From Isurus oxyrinchus (taxonomy: Eukaryota): a stretch of DNA of 64,000 nt. Shown piece after piece: positions 1 through 64,000 of this stretch; the first letter of the stretch is position 1; every line of letters starts with the position of its first letter. The notes beneath the pieces are model-generated. The model saw only the letters and a list, made by a program, of their open reading frames with translations. It ran no database searches and was not told where the DNA came from. The stretch spans positions 117,738,001-117,802,000 of the forward strand of contig JANJGN010000013.1 in NCBI GenBank assembly GCA_026770705.1. Reading direction: 5' to 3'. The translations under genes were made by a program, and so were the position numbers.

Positions 1-7
1 AGTAATC

Positions 8-270
8 TGATGTGTAATATACCTTTAAGACAAGTGTTGTAATGTAAGATCACTTGATCCTAATACCCAAGAACAGAGTAGCGTAGGCTACTTCTGTGAG
101 AGAGTCTTGAGTCAGACACTGAAGAACGAAGACAGAGCTTTGAGTTATGAGCACACAAGTGTAGCTGCTGAGTTTTGTTTGTAAATAAACCACATGTGTT
201 TATTCTAACAATGATCTACTGACATTCTCTGCCTCTTTACCAACTTGGTCACCCCGAAACAAGCATGCAA
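8..270 (+). mobile_element. possible solo LTR (Gypsy-type)
   Basis: begins TG..ATATACCTTTAAG, resembling the ATATCACTTTAAG start of the Gypsy LTR at 42119-42387, similar length, internal AATAAA; no clean TSD. Confidence 0.4.
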
Positions 271-399
271 TCTGGATCCTTTAGCCCCAACGAACCAAGG
301 GCACTGGATCCAACAAAAGGATATAGAGGAGATTTCCCAGGATATTACCAAACATGTGGTACTTCAGTTATGATTGGAATTGTTTGGATTGTTTTTGTT

Positions 400-725
400 T
401 TCCTTGACCTTCAGAGGTAACCTGATGACCTAATAGAAGTTTTCCAGATGGTGAGGTTTGAAAATAATTTTCAAGAAATTTGGAGGGGGTTGAGGAAAAA
501 CCTTTTCAAAGAGAGTTGTCGGGATCTAGAATGCTCTACCTGTGAAGGTGGTGGAAGCTGATTCCATAGGTAATTCTAAAAGAGCATTCGCCGGGTACTT
601 GAGGATGAGGAATTTACAGGGTTCCAGACGAAAAGTGGGGATGTGGGACTAAGCACAACTGCTTTTTCAAAGACTAGCATGGTGAACTGAATGGCTTTTT
701 TTCTGTGCTGTAAGTTTCTATGATT
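400..725 (+). mobile_element. decayed CR1 LINE 3' fragment
   Basis: resembles the 3' ends of the CR1 copies at ~16150-16560 and ~61500-61850. Confidence 0.55.
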
Positions 726-1359
726 GTGTGGTGTCACTGGGCCTCTGTTTGGAGTAAATTCAAGCTCAACATATTCTTGCAACTAAGGCGAGAGAGGGTG
801 TTTCTTGCTTTCCCTCCTCAGGTTACTCATCGTCGGCCCATTATGCACCAAAGCTGAAAGACACATAAAGATACTCAGTTCCAAAACGTTACATTTCACA
901 TTGTGCCTTGCAAATTGACATTACGCAGACTGGAGATTTTGCTGATGTCTGGTTCCATTAAGAAAGGTTTTGTACTCAAAATGATCTTTGGGCTTTAGGG
1001 CCAGGACAGTTTGTGCTTCCATCTCCCTCCAGACCTCCCCCACCCTAATGCCAATACAAGATTCTGCAAGTGGGCCGATCAGTGCTAGGAATGCAAAAGG
1101 CCAGGCCAGAAAAACTCAAACATAACCAGGGGAGGAAGGTTGTCCATAAGGCAAAAAAAGAAATGATTTGTGATAAAATATTTAAATAAAGGCATTATTC
1201 AAGTCCCCATTTATATTTTAAAATAGCTTGTAAAATTATTACAAATATTTATTATCCATTTATGGGATTTATTCAAATTTTTCTCTTGTAGAACACAATA
1301 TAATTAACTCTAGCATGAGTTGCAGAAAATATTTTTCTTGTGTTTCCATTGACTACTAT

Positions 1360-2030
1360 AGGGAGAATTTTCTTCTCATCAGAGGGGTTGTGCGGGGGCG
1401 GGTGTGGGCGGGCGCACAGCCGATTGGTGCCCCCAATCGGCTGGGCACCACCATTTTACATGCCACTTTTTTTTACACCGCCAGTTAAGGCCCGCCCAGC
1501 GTGACGCATGCCCAGAAGCGCTGAGTGCTCCCTGTGTGGACGGGGGTGTTTGCCTGAGTCAGGGAGTGCGCTCTTTCACGCATGCGCATGAAAGAGTGCA
1601 GAAATCTCCCTGAGACACAGAGGTCCATCAGTGACATTACTTTCGCTTATAAAACATTGAATAAAGGTAAAAAAAAAATTAAGGACATGTCCCCTCATAT
1701 GAAACTGTCATATGAACTGGGACATGTCCATTAATTTTTTTTAAAAATTCAAACGCTTTAAAAACATTCGTGAAACCTCATCCCGCCTGTGGATGACGTT
1801 CCATGAAAAATGAAACGGCTGCCTGGGCTTTTCGCCTGCCCGCCAATCTTAAGGTCGGACGGGCAGCTCAGCTAATTGCTTTATTGGCTTTTTAAATGGC
1901 CTTAATACCCTTTGACAGTTTGGTGAGCGTGTAGCCAACTTGCAACTGCGTGCCCGCCGAACTGAAAAGCTAAATAACGCGCATTGACGTTGGGACGCAG
2001 CCCCCGCTCACCAAGCCAAAGATTCTGCCC
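1360..2030. mobile_element. ~670-bp MITE (PIF/Harbinger-type TIRs)
   Basis: ends (A)GGGAGAATTTT...AAGATTCTGCCC; homologous copies at ~3030-3424, ~25140-25834, ~35330-35580 and 56451-57100; the empty site is visible in the paralog at 4402-4867. Confidence 0.8.
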
Positions 2031-2789
2031 ATGGTTCATCAGTCAGTTAATATTGGCTCTCAATATTATTTTCGATATTTATGATCTTATGCTTGTTTTA
2101 TTCATGTCTTCATGACATCCTTATCCGAGATTTACTATTCTTTTTCTTAACTACCATTTATGTCACTTATATTTTTTAAACAGCCTTCTGTATTATACAT
2201 CAAATTACAGTAAATTGGTTGCATCAAAGTGTTGATGTGCAGAATATCCCTATAATCATTACAAATTATGACTTGAAAACTAATAGAAACATTCTGAGAT
2301 TTGACTGCTGAGCATTGTTTCTCAACAGATACTCAGCATTTGTAGAAATATTTTACAAAACCTTAACAATTTTCTCAACAAATGCTTATTTACTGCTGGC
2401 GATGTCAAGTAGCGCTTCCAGATTGCCATACAACATATTCAGGCCAGGTTTAGATAGGTTTTAGCTAATAGAATAAAATTTGTTAACGAGAAAAGCAGAT
2501 GATCCTGGCAAAATGATACTTCTCATTGTGTACAAATATTCAAAATAATAAGGGACATTATTCAGACATCAGCGTCACAACTTTAGTTGAGGGAGAGAGA
2601 AATCATAGGTTGCTGGTAAGTTTAGAGCTTGCTGTTACCAAAACTAAATGCTAATTAGATGATTTTATTTTCTCCATTTAATACTCCATTTTTGTCTATA
2701 AATTGTTAAAAATGTAATCTCAGTCTGCAAACTAATTTATTGCTTAGTTATGTATTCATGGTGGATAATGAGTTGTACATTCAAATAGT

Positions 2790-3570
2790 AAAGTCTTGAT
2801 TTTAAAATTCTCATCCTTGTTTTCGAATGCCCCTGTGGCCTTGTCCTTCCCTAGCTCTCTAATCCACTCCAACGCCACAGCCCTCTGAGGTATCTGTGCT
2901 TCTCTAATTCTGGCCTCTTGTGCTTTCCCATTCATATTTGCTGCACCATTGGTGCATGCCTTCAGTTGCCTAGGTCCCAGATCTGGAATCCCCTCCCTAC
3001 ACCTCTCTATGGAAATTTGAATAGAGGTGGGGAAAAAATTTAAGGACATGTCCCCTCATTTGAAGCTGTCACATGAGCTGGGACGTGTCCATTATTTATT
3101 TCAAAAGTTTTTATTTAAATAATAAACGCTTCATGAAATCTCATCCCACTCGTGGATGAGGTTTCATGAAAAATACAAAAGCCGCCTGGGCTCTTCGCCT
3201 GCCCGCCAACCTTAAGAGCAGCTCAGTTAATTACTATTTAACAGGCCTTAATAAGCCTTTGACAGTTCGGCGAGCATGCAGCCGACTCGGCCGCATGCCC
3301 ACTGAACTGAATATCTGAATGATGTGCGGTGACGTCGGGAAGCCCGCCCGATGTCACTGCGCGTCATTTTATGCATTGGTGAGCAGGCCCTGCCCCCCCA
3401 TTTGTTGACAGGAAAATGCTGCCCAGACTTTGACCAAGCTTTTGGTCGTCTGACCTAACATCTCCTTATGTGGCTCAGTGCCATTCTTTTTTTTTAAAAT
3501 TCCTGTGAAGCATCTTGGGTATTTCATTACATTAAAGGTGCTGTATAAATATAAGTTTTTGTTGCTGTTA
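2790..3570 (+). mobile_element. L2-type LINE 3' end interrupted by a partial MITE (~3030-3424)
   Basis: L2-like 3' tail ending ...aaaggtgctgtataaatataagtttttgttgctg; the insert matches the 1360-2030 MITE family. Confidence 0.65.
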
Positions 3571-4039
3571 AAGCATGGTCTGAATCATTATGAAACATTC
3601 TGATGCTTTAAGTCTGTGGATAATCTACCTAAAGTATTTGGGCTGTGAAATTGCACGTGGCCAGATAACATGTTTGTGTATCACAATGCATATTTGAACC
3701 CCTGCTATTGCTTCTGATGCAGACAACAAGCAAACTTCATGCTGCCTGCTAATTTGCATGACACTAGCACTAAACATGCTGACAAGTGACTGTATTCCTT
3801 AGCAGATACCCAAGTTTGAGCAATGCTCAAAGCTAGCCTGCACTACTTAAAGCCAGACCGTGCCTCTTAAAGAGGATGTGCATTCTAGCTGGAGCAGGTA
3901 CTGGCTTTAGCTGCAGAAGAAAGTATAAGCACGTAGAACATTGAATTATGGTGCACCAGGGCAGAAAACATGCTGTAAAGTACTCTGTCATGACCGGATG
4001 CCTTGGTGGAGGAGGTGAACAGGAGGAGGGAGGCCCCCT

Positions 4040-4164
4040 GGGTGGAATTTTACGGCCCCTCTGCCGGCATGATCTCTGGTCCTGCCAAAGTCAGTAGACT
4101 TTGGAACAGCTGGTTGCATTTTACGGCTCTGCCCCCACCGCGACGAGGCCATAAAATTCTGCCC
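4040..4164. mobile_element. 125-bp MITE inserted in the Myb-like remnant
   Basis: TIRs GGGTGGAATTTTACGGCC / GGCCATAAAATTCTGCCC. Confidence 0.75.
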
Positions 4165-4401
4165 TCTGTTTCTGGAGAGCCTCTTGTATGAGGCTAGGGT
4201 TGTACTTGGTGGGATATAGCTTTTGAAGATGAATTCATGGACCTTGATCACTTGTGTGAGGTAATTGAGCTTCTTGCTGCACAGTATCCAGATCCTCAGG
4301 ACTAAATGCTTGGCATTGCCATCAGTGCCATCTGCCTCCAGTTGCATAGTTTGTCTGGCCTCCAAACAAAAACAGATTATCTGGTCATTACCACATTGTG
4401 G

Positions 4402-4867
4402 CAGAAAACAATATAATTAACTCTAGAATGGGTTGCAGAAAATATTTTTTCTTGTATTTCCAGTGGCTACTCATGGTTAATTAGTGGGTTAGTGTTGGCT
4501 CTCAATATTATTTTGGATATTTATGATCTTTTGCTTGTTTTATTCATGTCTTCATGACATCCTTATCCAAGATTTACCATTCTTTTTCTCAACTACCATT
4601 TATGTCACCTGTATTTTTTAAACAGCCATCTGTATTATACATTAATTTATGGTAAATTGGTTACGTCAAAGTGTTAATGTCCAAAATTTCCCTGAAATCA
4701 TTGCAAATTATGACTTGAAAGGTAATAGAAACATTTTTAAAGATTTGGCTGCTGAGCGTTGTTTCTCAATACATGCTTAGTATTCGTAGAAATATTTTAC
4801 ACTTTAACATTTTTCTCAGCAAATGCTTATTTACTCCTAGTGATGTCAAATAGTGCTTCCAGATTGC
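4402..4867 (+). repeat. diverged direct duplicate of 1289-1359 plus 2031-2426
   Basis: colinear match by eye, e.g. ttggctctcaatattattttxgatatttatgatcttxtgcttgttttattcatgtcttcatgacatccttatcc. Confidence 0.9.
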
Positions 4868-5004
4868 TGTGCAAATTGCAGTTCCTACATACCACAATTA
4901 TTTCTTGCTTTGTTTCTTTCTGGGACCCATATAATGCAATCTAGCCAGGCTGCGGTGGAGAAGCAAGAACTGAAAGAACAGGAAGTCGGTGATGAAGGGA
5001 AGAA

Positions 5005-5145
5005 AATACCCTCACTGTCTCCCAGTACCCAGAGCTCTCACTGTCTCCCAGTACCCGGAGCCCTCATCGTCTCCCAGCATCTGGAGCCCTCTTCGTCTCC
5101 CAATGCCCAGAGCCCTCACTGTCTCCCAATACCCAGAGCCCTTGC
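5005..5145 (-). repeat. short 26-bp minisatellite array, inverted relative to 5365-6178
   Basis: units of ctcactgtctcccagtacccagagcc, the reverse complement of the long-array unit. Confidence 0.85.
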
Positions 5146-5364
5146 TGTCATCATAGGTAGCTTCAAGATGCCTGGTAAGATGGTGGATACAGACTCAATG
5201 GTAGCCTTCAAAAGAGAATGAGATAAACACTTGAAAGAGAAAAATATGGGGAAGAGCTAGCGAGTAGAGCTAACAGGATTCGTCTTTGAAAGAGTGGACA
5301 CAAACTCGATGAGTTGAATGGCCTCATTCTTTGCTATACTGTTCTATTTTATTAGAAACAAGTG

Positions 5365-6178
5365 AGAGCTTCAGGTATTAGCAGACAGTGTGGGCTCAGT
5401 TTTGAGAGATGTTGTGGGCTGTGGGTATTAGGAGACAATGAGATCTCCAGGTATTAGGAGACGATGAAGCTGCCAAGTGTTGAGAGACAATAAGGGCTCC
5501 AGGTATTTGGAGATAATAAGGTTTCTGGCTATTAGGAGATGATGAGGCATTGAGTATTGGAAGACAGCGAGGGCCCCAGGTATTGGGAGACAATAAGAGC
5601 TTCGGATGTTGGAAATCAGTGAGGGCTCCGGATATTAGGAGACGACGAGGCTGCAGGTATTAGGAGACAATGAGGGCTCCGGGTACTGGGGGACAATGAG
5701 AGCTCTGGGTAATGGGAGATGATGAAGGCTTCGGGTATTGGGAGAAAGTGAGGGCACCAGGTTTTGGGAATGATGAGGGCTCCAGATATTGGGGGACATT
5801 GAGGGCTCTGGGTATTGCGAGACGATGAGGGCTCTGGGTATTGGGAGACGATGAGGGCTCTGAGTATTGAGAGATGATGAGGGCTCTAGGTATTGGGAGA
5901 CGATGAGGGCTCTGAGTATTGAGAGACGATGAGGGCTCTGGCTATTGGGAGACGATGAGGGCTCCGGGTATTGGGAGACGATAAGGGCTCTGAGTATTGA
6001 GAGACGATGAGGGCTCCGGGTATAGGGAGACGATGAGGGCTCTGAGCATTGAGAGACGATGAGGGCTCTGGATTTTGGGAGATGATGAGGGCTCCGGGTA
6101 TTGGGAGACTGTGATGGCTCCAGCTATTGGGAGATGGTGAGGGCTCTGAGTATTGGGAGACAGTGGGGGCTCTGGGTG
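5365..6178 (+). repeat. 26-bp minisatellite (roughly 30 units)
   Basis: tandem unit approximately TATTGGGAGACGATGAGGGCTCTGGG; no unique spacers. Confidence 0.9.
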
Positions 6179-9100
6179 TGAATGCTCCAATGAAAACAGC
6201 ACTGCTTCTTCTATTACACCTGTCACCAATTAGAACACCATAACTGTGCTAAGAGCAACATTATTCAAACAGCCCCAAACTCTGGGGTGCTACCAATGCT
6301 CCTAACCGCACTCCAGCCCAACAGCAAGTCTGGAACAACTATTCAACATTTTCCTTTCCTCGCTTCAGTTTCCGCCCTTTCTGTGTTTGTGTAACTAGTC
6401 AATGCTTTTCTCAGAGACTGAATCTATAGACTGCCCCTGCCACTTCCCCCTAAATATTTATGCCTTTTTATAGCAACTCCAGTACAAGCATGTTCAGCAC
6501 ACAAAATTAATAAGGCCCATTTTTCGCATGCTTGGCATCAAGCCACCTTTGCTTTTCTGGTTGTTTTGTGTCCTTATTTTGCTGGGTTTTTCCTCTTGAG
6601 CAGGATCAAATCTGTAGACTCACCCCAGTACCTGCTTTCCTCTTTTCAAAACCTCCTGCTGCCTTTGATAGGCTACCTAAGTAATTCCTACCTGAACGTT
6701 TAATTCAGCTACAAGTTCTGGGTTCATTACTTCACTGCCTCAATACCTGGAGACTCCTCTCCATTGAAACTTCTATTCCAACACTTGCCGATAATTCAAA
6801 TGAAATGGTTGGTTCATGACATCCAGAAGCTAGGGATGAGGGTAAGGAAGAACATTGGGAGAGAATGGTAATAAATCAAATATCACACCGTCATAAAATA
6901 ACATTTTGTTATTGGATCTAAGTAAGGAACATATGTTAAAAACATGGTTAGCAATTTATTTTTTGATGTTGAACTTGTAAATTAATTACTGGCCTGTGAG
7001 AGAGAGGTGAAAGGTCAGGTGGGTCACATGACTGGTATGGTGCTAACTGTAATGGCTGCCAATCAGCAGTGGGTAAGTGTTGAGCCAGTCCAAGGGCTAG
7101 ACGGTGTTGAAACCATGAAGTGAAGCCCCCTTGAAACCTTCTCATGGAATCTAGCGAGACGCAGTTGAAAACCCCTGCTTTAAAGAATAGCTTTGAGGGG
7201 GATCTAGTGAGACCCAGACATAATTGGTCTGTAGCCAAGGGTGAGCTCTCACACAGACTCTGCTGCAGAGTACTCAGATAAGGACTTTGATGGACTGGCC
7301 TTCAGAAAAAGGCTGGCGGGTATGCACAACAATATGCTTGGTGCATAGGCAGGCTTGCCAGAAAGCCAGTGGTCAATGTCAAGAAGCATAGATGAGTTGG
7401 ATACCAACCTGGCGCAGGCCTTTCTGCAGAGCTTGGAGCTCATCCTTTCCAGCATGGAAGTGATGGCTAATTCCATTAACACAGCTGCCGACGCAACGTT
7501 TGATGACCAATGTCTTAGCTACCATTGCAGCACAAGGAGAAGCCATTCAACCTCGGGATGCTGAAGTGGAAGCTTACACTGAATTCATGCAAATTTAGCT
7601 TATTGCCATGCAAGCCCAGATTGCTGCCATGATGACTACAGATACAAATATTCAAAGGGGTTTGCAGGCTGCCAAAGCAGTCCAGTAATCTCCTTGTCTC
7701 CTTTTGTTTTTGTTTTTTTTGTTTTTATATCAGTCCAGTAATCTGTTCTCCAAAAGATTAAAAGGATTGCTGAGGCACTGCCCCAGGACTGTGGCCGTGC
7801 CTTCTTGGAGCATACACTTGTCCTCTCTCAACATGACTGCATCCAACCTCCCACGACTGCAACTCCATTGTGCTCTGCTGTTTCTTGTCAGCCAAACATC
7901 CTAGACAACTGCCATCCAAGCTGATTTGGTGCACTCTACAGCCAGGCCTACTAGGACTAGAGCTGCTCAAGTTCATCCTGCAAGACTTTCCTCTCCTCCA
8001 CTGAAAGTCAGCAGCATTCACTAACCATGCTGCACCCACTAGTGCTGCTTGGGAGCACTAGGATAGGCCAAGGCTCATGAAAGACAGGCACTAAGGGAAT
8101 GCACAATGGAAATCAGTTGATATTTGTATGCAATATGGCATGGTTTGATTATAAATTTGGTTGGAGTATTTATTTTGGGATGGCTTTTGTTTTTGTACTG
8201 TGACTAAGCGGATGCTGTGATGGTCAGTGACAGTGGAAAGTAAGAGGTGAGACTGTTGGCAAATAGGAAATTGGAATTGCATTCACTGGTTTTGGAGTTG
8301 GATGAGTTGATCACAGATAGCTTTTGCCAGAAAGGGGGCTGTGTTGGCTGTCTCTGCCCTTCCACTTGCTCCTTCTCCTCTTTCTTTTCAGCTGTTCACC
8401 ATATAGCTGGTGGCAAGGGTTGTTCCCTCTTGAAGGTGAGGTTGTGCGCCCCCGTTTCTGAGCCAGAAGCCCTGGGTTAAAGTCCCACTCTGAGACTTGT
8501 TGACAATGGATGAAACGTTCATGATGCAGTTCAAATAGGTTGATAATCCACCTGCTAATCCAACACATCCCCACTATTCTCCAAAAGGAAAAAAGTGTGT
8601 GTGAAGATACAAAACAAGTAGGCAAGCAAAGCAGACCACCACAAATCTTGGCACATACTCAGCCAAGTACTGCAGGCCTCCTTTAGAGCGGTCCATGCAG
8701 TGGAAGCATTGTTTAAACCCCAATGGTTTGTTGTATGACATTTTGTGTGGTAGCATAACTTTTGTGTATGCATGCTGCCCTTGTGTGTATGTGTTACATA
8801 CTGAAGTCATGAGCTATGTCATCAAAGATAGCCTTTGTCAACCAGTAGGTTTCTAGTTTGTTCACTTAGAGGTGGCACAGCAAACTGTCACAGAATGAAG
8901 GCATTATGACTGCTGCCAAGATACCAAGCATTGACCTGCATGATACCCTGTATATGGTGACACACCAGCCATGCGTTCAGGGAGTGGAATCCCTTCGGTT
9001 GCAGCTAGTGCATCTCAAAATTCCCATGTGGTGTCCACGGAGCAATGTACATAAATAGGTCAAAAGATTCGGATAGTTTCATCCCATTTGGCATAAGTCC

Positions 9101-9999
9101 ACATAATAAAAGAGCACATAATTCCATCTGATTTCACAGTTTTTTTTCCTACTCATAGAGAGATTGTATTTGCATATTAGCAAACTCTATGAGGCTGCAT
9201 TCCCATTATCTCTTGCAGATGGAAGGATGCCAATCAATCAATCTATGATGTATTTAATTGAATAATTACATTCCAAGGAGAGACTAAAAGAACATTTGAA
9301 AGACCAAATGATGGCATTTTTTTTAAGGGAGATCCAGGAGCTGAAGGGAATGAGTCAGCTTCCTCCAGCGAGCAGGATAAATACAAGTTTTGAAATGTCA
9401 TTAAGGAAACAATCATTGGAGGCAAGTTGACTAGGACCATTACAAAAGTTGTTGTCATGTGACATTTGAGCAACACAACCATGTCACAATGGTACTTTCC
9501 AAAATTTGGATAACAACCTCATTTTATTTTGTTGACAATCATGCTTATTTGCTCTTAGTCATGAAAATCAATATTGTTACTGTTGCATGAATTAAGTGGC
9601 TGTAAAAATGTTGTAGATGACATTCAATTTTTTAAAATAAATTCAAGCAATATATTGCAATATAATATTGAATAATGGGTCAGAATTTCCTGTGTATTTG
9701 TACCCTGAGACACTTAAAATTGGGTGTAAAGCAAATACCCAACATAAAAGATGGAATTACTGCTGACAGATAGACGTTCATCACCTTTTCTATGCCAGTC
9801 TATCGATCCCTGTGCCAGAATGCATCTCTTCATATTATTAAGGCTCCGCTGCATGCTAAAGAGCTAAACAAGTGATTGTTCTGCACTTATACTGCTTCAA
9901 AATGGGCACAAAATTAAGCAGATTCTGTGCGCAACAGGAAACAGAATAATTTTCTGGTGTTTTGTGATTTTTTTTGGAACAATTTTTAAAAATGTATCC

Positions 10000-12900
10000 T
10001 CAGTGAAATCAAGGGCTGCCTTGTGGTTGAGGCAGTTTGTGGTGGGGGGTGGGGGGGGTGGCTGCGGTTGAAGCGTGTTTTAGGGGGAGGGTGGGAGAAG
10101 AGCAAGGGCTGCCCTGCGGTTGAGGCGAGCTGGGGGGGGGGGGAGCAAGAGTTACCCTATGGTTGATGGCACAACACACATGAGGTGGGAGGGAGGGAAG
10201 CAGCCACATATCAGGGAAACCTTGTATAAAGTGACCAATCCTCCGCAGCTGAGACAGTTCAGACGCAACCAGATTGACATGTTTGAAGTCAGGCCTCCAG
10301 CTTATCTGCCCACTCAAGAAACGCAGAGGCATGAAAGTGCCACCAAGTGCTCCAGAGCTTCTCACCTCTCGGGTACAGACTGCAAACTAATAAGCGTTCT
10401 AGTGGACTGCAGATCAATTTGACGACTGCATACATTGTATTGGATTTGCCCAGCTCTCAGGTTTCCTACAGGGTGAAATTGACTGCACTCAGGTGGCGAT
10501 CGGCTCTCCATCACAACAAGTGGTCAACTACATTAACCGCAAGGGCTTCCATTCACTGAATGTGCAGCTGTTGTGCAACCACCACAAATGTATCCAGCAG
10601 GTCTCTGCTTGGTTTTGAGAGAGTGTGCACAACCCCTACATTCTCAGTCAGTCACAGATCCCTGACATCTTCCAGGGTCCACAGAGGCTGCAGAGATGGT
10701 TCCTCGGGGACAAGGGCTACCCGCAGAGGACGTGGCTGATGACAGCCGTGCGGCAGCCTCAGACTGCAGCAACTTGCACCTTGGTGATGCAAATTATCGG
10801 GATGCTGAAAATTAGGTTCCGGTGCCTGGACCACCCTGCAATATATACCACAGAGGGTGTTATGCATCGTCATCATCTGCTGCACCCTTTACAACCTGGT
10901 GCTGCAACAGGGAGAGGTACTGGCTGAGGAGGAGTTGGAGGTCTCTTTCACTAAGGAGGACGTCAACGGGGATGGGAGTGACGAGTTCCTCGAATGCGGC
11001 GATGATGGTGATGAAGCCATCTCGCTGGCCAGATGAGGTAGGCGAGCTTGGGAGGCCCTCATAGCTGCTAGATTTGTGGAGGATGATCGCAACATGCAGC
11101 GAACAGACACCATGGATCCTCACATTACACCTATGAACGTTTGCCTCAAGTCTGGCTTATGGCAGCGCACATAACCTCTGTGAGACGCACAGAGAAAATG
11201 AGAGAACTTCGTGATGCCTGCCCACGACATTCTGGCAGTAATGGCAAGCATTGCCAAGGTGCAGGCATCAGTAATGTGTCCAGGGAGTGTGAGGCCGGAC
11301 CATCATTTTGGTCTGAAGGCTACACAAAGCACAGGGAAGAAGCCCTGGACTGAGACACCTGCCTCTATCTTGTGCAGGAACCAAGATTTCACATCTGAGT
11401 GACACAAGTACTGCTCATCAGAACAAGAAGCCATAGGTAGGACGACATTCTTGGGAGTTTATTAACAAAAGTGATTATGTACAAGTGATTAATATCTGTG
11501 CCCAGCCTGTGCAATTACATCTTAACCTCCTAACCCTGCCACTACATCTTGGTGCTCCCCGGACATCCACAGCGGAGATGGAGGCAGCCTGCTGATAGCT
11601 ATGCCCTGTCTGTAAAGGCCTTGGCGAGCATCCTCTGGAGGGCCCCAGTCTACTTGTGACGTCCTGCTGTGTGTAAGTGGCACCCTCCTTGGCCTGTGGA
11701 GCTGGAACTGATGATGTCACAGGAAGAGGGGATTCGGATCGGCCAGACACTCCCAGAATCCGGAATCACCTGGGTATCCTCCTCCCTAAGGGTGCCCGAG
11801 GGCCTCTGGCTGACTCCTTGAGGAGAATGGGTAGCTGGAGTGAGATCAAGCTGACATGCATTGCTCTCATGTACACACTGTTGGAGGCTATGGCATCAGC
11901 GATGGAGTTGAGCCCTTGCAGCAGCTCCAGTGACTGAGGTATGATCGAGTCCAGTAGTTCATCATCTGACGTAGACACAGCAAATTTCTGGCCTCCAGCA
12001 GTCCTCCCAGCGCCGGACACCTGGGAAGTCCCTGCCGCCACCTGCTGTGGATCAGACAATGTGAGGTGCTCACTGGATTGTGAACCCGAGTGTACTCTAA
12101 AGCTAGGTCCCACCAAGGTGTGTGTCTCTGCGCTGGTGCAGGATGTCGGTGAGTGCTGCGATGGGTCTTCAACAAAGGTACCTTCAGATTTCTCTTCAGA
12201 GGTTTCTTCAGGGTTTGATTGGAGGCCCTGGGTCGTGGACTCCATCAGCTGTTTCCCAGATGTGCCTACGAAAGCAAGCAGAGATAATTAGTGCATGGCA
12301 GTGGCCTGTGAAACAGGACACATCACTCACAGCCTGGTTGTCTGGTGGATGTTGCACTGCTGGATCCTCACTTCGTCAAGCACCATCAACCTCCCTGTCA
12401 GCACAGGAACAGTCCAGATCCTCACCAGCCAACTGCATGGCTCTATTTTCAAAGTGCGTGAGGAGCTTTATTTCAGACATTCCTCCACCAGTCTGCGACC
12501 TTTCCCTCTTGTTGTGTGCAGCTTGTCCTGCATAAATAGAGTTGGAGAGAGGGTAAGCAGAACACTTCCCAGGCCAGATGATAAGTATGCCTGGCATGTG
12601 TGGTGGTGAGTGGTCCCACAGACTGGATGAGGACAATGAAGGTGTGTATGAAGATGTCTCTTGAACTGGCAGTAAGTGAGGCACCTGTGGATATGTGATG
12701 CATTTATCAGTGGGTGAGTTGAGAGTGACAGGAAGGGTGATTTACCTTGCCGGAACAGAGGAGATTATTCATCCTTTTTCATTATTGGGTCACTGTCCTC
12801 TTTTGTCGGAAGTTGACGCTGACCACTGCTGGATTGGTGATGTTACTGCCCATCCTGCGGCCAAAGCCAGGGTAGAGGACAATATGGCAGGCCTCCACAG

Positions 12901-13244
12901 CATCCAAAAGACGCTCGAGGGACATGTCGTTAACCCTTGGGGCTGCAGTCCTTTTGCCTTTTAGGGCATGTCTTCCATGCAGCAGTCCTGGGCTAGAAGC
13001 ACTGAGAGGTGTGTGCGGGCCTGCACTTCAAATATGACTCCCGGCATGATGAAGTGGCGAGGTGATGGCCTGGTGGGCGAATGAGACCCCACCTGCCGTC
13101 GAAACAGTGTGTTGCCCAGGAATGCATAATTAACACAATGGGATTGGGACGATATGGCGTGAGAAGCCACCATTGCAGTCGGCGGGTAAATGTCGCTTCT
13201 CTTCCCGCTACCGCACTTAATGCAAATCTGGGACAATTCTGCCC
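10000..13244. mobile_element. PIF/Harbinger transposon relic: HARBI1-like transposase on + (~10250-11090), convergent Myb/SANT-like ORF on - (~11500-12980), one TIR at ~13231-13244
   Basis: INRKGFHSLNVQL, WFLGDKGYPQRTWLMT, IIGMLKIRFRCLD; on - strand APRVNDMSLERLLDAVE; terminus GGGCAGAATTGTCC; stops and frameshifts present. Confidence 0.85.
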
Positions 13245-13259
13245 AATGTGCGTACTATC

Positions 13260-13915
13260 CCAATACCAGGATATTATGCTGGCGGTTGGACGCAGAGAGA
13301 CATTTTCCCAATGCTGGCCAACTAAGTGGCCGCACTGGGGCTGCAATCCCTATTAAGGACGGCAGCCCTCCCCCTAGAGCTGCTGGCCCAATCACAGAAC
13401 TGGCAGCTCAGCAGGCCAGTGCTGAGGCTGCAGCTGCAGGTACATTGATGGCCAGGTGCCCTCAAAGTGGGCTGTGGGGGTCGGAGGACGCTGGGGTCAG
13501 TAGGCAGGATCCAACAATCAGGAGTGGTGGAGTTGGGGGGCTGTGGGTGGTAACAGGAAAGGATCCCTGAGAGCGCGCAATGTTATTGCTACAAGGGTGG
13601 CTATTGTCCCTCTGAGAGCCATGGAAGCCCCAAAAATGCCCAAGTTTAACTGAATGGTGTCCCCATGTGGTGGCGGACTGCTCCAGTGCAGGCAAAATGG
13701 CCACAGAGGCAGGAAGAGGCCCTTAATTGGCCACTTAAGTGGGTCAATTAGGCTCCCAAATGTAGCAGACCCATCAGCTTTCCCATTGCTGGCAAAATGA
13801 GATAATGGTGGGAAGACATTGGGCACAACCCCACCACCCCCCATGCCTTCCCGTGCCATTTTGCCAGTCTTCCTGCCTCCTATCCTATTGCCATGGGGCA
13901 AATAAAATTCTAGCC
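13260..13915. mobile_element. decayed Harbinger-type MITE
   Basis: ends ...TAAAATTCTAGCC; internal ccttaattggccacttaag motif shared with MITEs at ~34640 and ~45990. Confidence 0.55.
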
Positions 13916-14220
13916 AAGATCTTTATGTGCTATACAGTGTTTTGAACTCAATGTTCTTGGGTCGATTCCAAAGGTCTGTTACATTTCATCATTTTTATAT
14001 ATATATCTTACTGAGCTACTAATCATTTATTTAAATGTCCTCATAAGGTGTGCAGCTAGCTCTCTAAACTATATATATGACCGATGGATTAAGTTGTACT
14101 ATTAATTGACATCGTGAAATGCCGTCATCCGATATTGCTATTTCTATTCACTTTCCTTATATGTTAACTTTTTTAACTGAGGTAATTTCATTCAGCTTGT
14201 TTCAAAAACTATACTTGCTT

Positions 14221-16725
14221 TGTGAGATCAGAGGTTGGGAACTTCAACCCCCGACGAACCTCAGACTTTCTGAGCAGGCGCAGGAAAGGAGTGGGCTGCA
14301 CAAGTGCACTTCTATAATTTGTAAATCCTTTGGGCCCAGGACAGGCCCAGTGCACCTGCGCACAAAGAGGAAAAAAAGAAAGAAGGCGTAAAAACCTCGG
14401 TCAGGTGACTGAGTGTGGAGCAAAATGGCTGGCAAGTGACCCAGGCAGGGGACAGGGAGAGGGGAGAGAGGACAGGGAGAAGTCCAAAAGTAAAGTCCCA
14501 AGTAAGGGACAGAGACAGGGGACAGAAACAAGCCCAGTTAAGTTAAGGAAAAAGAAAGGAGCAGAGAAAGAGGCTCTGATTAAAGAAAAGGGTGCAGGTA
14601 GCAGACTTTAAGTGAGGTGGGCTTGGGAGAAGCCCTGGTAATTGAAGAGGGGTCAAGAGAAAGCCTGAAGATCCAAGAAGGCAGCTGAAGGCTGGTGACT
14701 CCTTGCTACAGGCTGGTTGGGCAAAGGTACCTCTTTGGAGTGGTAGAGTTCTGCTCAGTGCAGCCAGAGAGCTGAACTTGTGCTTGTGAGTTGGCGCTTG
14801 AATAAGTACTCAAGAATCCAGGAGAACGGGACACGAGATTGAAACCCAGCAAGGCGGGCCGTTGTTGAAGCCATCCAAGTTGGAGCGACTTTTGGAGAGA
14901 ATTCCAAGGCAAGATCTTCAAAAAGAAGATTGGAATCCCTTGTGTGAGAGATGTAGCTTCAGTGAGATTGGTTGATGCACAGTGTTACTGACATTTGGAT
15001 GGTTTGTTGAAAAATCTGTGGAATCTGTTTTGGTTGCATCTGTCATTTATTGTGCAGTGTGGTGTGTTTGACCACAATTTGCCTGTTGATTCATATGTAC
15101 ATCATATGTAAGATAGATATTGTAAATTACTTTATCTTTCTGACCTTGTCTAGTAAGGAAGACGGGAAATTACAGGCCGATTAGCCTGACCTTGGTCGTT
15201 GCTAAGATTTTAGAGTCCATTATTATGGATGAGATTTCAGAATACTTGGAATGCATGGTAAAATCGGGCAAAGTCAGCATGGTTTCATCAAGGGGAGGTC
15301 ATGCCTGACAAACCTGTTAGAATTCTTTCAGGAGGTAACAAGTAGGTTAGACAAAGGAGAGCCAATGGATGTTATCTACTTGGACTTCCAGAAGGCCTTT
15401 AACAAGGTGCCGCACAGGAGGCTGCTCAGTAAGATAAGAGCCCATGGTATTAGAGGCAAGGTATTAGCATGGATAGAAGATTGGCTGTCTGGCAGGAGGC
15501 AGAGAGTGGGGATAAGGGGGTCCTTCTCAGGATGGCGGCCAGTGACTAGTGGAGTTCCGCAGGGGTCAGTGTTGGGACCACAACTTTTCACTTTATACAT
15601 TAATGATCTAGATGAAGGAACTGAGAGCATCCTGGCTAAGTTTGCAGATGATACAAAGATAGGTGGAGGGACAGGTAGTATTGAGGAGGTGGGGAGGCTG
15701 CAGAAGGATTTGGACAGGTTAGGAGAATGGGCAAAGAAGTGGCAGATGGAATACAACGTGGGGATGTGTGAGGTCATGCACTTTGGTAGGAAGAATAGAG
15801 GCATTGACTATTTTCTCAATGGGGAGAGAATGCAGAAATCTGGAGTGCAAAAGGACTTGGGAGTCCTAGTCCAGGATTCTCTTAAGGTTAACTTGCAGGT
15901 TGAGTAGGTAGTTAGGAAGGCAAATGCAATGTTGGCATTTATTTCGAGAGGGCTAGAATATAAAAGCAGGGATGTGCTGCTGAGGCTTTATAAGGCTCTG
16001 GTCAGACCACATTTAGAATATTAGGAGCGATTTTGGGCCCTGTATCTCAGGAAGGATGTTCTGGCCCTGCAGAGGGTCCAGAGGAGGTTCACGAGAATGA
16101 TCCCAGGAATGAAAGGCTTAACATATGAGGAACTTTTGAGGACCCTGGCTCTATACTCGATGGAGTTTAGAAGGATGAGGGGGAACCTGATTGAAACTTA
16201 CAGAATACTGAAAGGCCTGGATAGAGTGGACGTGGAGAAGATGTCTCCATTAGTAGGAGAGACTAGGACCCAAGGGCACAGCCTCAGAGTAAAGGGAAGA
16301 CCTTTTAGAACAGAGATGAGGAGAAACTTCTTTAGCCAGATATGGTGAATCTATGGAATTCATTGCCACAGAAGGCTGTGGAGGCCAGGTCATTGAGTGT
16401 ATTTAAGACCGAGATAGGTTCTTGATTGGTAAGGTGATCAAAGGTTACGGGGAGAAGGCGGGAGAATGGAGTTGAGAAATTTATCAGCCATGATTGAATG
16501 GCGGAGCAGACTCGATGGGCCGATTGGCCTAATTTCTGCTCCTATGTCTCATGGTCTTATGGTTTACATTTGTTTATTTAAAGCCTGTGGAATCTTTTGG
16601 TTTTCTTTGCTGTGCAAGTGTCTTGAATTTCAAACTTTGTCTACTTTAAATAAAACATTATTGGTCCCTAGCTGACTCTTACCAAAGGCTTGGGGGTCTG
16701 GTCAAGGATCAAAACAAACCTCACA
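14221..16725 (+). mobile_element. probable solo LTR split by a CR1 insertion
   Basis: TGTGAG...CTCACA terminal inverted hexamer; the sequence resumes after the CR1 and carries AATAAA near its end; no TSD found. Confidence 0.45.
15156..16563 (+). mobile_element. 5'-truncated CR1 LINE (RT domain to 3' UTR)
   Basis: QHGFIKGRSCLTNL, YLDFQKAF, SGVPQGSVLGPQLF, KFADDTK; in-frame stops; short tandem 3' tail. Confidence 0.93.
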
Positions 16726-18227
16726 CAATACCATGTACAGGCACGTTTTTTTCATTTGGGACGGTAAGCATACAAATGCTTGATTTTTCTTAGGGCCAGC
16801 CTTTAAATTTTAGCAAGGAAAGGAAAAGCATGAGATTTTGTGTTCAACTTCTGCTGTTCTTTATCATTTATTCCACCGTCCTTCTTCAAGGCACTGGCTT
16901 TTATCGGGGTCTGGTTCACTGGGTGGGAGGCAGCAGTTCTTCTGATCCTGCTCTCAAGTGCAGGTTCAGAGTATGAGAAAACTATTTTTCCTTGGAGAAC
17001 ATCACAGCTGAGTCCAATCCTTTGTCTAAAAAAATCATGCATTTGCATTTTTCAACAGAAACAATGAGATATCAATTCAGAGTGGGAATCCCCCTGATGT
17101 GTTTTAATCTCCCTAGTACAAGGACATTGCGGCCACTTATGGTACTTCAACTGCTTCCCCTGCTGAAATCAACCCACTGAGTAGAAGCCTGAACCTCTGG
17201 TCTGTAACTCTGTGTAATGCATTATGCAGCATATTGACCCACTAAACAATTGGGGAAACTGGATTTTTAAGCTGAAGCTTTAAAACTAAAATCTGTGGAC
17301 AGCAGTAATGTTTATGAACTTTTTCAATTTGCGGGAACGTAAAAGCATGAGATTCTGTGTTAACTCCCGCACTCATGTAATTTAATTTAAGTTTTAATTT
17401 AGGAATTTTTCACCATTAAGAATGTACGAACCAAACAGTTAAGTGTAACAAGGCTACTAATAGTTAATCTACCCTCTTCCACAAATCCCTGTTGATATGA
17501 TCCTTGTTACAAGCAATAAACATATCACGAAGCAGCTAATGAGAAGCTCAATGTTCTTTTCCTATTAAATGATTCCTTTCCACTCAGCAATTCATAAATC
17601 TCTAAAAGGACAAAATTCATGAAATACATGAATACTGCTGTCCCCTATCCAAGTTCCTTATTACATTTTTCTCATAATCCTGGACAAGATACAAGAAAAA
17701 TTTGTAATTCAATAGGGAATCATTTCCAGAATCCAATCTTTATCCTATTCCATTACAATGTTTTTGTTTCTCTATTATATCAATGCTATAATTTCAGCAT
17801 TGCTCTAGATCTTCATCTAAATTCCAAATATATTGTGCTTCATGATCTTGTTTCATCATATACCCCAATATATTAAAATCAAAACATATCACACAGTTTC
17901 CTATGCTAACTTCTTAGGACCTTAATATTATGGAACATCTTACCTCTTTCAGTCTTTCCTTTCTCCAATAATCTTTAAGATCTTAAAACCCAAATTTGGC
18001 ATTTCCTTATTATTACTTCCTGCTTTACTTTGTGTTCTCTTTCACTCTTCTCAATCTTGATGGTGTTCTGCATTATGGGCCTTGGCACTTCACCTTGGTC
18101 ACTCACTTTTTATTTTAGATCAGTTGATTGACACCTTCAGAAAGAACGCAGAGAAATGGCCTATGTATAAATCACTGTTTGCTTTCAATACATATTTTTA
18201 TGTGTAATTACTTTCCTGTCATTTCAG

Positions 18228-18285
18228 AACTACCATATGGTTGGGAGAAAATAGATGATCCACTCTATGGCACCTATTATGTTGA
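18228..18285 (+). CDS. MAGI2: MAGI2 internal exon (start of second WW domain)
   Basis: tttcag acceptor, gtaag donor; encodes (E)[18 protein letters not shown](D), matching vertebrate MAGI2 WW2 as recalled; 58 nt. Confidence 0.95.
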
Positions 18286-18769
18286 GTAAGTTTGCTGAAC
18301 AGTATCTTTTTACTAATAGTTCAGAAAAAATATAAGTGGATCACAGATTTACAGAAGAAATTTTCAAAGTGCTTGCATTGTGTGTGGCATTTATTACTTC
18401 ATTCTACAATTTCATTGAATGTTCAGCTTTTCATCATGCTTTCATTTTTTTCCTTTATGGTGAACTGTGGCATCAACCGTTTCATATAGAGATTCTTGTA
18501 AATGTGAATTATGATTACAAAATGATGAGCATCACAGGATAAATAACTTGTTCTCTTTATGATGCTAAAACTATCAGACATACATACATATTGGTATCTT
18601 TAAGACCTGAACAATATAATGAGTATGTCTTTGTTTTTTGTCACCTCTCGCTGTCTCCTGGATTTTTTCTTCCTTGCATATTTCCTACTCTTGATTACTC
18701 TTATTTCAATGCTTTTTTGTGCCATTCTTCTGCTCTTGCTATTTTTCTTTTTTCCATATGATGCTTTAG

Positions 18770-18891
18770 TCACATAAATCGAAAAACCCAGTTTGAAAAT
18801 CCTGTTCTCGAAGCAAAGAAGAAGTTGCAGCAGCAACGTCCAATGCAGCAGGATCTAGTGCCCTACCCTATGCCAGCACCAGGTTTCCGAG
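18770..18891 (+). CDS. MAGI2: MAGI2 internal exon (end of WW2 plus linker)
   Basis: ctttag acceptor, gtaat donor; (D)HINRKTQFENPVLEAKKKLQQQRPMQQDLVPYPMPAPGFR(E); phase-compatible with both neighbouring exons. Confidence 0.95.
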
Positions 18892-19756
18892 GTAATATCG
18901 TTATGATACTGTATGTAAATGGCATAAAATTTGAAATGTTGTATGCTTTGTTATTGTGATGCCTTTTTTACGTGAAGTTTATTACTGTTAGTGTATCTTT
19001 ATTAACTTTTAGAGGATTTTCAATATGTTTCAGGTCTAATGCATAAAGCAAATATAATGTAATTAAAGCATCAATCATAGCAGAAATGATGCTGTAGCTA
19101 CAACTTAGGACATATTAGAATTGGTGGAGATTAATATTCTTTTGAATTAAGTAGCATGGACTATCAATATTCTATAGAGTATAGTCATTATTCATAAGAT
19201 CAAGGCCTAAGAATGAGGGTTTTTCTCCTTTATAACTGTAGAAGGCTCATCATCAACATTACCTAGACCCAAACATACCTGCCCAGGCTCTCTGCCTCAG
19301 CGGTCGCGCAGTACGAATGACCTGTCTCAGTATCGGAGTGACAGTGCTGGAATGTACAGGCTGTATGGTATGTCAAAGTGCAACTTCACAGTCAAGCTGC
19401 ACTGTTGTAAAGCAGACATTTGTAGTGGGGAATTCTACATCACAGCTTATTATTTGTTGTCAAAGGCACTGGAAGTGGAATGTGGTCTTCTGTTACCTGC
19501 TTTAGCATGCTTACAGTAATTGTTTTTAACCCTTTCATTTTTACATTGTACAAAGTTTGCTTTTATTTGCTAAAATCTCCAATAAATGATGAGCTATGAA
19601 ATTGGTATCAATTTTTTGTATTGATCATTGTAAAATTAATAAACCAGTCTTTTTTTACAGATTTGAGACTAAAAGGGTTAAAAATAAAAATAAAAACCGC
19701 ACACTCTCAGTGCCTTTAGCACTGTGATGGCACAAGTCTCACAAACACTTTTTTAA

Positions 19757-19975
<219 letters not shown>

Positions 19976-20249
19976 TGAATCAGTAAAGACCAAATGTCCT
20001 CTTTTTGTGCTGTGACCATTCTCTGATTCTGAATGGGACCTTTAGTTGAATAAATGTCCCAAGGTGCTCAAAAGGAACATTATAAAGCAAAATTAGACAC
20101 TGAGTTCATAGCAGTATAAGAACAGTTGGCCAAAACCTTGCTCAAAGTAGTAGTTTTTAAGGGGTATCTTAAAGGAATGAAGGTTGAGAGGTTAAGGGAG
20201 GAAATTCCACAGGTTAGGGCCTGGGCAGCTGAAGCCACTAATTTTTTTA

Positions 20250-21100
20250 AAATTCATTTAAGGATGTGCACTACCCTGGCTAGCCCAGCATTTATTGCCC
20301 ATCCCTCATTTCCCTTGAGAAGGTGGTGGCGAGCTGCCTTCTTGAACCGCTACGGTCCATGTGGTGTAGGTACACCCACAGTGCTGTTAGGGAGGGAGTA
20401 CCAGGATTTTGACCCAGCAACAGTGAAGGAATGGCGATATATTTCCAAGTCAGGATGCTGAGTGCTTGGAGGGGAACGTCCAGGTGGTGGTATTTCCATA
20501 TATCTGCTGCCCTTTCCTTCAAGATGGTAGTGGTCGTGGGCTTGGAAGGTGCTGTCTAAGGAGTCTTGGTGAGTTTCTGCAGTGCATCCTGTAAATGGTA
20601 CACACTGCTGCTATTATGCGTTGGTGGTGGAGGGAGTGAATGTTTATGAATGGCGTCCCAATCAAGCAGACTGCTTTATCCTGGATGGTGTCAAGCTTCT
20701 TGAGTGTTGTTGGAGCTGCACTCATCCAGGCAAGTGGGGAATATTCCACTACACTCCTGACTTGTGCTTTGTAGATTGTGGACAGTCCTTGGAGAGTCAA
20801 GAGATGAGTCGCTCATCGCGTGATTCCTAGCCTCTGACCAGCTCTTGTAGCCACTGTATTTATATAGCTAGTCCAGTTTAGATTCTGGTCAATGGTAACC
20901 CCCAAGATGCTGATAGTGGGGGATTCAGTGATGGTGATGCCATTGAATGTCAAGGGGAAGGTTATATTCTCTCTTGTTGGAGATGGTCATTGCCTGGCAC
21001 TTGTGTGGCACAAATGTAACTGGCCACTTGTCAGCCCAAGCCTGGCTGTTGTCCAGGTCTTGCTGCATTTGGACATGGACTGGTTCAGTGCCTGAGGAGC
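20250..21100 (-). mobile_element. 3' fragment of the tRNA-headed LINE family, inside an L2 relic
   Basis: IYKAQVRSVVEYSPLAWMSAAPTTLKKLDTIQDKA; same 3' tail as 26467-29664. Confidence 0.85.
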
Positions 21101-21224
21101 AATGGTGGAGCAATTAAAAATCAGGAATGCTCAGGAGGTCTGAATTGGATGAGCATAGATATCTCAGAGGATTGTGGGGCTGGAGGAGATCACAAAGATA
21201 GGCAGAGGTGAGGCCATGGAGGGA

Positions 21225-22170
21225 TTTGGCCTGTCATGTCCATGCCAGCTCTCCGCAAGAGCAACTTAGCTAGGACCACTCCCCTCCTTTTTCCCATAGC
21301 TGTGCAAATTTTTCCTCTTCAAGTAATTATCCAATTCTGTTTTGAAAACCATATTTGGAAACCATGATTGAATAGTCTCAGGTAATACATTCCAGATCCT
21401 AACCACACACTGCATAAAATAGTTTTCCTTTTCTTTGGTTCTTTTGCCTTTCACTTTAAATTGGTGGCCTCTGGTTCTCCCCTTCAACCAATGGGAACAA
21501 TTCTCCCTATCTATCCTGTCCAGACCCCTCATGATTTTGTACACCTCTAACAAATCTCCTCTCAACCTGCTCTCCTCTAAGGGAACAGCCCCAATTTCTC
21601 CAATCTATCCACGTAAATGAAGTCCCTTATCCCTGGAACCATTCTCATAAAGCTTTTCTGTACCCACCCTAACGCTTTTGCATCCTTCCCAATTGTAGTA
21701 CCCAGAATTGGGCACAAGGTTTAAGTTGAGGCCGAACCAGTGTTATGTGCAGGTGCACTACAACTTCCTTGCTTTTGTACTCTTTGCCCTTATTTATAAA
21801 GCCCAAGATCCCATATTCCTTATTAACCACTTTCTCAACCTGCCTGCCACCTTCAATGAGTTGTACCTGCACCCTATTTAGAATTGTCACTCCTTTATTT
21901 AATACTGTATCTCCTGGTTCTCCCTGCCAAAATAAGTCATTTCACACTTCTCTGCATTACATTTCATCTGCCACATGTCTGCCCATTCCACCAGCCTGTC
22001 TATGTCCTCTTCAAGTCTGTCCCTATCCTCCTCACAGTTCACAATATTTCCAAGTTTTGTGTCATCCGCAAATTTTGATATTGTGCCTTGTGTACTCAAG
22101 TCTAGGTCATTAATATGGATCTAAAAAAGCAGTGATCCTAGTACTGAATCTGGGGAACCTTCCTCCAACC
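21225..22170 (-). mobile_element. decayed CR1 LINE
   Basis: ISKFADDTKLG; RGDLLEVYKIMRGLDR. Confidence 0.85.
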
Positions 22171-22989
22171 ACCAAGGTACCTAATCACCAACATCTAATA
22201 TTCCCTACTCAAGTCTGGTCCTGCCATGATGCGCCAATTGTAGGAGATTCAGCAACCAGACAATAAATCTTAGGCAAGGAGGCACTTGTTGCAGTGGAAC
22301 CAGAACAATTTATTAAGCAACAAAAGCTTTACTTAGCAAGTCAAGGCAATCAGTATCCTAGTTCAGATAGTTTTTTGTTGCCAGAAATAAGATATTGTGG
22401 CTGCTGTAACCTTATAATGAAAATATGTCTGTTAACCGCATTTTTCTAAAATATAGCTGTTTAGGAAATATAAAATACTTTTCCTATGTCAATTCTATTA
22501 TTACTTACGAATTATTCATTGACAGGTAAATTCAGCAGCAGTATACTGGTTCACTATTAAAATAGAGATAAAGTAGTTGATTTTTTTGCATATGCTGTCA
22601 AAAATTGAAATATGTATCATGAAGTGAGCAGGAAATGTTGAGAAATTTGATTGTGTGGCTTGCTTTGTTTGATAACAACTGTGAGGCACATAAAATCACC
22701 TGTCATATTTGATTGCCAAACCTGGGATCTATAGCGCCTGAATTCTTCACAAAAAACAGTTATGGATCAAGAAGGTGATTCAGTCCATTTTAGTTTATCT
22801 ATTCAGAATGACCCTAAGGCCCCCACATTGCAGCATCAATTGCTTCTTGTATTTGTCAGCTTTGCATAATATTCATTAAGTCTGTGATAATTCATTGATT
22901 TACTTTACACTAAAGAAGGAATACCCAGAACAAATGCTTAACTTCATGTAAGTTTTACCTTATTGTTCCATTTCATTCTCTCCCTCTAG

Positions 22990-23622
22990 GTGATGTGATT
23001 GTCTATATAAATGACATCTGTGTCCTAGGATATACTCATGCTGAAGTAGTCAAAATTTTCCAATCTATCCCAATTGGTCAATGTGTCAATCTTGTATTAT
23101 GCCGTGGGTACCTTTTACCCTTTGACCCTGATGATCCAAACAACAGCATGGTGCCTCCGTTAACATTAGTGGACCGACAACCAGTCCAAGTAAATGGGCG
23201 AAATAATTATGACACATATGTGGAGTTTGGTTCCCGGACCTCTCGTTCAGCACCAGACATCTCTGACCAGCATTTACATTCCTTTAATCCAATCCTCACT
23301 GATAGTCAGATGGATGGAACATTATCAGCAGTTCAGGAGGATAGCATCTCTATGGCCTCTTCTGGAGCCACTCAGTGTGAATTCAAGACGATTGCTATTG
23401 TGAAAGGAGCGCAGGGCTTTGGCTTTACCATAGCAGATAGTCCCAAAGGACAGCGAGTGAAACAAATCCTAGATATTCAAGGCTGTGGAGGCCTGAATGA
23501 AGGTGATCTAATCATAGAGATTAATCAGCAAAATGTGCAGACTCTCAGTCATACCCAAGTAGTGGAGATTTTAAAGGAATGTTCTGTTGGAACTGAAATC
23601 AGTTTGGTCATCCAGAGGAGTG
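22990..23622 (+). CDS. MAGI2: MAGI2 large internal exon (end of one PDZ, linker, complete next PDZ)
   Basis: ctctag acceptor, gtaagt donor; (G)DVIVYINDICVLGYTHAEVV...KGAQGFGFTIADSPKGQRVKQILDIQGC...SLVIQRS(G); 633 nt; overlaps ORF 22995..23657. Confidence 0.96.
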
Positions 23623-23779
23623 GTAAGTCAGACTTTTCAAATTTACTTTATTGTTAAAGATGGCAATTAAAAAATATCTTGAGGTGTTTTGATCTGGCTG
23701 ATATTTATTTAATGGTGGTGACTTAAATAAATAACAGTATTATGCAAACATGATAACTTCAACCTAAAATGAACGTATT

Positions 23780-24510
23780 GGCCCAGATTTTCCATTGAGA
23801 ATGACAGTGAGGCTATCAACACACTGCTATCTGATTTGCTCAATAACAACTTCCTGACAACACATGCATACACACAACACAGTTAAACATGGAAATCTGG
23901 AAGCTGTGGTCTGAGTTACCCTGCTGTTCCACAGACTGTGCCATGGCATTAAAATCAATTTAAGGGCATGAAGTTGGTGTACTTAACTACTAAACATGAC
24001 AGTAAAGATTAGAGCTAGTATATTCAAGAGAAAATAAACTTTTAGTGGCATGATCCATCCTAGTTACTGCCAAACAACTGCTCTGTCACTGAAAATAATT
24101 TTTATAACTTTACAAACGTGAGTCTAACTCCAGAATTTAATTAATGGTGGAGATTTTTAATTTTTTTAACTTTGTCTGTCACTTATCTCTTTCTCTCTTA
24201 ATCCCATCTTTGCTATCATTCATTTTGCTTTCTAGATGTGAATTAACTCTAATTTATAATGCTTGGTTTATAGCTCCTGATTTAAAATATGCATGGCTCA
24301 GTGAGGATTCTTCAGTCTGATTGATTGAAGAGCCTCGCTGTTGCTTCCCATGCTCATACACACCACAGATCCCCTGTAGAGGGTACTATCCTGGGATCAG
24401 ACACTGAATGAGAGTGAGTCTATGCCAAAAACATGCAAAATCTCTAGGCAACTGTCAACATAGTGAACAATGGGCTTTGTTGCTTCACTGCTGATGGCAA
24501 AATCCCTTAT
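23780..24510. mobile_element. possible old MITE
   Basis: GGCCCAGATTTT...AAAATCCC termini resembling the Harbinger-type TIR. Confidence 0.35.
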
Positions 24511-25139
24511 CTTTTGCTGGTTTAAGTTATTGTACATTTTTCAGAAATGATGTACAAATTGATTGTCCTACACAATATTGTCATCATTCTGATATCTGAC
24601 ATGGCAAGATAGAACTCTTGTGACTGATCCATTTTAAAAATAATTTCTGTAAGTTATTGTACTAGTATTCTAGCTATTGTAGATTTGGCTGTCAAGAGTA
24701 TCCATAGTAACATAGTAGAATTGTTGGAATGTGAAAATACCTATCAGGACTTGTGTGGATTCTAGAACTTCAAAACAATGGGCCCCTCAAATAATCAATT
24801 AATTAACCAATAGAAACAAACACGTGATCAGTTAGCATTCCAAACAAATTACACTGGGATGAACGATAACTTCATTCTGTAAATGCAATATGTATGTTGC
24901 AATACACACATTAAATGCTTTAATCCACTTCTCTGGCATCCTTATACATGAATGAAATGTCAGTACACGACTGACAAAGCAAACATCTGTATATTTTACA
25001 TCTGATTAATGTATATGCTGTAGTTTATTATTGTCTCTCCACACAATTAAATTGTTCACATTAATCTTGTGAATGATTATAAAGAATTAGATGCGGAGAA
25101 ATACTTAGTTGAGTAAGCTATAAAACTGTTGTAAATTAA

Positions 25140-25834
25140 TGGCCAGCCAGCATGAAACGTGTGCTAAGAGCCTCCGGGCTGCCAAGGTGGGACAGGAGTA
25201 GTGCAAGTGCTGAAGTCTGTACGTGTGCGGAGGAGCGTGCACTGAAAGCTCCCTGAAGACACAGAGCTGCCTCAGAGAGCTGAAGGATTTTAAATACAAA
25301 AGTAAACATTTTACAAATGATATAAATATTTCCCCACATGTGACTCAGTGACATGAAGAGGGACATGTAAAAACTAATGTTAAAAATTTTTTACACACAA
25401 AAACAAAAAATGCTGGAAAAACTCAGCAGGTCTGACAGCATCTGTGGAGAGAAAGACAGAGTTAACGTTTCAAGTCCATATGACTCTTCTTCAGAGTAAA
25501 AGTGTTTTACATTTTTTTTAGTAACCCTTGGAAACCTCATCCCGCCCATGGATGAGGCTTCATAAAAATACAAAGGACGCCTGGCCTATTGGCTTGCCCA
25601 CCAACCGAAACGTTTGAGCGGGCAGCGAAAAATGCAAATTAATTAATTGCTTAAGGGCCTTAATAGGTCTCTTAATTGTCAGCGGGCACGCTACCGCCTC
25701 TCGTGCACACCCACTGACTGAAAGATTGCAAGGAGTATGCAATAATGCCAGGATGCTCGCCCAATGTCATCGCGCACTATTTCACTCCCGTTTTGGTTGT
25801 GCATGTGCTCGCCCATGGGATGAAAAATTCTGCC
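25140..25834. mobile_element. Harbinger-type MITE carrying a Penelope-tail insertion
   Basis: homologous to 1360-2030; ends AAAATTCTGCCC. Confidence 0.7.
25459..25497 (-). ncRNA. minimal hammerhead ribozyme motif in a ~100-bp Penelope tail fragment (25395-25497)
   Basis: reverse complement reads CUGAAGA-A-GAGUC-auaug-GACUU-GAAA-CG-UU-AACU; the 5' arm of stem I is degenerate or truncated. Confidence 0.6.
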
Positions 25835-26466
25835 CTTGGGAACACAAATCAAGTTTAAGTAACTCACTCTTATAACTTAACCCATGAGCTATGGTATCAG
25901 TGTGGTATCATTCACATTCTGCTGAATCTGCATTGCACCCCTCTAAGGTCAATATATTCTTCCTGAGATGCAGCACCCAAAACAAAACACACTACTTTTG
26001 AGCTCTTAGGATGAATCTGTACAATTTAAAGATAACTTATTTCACTAAAAGGCTAAAATTTCATCAGCCTTTTTGATTAAATTTTGAACCCGTGCATAGT
26101 TTTTAATGATTTGTGTACATGGACACCCAGATCTCTTTGCTCCTTCCCAGTTCCTAGTCTCTCATATTTAAGAAGTTACTTTCATTTTCTTACTTGGATC
26201 CAAAGTGGATGACCTCACACTTCCCTACATTGAACTCTACTACAGTTTTGCCCACTCGCTCACTTAATCTCCCTGTATCCTTCAACAGCTTCCTACTCCC
26301 ATCAACACAATTTAATGTGCCTCATGACCATTTCAATATCTCAATTTCTTCATTTACAGTGATTCCATGTTATAAGGATTAATTTCACTATTTCATGCAT
26401 GTTATTTCTAATATAAGAAGTTTATATCTTGCATTCTCATACAATGTTTACAGTTTTCAAGGGTGA

Positions 26467-29400
26467 TTTATTTATTTATTTATTTATTCATGGGATGCAG
26501 GCATCACTGGCTAGACCAGCATTTATTGCCCATCTCTAATTGCCCTTGAAATGTGGTAGTGAGCTGCCTTCTTGAACCACTGCAGTCCATATGTTGTGGG
26601 AACACTCACAGTGCTGTTAACAAGGGAATTCCATGATTTTGACCTAGCGACAGTAAAGGAATGATGGTACAGTTCCAAGTCAGGATGAAGTGTGGCTTAG
26701 AGGAGAACTTGAAGGTGGTGGTGTTCCCATGCATCTGCTGCCCATGTCCTTCTAGGTGGTACAGGTTGCAGGACCTGTAAGGAGCCTTGGTGAGTTGTTG
26801 CAGTGCATCTTGTAGATGGCACATAGTACTGCTACAGTGCATCGGTGGTGGAGGAAGTGAATGTTGAAGGTGTTGGATGGGGTGCGAATCAAGGCTGTTT
26901 TGTCCTGGATGGTGCCCAGCTTCTTGGATGTTGTTGGAGCTGCACTCATCCAGGCAAGTGGAGAGTATTCCATCACACTCCTGACTTATGCCTTTTAAAT
27001 GGTGGACTTGCTTTGGGAAGTCAGGAGGTGAGTTACTCACCGCAGAATTCTCAGCTTCTGACCTGCTCTTGTAGCCACAGTATTTATAGTGCTGATCCAG
27101 TTCAAATTTTGGTCAATAGTAACCCCCAAGATGTTGATAGTGGGGGATTCAGCAATTGTACTGCCATTGAATGTCATGGGGAGATGGTTTGATTCCCTCT
27201 TTTTGGAGATGGTCACTTACTGGCACTTGTGTGGCGCAACTGCCATTTTTCAGCCCAAGACTGAATATTTTCGTCTTGCTGCATACAGACAAGGACAACC
27301 TCAGTATCTGAGGTTTTGTCAATAGTGATAGATATTGTGCAGCCAGCGAACATCCCCACTTCTGAACTTATGATGGAGGATGGAGGAAAGGTCATTGATG
27401 ACATTAATGAAGATGGTTGGGCCTAGGACACTACCCTGAGGAACTCCTGTAGCAATGTCCAAGGCTGAGAGGATTGACCTCTAACAACCACAACCGTCTT
27501 GCTTTGTGCTATGTATGACTCCAACCAGTGGAGAGTTGTCCCCCTAATTCCCATTGACTCCAGTTTTACTGAGGCTCCTTGATGCTACACTTGGTCAAAT
27601 GTAGCTTTGATGTCAAAGGCAATCACTCTCATCTTACCTTTTGAGTTCAGCTCATTTGTTCATGTTTGGACAGAGGCTTTAATGAGGTCAAGAGCTGAGT
27701 GGCTCTGGTGGAACCCAGACTGAGCATTAGGGAGCAGGTTATTGCTGTGTAAGTGCTGCAGGATAGCACTGTCAACGGTAGCTTCCATCACTTTGCTGAT
27801 GATCGAGAGTAGACTGATGGGACGGTACTTGGCCAGGTTGGATTTGTTCTTCTTTTTGTGGACGGGACATACCTGGGCAATTTTTCACATTGCCGATAGA
27901 TGCCAGTGTTTTAGCAGTACTGGAATAGTTTGGCTAAGGGTGCGGCAAGTTCTGGAGAACAGGTCTTCAGTACTATTGCAGCATTGTTGTCAGGGTCCAT
28001 ACAGTTTGCAGTGTCCAGAGCCTTGAGCTGTTTTTTGATATCACATGGAGTAAATTGAATTTGCTGAAGACCAGCAGCTATGATGCTGGAGACCTCAGGA
28101 AGAAGCCAAGATAGATCTTCCACCGGGCAATTCTGACTGAAAATGGATGCAAATGCTTCAGCCTTGTCTTTTGCATTGATGTGCAGATCTCCCCCATCAT
28201 TGAGGATGGGGATATTTGTGGAACCTCCTCCTCGTGTTAACTGTTTATTGTCCAACACCATTCATGACTGGATGTGGCAGAACTGCAGAGCTTAGATCTG
28301 ATCTGTTGGTTGGGGGATTGTTTATTGCATGCTCTATCTATCGCATGCTGATTCCACTATTTGACATGCAAGTAGCTTCACCAGATTGACACCTCATTTT
28401 TAGGTATGCCTGGTGCTGCTCCTGGCATATCCTCCTGCACTCTTCATTGAACCAGGGTTGAACCCCAGATTGATGGTAATGGGAGGGTGGGGGATATGCC
28501 AGCCCATGAAATTACAGATTGTGGTCGAATACAATTCTGCTGCTGCTGATGGCCACAGCGCCCCATGGATGCTGAGTTTTGAGCTGCTGAACCTGATCAA
28601 AATCTATCCCATCTAGCATGGTGATGATGCCACACAACATGATGGCAAGTATCCTCATTGTGAAGGTGGGACTTCATCTCCACAATGACTATGTGGTGGT
28701 CACTCCTACTGATACTGCCATAGACAGATGCATCAGTGACAGGTAGATTGATGAAGAAGAGGTTAAGTAAGTTTTCTCCCCCTTGTTGATTCCCTCACCA
28801 CCTGCCGCAGACCCAGTCTAGCAGCTATGTCCTTTAGGACTCGGCTAGCTCGGTCAGTAGTAGACAGTGAAGTCCCATCACCCGAGTACATTCTGTGCCC
28901 TTGCCACCCTCAGTGCTTCTTCCAAGTGGTGTTCAACATGGATGAGTTGGGGCAATAGGTGGTAATTAGCAGGTTCCCATGCCCATTTTTGACCTGATGC
29001 CATGAGACTTCAAGAGGTCCAGAGTCAACACTGAGGACTTCCAGGGCAACCCACTCCCGACTATATACCACTTTCCCCTCACCTTTGGCGGGTCTGACCG
29101 GCCAATGAGACAGGACATACCCAGAGATGGTAATGGTGGTGTCTGCGACACTGTCTGTGAGGTATGATTTGGTGAGTCTGACTAGGTCAGGCTGTTGCTT
29201 GACTAGTCTGTGAGACAACTGTCCCAATTTTGGCACAAGCCTCCAAATGTTAGTAAGGAGAACTTTACTGGGTCTACAGGGCTAGGTTTGCCACTGTAAT
29301 TCCTGGTGCCTAGGTCAATGTCGGATAGCCTGCCCAGTTTCATTCCTTTTACTCTTCATAGTGGTTTGGTACAATTGTGGCTTGCTAGGCCATTTCAGAG

Positions 29401-29664
29401 GTCATTTAAGAGTCAACCACATTGTTGTGGGTCTGGAGTCACATGTTGGCCAGACCAGGTAGGGACAGCAGATTTCCTTCCCTGAAGAGCATTAGTGAAC
29501 CAGATGGATTCATGGTCAACAACTTTTTAATTCCAGTTTTTTTAATATAATTTAATTTAAATTTCACCAGCTGTCATGGTAGGACTTGAACCTATGTCCA
29601 GAGTATTCACCCGTGCTTCTAGATTCCTAGTCCAGTGACATTACCTGTATACCACTTCTTCCCC
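26467..29664 (-). mobile_element. near full-length decayed LINE (CR1 group, APE+RT) with tRNA-derived 5' head and no apparent ORF1
   Basis: APE start LTNIWRLVPKLG..KQQPD..LTKSYL at ~29250; RT C-terminus MEYSPLAWMSAAPTT; (TAAA)n tail; B box GGTTCAAGTCC at 29582-29592. Confidence 0.8.
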
Positions 29665-30589
29665 TGTGAAGACGTCATTTAGCAATTTGAATTTCATGTC
29701 CTCAGTAGTTTCAACAATTCCTGTTAACCAGCATCTTGTGGAGCCACACGATAGCAATTTGGAATCCATTTGATCATGGAACTGTGATTAGCTCACTTGA
29801 AATTAGTACAAGGAGGAGCAGATTAAACTTTTTACTGCAAGACTTGAAAAAGGTTGTAAATTTTGGACTTATTTACATTGCAGTTGCAAGTTTAATAAAA
29901 GGTTGTAATTTTGGACTTACTTACAATACAGTTTCAAATTTAATAAAAGTAACATGAGAAAAATAATACTTTTAGATGTGCACCTATCAAATGGATTAAA
30001 TGTAATACTCTTGTTAATGTTTCTGTAATGAAACTATTAAGTATATCATAAAATCAGCTTTTTGCAAATAATATTTCAATTAAAGACAATTGACTTTTTA
30101 TGCATTTCACTCCCAGCACTGAAGACAAAGGAAAGTAGTCAAAATTATCTGTTTTAAAAATGATTATAACTTCACAAGTAATCATAACTGGTCCAGTTTA
30201 CCTGTTCTTTAACAAGAGTCCACAGTTCAAGACTGTTTCACGTTTGGAACTAATGGATTTAAGTGGCCAAGGATAACAAGTCTAGATGTAAATGTCACTT
30301 TGTGTACAGAGTATGTAGTTATTAGGCGGGTTGGATTTGTGTGTCTTCATGGAAAGCCTAACATTGCTAATCAGTGGTTTGTACCTTTTGCAAGTACAAA
30401 CTCACATAGATTGACTGACAAATGGATGCTGGATGGATTTGGGATCTGTCAAGAGTTCAATTTGACAAATATGAGAAGCAAAAAATGTTGTTCTTACCAA
30501 GCATGATAAAAGCATAGAATGAATGCTACTTGTCACATTTATATGCTTCCAAGTAGCATTTGGGATGTCAGTCATGTGGTCTGCTTTGT

Positions 30590-31640
30590 CATGGATGGTG
30601 TCAAGCTTCTTGGTGGTGTTGGAGTTGCACTCATCCAGACAAGTGGAGAGTATTCCATCACACTGCTGACTTGTGCCTTGTAGATGGTGGACAGCTTTGG
30701 GGAGTCAAGAGATGAGTTACTAGCCACAGAATTCTCAACCTCTGTCCTACTCTTGTAGCAGCAGTATTTATATGGCTAGTCCAGTTAAATTTTTGGTCAG
30801 TGGTAACCTCAAGGATGTTGATAGTGGAGGATTCAATGATGGTAATGCCATTGAATGCAAGGGGAAATGGTTAGATTCTTGCTGGAGATGGTCATTGCTT
30901 GGCACTTGTGTGATGCAAATGTTACTTGCCACTTATCAGCCCAAGCCTAAGTGTTGTCCACGTCTAGCTGCATATGGACGCGGGATTGCTTCAGTATCTG
31001 AGGAATTGTGACTAGTGCTGCACATTGTACAATCATTGGCGAACATCCCCATTCCTGATCTTATGACGGAGGGAAGGTCATTGATGAAGTAGCTGAAGAT
31101 GGACTCCTGTCCTGGGACTGAGATGATTGACCTCCAACAACCACAACCGTCTTCCTTTGTGCTAAGTATGACTCCAACCAGTGGAGGGTTTTCCCCTGAT
31201 TCCCGCTGACTTCAGATTTGCTAGGGCCCTCTGATGCCACACGCAGTCAAATGTGGCCTTGATGTCAAGTCACTTCCATATCACCTCAGCTCTTTTGTCC
31301 ATGTTTAGACCAAGGCAGTAGTGAGGTCAGAAGCTGAGTGGCCATGGCAGGACCCAAACTGAGTGTCAGTGAGCAGGTTATTGCTGTATAAGCACTGCTT
31401 GTTAGCACTGTCAATGATGCCTTCCATCATTTTGCCGATGATCGAGAGTAGACTGATAGAGCGGTAATTGGCTCAGTTGGAATGGTCATGCTTTTTGTGG
31501 ACTAGACATACCTGGGCAATCTTCCACATTGCCTGGTAGATGCCAGTGTTGTAGCTGCGCTGGAACAGCTTCCTTAGGGGCATGGCTAGTTCTTAAGCAC
31601 AGTTCTTCACTGCTATTGCTGGAATGTTGTCAGCGCCCCT
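30590..31640 (-). mobile_element. internal RT fragment of the same LINE family
   Basis: colinear with ~26900-28020. Confidence 0.8.
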
Positions 31641-31884
31641 AGCTGTGAATGTGATAATGGCTTATGAAAAGTTTTATCTCATGAATATACTGGAAGTTAT
31701 TTTCTCTCATGAATATTCAGGGAGTTAATCAGGAAAATTAAGAATTTTTGAGTACGGATGACAAAACTTTAATGTACAGTTCAAATTAAACGATTCCCCT
31801 TATTATAGGTACTAGAGTACAAGTTAAAGTTTGTTACATACCTGTCCGTTGTAACTTTGCAGTATCATAATATAGGCCCAAGTC

Positions 31885-32250
31885 TGAGCCCAGTGGTAGC
31901 ATTTTTGCTTCTAACTGAGAGGGTCAAGACCCACACCAAGTTGGAGACAAGGACATAATCTATGTTGGCACATCAGTGCAGTATTGAGGGAATGCTGCAC
32001 TGTTTCAGATGAAATATTAAATCAAGGCACCATCTATGCTCTTAAGTGGATATAAAAGATCCCACTGCACTATTCAAAGAAGAACAAGGGAATTCTCCTT
32101 GTGCCCTGGCAAACATTCTTTCCTTAAACAACATCATCAAAACTAAAAATAATCTCTTTGCTGTTTATGAGACTTTGTTTTTTGCAAATTGACTGTTGTG
32201 TTTTCTAGATTTTAACAGTGAATACATTTCAAAAGTAGACTGTGAAAGGC
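31885..32250 (+). mobile_element. tRNA-derived SINE with Deu-type core (SacSINE1/AmnSINE1-like), decayed
   Basis: core ..AAAAGATCCCACTGCACTATTCAAAGAAGAACAAGGGAATTCTCC..; homologous to 60245-60700. Confidence 0.65.
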
Positions 32251-32644
32251 ACTGCATAATTGCAAGTTCTTTTTCTGTTTTTCTTAGAACGTGCAATGCC
32301 AGAAACATGGTATGTTTATGAGGTACAATAATACGTCCAAACTTGATCATGCCAATACATCCCTAGCTGGCTTTCGATCCTCTGCCGTCTGTAAACTTTA
32401 GCTCACCCAAGGGGTTTCCCTTCCCATCGGCTGAAGAGTCGGTAGGGAATCCCTGCTGAAATTGCCTGCCCCACAGCCATTTAACGCTCCAACGAGCATT
32501 AATTGGCTGAAGGCAGGAATTCTGCCCCTCACTCGGGAGACAGTTCTACCTCAGAGAGCTGATGGCCAATCAGGTTGGCCAGCAGCTCTCTAGTCTCTGT
32601 AGTGCCAGAAGCTGCAGTGGATAAGACTGGGACTGCAAGCAGTC

Positions 32645-34345
32645 ACAGAATCACGGAATCACATAGTGCAGAAGAAGCCTTCTGCCCATTGAGTCTGCAC
32701 CAACACGTGACAAACACCTGACCTACCACCTAATCCTATTTACCAGCACTTGGCCCATAGACTTGAATGTTATGACGTGCCAGGTACTTTTTAAAGGATA
32801 TGAGGCAAACCGCCTCCACCACCCTCCGAGGCAGCACATTCCAGACCATCACCACCCTCTGGGTAAAAAAGTTTTTCCTCACACTCCCCCTAAACCTCCT
32901 GCCCCTCAACTTGAACTTATGTCCCCTCATGACTGACCCTTCAACTAAGGGGAACAGCTGCTCCCTATCCACCCTGTCCATGCCTCTCATAATCTTGCAT
33001 ACCTCGATCAGGTCACACCTCAGTCTTCTCTGCTCCAACAAAAACAACCCAAGTCTATCCAATCTCTCTGCATAACTTAAATGTTTCATCCCAGGCAACA
33101 TCCTGGTGAGTCTCCTCTGTACCCCCTCCAGTGCAATCACATCCTTCCTATAATGTGGTGACCAGAACTGCACACAGTACTCCAGCTGTGGCCTCACCAA
33201 GGCTCTATACAATTCCAACATGATCTCCCTACTTTTGTAATCTATGCCTTAATTGTTAAAGGCAAGTGTCTCATATGCCTTTTTCACCACCCCACTAACA
33301 TGCAACTCCGCCTTCAGAGATCTTTGGACACACACACCTAGCTCCCTTTGTTCCTCAGAACTTCCTAGTGTCATGCTGTTCATTGTCAATTTGTCAAATT
33401 ACTCCTTCCAAAGTGTATCACCTCACATTTTTCAGGGTTAAATTCCAACTGCCACTTATCTGCCCATTTGTCCCATCTATATCTTCCTGTAGCCCAAGAC
33501 ACTCAACATCACTGTCAACCACCTGGCCAATCTTTATGTCATCTGCAAACTTACTAATCCTACCCCACACATAGTCATCTATGTCATTTATATAAATGAT
33601 GAATAATAGGGAACCCAGCACAGATCCCTATGGTATGCCACTGGACACTGGCTTCCAGTCACTAAAGCATCCTTCTGTCATCACTCTCTGCCTCCTACAA
33701 CTAAGCCAATTTTGAATCCACCTGATCAAATTACCCTGTCTCCCATGTGCCTTTGCCTTCTTTATAAGTCTCCCATGTGGGACCTTGTCAAAGGCTTTAC
33801 TGAAATCCATATAAACTACATCAACTGCACTGCCCTCTTCTACACATCTGGTCACCTCCTCAAAAAATTCAATCAAATTTGTTAGGCATGACCTCCCTCT
33901 GACAAAGCCATGCTGACTATCCCTGATCAAACCTTGTCTCTCCAAATGGAGATAGACTCTCTCCTTCAGAATTTTCTCCAATAATTTCCCTACCACTGAC
34001 ATGAGACTCACTGGCCTGTAGTTCCCTGGCTTATCTCTACAACCCTTCTTAAATAGCGGAACCTCATTAGCTGTTCTCCAGTCCTCTGGCATCTCCCCCG
34101 TGGCCAGAGAGGAATTAAAAATTTGGGTCAGTGCCCCTGCGATCTCCTCCCTTGCCTCCCTCAGCAGTCCGAGACATAAATCATCCGGACCTGGAGATTT
34201 GTCCACTTTTAAGTCTGCCAACACCTCCAATACCTTGTCACTCCCTATTTCAATTTGCTCACGAGCCTAGCAGTCTCTCTTCCTGAGTTTGATACTTTCA
34301 TCCTCACTCTTTTGGGTGAAGACGGATGTGAAGTACTCATTCAAC
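32645..34345 (-). mobile_element. 5'-truncated CR1 LINE inserted in a MITE (~32410-34830)
   Basis: KSPGPD, GNYRPVSL, QHGFVRGRSCLTNL, KFADD; short tandem 3' tail; flanking MITE ends AAAATTCTGCCC at 34830. Confidence 0.92.
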
Positions 34346-36373
34346 TAGTCCCCAGAGCCTAAGTCCCAGGTGTCCAGGAGCAGGTACATTTTGGGGGTCT
34401 TAGGGCAGAGAGGCTGCGTGAGGCCTGGGGGCATGGACAGAGGGGGTTTGGAGTCAGTGGAGAGGCTGGGGGTGGGGAGGGAGGACCTGAGGTGACTAGA
34501 TCTAATTGGGGTGGGGGGATTGTGTGGCGCCTGATGTTAAAAGGGGGCTGCTGATGGAACTGCAGTCCCCTTCCCACCTGAGGCCTGACCCTGCACCTGA
34601 AAATTGAGGCTGGGTGGGAAACAGCCCTTAGGTGTTAAATAATTGGCCACTTAAGGGCCCTAATTGGAGCATGGGTGGGCAAGCTGGCCTAGTCCTCGCC
34701 TGTCTCAGCATAAAATTGCAGAGAGGCCAGGGCAGCTGGAACCCAGCAGGAAGCCCATCCGAGAAATGTTGTGTTCATCCCCCCCACCGACCCACGAACC
34801 CACCAGCTGAGGAAACATAAAATTCTGCCCAGTGTTTATTTGTGCCAGAACACTAGGGGAGCACAAATGCAGTGTCAGAATGTCAACTGCTGCATTAAAA
34901 CAAAGAAGTTGGCTTGACACAGACTTTCAATACGAAACAGCCCTTAACCGATTGCAAGTCCTTCTTTCCAAATTACCTATCATTTATCAAATCCCTCTTT
35001 GAAATACGCTTCTGATGATTCAGTGAATGAAGAAATATAATCAGGAAATTTCAGTAACTGAGATTCCCAACTTCCAATGAACTCAGTTTATGGAGAATTG
35101 ATTGTAATATTTTTGTTAAAAAGCAATAAAAATGTTTTTTGAATAAAATACTTAAGAAATTTATTATCTTGTGCAGAATTCAAAAATGTCCCTGGTATTA
35201 ATAGTCTGACTATTATCCAACTGAACTACTTTGACTGTGAGGGTTCCCTGCACAAAGTCTTAACAGTTTAGGATAAAAGTAGCATTTCAAAAACTCATCT
35301 ACTTTGTTTATTTTTGTGGTCTGATTTATTGAGCACTTTGCCTCAGGGAGATCTGTGTGCTCTTTCGCACGCATGCGCGAAAGAGCACACTCCCGGCTCA
35401 GCGAATTCACCCCCCGCCCCCCATCTGCACAGGGAGCGCACAGCGCTTCTGAGCGAATGTCACGCTGGGCAGGCCTTAATTGGCCCGCCCACATAAAATG
35501 GCGGCACGCCCCCAACTGGGGATGCTGATCAGGAACCTGCCCAGCCATGCCTGCTCCCGCAGGGGGGAAAATGTTGCCCTAGGTTTCTGTGCTTTAGAAG
35601 CCTCATGGGAACAGGGTCCTGTGGCTCAGTAGCAGTTGGAAAAGTGAAAATTGGATTTAACAGAATTGGTAGGGGTGACCTTGTGATTTTACTCACTGGG
35701 AGAATCCTATTGTCTGGCAGGACAGTGATAGGATCCGTCTAGCAATATTGAGGAGGGCAAGATAAAAAGAGTAAATATAAAGCTTTTAATTTCCAGAGTG
35801 TCAGCCTATGAGTTGAAGGCAGGACAGGACTTCCAGCAGGATTCACAGCAAACAGTCTACTTTACTGCAAACAAAGTCAGTTTGAAAGTTATTTTCTCAG
35901 CAAATGGAGTCTGCTTAAACAGCGCCCTACAGCAAACATTCTGTAGCGTCTATTTAGAAAGAGTGTCTGAACTACAGTAAATAGATCTCATGACTGAAAC
36001 TACAGCAACATTTCTCAATAAAAGCAGAGTGATGTGACTTCTCCAGCAAAATGCAGTGAGTAAAGGATATTTATATATACATTATATGCATAAAATCAAT
36101 CCCCAACATTTAATTACAGCAATGCAGTTTCCAGGCGTGATTAATAGGGCAATTACCCAATCATCTTCATTCTTTCCAGGAATAACAATGTCACTATATG
36201 CAGCTGTTATTTCCCATGTCACTTTTTGTTATGTGGATTTTTGATGCTTTAAAGGTGTGATACCTCTAAGCCACACTCTTAGCACTGATGCCTTTGAAAA
36301 TTTGACCTGACAAAACATTTGCCAGATCCAAGTAATTGTACTGATAAAGCACAAGTCCAAGTATATCATATTT

Positions 36374-36478
36374 AAAACAAAAATAAAAATACCTGGAAAA
36401 ACTCAGCAGGTCTGGCAGCATCTGCAGACTTTTACTTTTGTTTTGGATTTCCAGGATCTGCAGCTTATTGCTTTTATT
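36374..36478. mobile_element. two Penelope tail fragments fused in opposite orientation
   Basis: - strand tail (matches 50762-50815) joined at ~36428 to a + strand tail (matches ~56250-56295). Confidence 0.65.
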
Positions 36479-38976
36479 ATAGTAGCATATTTACCCAAGT
36501 TCTTTAGTCCAGGTAAGCCATATAGAACAGATTCACCTATGCTAATTCACCTGGTTAGGAACTATCGCAAATTCGAATTGTGCAAATTGATAATTAGATT
36601 AAGGTTTGGGAAACATACAAGAACAACTTGCATTCATATGGCTCCTTTAATATACCAAATCTTCCCAAGGAGTTTCACAGGTATGTAATAAACAAAAATT
36701 GACACTTGCCAAAGAAGGAGATCTTAGGACAAGTGACCAAAAACTTGCTTGAAGGGGTAGGCTTTGAGTACCATATTAAAGAAGTGAAAGACGGAGAAGC
36801 AGATGGATTAGAGCCTTAACAGCTAAAGGCATGGATGCCAATGTGTGGGCAAAGGAAGTTGAAAATACACAGGAGGTCAGCATTAGAGGAATGCTGAGGG
36901 TTACAGAGATACGGAGGGGTGAGGCTATGAAGGGCTTGGCCACGAGGATGAGAACTTTATTGGTGAACTAAGCCAAGGTAGGTCAGCAAGCACAGGTGTG
37001 GTGAGTTAGAAATTTTGTACAAGTTCAAGTCGATGAATGGTCAAAGATGGAATCCAAACACACACGCTTGAACTCAGATCCAACACAATTGTTAGAGTAC
37101 GGAAGGGGATAGTTTTCCATGACACACAGGATGACTGAGAGTGGCATGTTTGCAGGTGGTTCAACAATTAATTATTCTAAATTCTGTTTCAGCTGGCAGT
37201 TCATGGTAACTTATTCCATCAAATTATTGTCAGTTATTTTTCTCAGATAAAAGCAGTGCTGCCAGTAGTTTGTTGCTTTCCTTAAGTGACTTATGTGACA
37301 AGATTTCCATAACAATCACAGCTTTTGCACAAAAATAGATCAACTTCATCTAAATATATATCTACATATGCATATATAGAGCATTTTAAATAATTTTGCC
37401 TCTGGAGAATTTAAAATTGCTTTCATTTATATGGCTGTTAAAAATTCTAATAAGTCTTGACAGCTTTGTAAGGATAATTGCACGTCATTCCCCATAATTA
37501 CATTTCCTCATTAGTTCAGCAGAATATCTATTTTCTTATTCAGCCTTTATGTTCAATCAGCTTCCAAAGACATTCTATTACTGCAGCATTAAAAATATTC
37601 ACTCTCTGCAGCTGTTGGTGTGTCAACTTTGAATTAAAATGCTGCAGCCTCAGTTTTGAAGCATACAGTACATTGAATTCTTTTTAATTATAGTTTTCAG
37701 ATTTGACTAATTTTCTGATGAGAGCTCTTCCACTTCCATTAACATTCCCCTTGCCACTCTCATCAATGTGCATTTTTCCACATTAAATGATTTCTGCTAT
37801 TTGTCTGCCCAATCCCTTGACAGCTTGGTATCACCAGAAAGCTTCACACCTTTGTTACCATCTCCACTTCAATTTCTGTACATGGCGAACAGTATTAACA
37901 GTATTCCCCTGTTTGTCTATTTCTAATTCCACATGCATTCAGTCCTATATATAATACCCTTGCTTTGTTTCAGGAAATTTTTAAACATTTCAGAGGCATT
38001 TCCTTACTTAATCCCTTGACTTCCAACTTTGAGGACCCGTCTTTTATGTAGTATTCTGTCAAAGACACTGTCAAAATCTAAATTATATAATAAAAATTCC
38101 CTGGACGTGTGCTGACTTTTGGATTTTCCAGATTTTGGGTTCGTGTTGGGGGAAGTGGAGGAAATAAGATAATAATTAATTAAAATTTAAACCTGGGTCA
38201 ATTTCCCTACCCCAGGGAATGGATGAGGGATGGACCAGGCCAGCTTCTCTGCTGTTAATCCTGACATGGAGCAAATAAGGCCGGACCCAAAAAGCAGTGG
38301 ATCAGTACATCGCAACCCTAATGTAACAGACAGCAATGCCTGATGGGGATTGTAGTTTCCAGAGCGGGACCCGGTTTTTGGATCATTCTGGATTTTGGGG
38401 CGCCAGATAAGGGACCCGGTACCTGTACTAGGAATACAAAGTGGGTCTGTCAGCATCTATAAAGAAGAAATATTCAATCAAGTTAACTAAGCATGATTCG
38501 CCCTTAACAAATCCATGCTGGCTGTCTTTTATCCACATTTATCCAGTGACTGTTAATTTTGTCCCAGATTATTGTTTCTAACAGCTTACCCACCGCTGAG
38601 GTTAAACTGACTGGCCTGTAGTTGCTGAGTTTATCCTTACGCCCATTTTTGAACAAGGATGTAACATTTGCAATTTTCCAGTTCTCTGGCACCTCACCTG
38701 TACCTGAGGGGGAGTGGAAGGTTATGGCCAGTACCTCTGCAATTTCCACCTTTTGTTACAATTATAAGGCTTATAAGATTGTTATGTTTTAGGACTCTGT
38801 CTTTAATTTAAGGTAAAATGAAGGAAGTCATGTGATCTGTTCTGAAATCTGCCTGACAATAGGCCTGGGTGATGGGGCTGTTAAAGATTAAAGCAAGACC
38901 CAGATTGTTTTACTGGAAAAGTGTAAGATCTTCACTCTAGGAGATAAATGCAGCAGCATTCTGTGTTTACGTTGAT

Positions 38977-39595
38977 CAGACCAGCACCTCGTCTTCTGAT
39001 TAGGCACTTTACAGCCTTCTGGACTTAACATTGAGTTCAACAACTCCAGACCATGAGCCCTCTCCTCCATCCTCATCCCCTTTTTTATCCCCTTTCTCAG
39101 TATTCATTTTTATTTTTTATCCACTTATTTTTATTTTTATTTATTTTCATTTTTATTCATTGTTTTATCCCCACCTTGTATCTTATTTTCAATCTCTCCC
39201 CCACCAACCTCACTTGTTCATGTTGTTCTTTCTAGTGTGCTTACCCTTGTTGTGCTATTATCACATTCTATTTTCTGACCTTAATGCCACCATCAGCACC
39301 TCCTCTAGCCAATGCCACTATCATTAACACCCCTTTATCCTTTTGTCCATGACATCTCTGGCAATCTCTCCAGCTATCACTGGCCTTCTATCCAGCTTCA
39401 CCTACTCCAAACCCCTTAAACAATATAAATTTTATCACATCTTTACTTCTCTCTAGTTCTGAAGAAGAGTCATATGGACTCGAAACATTAACTGTTCTTT
39501 TTCTCCTCACAGATGCTGTTAGACCTACTGAACTTTTCCAGCATTTTCTGTTTTTGTTTCTGATTTTCAGCATCCACAGTATTTTGCTTTTATCT
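38977..39595 (+). mobile_element. older Penelope-like 3' fragment (GIY-YIG end plus pseudo-LTR)
   Basis: QHLVF*LGTLQPSGLNIEFNN matches the C-terminus at ~55720-55791; same 3' tail. Confidence 0.85.
39455..39493 (+). ncRNA. minimal hammerhead ribozyme motif (canonical core, stem III decayed)
   Basis: AGUU-CUGAAGA-A-GAGUC-auaug-GACUC-GAAA-CA-UU-AACU; CG-to-CA change fits CpG decay. Confidence 0.7.
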
Positions 39596-39596
39596 T

Positions 39597-42387
39597 CCTA
39601 ATGGTGTTCTGAATATAGTGATTTCTTGAGATCCCTCTGCCAAATGAACCGACCAATATCTATGTTTGGCATCCAACTTGGAGAAGAACTTTGCTTCTGT
39701 GAATTTGGGATTCAACTATTCGAATGTTGAACTCTTGAATGAGCACTTCCTTAGAGCAAGATTGAGACATCTTGGGTCCGAGCGGATTTGGATCATGTCA
39801 TCATTTTTCAGAACACACGTGATAGAACTGTACCGTCGGTGCGCTGGTGCACACGATGAATAATGCTGTTACGCTCCTTGTTGTCGAATTCATTCTTAAG
39901 CTTCTCCTGCTTGTGCACACTGCACTTTCCCGGAGGGTCGATCGATGAAATTGCACTTTCTTTGAGGTGTAGTGTAGCATTACCTCTAAAGCTTCCGATA
40001 GCTTTGAATCTGTCTGGGTATATCTGCTGTATGTCATGAATTGACTCAATACATTTTATTCTTGGTCTCTTCTGCTGCACTAGGTGTATTGGTGATCACG
40101 TGCATGATCACAATATTGAGTTCCATACAGGCTGACAATCCTGCTATTGGTAAATACTTGTGGTTTCTAGGCAGACTTGTCATAGCTGCATTTAAATGTG
40201 AATGTACCTTTTTTTTATTCATTCATGGGATGAGGGCATCGCTGGCTAGGCCAGCATTTATTGCCGATTCCTAATTACTCTTGAGAATGTGGTGGCAAGC
40301 TGCCTTCTTCCATGTGGTATAGGTTCTGGGCATGGAACCACATGTAGGGACAGCAGATTTCCTTCCCTAAAGGGAATTAGTGAACCAGATAGGTTTTTAC
40401 GACAATCAACAATGGTTTCATGGTCATTAGACTTTTAATTCCAGAATCTTATTGAATTAAAATTCCATCATCTGCCATGGTGGGATTTGAACCTGGGTCC
40501 CCAGTGCATTACCCTGGATCCCTGGATTACTAGTCCAGTGACAATGCCACTACACACTCTGCCACCACCTCCCTTTGCATAAGTGGGTGACCTATTAAAC
40601 CCCATTAGTTTGGCCATCGTAGGTTGTAACATTGACTTCCAACGAACCAGATACATATCCTTCAAGAATCTGATTGGTAAGATTTTTGCTCGCTCCTGTG
40701 TCGACTTTGGCTGTGAGCATGTGTTTGCTGTTTTTTTTTGAGCACATGATGCTGATAGTAGAAAAAGCCTTTAACTGTTTGATCCATCTACACATTGTGA
40801 CACATTCACATTGTGGAAAGCCTGTTTGCTTTCCAGTTGAAGATTTTTCCACTCTGAATCTTCACCCTGGTCTGTTTTGCTGCTAACCTCGTATATGGAC
40901 TTGAGCTTAAGTGGGTCTCTGGTGCACTTCCGGTTGTTGCTGCCAGTATGCTGCACATGCTTTTTGTTTGGTTGTATCATACTGTAATCTTTGGTTGCAC
41001 TTCCAGAACCAGATTTCCTACATAGATGAGCCCAATGTCCTTTGGCACCGCATATCTTCCAAAGATCTTGGAATGCAGGACAGCTTCGTGGTGAGTGCAA
41101 TAAACTGCACATTGCACGTGGCTTTCTTTCTTCCTGTGTCCTGGCTACTTTGCCAATACTGGTAGCTGCACCTAATGCTTGCAGGTGTTGTTGTCCAGCC
41201 ATGATGGCTTCATGTTTTCTGCCATCTTTTAGCAGTTTGTCAACATTGTGACCTCTCTTTTTCTCCAAAAGGCCTTTTTGGAAGGCATCGATCAGCATCA
41301 AAGCTATAACCAGCTCCACAATCCATTCAGACAATGCAGCTTCCAAAAATAACACAGTTCTTGTTCTTATCACGGCACCTGCTGATGAACTGATCAACTG
41401 ATTCTTGTGGCTGCTGTCTCTGGGACATCAGCTCCAAACAATGAATTCTGAAGTTCACTTTTACATAAAGCTGATCCTCTAGCATGTCCCATAGCTTAAC
41501 AGGCTTCTTCTGATCCTCCTCACACAGGCCTGAAGCGTCAACTCTATGCAGCCCCTCATTTCCAATGGCTATCTTTATTTTCACCACTTGTTTATCCAGT
41601 TCTGTGATGGATAAATCTAAAAAGCATAGCTCCATCCTTTGTCTGAAAAGCCTAAATTTGGATAGTACATCTATTGCCTTCAAACTCATGCTGCGGAATT
41701 TGGTGGTCATCTTCCTGATTTGTAGGGGATTTGTAACCTCTCTACTCAATGGAGCGATTCACTAGTGCAGCTGCTGGGTTTTTTCTCTTCCCTTTTGTTC
41801 TGCAGCTGAAGTTCAGGTTTCTTCTGTTTCGATTGCTTTTGTCTTTTGTGTGGGAATGGCACCGGAGGATGTTGCAAAGGACCTGCAGATTTTCCTGCCC
41901 AGTTCAAAACCTACTGCACAGCACAACTCTGAACCGACTTGCTGCTCCCATTAACCATAATACAGTTAGTCCACATATCAGGTATTCAATGTTCTACAAA
42001 GCACTGTCTGTAGAGGGACTCTTCCTCCCAGGGTTTCGATGTCCATTCAGCCTCTATATTGTGCCAGACCTTGTCTGTGACTCATCCTGAGATCTTCAAA
42101 TTTACATCGCTGCCATCATGTTGCGTTTCTATGGTTGCTTTATATAAACTTACCAGTCTCTCACACAACTGGTAAACGAGACATAGGCTCAGTTTATTTG
42201 AATATTCAGTACAAGATGGCTCAGCAGATAGACCTACTTTATGAATTCAGCAGCTACTACTCACGTGGACAGCACAGCTGCAATTCCCACTGCACACTAC
42301 ATACACACTACTAGCTGCTGGTTACATGCTGCTCTACATTTTGGCTACTTGTCCTTTTGCATATTCCCTTAAAGTGATATCATAACG
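39597..42387 (-). mobile_element. 3'-truncated Gypsy LTR retrotransposon (5' LTR 42119-42387, PBS, gag, protease, start of RT)
   Basis: PBS TGATGGCAGCGATG next to the LTR; gag ORF 41327-41749; zinc-knuckle remnant KICGAKGHWAHLC; protease VDTGAS; RT start including FFSKLDAK. Confidence 0.88.
40209..40573 (-). mobile_element. tRNA-headed SINE-like internal-deletion derivative of the 26467-29664 LINE, inserted in Gypsy pol
   Basis: B box GGTTCAAATCCC at 40482-40493; head matches ~29460-29664; tail CATCCCATGAATGAATAAAAAAA matches the LINE 3' end. Confidence 0.85.
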
Positions 42388-42968
42388 CCAATGAGTGAAT
42401 TGGGCCATTTTCCCAAGAAATGTATGAGACAGATGCGAGCATGTGCTTCAGGATTAATTAAGTTGATGAATATGCTAAGGACATTATTGATGAATGAACA
42501 GAAATAAAAATAACACTGGAGTTATTTTCACCTTCGCTACCTGGGCAGTACTCTAGCTTAGCGAATTATCTATTTGTTTCTTCAGTTGTTCAACTGTTTA
42601 GGTGATCACAGTTGCTTTGACTGGGGATGGGGCTATGATTAACAAATCTTTGAGGTTTAAGCAAGACTATTGGTGGAGCAGCCCAAAAATTTTAGGAAAT
42701 TTAGCACAATGTCAGCATAACTCTAATATGCCATCATTTCCTGGGACTTTTACAATGCAAAATGATTCTAATGGTGCAGGACTCAAAGAAATTCTAGGTT
42801 GATCATATACATTTTTATTGCAGTTATTGGTAACACTTAGCTCTGTCAAGCAGCAAAATTTTTGCTATCAGCTGAGAACCTTAGCATTAGAATCTAAACA
42901 AAGCTGCATTCATTATATTAAGCCGCTTCAATCTCAGTGTTTCTTTTATCTTCTTTGATCTTTTACAG

Positions 42969-43000
42969 GCTTTTTCTCACCCTGGAAGAGTTCAAAACAA
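42969..43000 (+). CDS. MAGI2: MAGI2 32-nt micro-exon
   Basis: ttttacag acceptor, gtaagt donor; (G)FFSPWKSSKQ (mammalian GFFSPWKTPKP as recalled); provides the phase 1 to phase 0 change required by the next exon. Confidence 0.92.
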
Positions 43001-43255
43001 GTAAGTGCTGCCTTTGGTTCCAACAAATGTACTGATGCTGCTTTTAAATCGATCAAGTTTTTATTGTTGAATAAAGGAGAAAGTTGCTAGTATTCTTTAG
43101 AATGTACTTTTCCAGAAAGAAAATAATGTGTTCTTTTGAATGTTCTGTAATTCTAATTACAATAAACCTTGTTCTCATTCATGCAATGAATTTTACGAAA
43201 TCTTAACAGTGCAGATCCTGTGTTATGTATTTGCTAATTTTCCATGGACACCATG

Positions 43256-43373
43256 GGGCAGAATTTTACGTTCCTGTTTCGGCGGGGACAGGGCCACAAA
43301 ATGTGGCAGGCCGTAATAAATCCCATTGACCACAGCGGGAACATAAAATCCTGCTGTTGTAAAATTCTGCCCC
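43256..43373. mobile_element. ~118-bp MITE
   Basis: perfect TIR GGGGCAGAATTTTAC / GTAAAATTCTGCCCC, flanked by AT on both sides. Confidence 0.85.
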
Positions 43374-44249
43374 ATATGTGCACAGAAAAGTTGCTTTTAC
43401 TGGTGCATTTTATTTATAGAATGACATGGGACCTAGTGCTTTAGTTTCACTGTCTATAAAGAGCTCATGTAGCATTAGCTTCAAATGCAATTCATTCAGG
43501 AAAAATATGATTGAAGCGTTTTCTGAAGATTTGACTCCATCCTAAATACCCTTATTAAAATATTTACCAATTTTTTTAATGATAAGTCATCTAGTTGAAT
43601 AGCAGAGCAGGCTCAAGGGGCCTATTTCCTATTTACTAATGATAAAGAAATTAATGATTGTTTCAAATAGATTTTAGATCCAATTGTGTAGTGCTTGCTG
43701 GTGCCAAGAGTCTGCCTGCAGCCCATTCAAATCTGAAAATTATGCCATTGCCACAATTTCACAATACTGAGTGTACAGTTAAGGATGCAAAGTGATTGTT
43801 AAAATTACATGGGAGGCAGAAAGGTTTGTTGCATTATTTCTACCTCAGTAACATTAGTAATTTTGTTTGACGCACATAAGTATACAAAGTAAAATAAAAT
43901 GTAATTATGAAAGAAAGGTAGAAATATATGGTAAATGCTGGAAATGAAGAACAGGTTTAGTAAAAGAGGGTATTCTTGATTTTGAACACCTTTATCAAAT
44001 CTCCCCTTAATCTCTTCTGCTGTAAGGAGAACAACTCCAGCTTCTCTATACATAACTTCTCTAATGACATAACTGAAGTCAACCTGGTACTATTCAATTA
44101 AATCTGTTCTGCAGCCCCTTCCGAGGCCTTGAGATCCTTCCTAAAGTGTGCTACCCAGAAATGAACAGAGTATTCCAGCTGAGATCAAAGCAGTGTTTCA
44201 CAAAGGTTCAGCATTACTTCCTTGTATTCCTCCATTATTAGAGCCGAGG

Positions 44250-44791
44250 ATTTTTTTTCTTTATTCTTGGAAGGTGGGCATCACTGGCAAAGCCAGAATT
44301 TGTTGCCCATCCCTTGAACTCCCTTCCTAATAGCACTGTGGGTGTACCTACACCACATGGACTGCAGCGGTTCAAGAAGGCAGCTTACCATCAGCTTCTC
44401 AAGGGCAACTAGGAATGTGTAATAAATGCCAGCCCAGCCAGCAAAGCCCACATCCCGTGAATGAATAAAAAAATACTGAGCGGCTTGCTAGGCCATTTCA
44501 GAGGGCACGTAAGAGTCAACCACATTGCTGTGGATCTGGTGTCACAGGTAGGCCAGACTGGGAAAGGACAGCAGATTTCCTTCCCTAAAGGATAGTAATG
44601 ATGGGATTTATGACAATTGACAATTGTTGTCATGGTCACCATTACTGAGACTAGCTTTATATTTAGATTTATTAATTGAATTTAAATTCCACCGGCTGCC
44701 GCGGTAGGATTTGAACCTATACCCCCAGAGCATTAGCCAAGGCTTCTGGATTGCTGACTCGGTAATATTACCATATGTCACCATCTCCCCC
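44250..44791 (-). mobile_element. tRNA-headed SINE of the same family, split by a + strand LINE-tail fragment (~44325-44473)
   Basis: B box GGTTCAAATCC at 44707-44717; body GGGAAGGAAATCTGCTGTCC..GGCCTAGCAAGCC shared with 29377-29500. Confidence 0.85.
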
Positions 44792-45517
44792 AATCCAGAT
44801 AAGAAATTTAAAGGGCTCAGACTTGGTACCTATTGGTTACAGTTTATCCTAATTAGGATACAATAATATAGTATTATTAATCAATATTAGCAGTTTACAT
44901 TCCTGAATAGTTGTCACCTCTTCAGTCACTAGACAGAGCAGAGTGTGTCATCTTGTTCTTTAACTAGGTAGGTGTTAGGCTCCACCCACACAAGCCACTT
45001 GTCATCTTCTTGTCTTCTATTTCTATATCTGACTGTCCAAAATCCCTCCTCTTTATTTTCCAAAGTGCCAGTCCTCTGACTCAATAGGGAAGGTTTTAAC
45101 ACATTCAAAACCCATCCACTTACACAGAGTTAAAATTGACCTCGTGGTTTAATTGTTTCTGTTCACGCCAGCTAAACTCTGGTTTTCTGCTTAACCAGCA
45201 TCCTTGTACATAGGCACTTTCTGACCCTACCAACATCTTTCAGAGGTATTCTGCTTTTCTGCATTGTTTGGTGTGGCCCAGCAGTCACCCATTATTACCA
45301 CCATCAGCTTAATTAAGTGCTCTTTTACAGATAATTACAATTACTGATATGGCTCAAAGACACTCCCAGGTTTCTCTGCTCCTGCACCCCCTTTAAAATT
45401 ATTTTATTTCATTCATATTGCTTCACCTCATTCAAAATATGTCACTTCACACTTCTTTGCATTAAGTTTTATCTGCCATGTGTCTGTCCACTTTACCAGT
45501 TTGTCGATGTCCTCCTG

Positions 45518-46159
45518 GGGTTGGATTTTACCGATGCAGTGTTCCCCGCAGCCCCCCAATTAAAAGTCAGTTGGGAGCCCACCCATGAAAAAGGTAGCTG
45601 TTCTGTAGACATTTATGCTCAGCAGGGTTACTAATTGGCTCAGAGCAAGACTTCCGATCAGATTGGCTGGCAGTTCTGTGGTCCCAGCAACGACAGCTTT
45701 GAACAGTGGTCACGGTTGGGACTACAGCCAGCCCCCGAAGAAGAGGAAGTTAAGAAGGCCGGACTGAACATAAGTTCAGGTATCGGCGCCGAGAGGGGTG
45801 AGAGGGTTTGGGGGGCCGGGTTTGAGAGGCTGGTGAGAGGGTAGAGGAGGGGGGTATGACCTTGGGGCTATTGTCTGCAATGGGCACAGGGGACCTCCAA
45901 ATGATGTTTGCTCCCCACCCCCCATGCCTGACACCAACCCAGTGAAAGTTGCTAGCCTACCCATTTGGCACAGGGTTGGGATGAAGCACTTAAGTGGGCA
46001 TTAATTGGCCTCAATAGTCCCAAGGGCTGATGCCTCAACCATGCCCCCAAAAACTTTCAGGTCAGTAGTGGGCGGGATGGCGGCAGGCAAATCACATGGT
46101 GCAATTTACAAGCCCTCCCCTCCTTCAAACATGCCAGCAGAGGTGCATAAATTTAGCCT
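45518..46159. mobile_element. Harbinger-type MITE with CTG target duplication
   Basis: ctg|GGGTTGGATTTT...TAAATTTAGCCT|ctg; interrupts a CR1. Confidence 0.7.
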
Positions 46160-46666
46160 CTGATGCCTGTTGCTATCCTCATTTTTTTGCTACATTTGCA
46201 AGTTTCATATCATCTGCAAACTTTGAAATTCTCCCCAAGTCTAGGTCATTAATCTAGATCAAAATGAGTAGTGGTCCTAATACTGACTCCTGGGAATCAC
46301 CACTATACACTTCCCTTCAGACTGAAAAATACCCTTTCACAACTATCTGCTTTCTACCTCTGAGCCAATTTTGTATTCATGCTGCCCATGTCCCTTTAAT
46401 CCCAAGGACTTTAATTTTGTTAACAAGTCCATTATGTAGCATTTTGATGCAAACACCAGTTAAAAGTCCATTTACACATCAACTGAACTATCCTCATCGA
46501 ACCTCTCTGTTACTTCATCAAAGAACTTGGTCAAGTTTGTCACATAAGATGTGTCTTTAATAAATTTGTGCTGATTTTCATTTATTAGCACATACTTTTC
46601 CAAATACCAATTAATTATAGGAACACAGGGCTAGGAGTAGGCCATTTTCCCTTGCACTTGAATTGC

Positions 46667-47414
46667 TGTTATGACCCAACAGTTGGTAAAGCTGAGTTAT
46701 TTAAAAATCTCAGAGGGAAACTTTAAACAACTGTCATAACCTATATTTTAAGTGGTATGTTTGAGATGCAGCTCTAAATTCAGGAATCAGACCACCAGTT
46801 CCCGAGAGGTTTTTATATTAAACTGAATGAAATATTTTATTAAGTTACAACACATTAAACACATACACATGGCTACAAGTTACTACTATCATAACTTTTA
46901 ACAAATTCCCAGGCTAATCTCCATTAAGGCAACAGCAACCCATAGACTTTACCAGACACCAGGCAAAGCATTTTAACCTTACAAATTCAAAATGAGGTTC
47001 CTCTTACTTTGGTTCCTGTGAAGACAGTTGTAGGCTTACAGCTACTTTGATCTTATATTGTCTGTTATACCCAAAGCAGCTCATTGAATGTAAATTCTCA
47101 TTGTATTACCAGCCTCTTTGAACTCCACCTCTTCTAACAATAAAACCCCTTTCAAAGTACCAATTTTATTAGTAATATAAATATATTGCTTGGTCTCTGC
47201 TAGCTAGGTGCCAGATTTCGCCCCCACTTCTTGAATGCTCTATTCAACAAAATGCAAATGTACCTCTACCTCTCTTACATCTCAAAACTAGTAAACATCA
47301 AATCATCCAGACTAGCTGGCTTTAATCCAATTAAGACACACCCACAGACTAAACCTTTATTTTAAAATAAAAGTATCTTCCAATAACATTCTATACATTA
47401 ATAGTTTCATGACA
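46667..47414. mobile_element. 748-bp solo LTR
   Basis: TGTTATGA...TCATGACA termini; 5-bp TSD ATTGC/ATCGC; splits a CR1 3' end. Confidence 0.8.
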
Positions 47415-50400
47415 ATCGCTACCATTCAGTCATATCATGGCTGATCTGCAACCTAACTTCATAAAACTATCTTTTCTCACTATCTCTTAGCACCTTTGAT
47501 TAACAAAAACCCATTAATCTCAGATTTGAAATTAACAATTGATCTTGCATCAATGCCATTTGCCGAAGAGAGCTCCAAACTTCTACCACCCTTTATGTGT
47601 AGAAGTGTTTTCCAATTGCATTCCTGATAGGTCCTGCTCTAATTTCTAGACTATGCTTCCTAGTCTTATACTTTCCAACCAGCAGAAATAATTTCTCTCT
47701 ATCTACTCTATTTGTTCCCTTTAATATCTTGGAAACTTCAATCAAATCATCCCTTAATCTTTTAAATTCCAGGGAATGCAGCCTAGTTTGTATAATCTCT
47801 CCTAGTAATTTAACCTTTGGAGTCCAGATATTGTTCTAGTAAATCTGCACTGCACTTCCTCCAAGGCGAATATACTCTTCCTAAGGTGTGGTGCCCAGAA
47901 CTGCTCATATGCTACAGATCTCTTTTGTTACCCTGGATTATTGTCTCTAAAAGTTTCGCCAATGGCATTAGGCTGACTGACCTGTAGTTGCTGGGTTTTA
48001 TCTCTTCTTTTTTTCAAACAGGCCCGTGACATTTACAATCCTCCAGTCCCCTGGCACCACCCCATATCCAAGGAGGATTGGAGGACTGTGGCGGAGCCTC
48101 CACAATTTCCACTCTTACTACCCTCAGCAACATAAGGATGCATTCCATCCAAACTGGGTAACTGTTCTACTTTAAGGACCATCAGCATTTTAAGTACATC
48201 CTTTTTACCTATTTTTATCCTTTCATATATCACTACTGCCTCCTCCTTTCCAGCTGCTTTGGCAGCATCCTCTGCTGTAGTAAAGACAGATGCAAAGTGC
48301 TTATTTAGTATCTCACTCATTTCCTCTGCCTCCACTAGAAGGTCTCCTATTCTCAGTATTTATTTTTTTATAATCTACAATTTGACAGTTTTTACAAAAC
48401 ACTAGATTCAGAAACTTCCTGTTCAGTGCTATGTGAGGTGGGCATCCTGTCAAAAATTTGCGCCTATTTTGCAAATTTGCTCATTTAGAATGCAAGTTTA
48501 CCTGATTGTTCTAAAGTGCTGGCTTGTCCTTACTTCTGTTTGAACTGAATTTACCTGTACAATTTAGGATTATTCACCAGTACTAGCACAGGGTCCCCTC
48601 ACTGATCCCTCAGAAAAAAACACAGAATTCAAACATCACCAGAAAGCATCAGAAATTTCAGCTAGATGATTTGATTTTCAACTGGGAGCCAGCAAGAGAG
48701 GAAGTTTCATTCACTTAAGATGAAGCTTCAGAGAGTCGCCAATGAAAATGGGGAACTTGGTCAACTAAGATAAGTTCAGCCTGTGAATAATGAAAGAGAG
48801 ATCTTTGTCTAGTGGGAAGCCTGTAGATGTGCTGAGTAAGGGAGAGGTAGGTAAGTGTGGCCAAGAGAGAAAAATAAATATAGCCAGTGAGGAGGAAAGG
48901 AGTAAATTGACAAGGTCAGAAGGAGATAGATAAATGTGTCCAGCTCCAAGTGAGATGGGCAGTGAATTTACTCAGTAGGAAAACATATGTTATGGGATCT
49001 CACCACCAACCTTTTCTTTGCTAGTACTGATTGTCAAGTCTGTTCTTTTGAAACAGAATATAAATTTGGAAAAGCCTAAGGCACTTTTGTCTTGGACTTT
49101 TCCTGGTTTATCCTATAATTTTCTATTAAAATGCACTCATAAGGTAGAGAATTAGAGAGAGTGAGGGAGAGTTGAAACAGCATGATGGGGCTAAGTTCAG
49201 ATGCAGAAGTTCAACATACAGGAGGAAGAGAGAGAAAAGTTTAGAAGATAGAGAAATTTGGATGCCAAGATAAGTCAGGAAAATTGGCAGTGAAAGAAAT
49301 AGAATGAAGTTTATATACACAGTGAGAGAGAGGATCAGTCAAATGCACAGGAAGTATTATATATGAGAAAACAACAGTGAACATGAGCTAGAGATTGATT
49401 TTGCTCATTTATTTCTCGTGAGTGAATTACCAACATGGATATGTTTACAAAGCATAAAATAAAATAATTTTCTTCCATAGCTTCAGGATTTTGCCCCAGC
49501 CTACTATGGCACCTGTTACAGCACATTAAAGCTTACCTGGTCTTCCAGATTGCAGATGGACTGAATTTGCAAACCCTAGCATTACTATTCAGCTGGATAA
49601 ACCAAAACTGACTCTAAAGGCTAGTTTTGATTCCACCAGAGAGGATGAAGAAGGGAATATTTGCATTTATTTGCTTTAAAAGGTTAGGACTGCCTAAACT
49701 GTTAGCATAGTGACAACAATGCAAATCTGTGATTTTTTTAGTGACATAGTTATCTTGGAAGATTTATGTTAATGCTATAATCATCTATACAGTCATTCCC
49801 CTGTTACATATCCAGATAATAAATTTGGTTATATTAGTTATTTTTACTTTATAAAAACAGAAATTTCTGATCACACTGCCTCTTCAAATTAATTCAAATT
49901 TGTTACACTGTGTTAAAGTAAAGCATCAAAACCCCAATTTTACATTTGCACTGGTACCAACTTCTTATGGCATTGATAGTGCTGAAATAGTGTTTAATGC
50001 AGACACAAAAAAATTGGTTACAAGCAGGATATTATGTTTAATGCTTTGAGGAGGACAGAGCTTTTATACTGAATGTCAATTGTCACTCCTGGTGCTATTA
50101 ATTATACATATTAAACATTTTTAAAATTGTATAATTGATGACCTCAGGAGTAACAATTAATGTTTCTACTAACTATGTAAATAAGAAAACACAGCACCAA
50201 AGAATTTAAAAAGGAAAAGCAAGTCCTGGTCAAAACACAAAACCTTTAGGGAATGGTCACTCAACTGCCAATGCTCTTGATTTTTTTCCCCCCAGTGCTG
50301 TTAAATAAAATGGCAGTTACACGCGGCAGTGTGCCTGAAACCACATTATCTGGGAATTTAAATATTTAAAAGACGGCACAGACTAATATTGCCCATACTG

Positions 50401-50827
50401 ATATGAAATTATAATTTTTTACCATCACACAGAGACAGGCTTTTTTCAGTCAGTGAGCGTAGGGCCTGGTATTGCATATAACTTGTAGCCCAGCCACATT
50501 ATTTTCAAATCTATTTCCTCAAGATTTTCTAATATGTTGTATTGGAAATTTCCAACCTATTAAAATAGTTGTACAGTGAGAAGACCACGTAAGGTCTCTA
50601 TAGATTGTTAGCTTGTTGAATATCTTGCATATAATTATTCTACAGTATAACAGTTACAAAAAATGCATTTTGGTGTGCTACATACTCGATTATAACTTAA
50701 ATTTACAATGCTTTTAGCAAGGCATTTCATTGTATTCAATCATAAAGAGAAAATATTTAATTAAAAACAAAAACAGAATTACCTGGAAAAACTCAGCAGA
50801 TTTGGCAGCATCGGCGGAGAAGAAAAG

Positions 50828-50866
50828 AGTTGACGTTTCGAGTCCTCGTGACCCTTCAAGAGAACT
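50828..50866 (-). ncRNA. minimal hammerhead motif, probably inactive (G5C)
   Basis: reverse complement reads AGUU-CUCUUGA-A-GGGUC-acgag-GACUC-GAAA-CG-UC-AACU. Confidence 0.6.
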
Positions 50867-52920
50867 GAGTGAATCTTAGGAAAGGGGTGAAATATAAACT
50901 GGTTTAAGGTTGGTGGGGGGGAGAGAAGTGGTGGGGGGATGGTGTGGTTATAGGGACAAGCAAGCAGTGATAAGAGCTGATAATCAAAAGATGTCACAGA
51001 CAAAAGAACACAGAGGCATTGATGGTGGTGATATTATCTAAACAAATGTGCTAATTAAGAATGGATAGTAGGGCACTCAAGGTACAACTCTAGTGGGGGT
51101 GGGTTGGAAAGGCTTGCAGGGCATAAAAAATTTAAAAATAATGGAAATAGGTGGGAAAAGAAAAATCTATATAAATTATTGGAAAAAACAAAAGGAAGAG
51201 GGGAAGAAACAAAAAGGGGTGGGGATGGAGGAAGGAGTTCAAGATCTAAAGTTGTTGAATTCAATATTCAGTCCGGGAGGCTGTAAAGTGCCTAGTCGGA
51301 AGATGAGGTGCTGTTCCTCCAGTTTGTGTTGGGTTTCACTGGAACAATGCAGCAAGCCAAGGACAGACATGTGAGCAAGAGAGCAGGGTGGAATGTTAAA
51401 ATGGCAAGCGACAGGGAGGTTTGGGTCATTCTTGCGGACAGACCGCTGGTGTTCTGCAAAGTGGTCGCCCAGTTTCCGTTTGGTCTCTCCAATGTAGAGG
51501 AGACCACATTGGGAGCAACGAATGCAGTAGACTAAGTTGGGGGAAATGCAAGTGAAATGCTGCTTCACTTGAAAGGAGTGTTTGGGCCCTTGGACGGTGA
51601 GGAGAGAGGAAGTGAAGGGGCAGGTGTTGCATCTTTTGCGTGGGCATGGGGAGGTGCCATAGGTGGGGGTTGAGTAGTAGGGGGTGATGGAGGAGTGGAC
51701 CAGGATGTCCCGGAGAGAACGATCCCTATGGAATGCCGCCGGGGGGGTGAAGGGAAGATGTGTTTGGTGGTGGCATCATGCTGGAGTTGGCGGAAATGGC
51801 GGCAGATGATCCTTTGAATGCAGAGGCTGGTGGGGTGATAAGTGAGGACAAGGGGGATGCTATCATGTTTCTGGGAGGGAGGAGAAGGCGTGAGGGCGGA
51901 TGCACGGGAGATGGGCCGGACACGGTTGAGGGTCCTGTCAACGACCGTGGGTGGAAAACCTCGGTAAAGGAAGAAGGAGGACATGTCAGACGAACTGTTT
52001 TTGAAGATAGCATCATCAGAACAGATGCGACGGAGACGGAGGAACTGAGAAAATGGAATGAAGTCCTTACAGGAAGCGGTGTGTGAGGGGCTGTAGTCAA
52101 GGTAGCTGTGGGAGTCGGTAGGCTTGTAATGGATATGGGTGGACAGTCAATCACCAGAGATTGAGACAGAGAGGTCAAGAAAGGGCAGGGAAGTGTCAGA
52201 GATGGACCATGTGAAAATGATGGAGGGATGGAGATTGGAAGCAAAATTAATAAATTTTTCCAAGTCCTGACGAGAGCATGAAGCAGCACCGAAGTAATCA
52301 TCGATGTACTGGAGAAAGAGTTGTGGAAGGGGGCCGGAGTAGGACTGGAACAAGGAATCTCCGACAAAATGTCGTTTGCCATTTTAACACTCCACCCTGC
52401 TCTTGCCCACATGTCTGTCCTTGGCTTGCTGCATTGCTCCAGAGAAGCCCAACGCAAAGTGGAGGAACAGCACCTCATCTTCCGACTAGGCACTTTACAG
52501 CCTTCCGGTCTGAATATTGAATTCAACAACTTTAGGTCTTGACCTCCCTCCTCCATCCCCACCCCTTTTCTGTTTCTTCCCCCTTCCTTTTGTTTTTTCC
52601 AATAATTTATATAGATTTTTCTTTTCCCACCTATTTCCATTATTTTTAAATCTTTTATGCCCTGCTAGCCTTTCCACCCCACCCCAACTAGAGCTGTACC
52701 TTGTGTGCCCTACCATCCATTCTTAATTAGCACATTCATTTAGATAATATCACCACCATCAACGCCTCTTTGTTCTTTTGTTCTTTTGTCTGTGACATCT
52801 TTTGATTATCTGCTCCTATTACTGCTTGCTTGTCCGTACAACCACACCACCCCCACCATTTCCCACCCCCCCCCCAACCTTAAACCAGCTTATATTTCAC
52901 CCCTTTCCTAAGATTCACTC

Positions 52921-52959
52921 AGTTCTGTTGAAGGGTCATGAGGATTCGAAACGTCAACT
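52921..52959 (+). ncRNA. minimal type I hammerhead ribozyme motif in the upstream pseudo-LTR
   Basis: AGUU-CUGUUGA-A-GGGUC-augag-GAUUC-GAAA-CG-UC-AACU; predicted cleavage after GUC at 52955. Confidence 0.72.
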
Positions 52960-53084
52960 CTTCTCCGCCGATGCTGCCAGACCTGCTGAGTTTTCCCAGG
53001 TAATTCTGTTTTTGTTTTGGATTTCCAGCATCCGCAGGTTTTTTTTCTCTCTTTGTTTAATTGACTGGCACTCCTCTTCAACTA

Positions 53085-55791
53085 ATGTCTGTTCCTCTCT
53101 GCGTCAAGATTTCCGTATCTCTCTGTTGCCTTGTTCATCTTCATTGCTTTCTGTTTCTCTCCTGGTGTTTGACAAGGTGTTTACTAAAAGCCGCTTTCAC
53201 AACCAAACCTCCTTTCTTAGGGACTGTCTCTGTCTCTGACTTATCCCACGTGGATTTCAACTGAAATTCCATCCCTCTTGTTTCGAACCCACCCAGGATT
53301 ACAGGTATCTCCGGGACATAAAACGTTTCTCGGACTGCTGTTCCCGTCACATTCTGAGATCCACACTCAGTGCCATGCGCCGCCATATGAACACACTCGA
53401 CCTCTCCCTCCAGCAGCACCACCGCACCCTTTTTCAAAGCTGTGCGTGCCCCCAGTTTCATTTTATTCTTCATCTCATCCGACGCCTCAACAAGAAACTT
53501 TTTCTCTTTCTCTCAAGTGCTAAGGAACGCAAGCTCCAACAACTCATCGACACCAACACCCATCTAGGATCCTCCACCCCTGCCTGTCCCTCCGTCCCCA
53601 CCCCATCTTCCAATCCCAGCCCCGGCCGAGTATTCACTATACCCCCTGAACTTTCCCTGTCCGATGCTAAACGTTCAGTGCTCAGCAAAGGACTTAGTTT
53701 CATACCCTTAAGCCCTCATCTCAATGAATTTCGGGCTCGGCACAATGCTGAACTCTTCTTCCACCGTCTTCGTCTCCGTGCTCACTTCTTTGGGCAGGAG
53801 TCCTCTCCCCGTTCAATGGATCCTTTTACCCACCTCCAATATTCTCCCTCCACCTGGACCCCTCCCTCTGGATTCTTAGCTTCTCTTGATCTTTACATTG
53901 AGAACTGTCGGCACGACATTAGTCGTCTCAATTTCTCTGCTCCTCTCACCCATTCTAATCTGTCTCTCTCTGAACTTACTGCACTCCGTTCTCTCATGTC
54001 CAACCCCAACATTGTCATCAAACCCGCTGACAAGGCTGGTGCTGTTGTTGTCTGGCGCACTGACCTCTACCTCGCGGAGGCTGAGCGTCAACTCGCAGAC
54101 ACTTCCTCCTCCCTCTCCCTGGACCATGAACCCACCACTGAACATCAAGCCATTGTTTCCAGGATTGTCACTGCCTCATCTCCTCTAGAGATCTTCCTTC
54201 CACAGCTTCCAATCTGATCGTCACCCAACCTCGGTCGGCCCGCTTCTACCTCCTACCCAAAATCCACAAACTGAACTGTCCCGGTAGACCAATTGTGTCA
54301 GCCTGCTCCTGCCCCACGAACTAATTTCTCGTTATCTTGACTCCCTTCTCTCTCCCCTTGTCCAGTCCCTTCCTCTGACACTTTACTTCACATCAACAAT
54401 TTCCAGTTCCCTGGCCCCAACCGCTTCCTCTTCACGATGGACGTCCAATCCCTCTACACCTCCATCCCCCACCAGGATGGTCTGAGGGCCCTTAGCTTCT
54501 TCCTCGAACAGAGGTACAAACAATCCCCATCCACCACTACTCTGCTCCGTCTGGCTGAACTTATTCTCACACTGAACAATTTCTCCTTCAACTCCTCCCA
54601 CTTCCTCCAACTAAAAGGTGTGGCTATGGGTACCCGCATGGGCCTCAGCTATGCCTGTCTCTTTATGGGGTATGTGGAACATTCCTTGTTCCAGTCCTAC
54701 TCTGGCCCCCTTCCACAACTCTTTCTCCGATACATCGATGATTACTTCGGTGCTGCTTCATGCTCTCGTCGGGACTTGGAAAAATTTATTAATTTTGCTT
54801 CCAATCTCCACCCCTTCAACATTTTCACATGGTCCATCTCTGACACTTCCCTTCCCTTCCTTGACCTCTCTGTCTTAATCTCTGGTGATAGACTGTCCAC
54901 CAATATCCATTACAAGCCTACCGACTCCCACAGCTACCTCGACTACAGCTCCTCACACACCGCTTCCTGTAAGGACTCCATTCCATTCTCTCAGTTCCTT
55001 AGCCTCCGTTGCATCTGTTCTGATGATGCTACCTTCAAAAACAGTTCGTCTGACATGTCCTCCTTCTTCCTTTACCGAGGTTTTCCACCCACGGTCGTTG
55101 ACAGGACCCTCAACCGTGTCCGGCCCATCTCCCGTGCATCCGCCCTCACACCTTCTCCTCCCTCCCAGAAACATGATAGGGTCCCCCTTGTCCTCACTTA
55201 TCACCCCACCAGCCTCTGCATTCAAAGGATCATCCTTCGCCAACTCCAGCATGATGCCACCACCAAACACATCTTCCCTTCACCCCCCCGGCGGCATTCC
55301 ATAGGGATCGTTCCCTCCGGGACATCCTGGTCCACTCCTCCATCACCCCCTACTCCTCAACCCCCACCTATGGCACCTCCCCATGCCCACGCAAAAGATG
55401 CAACACCTGCCCCTTCACTTCCTCTCTCCTCACCGTCCAAGGGCCCAAACACTCCTTTCAAGTGAAGCAGCATTTCACTTGCATTTCCCCCAACTTAGTC
55501 TACTGCATTCATTGCTCCCAATGCGGTCTCCTCTACATTGGAGAGACCAAACAGAAACTGGGCGACCACTTTGCAGAACACCAGCGGTCTGTCCGCAAGA
55601 ATGACCCAAACCTCCCTGTCGCTTGCCATTTTAACATTCCACCCTGTTCTCTTGCCCACATGTCTGTCCTTGGCTTGCTGCATTGTTCCAGTGAAGCCCA
55701 ACGCAAACTGGAGGAACAACACCTCATCTTCCGACTAGGCACTTTACAGCCTTCCGGACTGAATATTGAATTCAACAACTTTAGATCTTGA
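53085..55791 (+). pseudogene. Penelope RT plus GIY-YIG endonuclease ORF, disrupted by a stop and several frameshifts
   Basis: pieces 53375-54217, 54437-55465 and 55462-55791; TGA at 53237-53239; start position approximate. Confidence 0.9.
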
Positions 55792-56159
55792 ACTCCTTCC
55801 TCCATCCCCACCCCCTTTCTGTTTCTTCCCCCTTCCTTTTGTTTTTTCCAATAATTTATATAGATTTTTCTTTTCCCACCTATTTCCATTATTTTTAAAT
55901 TTTTTATGCCCTGCTAGCCTTTCCACCCCACCCCCACTAGAGCTGTACCTTGAGTGCCCTACTATCCATTCTTAATTAGCACATTTGCTTAGATAATATC
56001 GTCACCATCAACACCTCTGTGTTCTTTTGTCTGTGACATCTTTTGATTATCAGCTCCTATCACTGCTTGCTTGTCCCTACAACCCCACCCCCCCCACCCC
56101 CACCCCACCCCACTTCCCCTAAACCAGCTTATATTTCACCCCTTTCCTAAGATTCACTC

Positions 56160-56198
56160 AGTTCTGTTGAAGGGTCATGAGGACTCGAAACGTCAACT
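56160..56198 (+). ncRNA. minimal type I hammerhead ribozyme motif in the terminal pseudo-LTR
   Basis: AGUU-CUGUUGA-A-GGGUC-augag-GACUC-GAAA-CG-UC-AACU; predicted cleavage after GUC at 56194. Confidence 0.75.
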
Positions 56199-56450
56199 CT
56201 TTTCTTCTCCGCCAATGCTGCCAGACCTGCTGAGTTTTTCCAGGTAATTCTGTTTTTGTTTTGGATTTCCAGCATCCACAGTTTTTTGTTTTCATTAACT
56301 TTATTTTGTAAGAAAGTATATTTGCATTTCCTGTTTACAGCAAATAGTGCAATGGACCTAAGATATGCACATGGAAGTCCATATCAATATCTTTTATATA
56401 TTGGACTGTATTCTTCACAGGATCAGTCAAGTGTTAGCAAAGAAAATAAA

Positions 56451-57100
56451 GGGCTGAATTCTCCGGTTGGTGAGCGGCGGCAGGGCCCGCTCACCAGCGC
56501 ATAAAATGACGCATGGTGACATCGGATGGGCGACCCGGCGTCATTGCACATCATTTAGATTTCCTGTTCGGCGGGCACTCAGCTGAGTCAGCTGCGCACC
56601 CGCTGAACTGTCAAAGGCCTATTAAGGCCTGGTAAAAACTAATTTAAGTAACTAAATGAGCTGCCTGTCCAACCTTAAGGTTGGCGGGCTTGCGAAGAGC
56701 CCAGGCGGCCTTCACATTTTTCATGAAACCTCATCCAAGGGTGGGATGAGGTTTCATGAAGTATTTTAAGATTCAGTAAAAATTTTTAAAATAATTCTTT
56801 GACATGTCCCAGCTCATGTGATAGTGTCACATGAGGTGACATGTTTTAAAAGTTTTTAATTACTTTATTTCAGTTTTTAAATATCAAACTGATCTCCCTG
56901 AGGCACCTCTGTGCCTCAGAGAGATTTCTGCACCCGCGAAAGAGTGCTGGCCCCGACTCAGGGAATCCCCCCCCCCCACCACTCAGAAAGCGTCCAGCAC
57001 TTCTGAGCAAGCATCATGCTGGGCAGGCCTTAATTGGTCCACCCACGTAAAATGGCAGCCCGACCCTGCACAAACCCCCAACAGGGGGAAAACTTTCCCC
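56451..57100. mobile_element. full MITE copy, opposite orientation to 1360-2030
   Basis: GGGCTGAATTCT...AAAACTTTCCCC; AAA on both sides; perfect internal 17-bp hairpin at 56720-56760. Confidence 0.82.
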
Positions 57101-57404
57101 AAAATTACTCATTTATATCAAAAATCAAAAAGACACTACTTCCAGTTATTAACTTAGCTCAAAGGCACAATGCCAATTGATTTACTTTTAAGCTTCAAGA
57201 CTGCACCAGCTTTGCGATCGTTCACACAATGCCTGACTGTCACATGGAGATGTCCTTCAAAGGTCGGACATGTCACACAAAGAGGGAGCAAAGGAAAAGG
57301 ACTCAGGCTTAATGTCAACTTAGGTCTGGACTGCTCTATCACATCACCAGAGACCCAGAAAGTAGCTTGCCCCAAGCTTAAGATTTGGGAAGTGGAAATA
57401 TAAT

Positions 57405-58270
57405 AACAAAATTTGCAGATGACACCAAATTGGGAATACAGTTCAGTTAATGCTGAAGAAGACTATTACAAAATACAAGATGATGATGCAGAATGCCCAC
57501 GTAAATGACAAAAGAACTTCAAGATAGAGAATTGTGCAGTGTTACATTTTTTTACAAGGAATAATGAGGCCACCTACTCCTTGGAAGTTAAGAATCTAAA
57601 TGGGATAGAGGCGCAAAGGAATCTACTGGTACAGATTCATAAATCATTAAAAGGGGCAACGCAGGTTTACAAAGCATTAAGAAGTGCATTTGGGTTCACT
57701 TCTAGAGGAATAGAATTCAGAAGCAGAGAAATATTTAAATGAAAACTTACATGAAACCTTGCTTTAGAGTGCACTTGGAGAACTGGGCCCAGTGGCCTTC
57801 TTATTACAAAAAGCATATTGAAGCACCGGTGATAAAGCGTAAAGGGTACAGCCATCGGGAAAGACTGAACAAGTTTGGGAAAAGAGAAAACTGAGATGTT
57901 GCCTAATAAAGACCTTTAAAATAATGATGAGGTTTCATCGGGTAAATATTAAGATGTTTCCACTTGTGGGGAGTCCAAAACTAGGGGCCTTTGATATCAA
58001 ATAGTCACTGATAAATTCAATAAGGACTTCAGGAGAGACATCTTTACTCAGAGAGTGATGAGAATGTAAAATTTACTACCACATGGAGTGGTTGAGGAAA
58101 ACAGCATTGATGCATTTAAGAGGATGCAAGGTAAGTATATAGGAGAGAAAGGAATAAGAGGGTGTGTTGATCAGGTAAGATAAAGTAAGTTGGCAGGAGC
58201 TTCATGTAGTCTATAGATACCCACACGTCTGTTGGGCTGTATGTCCTATTTCTGTGTTGTAAAATTCTAT
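57405..58270 (+). mobile_element. highly decayed CR1 fragment
   Basis: aaatttgcagatgacacc (KFADDT) and CR1-type 3' region. Confidence 0.75.
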
Positions 58271-58421
58271 GCAAATGATTTAACTTGAACAAGGTAGTTG
58301 GGATGCCTGACATCATTGAACCATGTGCCAGCAAGACTCTGTATCCAATTTGGAAGAAAATAGAGTAGGAGCAGTTTAAACATAAGCTGCAATTTTTTAA
58401 ACATGTTTTTATTTGTTTCAG

Positions 58422-58611
58422 ACTTTAGATAGATGGGAAAATCAGGGCAGCCCTCAGGCAAACTTCTCAGCACAGCACCTACCACAGAGTCTCCCCTTCC
58501 CACCTAATGTCCACAGAGCTTCTTTTCCTGACTCTTCTGAAGGATTTGATCAAAGGAAACCTGATCCGTATGAAGTGTATGAGAAGTCAAGAGCTATCTA
58601 TGAGAGTAGGC
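58422..58611 (+). CDS. MAGI2: MAGI2 internal exon (inter-PDZ linker)
   Basis: tttcag acceptor, gtaagt donor; TLDRWENQGSPQANFSAQHLPQSLPFPPNVHRASFPDSSEGFDQRKPDPYEVYEKSRAIYESR. Confidence 0.95.
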
Positions 58612-59175
58612 GTAAGTAAAATCCTTGCCTTTTTCCCCCGCTGGAAAAATAGCTTTTAATGACTGACTCCCAGCTGTTTGACCACCCCTGATAACATTTT
58701 CTGTTGTCATATCTTCTTTAAATGGAGTAGACATACAATAACCTTTAAGAATTCAATTGATCTGCTGTCTGATGTACAATAACATATTTATGCAGCACAA
58801 CAATTTGTATACTAATCTATTTCTTGACCAACTATCAACAAATGCACTGTGTCCTTTGAAAACAATGATGTAAAAGTAAGGTATTCCATTTTAATTATTA
58901 ACTTTACAATTATTATAAATGACAGAAATGTCAGAATCTTTTTATGAACCATCAGTATAGATGTATTGAACCATTTTCATAATATCTGAGTAGAGTGTAG
59001 AATAATTTTCTTACAAGCAGTGCACTGATACATTTAGCAGCTCTTCCTGAACAATTTCTAAATAGTCCTCTGATGGTTAAAACTAATGCAGAGGGATGCT
59101 TGAGTAACTATTGGCAACATGAAGTGTCTCTACGTGAATGCATAGTTTTGCTTAATTCCACGTTTTCCTGTACAG

Positions 59176-59217
59176 AGCAAATGCCACCAAGGACCACATA
59201 TCGGACTGATTCTTCTG
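59176..59217 (+). CDS. MAGI2: MAGI2 42-nt exon with non-canonical GC donor
   Basis: tgtacag acceptor; (Q)QMPPRTTYRTDSS(G) (mammalian QQVPPRTSFRMDSSG as recalled); donor G|GCAAGT; phase 1 at both ends. Confidence 0.88.
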
Positions 59218-60244
59218 GCAAGTACTTTAGCATTCATCATTCTGTAGCTTAAATGTAGCTCCCATTTGTCTGGGTATTGTGATTGTCTAATCCGTCGTCT
59301 GGTTGCAGCCAACTATTTCTGCATGATCATTTACTTTCTCCTCCTGTCCTTTATTCTAATGACAGATCTAAAGCATTGTAAATAACAACAGCTATAACAG
59401 AGAAGCCTTAACTAATCATTTTACTCATTGGTGCAAATTTCATAGCCATTTGATGGAAAGCTTCAATTTTCCACAGTGACTTAATGAGGCAGGAGTAAAA
59501 TTGCACTCTATGTACACAATTTATTAGTCACAAATTTGATGTCTGGCAGAGACCATGTTTAAACAGTAGTGAAATGTATGGGAATTATGCCAGTTCTCAA
59601 CTGTTTATTTAGTAAGACAGCTAAAAGCATTACTCTACACTAATGGTCTAAAATGCCAAAGACAATGGTAAACTTAACTTGCTGGCTACACTATACAACA
59701 TTTTTTGGGGTAAGTGAACTTGTTGGATTATCATGGACCTGTAAAATTTTGCAGTGAGGTTAATGAAGATGAGAAACTTCAATGATGTTGCAGTTTAGCA
59801 GATTCACTCCAATGCTTTCAATGCACAATGAATGTGGTGCTAAATTGAGCACTAAATTCATAGAGTAATGAAAATTGGCACAGCTGAATGCCTCAACACC
59901 CAACCAAATAGATGACTTGACTTGCAGCAGTCATGCTTTGATCAACTTGGTGCAATATCCCAGAATCCAGTCCATGTATCATGAGATCGTTACCTGTCCT
60001 ATATATTTACCAGCAGGCTTTGAGACATGTTTTCCCTTCTCGTTTTCTGAGCCAGTCTGTCTATTTCAGTGAGTGAATTGGATGTCAGATACTGCATGCT
60101 CCATAAATTTACACTACCATTCTGTACGCAGTGTCATGTTTTGCATATTTGTGCCTGCACAATACAATGGTGGTCAGTTTTTGGAGGATATTAGAGCATT
60201 TCTAATTTAGGTAAGTATGAAAGTGCCAGCACATAGAAAAGAAA

Positions 60245-60700
60245 GGCTTGCATTTATATAGTGCCTTTCATGACCACAGGACATCCCAAAGTGCTTTACA
60301 GCCAATGGAGTACTTTTGAAGTGTAGTCACTGTTGTAATATAGGAAATCCAACAGCCTATTTGCACACAGCAAGCTCCCACAAACAGCAATGTAACAATG
60401 ATCAGATAATCCTTTCTTTGTCATGATGATTAAGGGATAAATATTAATCAGGACACTGGCAATGACTCCCTTGCTCTTCTTTGAAATAGCCAGGGATCTT
60501 TTATGTCCATCTGAGAGAACAGAAGGGACCTCAGTTTAATATCTCATTTGAAAGGCAGCACCTCTGACAGTGCAGCACTCCTTCAGTATTGCACTGGAGA
60601 GTCAACATTGATTTTGCACTCAAGTCCTGAAATAGGACTTGAATCCATGACTACTTCCAACCCAGAGCTGCAAGTGCTACCAACTGAGCCATGGCTGACA
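60245..60700 (-). mobile_element. full-length tRNA-derived Deu-core SINE with L2-type tail
   Basis: head TGTCAGCCATGGCTCAGTTGGTAGCAC, B box GATTCAAGTCC, Deu-like core, tail ..GGCACTATATAAATGCAAG. Confidence 0.78.
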
Positions 60701-60759
60701 TATGCAAGGCAATGTTGTTAAATGCTCTTACGATGCACTGACTTTAGTTCCCATGTGAC

Positions 60760-61855
60760 TGGTCAGAAAAGTAAAAGCCCTCCCCACCATGGGATCCAAG
60801 GAAAAGTGGCAAGTTGGATCCAAAATTGACTCAAAGACAAGAAGCAAATGGTAATTGTTGATGAGTGTTTTTGTGACTGGTAAGATGCTTCCAGTGGTGT
60901 TCTGCATGCCTCCAAACTCTATGTCCCTTGCCCTTTGTACAATTATTTTGACTTAAATGAGGGGGCATGATTAAGAAGTTTGCAACTGACACAAAAATTT
61001 GCCATGTGGTCGATAGTGAGGAAGAAAGCTGTGGACTGCAGGAAGATATCAATGGATTGGTCAGGTGGGCAGAAAAGTGGCAAATGAATTACAGTCTGGA
61101 GAATTGTGAGATGCATTAGGGAAGACAAACAAGGCAAGGGAATACACAATAAATGGCAGGATACTGAGAAATGTAGAGGAACAGAAGGACCGTGGAGTAT
61201 ATGTCCACAAGCCCCTGAAGGTAACAGAAAAGTTAGTTCAGAAGGAATATGGGATATTTTCCTTTATAAGCCAAGGCATTGAATGTAAGAGCAGAAACTT
61301 ATGCTAGAACTGTAATAAAACGCTATTTAGGCTACATTCATAATACTGCATACAGCTCTAGACACCACATCAGAGGTGGGATGTAATCCCACGAAAGATG
61401 GTAGAGAGATTTACTAAGATGTTGCCAGGACTGGAGAAATCTAAACATGAGGAAATATTGGTAAGGATAGTTTGCTTTATTCGGCACAGAAGAGGCTCAG
61501 AGGAGATTTAATCAAGGTGTATAAAATTATATGAGGAGCCTGACTAGAGTGGACAGTAAGGACCTATTTACCTTAGCAGAGGTCAATAATCAGGGGACAT
61601 GGATTTAAAATAATTGCTAGAAGGATTATAGGAGAGTTGAGAAGAGTTTCTTTCACCCAGAGGGTGGTAGAGATCTGGAACTCACCGCCTGTAGAAGCAG
61701 AAACCCACATCCCATTTTAAAAGTATGTGAAGTGCCATAACATACAAGACCACAGACCAAGAGCTGGAAAATGTGATTAGGCTGGATAATTCTTTAATAA
61801 CTGGCATAGTTGAGGTGGGGCAAATGGCGGCCTCCTATATGGTAAATTTGTATGA
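60760..61855 (+). mobile_element. decayed CR1 fragment
   Basis: colinear with the CR1 at 32645-33750 in reverse orientation. Confidence 0.8.
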
Positions 61856-63688
61856 AAATATAGAATGGAATGATGGAAACATAGTAGGTCATGTTTAGGA
61901 AAGGATTCAATTGCTATCACAATCTGTGGTCACAAAATAGCATATCACCTGCAAAGTATTGGCATCATCTGCTGCCTGCAATATTTATTATGCCATCTAC
62001 AGCTTAGATTTAACCTGTCTACACAACCAACTGGAGAACTGTCATGCCAATCCTTGAATCTGTGAAATTATTTGAGTTACTACCTAAAGCACTCAATTTG
62101 CAAGAAAAATCCCATTTTTAGTACACATGGTGACTGTAGCTTCCATTAATTAAAGAACAAGAACACGGTTTTCACCGTGGATAAACCAAAGTGACTAGAA
62201 AAGGCTCCTTTGTATCACAACCTAATATTGGTAATATGTGTCCTACAAACTTATTGGTTAATCACAGATGTCAGCCACCTCAATCACAAATCATCTACTG
62301 ACCAAATAGCATCCTGCTTGCTGATTGCCCTTTTCTGAGAAAGCAACACAGTAGGGAGATCCTGAAAAAATATGTTTATTTCTAGCAGACTAACTGACTG
62401 ACTAGAAAAGCCCTGCCAAATGCAAGTTATATAGCTCAAACCTTGCAGTTGATTAAAATGTTGTAGGAGGTGCTTGAACAGATTTGATTCACCATCCTTC
62501 ATAACATGTTGAGGTCATAAACTTGTCTTTTGCACTCATGCTGTTTGAATTATACATCTATAAATATATGTTTAAAATGCCACCTCTGGAGTGCTCAAAA
62601 TTATAAGCCGCCTTTGCGCCATCAATGAATAGAAAATGGTGAATATTAAATCCTTGAATCAGGACATCAGTTCTATCTGGAGAAGTTATTGATTATATTT
62701 AGATGATTTGGAGGAGGGTTAGGATAAACTGATAATTATTCCAGAAGTTATGATAAAGTTCCACATATACTTAGAGACTAAAGGTTAGATTTTACCAGCC
62801 CCCTAGGGATGTGCTGGGAGGCTAGGAGGGAAGGCGGAGGTGTGAAGAGCCTGTTGTCTTCCCGCTGACATGGTAAAGAGTGGCCCTCCCACCCAGGGGC
62901 TGTGAGGGCCTCTTCCTTCCGCCACTGGTATTTTACCAGCAGTGGTTGGGTCATTCGTCATGTGGGGAGACCCTGATGAACCTTGACGCCTTCCTATGGC
63001 TTGGTGGGAGCCCTCCTATTTGCACTTTGTGGCCCACAGAGGGAACCCCAGCAGTAATGGCCACCCTGCCCTCATGAACCATCTCCCACTGCCCTCACAG
63101 TGGTCTGCCTTTGGCCTTGGCACTCCCAGACCCCGCTTACTTGATTAGGAGGTGGCCTGCTCCCATGGTTTCATCTTCTTCCAAACACAGTCCCAGTAGT
63201 GGTGATGTTGCTGAGCTGCCAGACTTCTGATTAAAGGGCAGCCTGCCCTTTAAAAGGTCAACAGCAGCCAATTCATTACTGCAGCCCCAAAAAATGTGGC
63301 TGCGTTCCCACAAATGGCTGAGCTGGGTTTGCCCCCAACTTTCTGGCCCCCAGTTTCCAGCCATTCGGTGGGGTCGCTCCCAGCTTTCCACCCTCAGGAC
63401 TCCCACCACAACAATAAAATTGAACCCTAAGCTTCTGTGTATTGTCGGCTACTGTGAATTCAGAAAGATCACAACCAGCAACAGAACCCAAGTTCCATTA
63501 CCACTTAATAACTCAGAATATTTGAATTTTTTTGAAGTGCTTCAATCTAACACAAGCTATAGGTTACAGCTAGCAGGATCCTTGTTTGGTTCTTAAAATC
63601 CTTCTAACCATACAATCTTTCATTGTTGTAACTTGCAATTATTTCTCCCATGTATTGTTTGTGTAATACCTGTGTAGTTGGTGCTTGA

Positions 63689-64000
<312 letters not shown>

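Follow-up and report, generated by a model that had tools for sequence, protein, structure and literature searches.

Minimal hammerhead ribozymes have been described in both pseudo-LTRs of metazoan Penelope-like elements (PLEs), about 3 kb apart, and excision and circularisation by such ribozyme pairs was already proposed in 2014 (Cervera and De la Peña, 2014; PMC4209133). A PLE within the MAGI2 gene of the shark Isurus oxyrinchus raises the question of whether a host pre-mRNA could serve as the substrate of such a pair. In the window (the whole 64,000-nt stretch analysed, positions 117,738,001 to 117,802,000 of contig JANJGN010000013.1), the initial annotation reported a complete Penelope ORF bracketed by two hammerheads, and suggested that MAGI2 read-through could release the entire RT/GIY-YIG unit and cut the intron. 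The idea of excision and a circle is thus not new in itself, and the anatomy is that of a textbook Penelope in a dead copy.

MAGI2 occupies the plus strand, where shark MAGI2a proteins match the exon at 22980-23624 with 97-99% identity, and its exons are spread over about 927 kb of one contig. These protein matches uphold the co-orientation of both motifs with the MAGI2 sense strand. The element sits inside the intron at 43001-58421 (15.4 kb; borders from splice signals). Its parts and the flanking exons are as follows:

42969-43000, plus strand: MAGI2 micro-exon 5′ of the host intron (AG/GT borders; weak tblastn overlap)
50764-52366, minus strand: inverted 5′-truncated copy with RT end, endonuclease, 3′ UTR, damaged motif and short tail (95% identity over 1604 nt to 54673-56262)
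About 50827-50865, minus strand: third, damaged motif within the inverted copy, core CUCUUGA
52370-53049, plus strand: upstream pseudo-LTR, 680 nt, 5′-truncated, with ORF end, 3′ UTR, motif and tail (39 mismatches in 668 aligned nt and 5 indels against 55617-56293)
52921-52959, plus strand: minimal hammerhead-like motif 1; core position 6 is U, and stem II has one additional G-U; cut predicted at 52955/52956
53066-55791, plus strand: broken RT and GIY-YIG reading frame, judged against intact copies (start lost, stop at codon 58, five deletions)
55617-56293, plus strand: downstream pseudo-LTR with the conserved tail at its end (tail pattern with 78,929 exact genomic matches)
56160-56198, plus strand: minimal hammerhead-like motif 2; core position 6 is U; cut predicted at 56194/56195
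58422-58611, plus strand: MAGI2 exon 3′ of the host intron (tblastn 94%; contig match 58422-58611)

The contig matching from 58422 onward comes from a run whose RNA status is guessed, as it mostly is across the RNA evidence base of 21 runs, all of them assembled contigs. Penelope-family sequence occurs in three runs of guessed RNA status, in contigs carrying neither a locus assignment nor RNA ends. An 81-nt AT-rich hairpin at 50078-50158, with 38-nt arms 76% complementary, is probably a small DNA-transposon relic; compared with Rfam, it gave miRNA matches at chance level only. Just 3′ of the element, a repeat at 56420-57100 contains a 27-nt internal inverted repeat (56710-56770) and has high depth in one DNA run. 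RT-encoding LINE-type fragments also lie in MAGI2 introns at 15233-15907 (plus strand) and 32736-34266 (minus strand), and from their resemblance we take them to be CR1/L2-like.

The full unit ends at 56293, 3′ of the inverted copy and the upstream pseudo-LTR. EN+ PLEs, as defined here, form partial tandems, often with an adjacent inverted 5′-truncated copy (PMC8557442), and the locus has this layout, with its pseudo-LTR partial tandem and adjoining inverted truncated copy. The ORF, taken at first to be complete, is broken. The genome holds copies with 918 open codons; compared with two of these, the window copy is 94% identical, has no ATG, and is interrupted by a TGA at 53237 (codon 58). It has also suffered deletions at 54174 (1 nt), 54318 (1 nt), 54370 (19 nt), 55236 (9 nt), and 55289 (1 nt), four of the five not being multiples of three. 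An autonomous copy is expected to keep an uninterrupted ORF with a start codon, and this copy has neither. Pfam recognised a weak RVT_1 match in one of five pieces of the window ORF and nothing else. In an intact relative (94% alike in DNA), RVT_1 was found at E 6e-8, while GIY-YIG, at E 0.2, is sub-threshold in Pfam; the relative carries the DKG, YIDD, VY..YIG, and CCHH motifs and a C-X4-C-X2-C linker at residue 784 of 918. Its single ORF thus contains RT followed by a C-terminal GIY-YIG with CCHH, the arrangement of EN+ PLEs.

In Neptune and Nematis, a CX2-5CxxC linker precedes GIY-YIG, whereas Penelope and Poseidon are described without it (PMC8557442). The CX4CxxC linker of the intact relative, which agrees with the former pair and departs from the latter, points to Neptune or Nematis rather than Poseidon, judged from sequence. 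The C-terminal EN+ PLEs described by Craig et al. (2021; PMC8557442) share the order of RT, linker Zn motif, GIY-YIG, and CCHH, and Neptune and Nematis likewise show a tandem, an inverted truncated copy, and a tail; the window copy differs in being broken, and its clade is suggested by the linker. Elsewhere in the genome, two loci (L012-L014 and L341-L343) hold head-to-tail triples of the full 3.3-kb unit, whose junction is identical to that of a circle and would confound divergent RT-PCR. On another contig (C2:106598000-106618000; L136, L137), a 4.5-kb unit is repeated at least four times, each repeat carrying an old A6 and a young U6 motif on opposite strands, which looks like a local tandem duplication.

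Both motifs were re-read from the sequence as AGUU-CUGUUGA-A-GGGUC-AUGAG-GA(U/C)UC-GAAA-CG-UC-AACU, in which stem I has 4 bp and stem II 5 bp, the palindrome is ACGU, and the triplet is GUC; their predicted cuts span 3239 nt. The first description of the motifs was accurate in position, stems, triplet, palindrome, and spacing, and in assigning minimal type I hammerhead-like motifs to both pseudo-LTRs of a Penelope-like element; it mentioned neither the U at core position 6 nor the inverted copy with its third, damaged motif. A generic minimal-hammerhead descriptor matched 20 times in the 664 kb of MAGI2 scanned, five shuffles gave no match, and a 35-nt motif pattern has 68,545 exact matches in the 4.98-Gb genome, as against none for its reversed control. 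The motifs are thus not chance occurrences. An Rfam search over 50000-59000 at E<=10 returned no hammerhead family match. As in the published minimal hammerheads, both motifs combine a short stem I, an extra nucleotide after A9 and before stem II, a G10.1-C11.1 stem II, GAAA, palindromic positions 15.2-16.2, an NUH triplet, and no stem III loop (PMC4209133). The published core is CUGANGA, whereas both window cores read CUGUUGA. Since this defining core position differs, the sequence places the motifs as a variant derived from minimal hammerheads. The same holds for 18 of the 20 complete motifs in the MAGI2 scan, which carry U6, so that descriptors demanding CUGANGA would miss most hammerhead-like motifs of the shark Penelope family. 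In Figure S3 of the 2014 study, A6 stands in 56/56 rows, none from a cartilaginous fish (PMC4209133). The shark family, at 68,545 exact motif matches, also compares with about 4,000 copies in coelacanth and about 9,000 in Xenopus, counts made with that study's own descriptor and not directly comparable (PMC4209133).

Within the family's own motif context, A6 gives 98 matches as against 68,545 with any base, the two patterns differing at one further position, and among 34 young copies anchored at the ORF, U6 is present in 33 and G in one. Related older subfamilies retain A6 (6,301 exact matches), and an intermediate subfamily combines U6 with the older stem II (5,595 matches). A flank-anchored sample of the transitional subfamily is mixed, with U6 in 23/30, A6 in 6/30, and C6 in 1/30. 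Older, decayed lineage members with the canonical A6 core (CUGAAGA) lie in the same MAGI2 region at 39447-39593 (plus strand) and about 25397-25495 (minus strand). A tree of 48 hand-picked copies, built from flanks without the motif, is ladder-like: CUGAAGA is followed by CUGAUGA, and this by CUGUUGA and CUGUCGA. It is rooted at the midpoint, beyond which lie the most diverged A6 copies. The U6 copies fall into a strongly supported group at whose base two A6 copies branch, and the AU test does not reject a single origin (p 0.278). Decay of a CpG in the window copy was ruled out as the source of U6-U7, as older subfamilies have U7 and the youngest C7. On this sequence comparison, A6U arose within the shark Penelope lineage, and it is found in copies with intact ORFs.

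Changes at position 6 are known from other hammerheads. At 0.3 mM Mg2+, A6C brought kobs down from 0.30 to 3.6e-6 per min; at 1 mM Mg2+ the rate came back to 0.067, and Mn2+ largely rescued it (PMC7151607). An A6C hammerhead is elsewhere reported at under 0.1 per min (PMC3088659), and a mutational scan showed CUGA mutants to be of low activity (PMC9901934). The phage Bcep176 hammerhead, a natural A6C, shares the position-6 substitution with the shark motif, but is one sequence from a phage, in which position 6 is C and stem III is complete, whereas the shark motif is minimal and U6 is fixed in tens of thousands of copies (PMC3088659, PMC7151607). The literature searched yielded no A6U rate for a minimal dimer and no report of an A6U, CUGUUGA, or CUGUCGA variant of the Penelope hammerhead. 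Lunse et al. 2017, which lay outside that search, may list position-6 variants or shark motifs, and is said to cover about 150,000 PLE-linked hammerhead variants. A 2026 preprint on related retrozymes takes in one chondrichthyan genome (10.64898/2026.07.22.740005).

Whether the motif remained under constraint after A6U was assessed by comparing majority letters between 24 old and 34 young U6 copies from flank- and ORF-anchored samples, the old set leaving out 6 A6 copies of 30 and the UTR columns using the 13 old rows that were long enough. The core changed at 0/10 positions, the palindrome at 0/2, and the stems at 1/18 (1/30 in total), the sole stem change turning A-U into G-U and keeping the pair. 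Position 17 shifted from U to C, which leaves the triplet an allowed one. By comparison, 4/8 free positions of the motif changed (p 0.004), as did 54/286 UTR columns (p 0.019 against core and stems), while the tail, at 7/73 columns, does not differ significantly from core and stems (p 0.26). The expectation that core and stems would be better conserved than their flanks therefore holds against the UTR and the free positions and fails against the tail: the motif stayed constrained after A6U, though no more so than the tail.

If cut RNA were the template, copies would be expected to begin at the cut. In a tail-anchored sample (the first 100 copies on contig C1, with starts visible only to +19 past the cut), 97/100 start at least 4 nt upstream of the cut, 1/100 within 3 nt on either side, and 2/100 downstream. 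An ORF-start-anchored sample of 89 distinct copies (90 fetched of 3,543; a few long rows are misaligned, and all reach past the motif) gave 72/89 starts more than 5 nt upstream of the upstream cut and 1/89 within 5 nt of it, with six at the same motif edge. Junctions exactly at the cut outnumber those at a single control position, 6 nt upstream, by about two to one (12/30 sampled from 922 against 12/30 sampled from 436); fewer than 1% of copies are involved, and 11 of the 12 resemble fold-backs. Nearly all tail-anchored copies run through the cut site, yet a re-ligated circle would leave intact sites too and is compatible with this pattern. Starts are concentrated instead at the 5′ edge of the motif, with 26/100 of the tail-anchored starts at -40 to -31 against 17 in the flanking 40 nt. 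Nineteen of these 26 are fold-back junctions, whose arms are not independent; the non-fold-back starts number 7 against 9 (P 0.008). The edge pile-up fits a transcription start and an RT stall alike. Copy 5′ ends crowd this edge family-wide, as at L419, L425, L484, and L494. In older subfamilies and in the window copy, the edge reads pyrimidine-pyrimidine-A-G-T-T, which we take to be initiator-like and a hint of a transcription start.

The setting in MAGI2 bears on what a host transcript could do. The genome-wide exact matches (motif 68,545, tail 78,929, ORF start 3,543) have 64 family counterparts in the 664 kb of MAGI2 scanned (of about 927 kb), 30 sense and 34 antisense; no orientation bias appears in these 664 kb, where inverted pairs largely force parity. 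There are 14 U6 insertions in the scanned part, 12 of which have a sense motif, and 11 of those 12 have an antisense copy 0.1-3.7 kb upstream. In the window, the duplex of the inverted copy with each 39-mer motif is predicted at -66.5 and -68.8 kcal/mol, against -7.7 kcal/mol for the dimer secondary structure, and stems I and II have a predicted pair probability of at most 0.01 within 60 nt of context on either side; these are nearest-neighbour predictions that consider neither tertiary contacts, proteins, nor folding kinetics. Transcription reaches the inverted copy first, and this copy is predicted to tie up one motif of the pair that a dimer requires.

With a probability of roughly 0.8, we read the locus as an inverted-plus-tandem, broken copy of an abundant shark Penelope-like retrotransposon, whose motifs are the family's standard end motif and which likely undergoes no excision from host RNA here. 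Active copies would be transcribed from a promoter in their own pseudo-LTR, as is known for Drosophila Penelope, with the transcription start, or an RT stall, probably at the 5′ edge of the motif. Reverse transcription would begin in the downstream tail and copy the uncut motif. A6U would render self-cleavage slow or dependent on protein, with selection maintaining the fold. In the MAGI2 pre-mRNA, the inverted copy, made first, is predicted to pair with the upstream pseudo-LTR and leave the cis dimer without a partner, and no helper protein should come in cis from the dead ORF. Motif 2 could find its partner in another copy, in trans.

This reading is challenged by the constraint itself, since invariance of core and stems after A6U is the pattern that a still-cleaving ribozyme would show. 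It is conceivable, though we give it clearly less than even odds, that the U6 motif cleaves during the family's life cycle with an element protein bound, so that cleavage reduces active tandems to unit length, perhaps followed by circularisation, while dead copies in introns stay mostly silent. The contrast between 1/30 changes in core and stems and 4/8 and 54/286 at free positions and in the UTR fits this possibility, as does the roughly twofold junction excess at the cut over one control. The Anolis Poseidon element PAc offers a precedent: its hammerhead is reported to need the element protein for cleavage and to be dispensable for insertion in vitro, with no RNA-seq reads described as ending at the cut site (Frangieh et al., 2024; PMC11167929). 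Like the shark motif, that of PAc lies in the pseudo-LTR upstream of the tail, with uncut RNA as the apparent template, but it overlaps the ORF start (PMC11167929), whereas the shark motif lies about 175 nt before the ATG; Poseidon also lacks the linker motif that the shark element has. Against cleavage with bound protein, the tail is similarly conserved, so that the constraint could stem from a role in promoter function or protein binding, 5′ ends do not pile up at the cut, and changes at position 6 are strongly deleterious in other hammerheads. A promoter or RT-binding role leads to a further reading, which we regard as rather unlikely, that the motif has been a catalytically dead relic since A6U, conserved through overlapping DNA promoter or RT-binding signals and not through its RNA fold. 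The crowding of 5′ ends at the motif edge (26 starts within 10 nt, compared with 17 across the 40 nt on its flanks) is what a transcription start would give, the tail is conserved equally, and Naiad PLEs are described as reaching high copy number without canonical hammerheads (PMC8557442). A relic is harder to reconcile with the placement of the changes since A6U, which fall at positions that are free in hammerheads (4/8 against 1/30) and, in the one affected stem, keep the pair.

Excision driven by the host, in which the MAGI2 pre-mRNA pairs the motifs, frees the 3239-nt and possibly circular RT/GIY-YIG RNA, and cuts the intron, we consider very improbable. The co-oriented motifs are 3239 nt apart in what is the only one of the 14 U6 insertions in the 664 kb with two sense motifs, and schistosome dimer and trimer constructs cleave weakly in vitro (PMC4209133). 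Nevertheless, the ORF that would be released is dead, the orientation of the family in MAGI2 is at chance level, the inverted copy upstream is predicted to outcompete the dimer, A6U alters the core, and genomic copies read through the cut site; a promoter of the element's own is likely as well, given the internal promoter in the pseudo-LTR of Drosophila Penelope (PMC2377424). The proposal of the initial annotation on this point is therefore not sustained.

What hammerheads do for PLEs is a standing question in the literature (PMC8557442, PMC11167929). In the shark lineage, a core position that hardly ever varies became fixed for a different base; the rest of the motif was retained, and the lineage went on to multiply into tens of thousands of copies, among which intact ORFs persist. 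As a tentative and on balance doubtful proposal, the family may have evolved a protein-gated hammerhead: A6U would make the motif nearly silent as naked RNA, so that intronic copies are harmless to host transcripts, and the element protein would rescue cleavage in the RNP. If this is true, the switch precedes the family's largest expansion, and the A6 and U6 subfamilies within one genome would constitute a natural experiment on the purpose of the Penelope hammerhead. Natural A6 and U6 versions, found side by side, make the choice between catalyst and structural signal directly testable.
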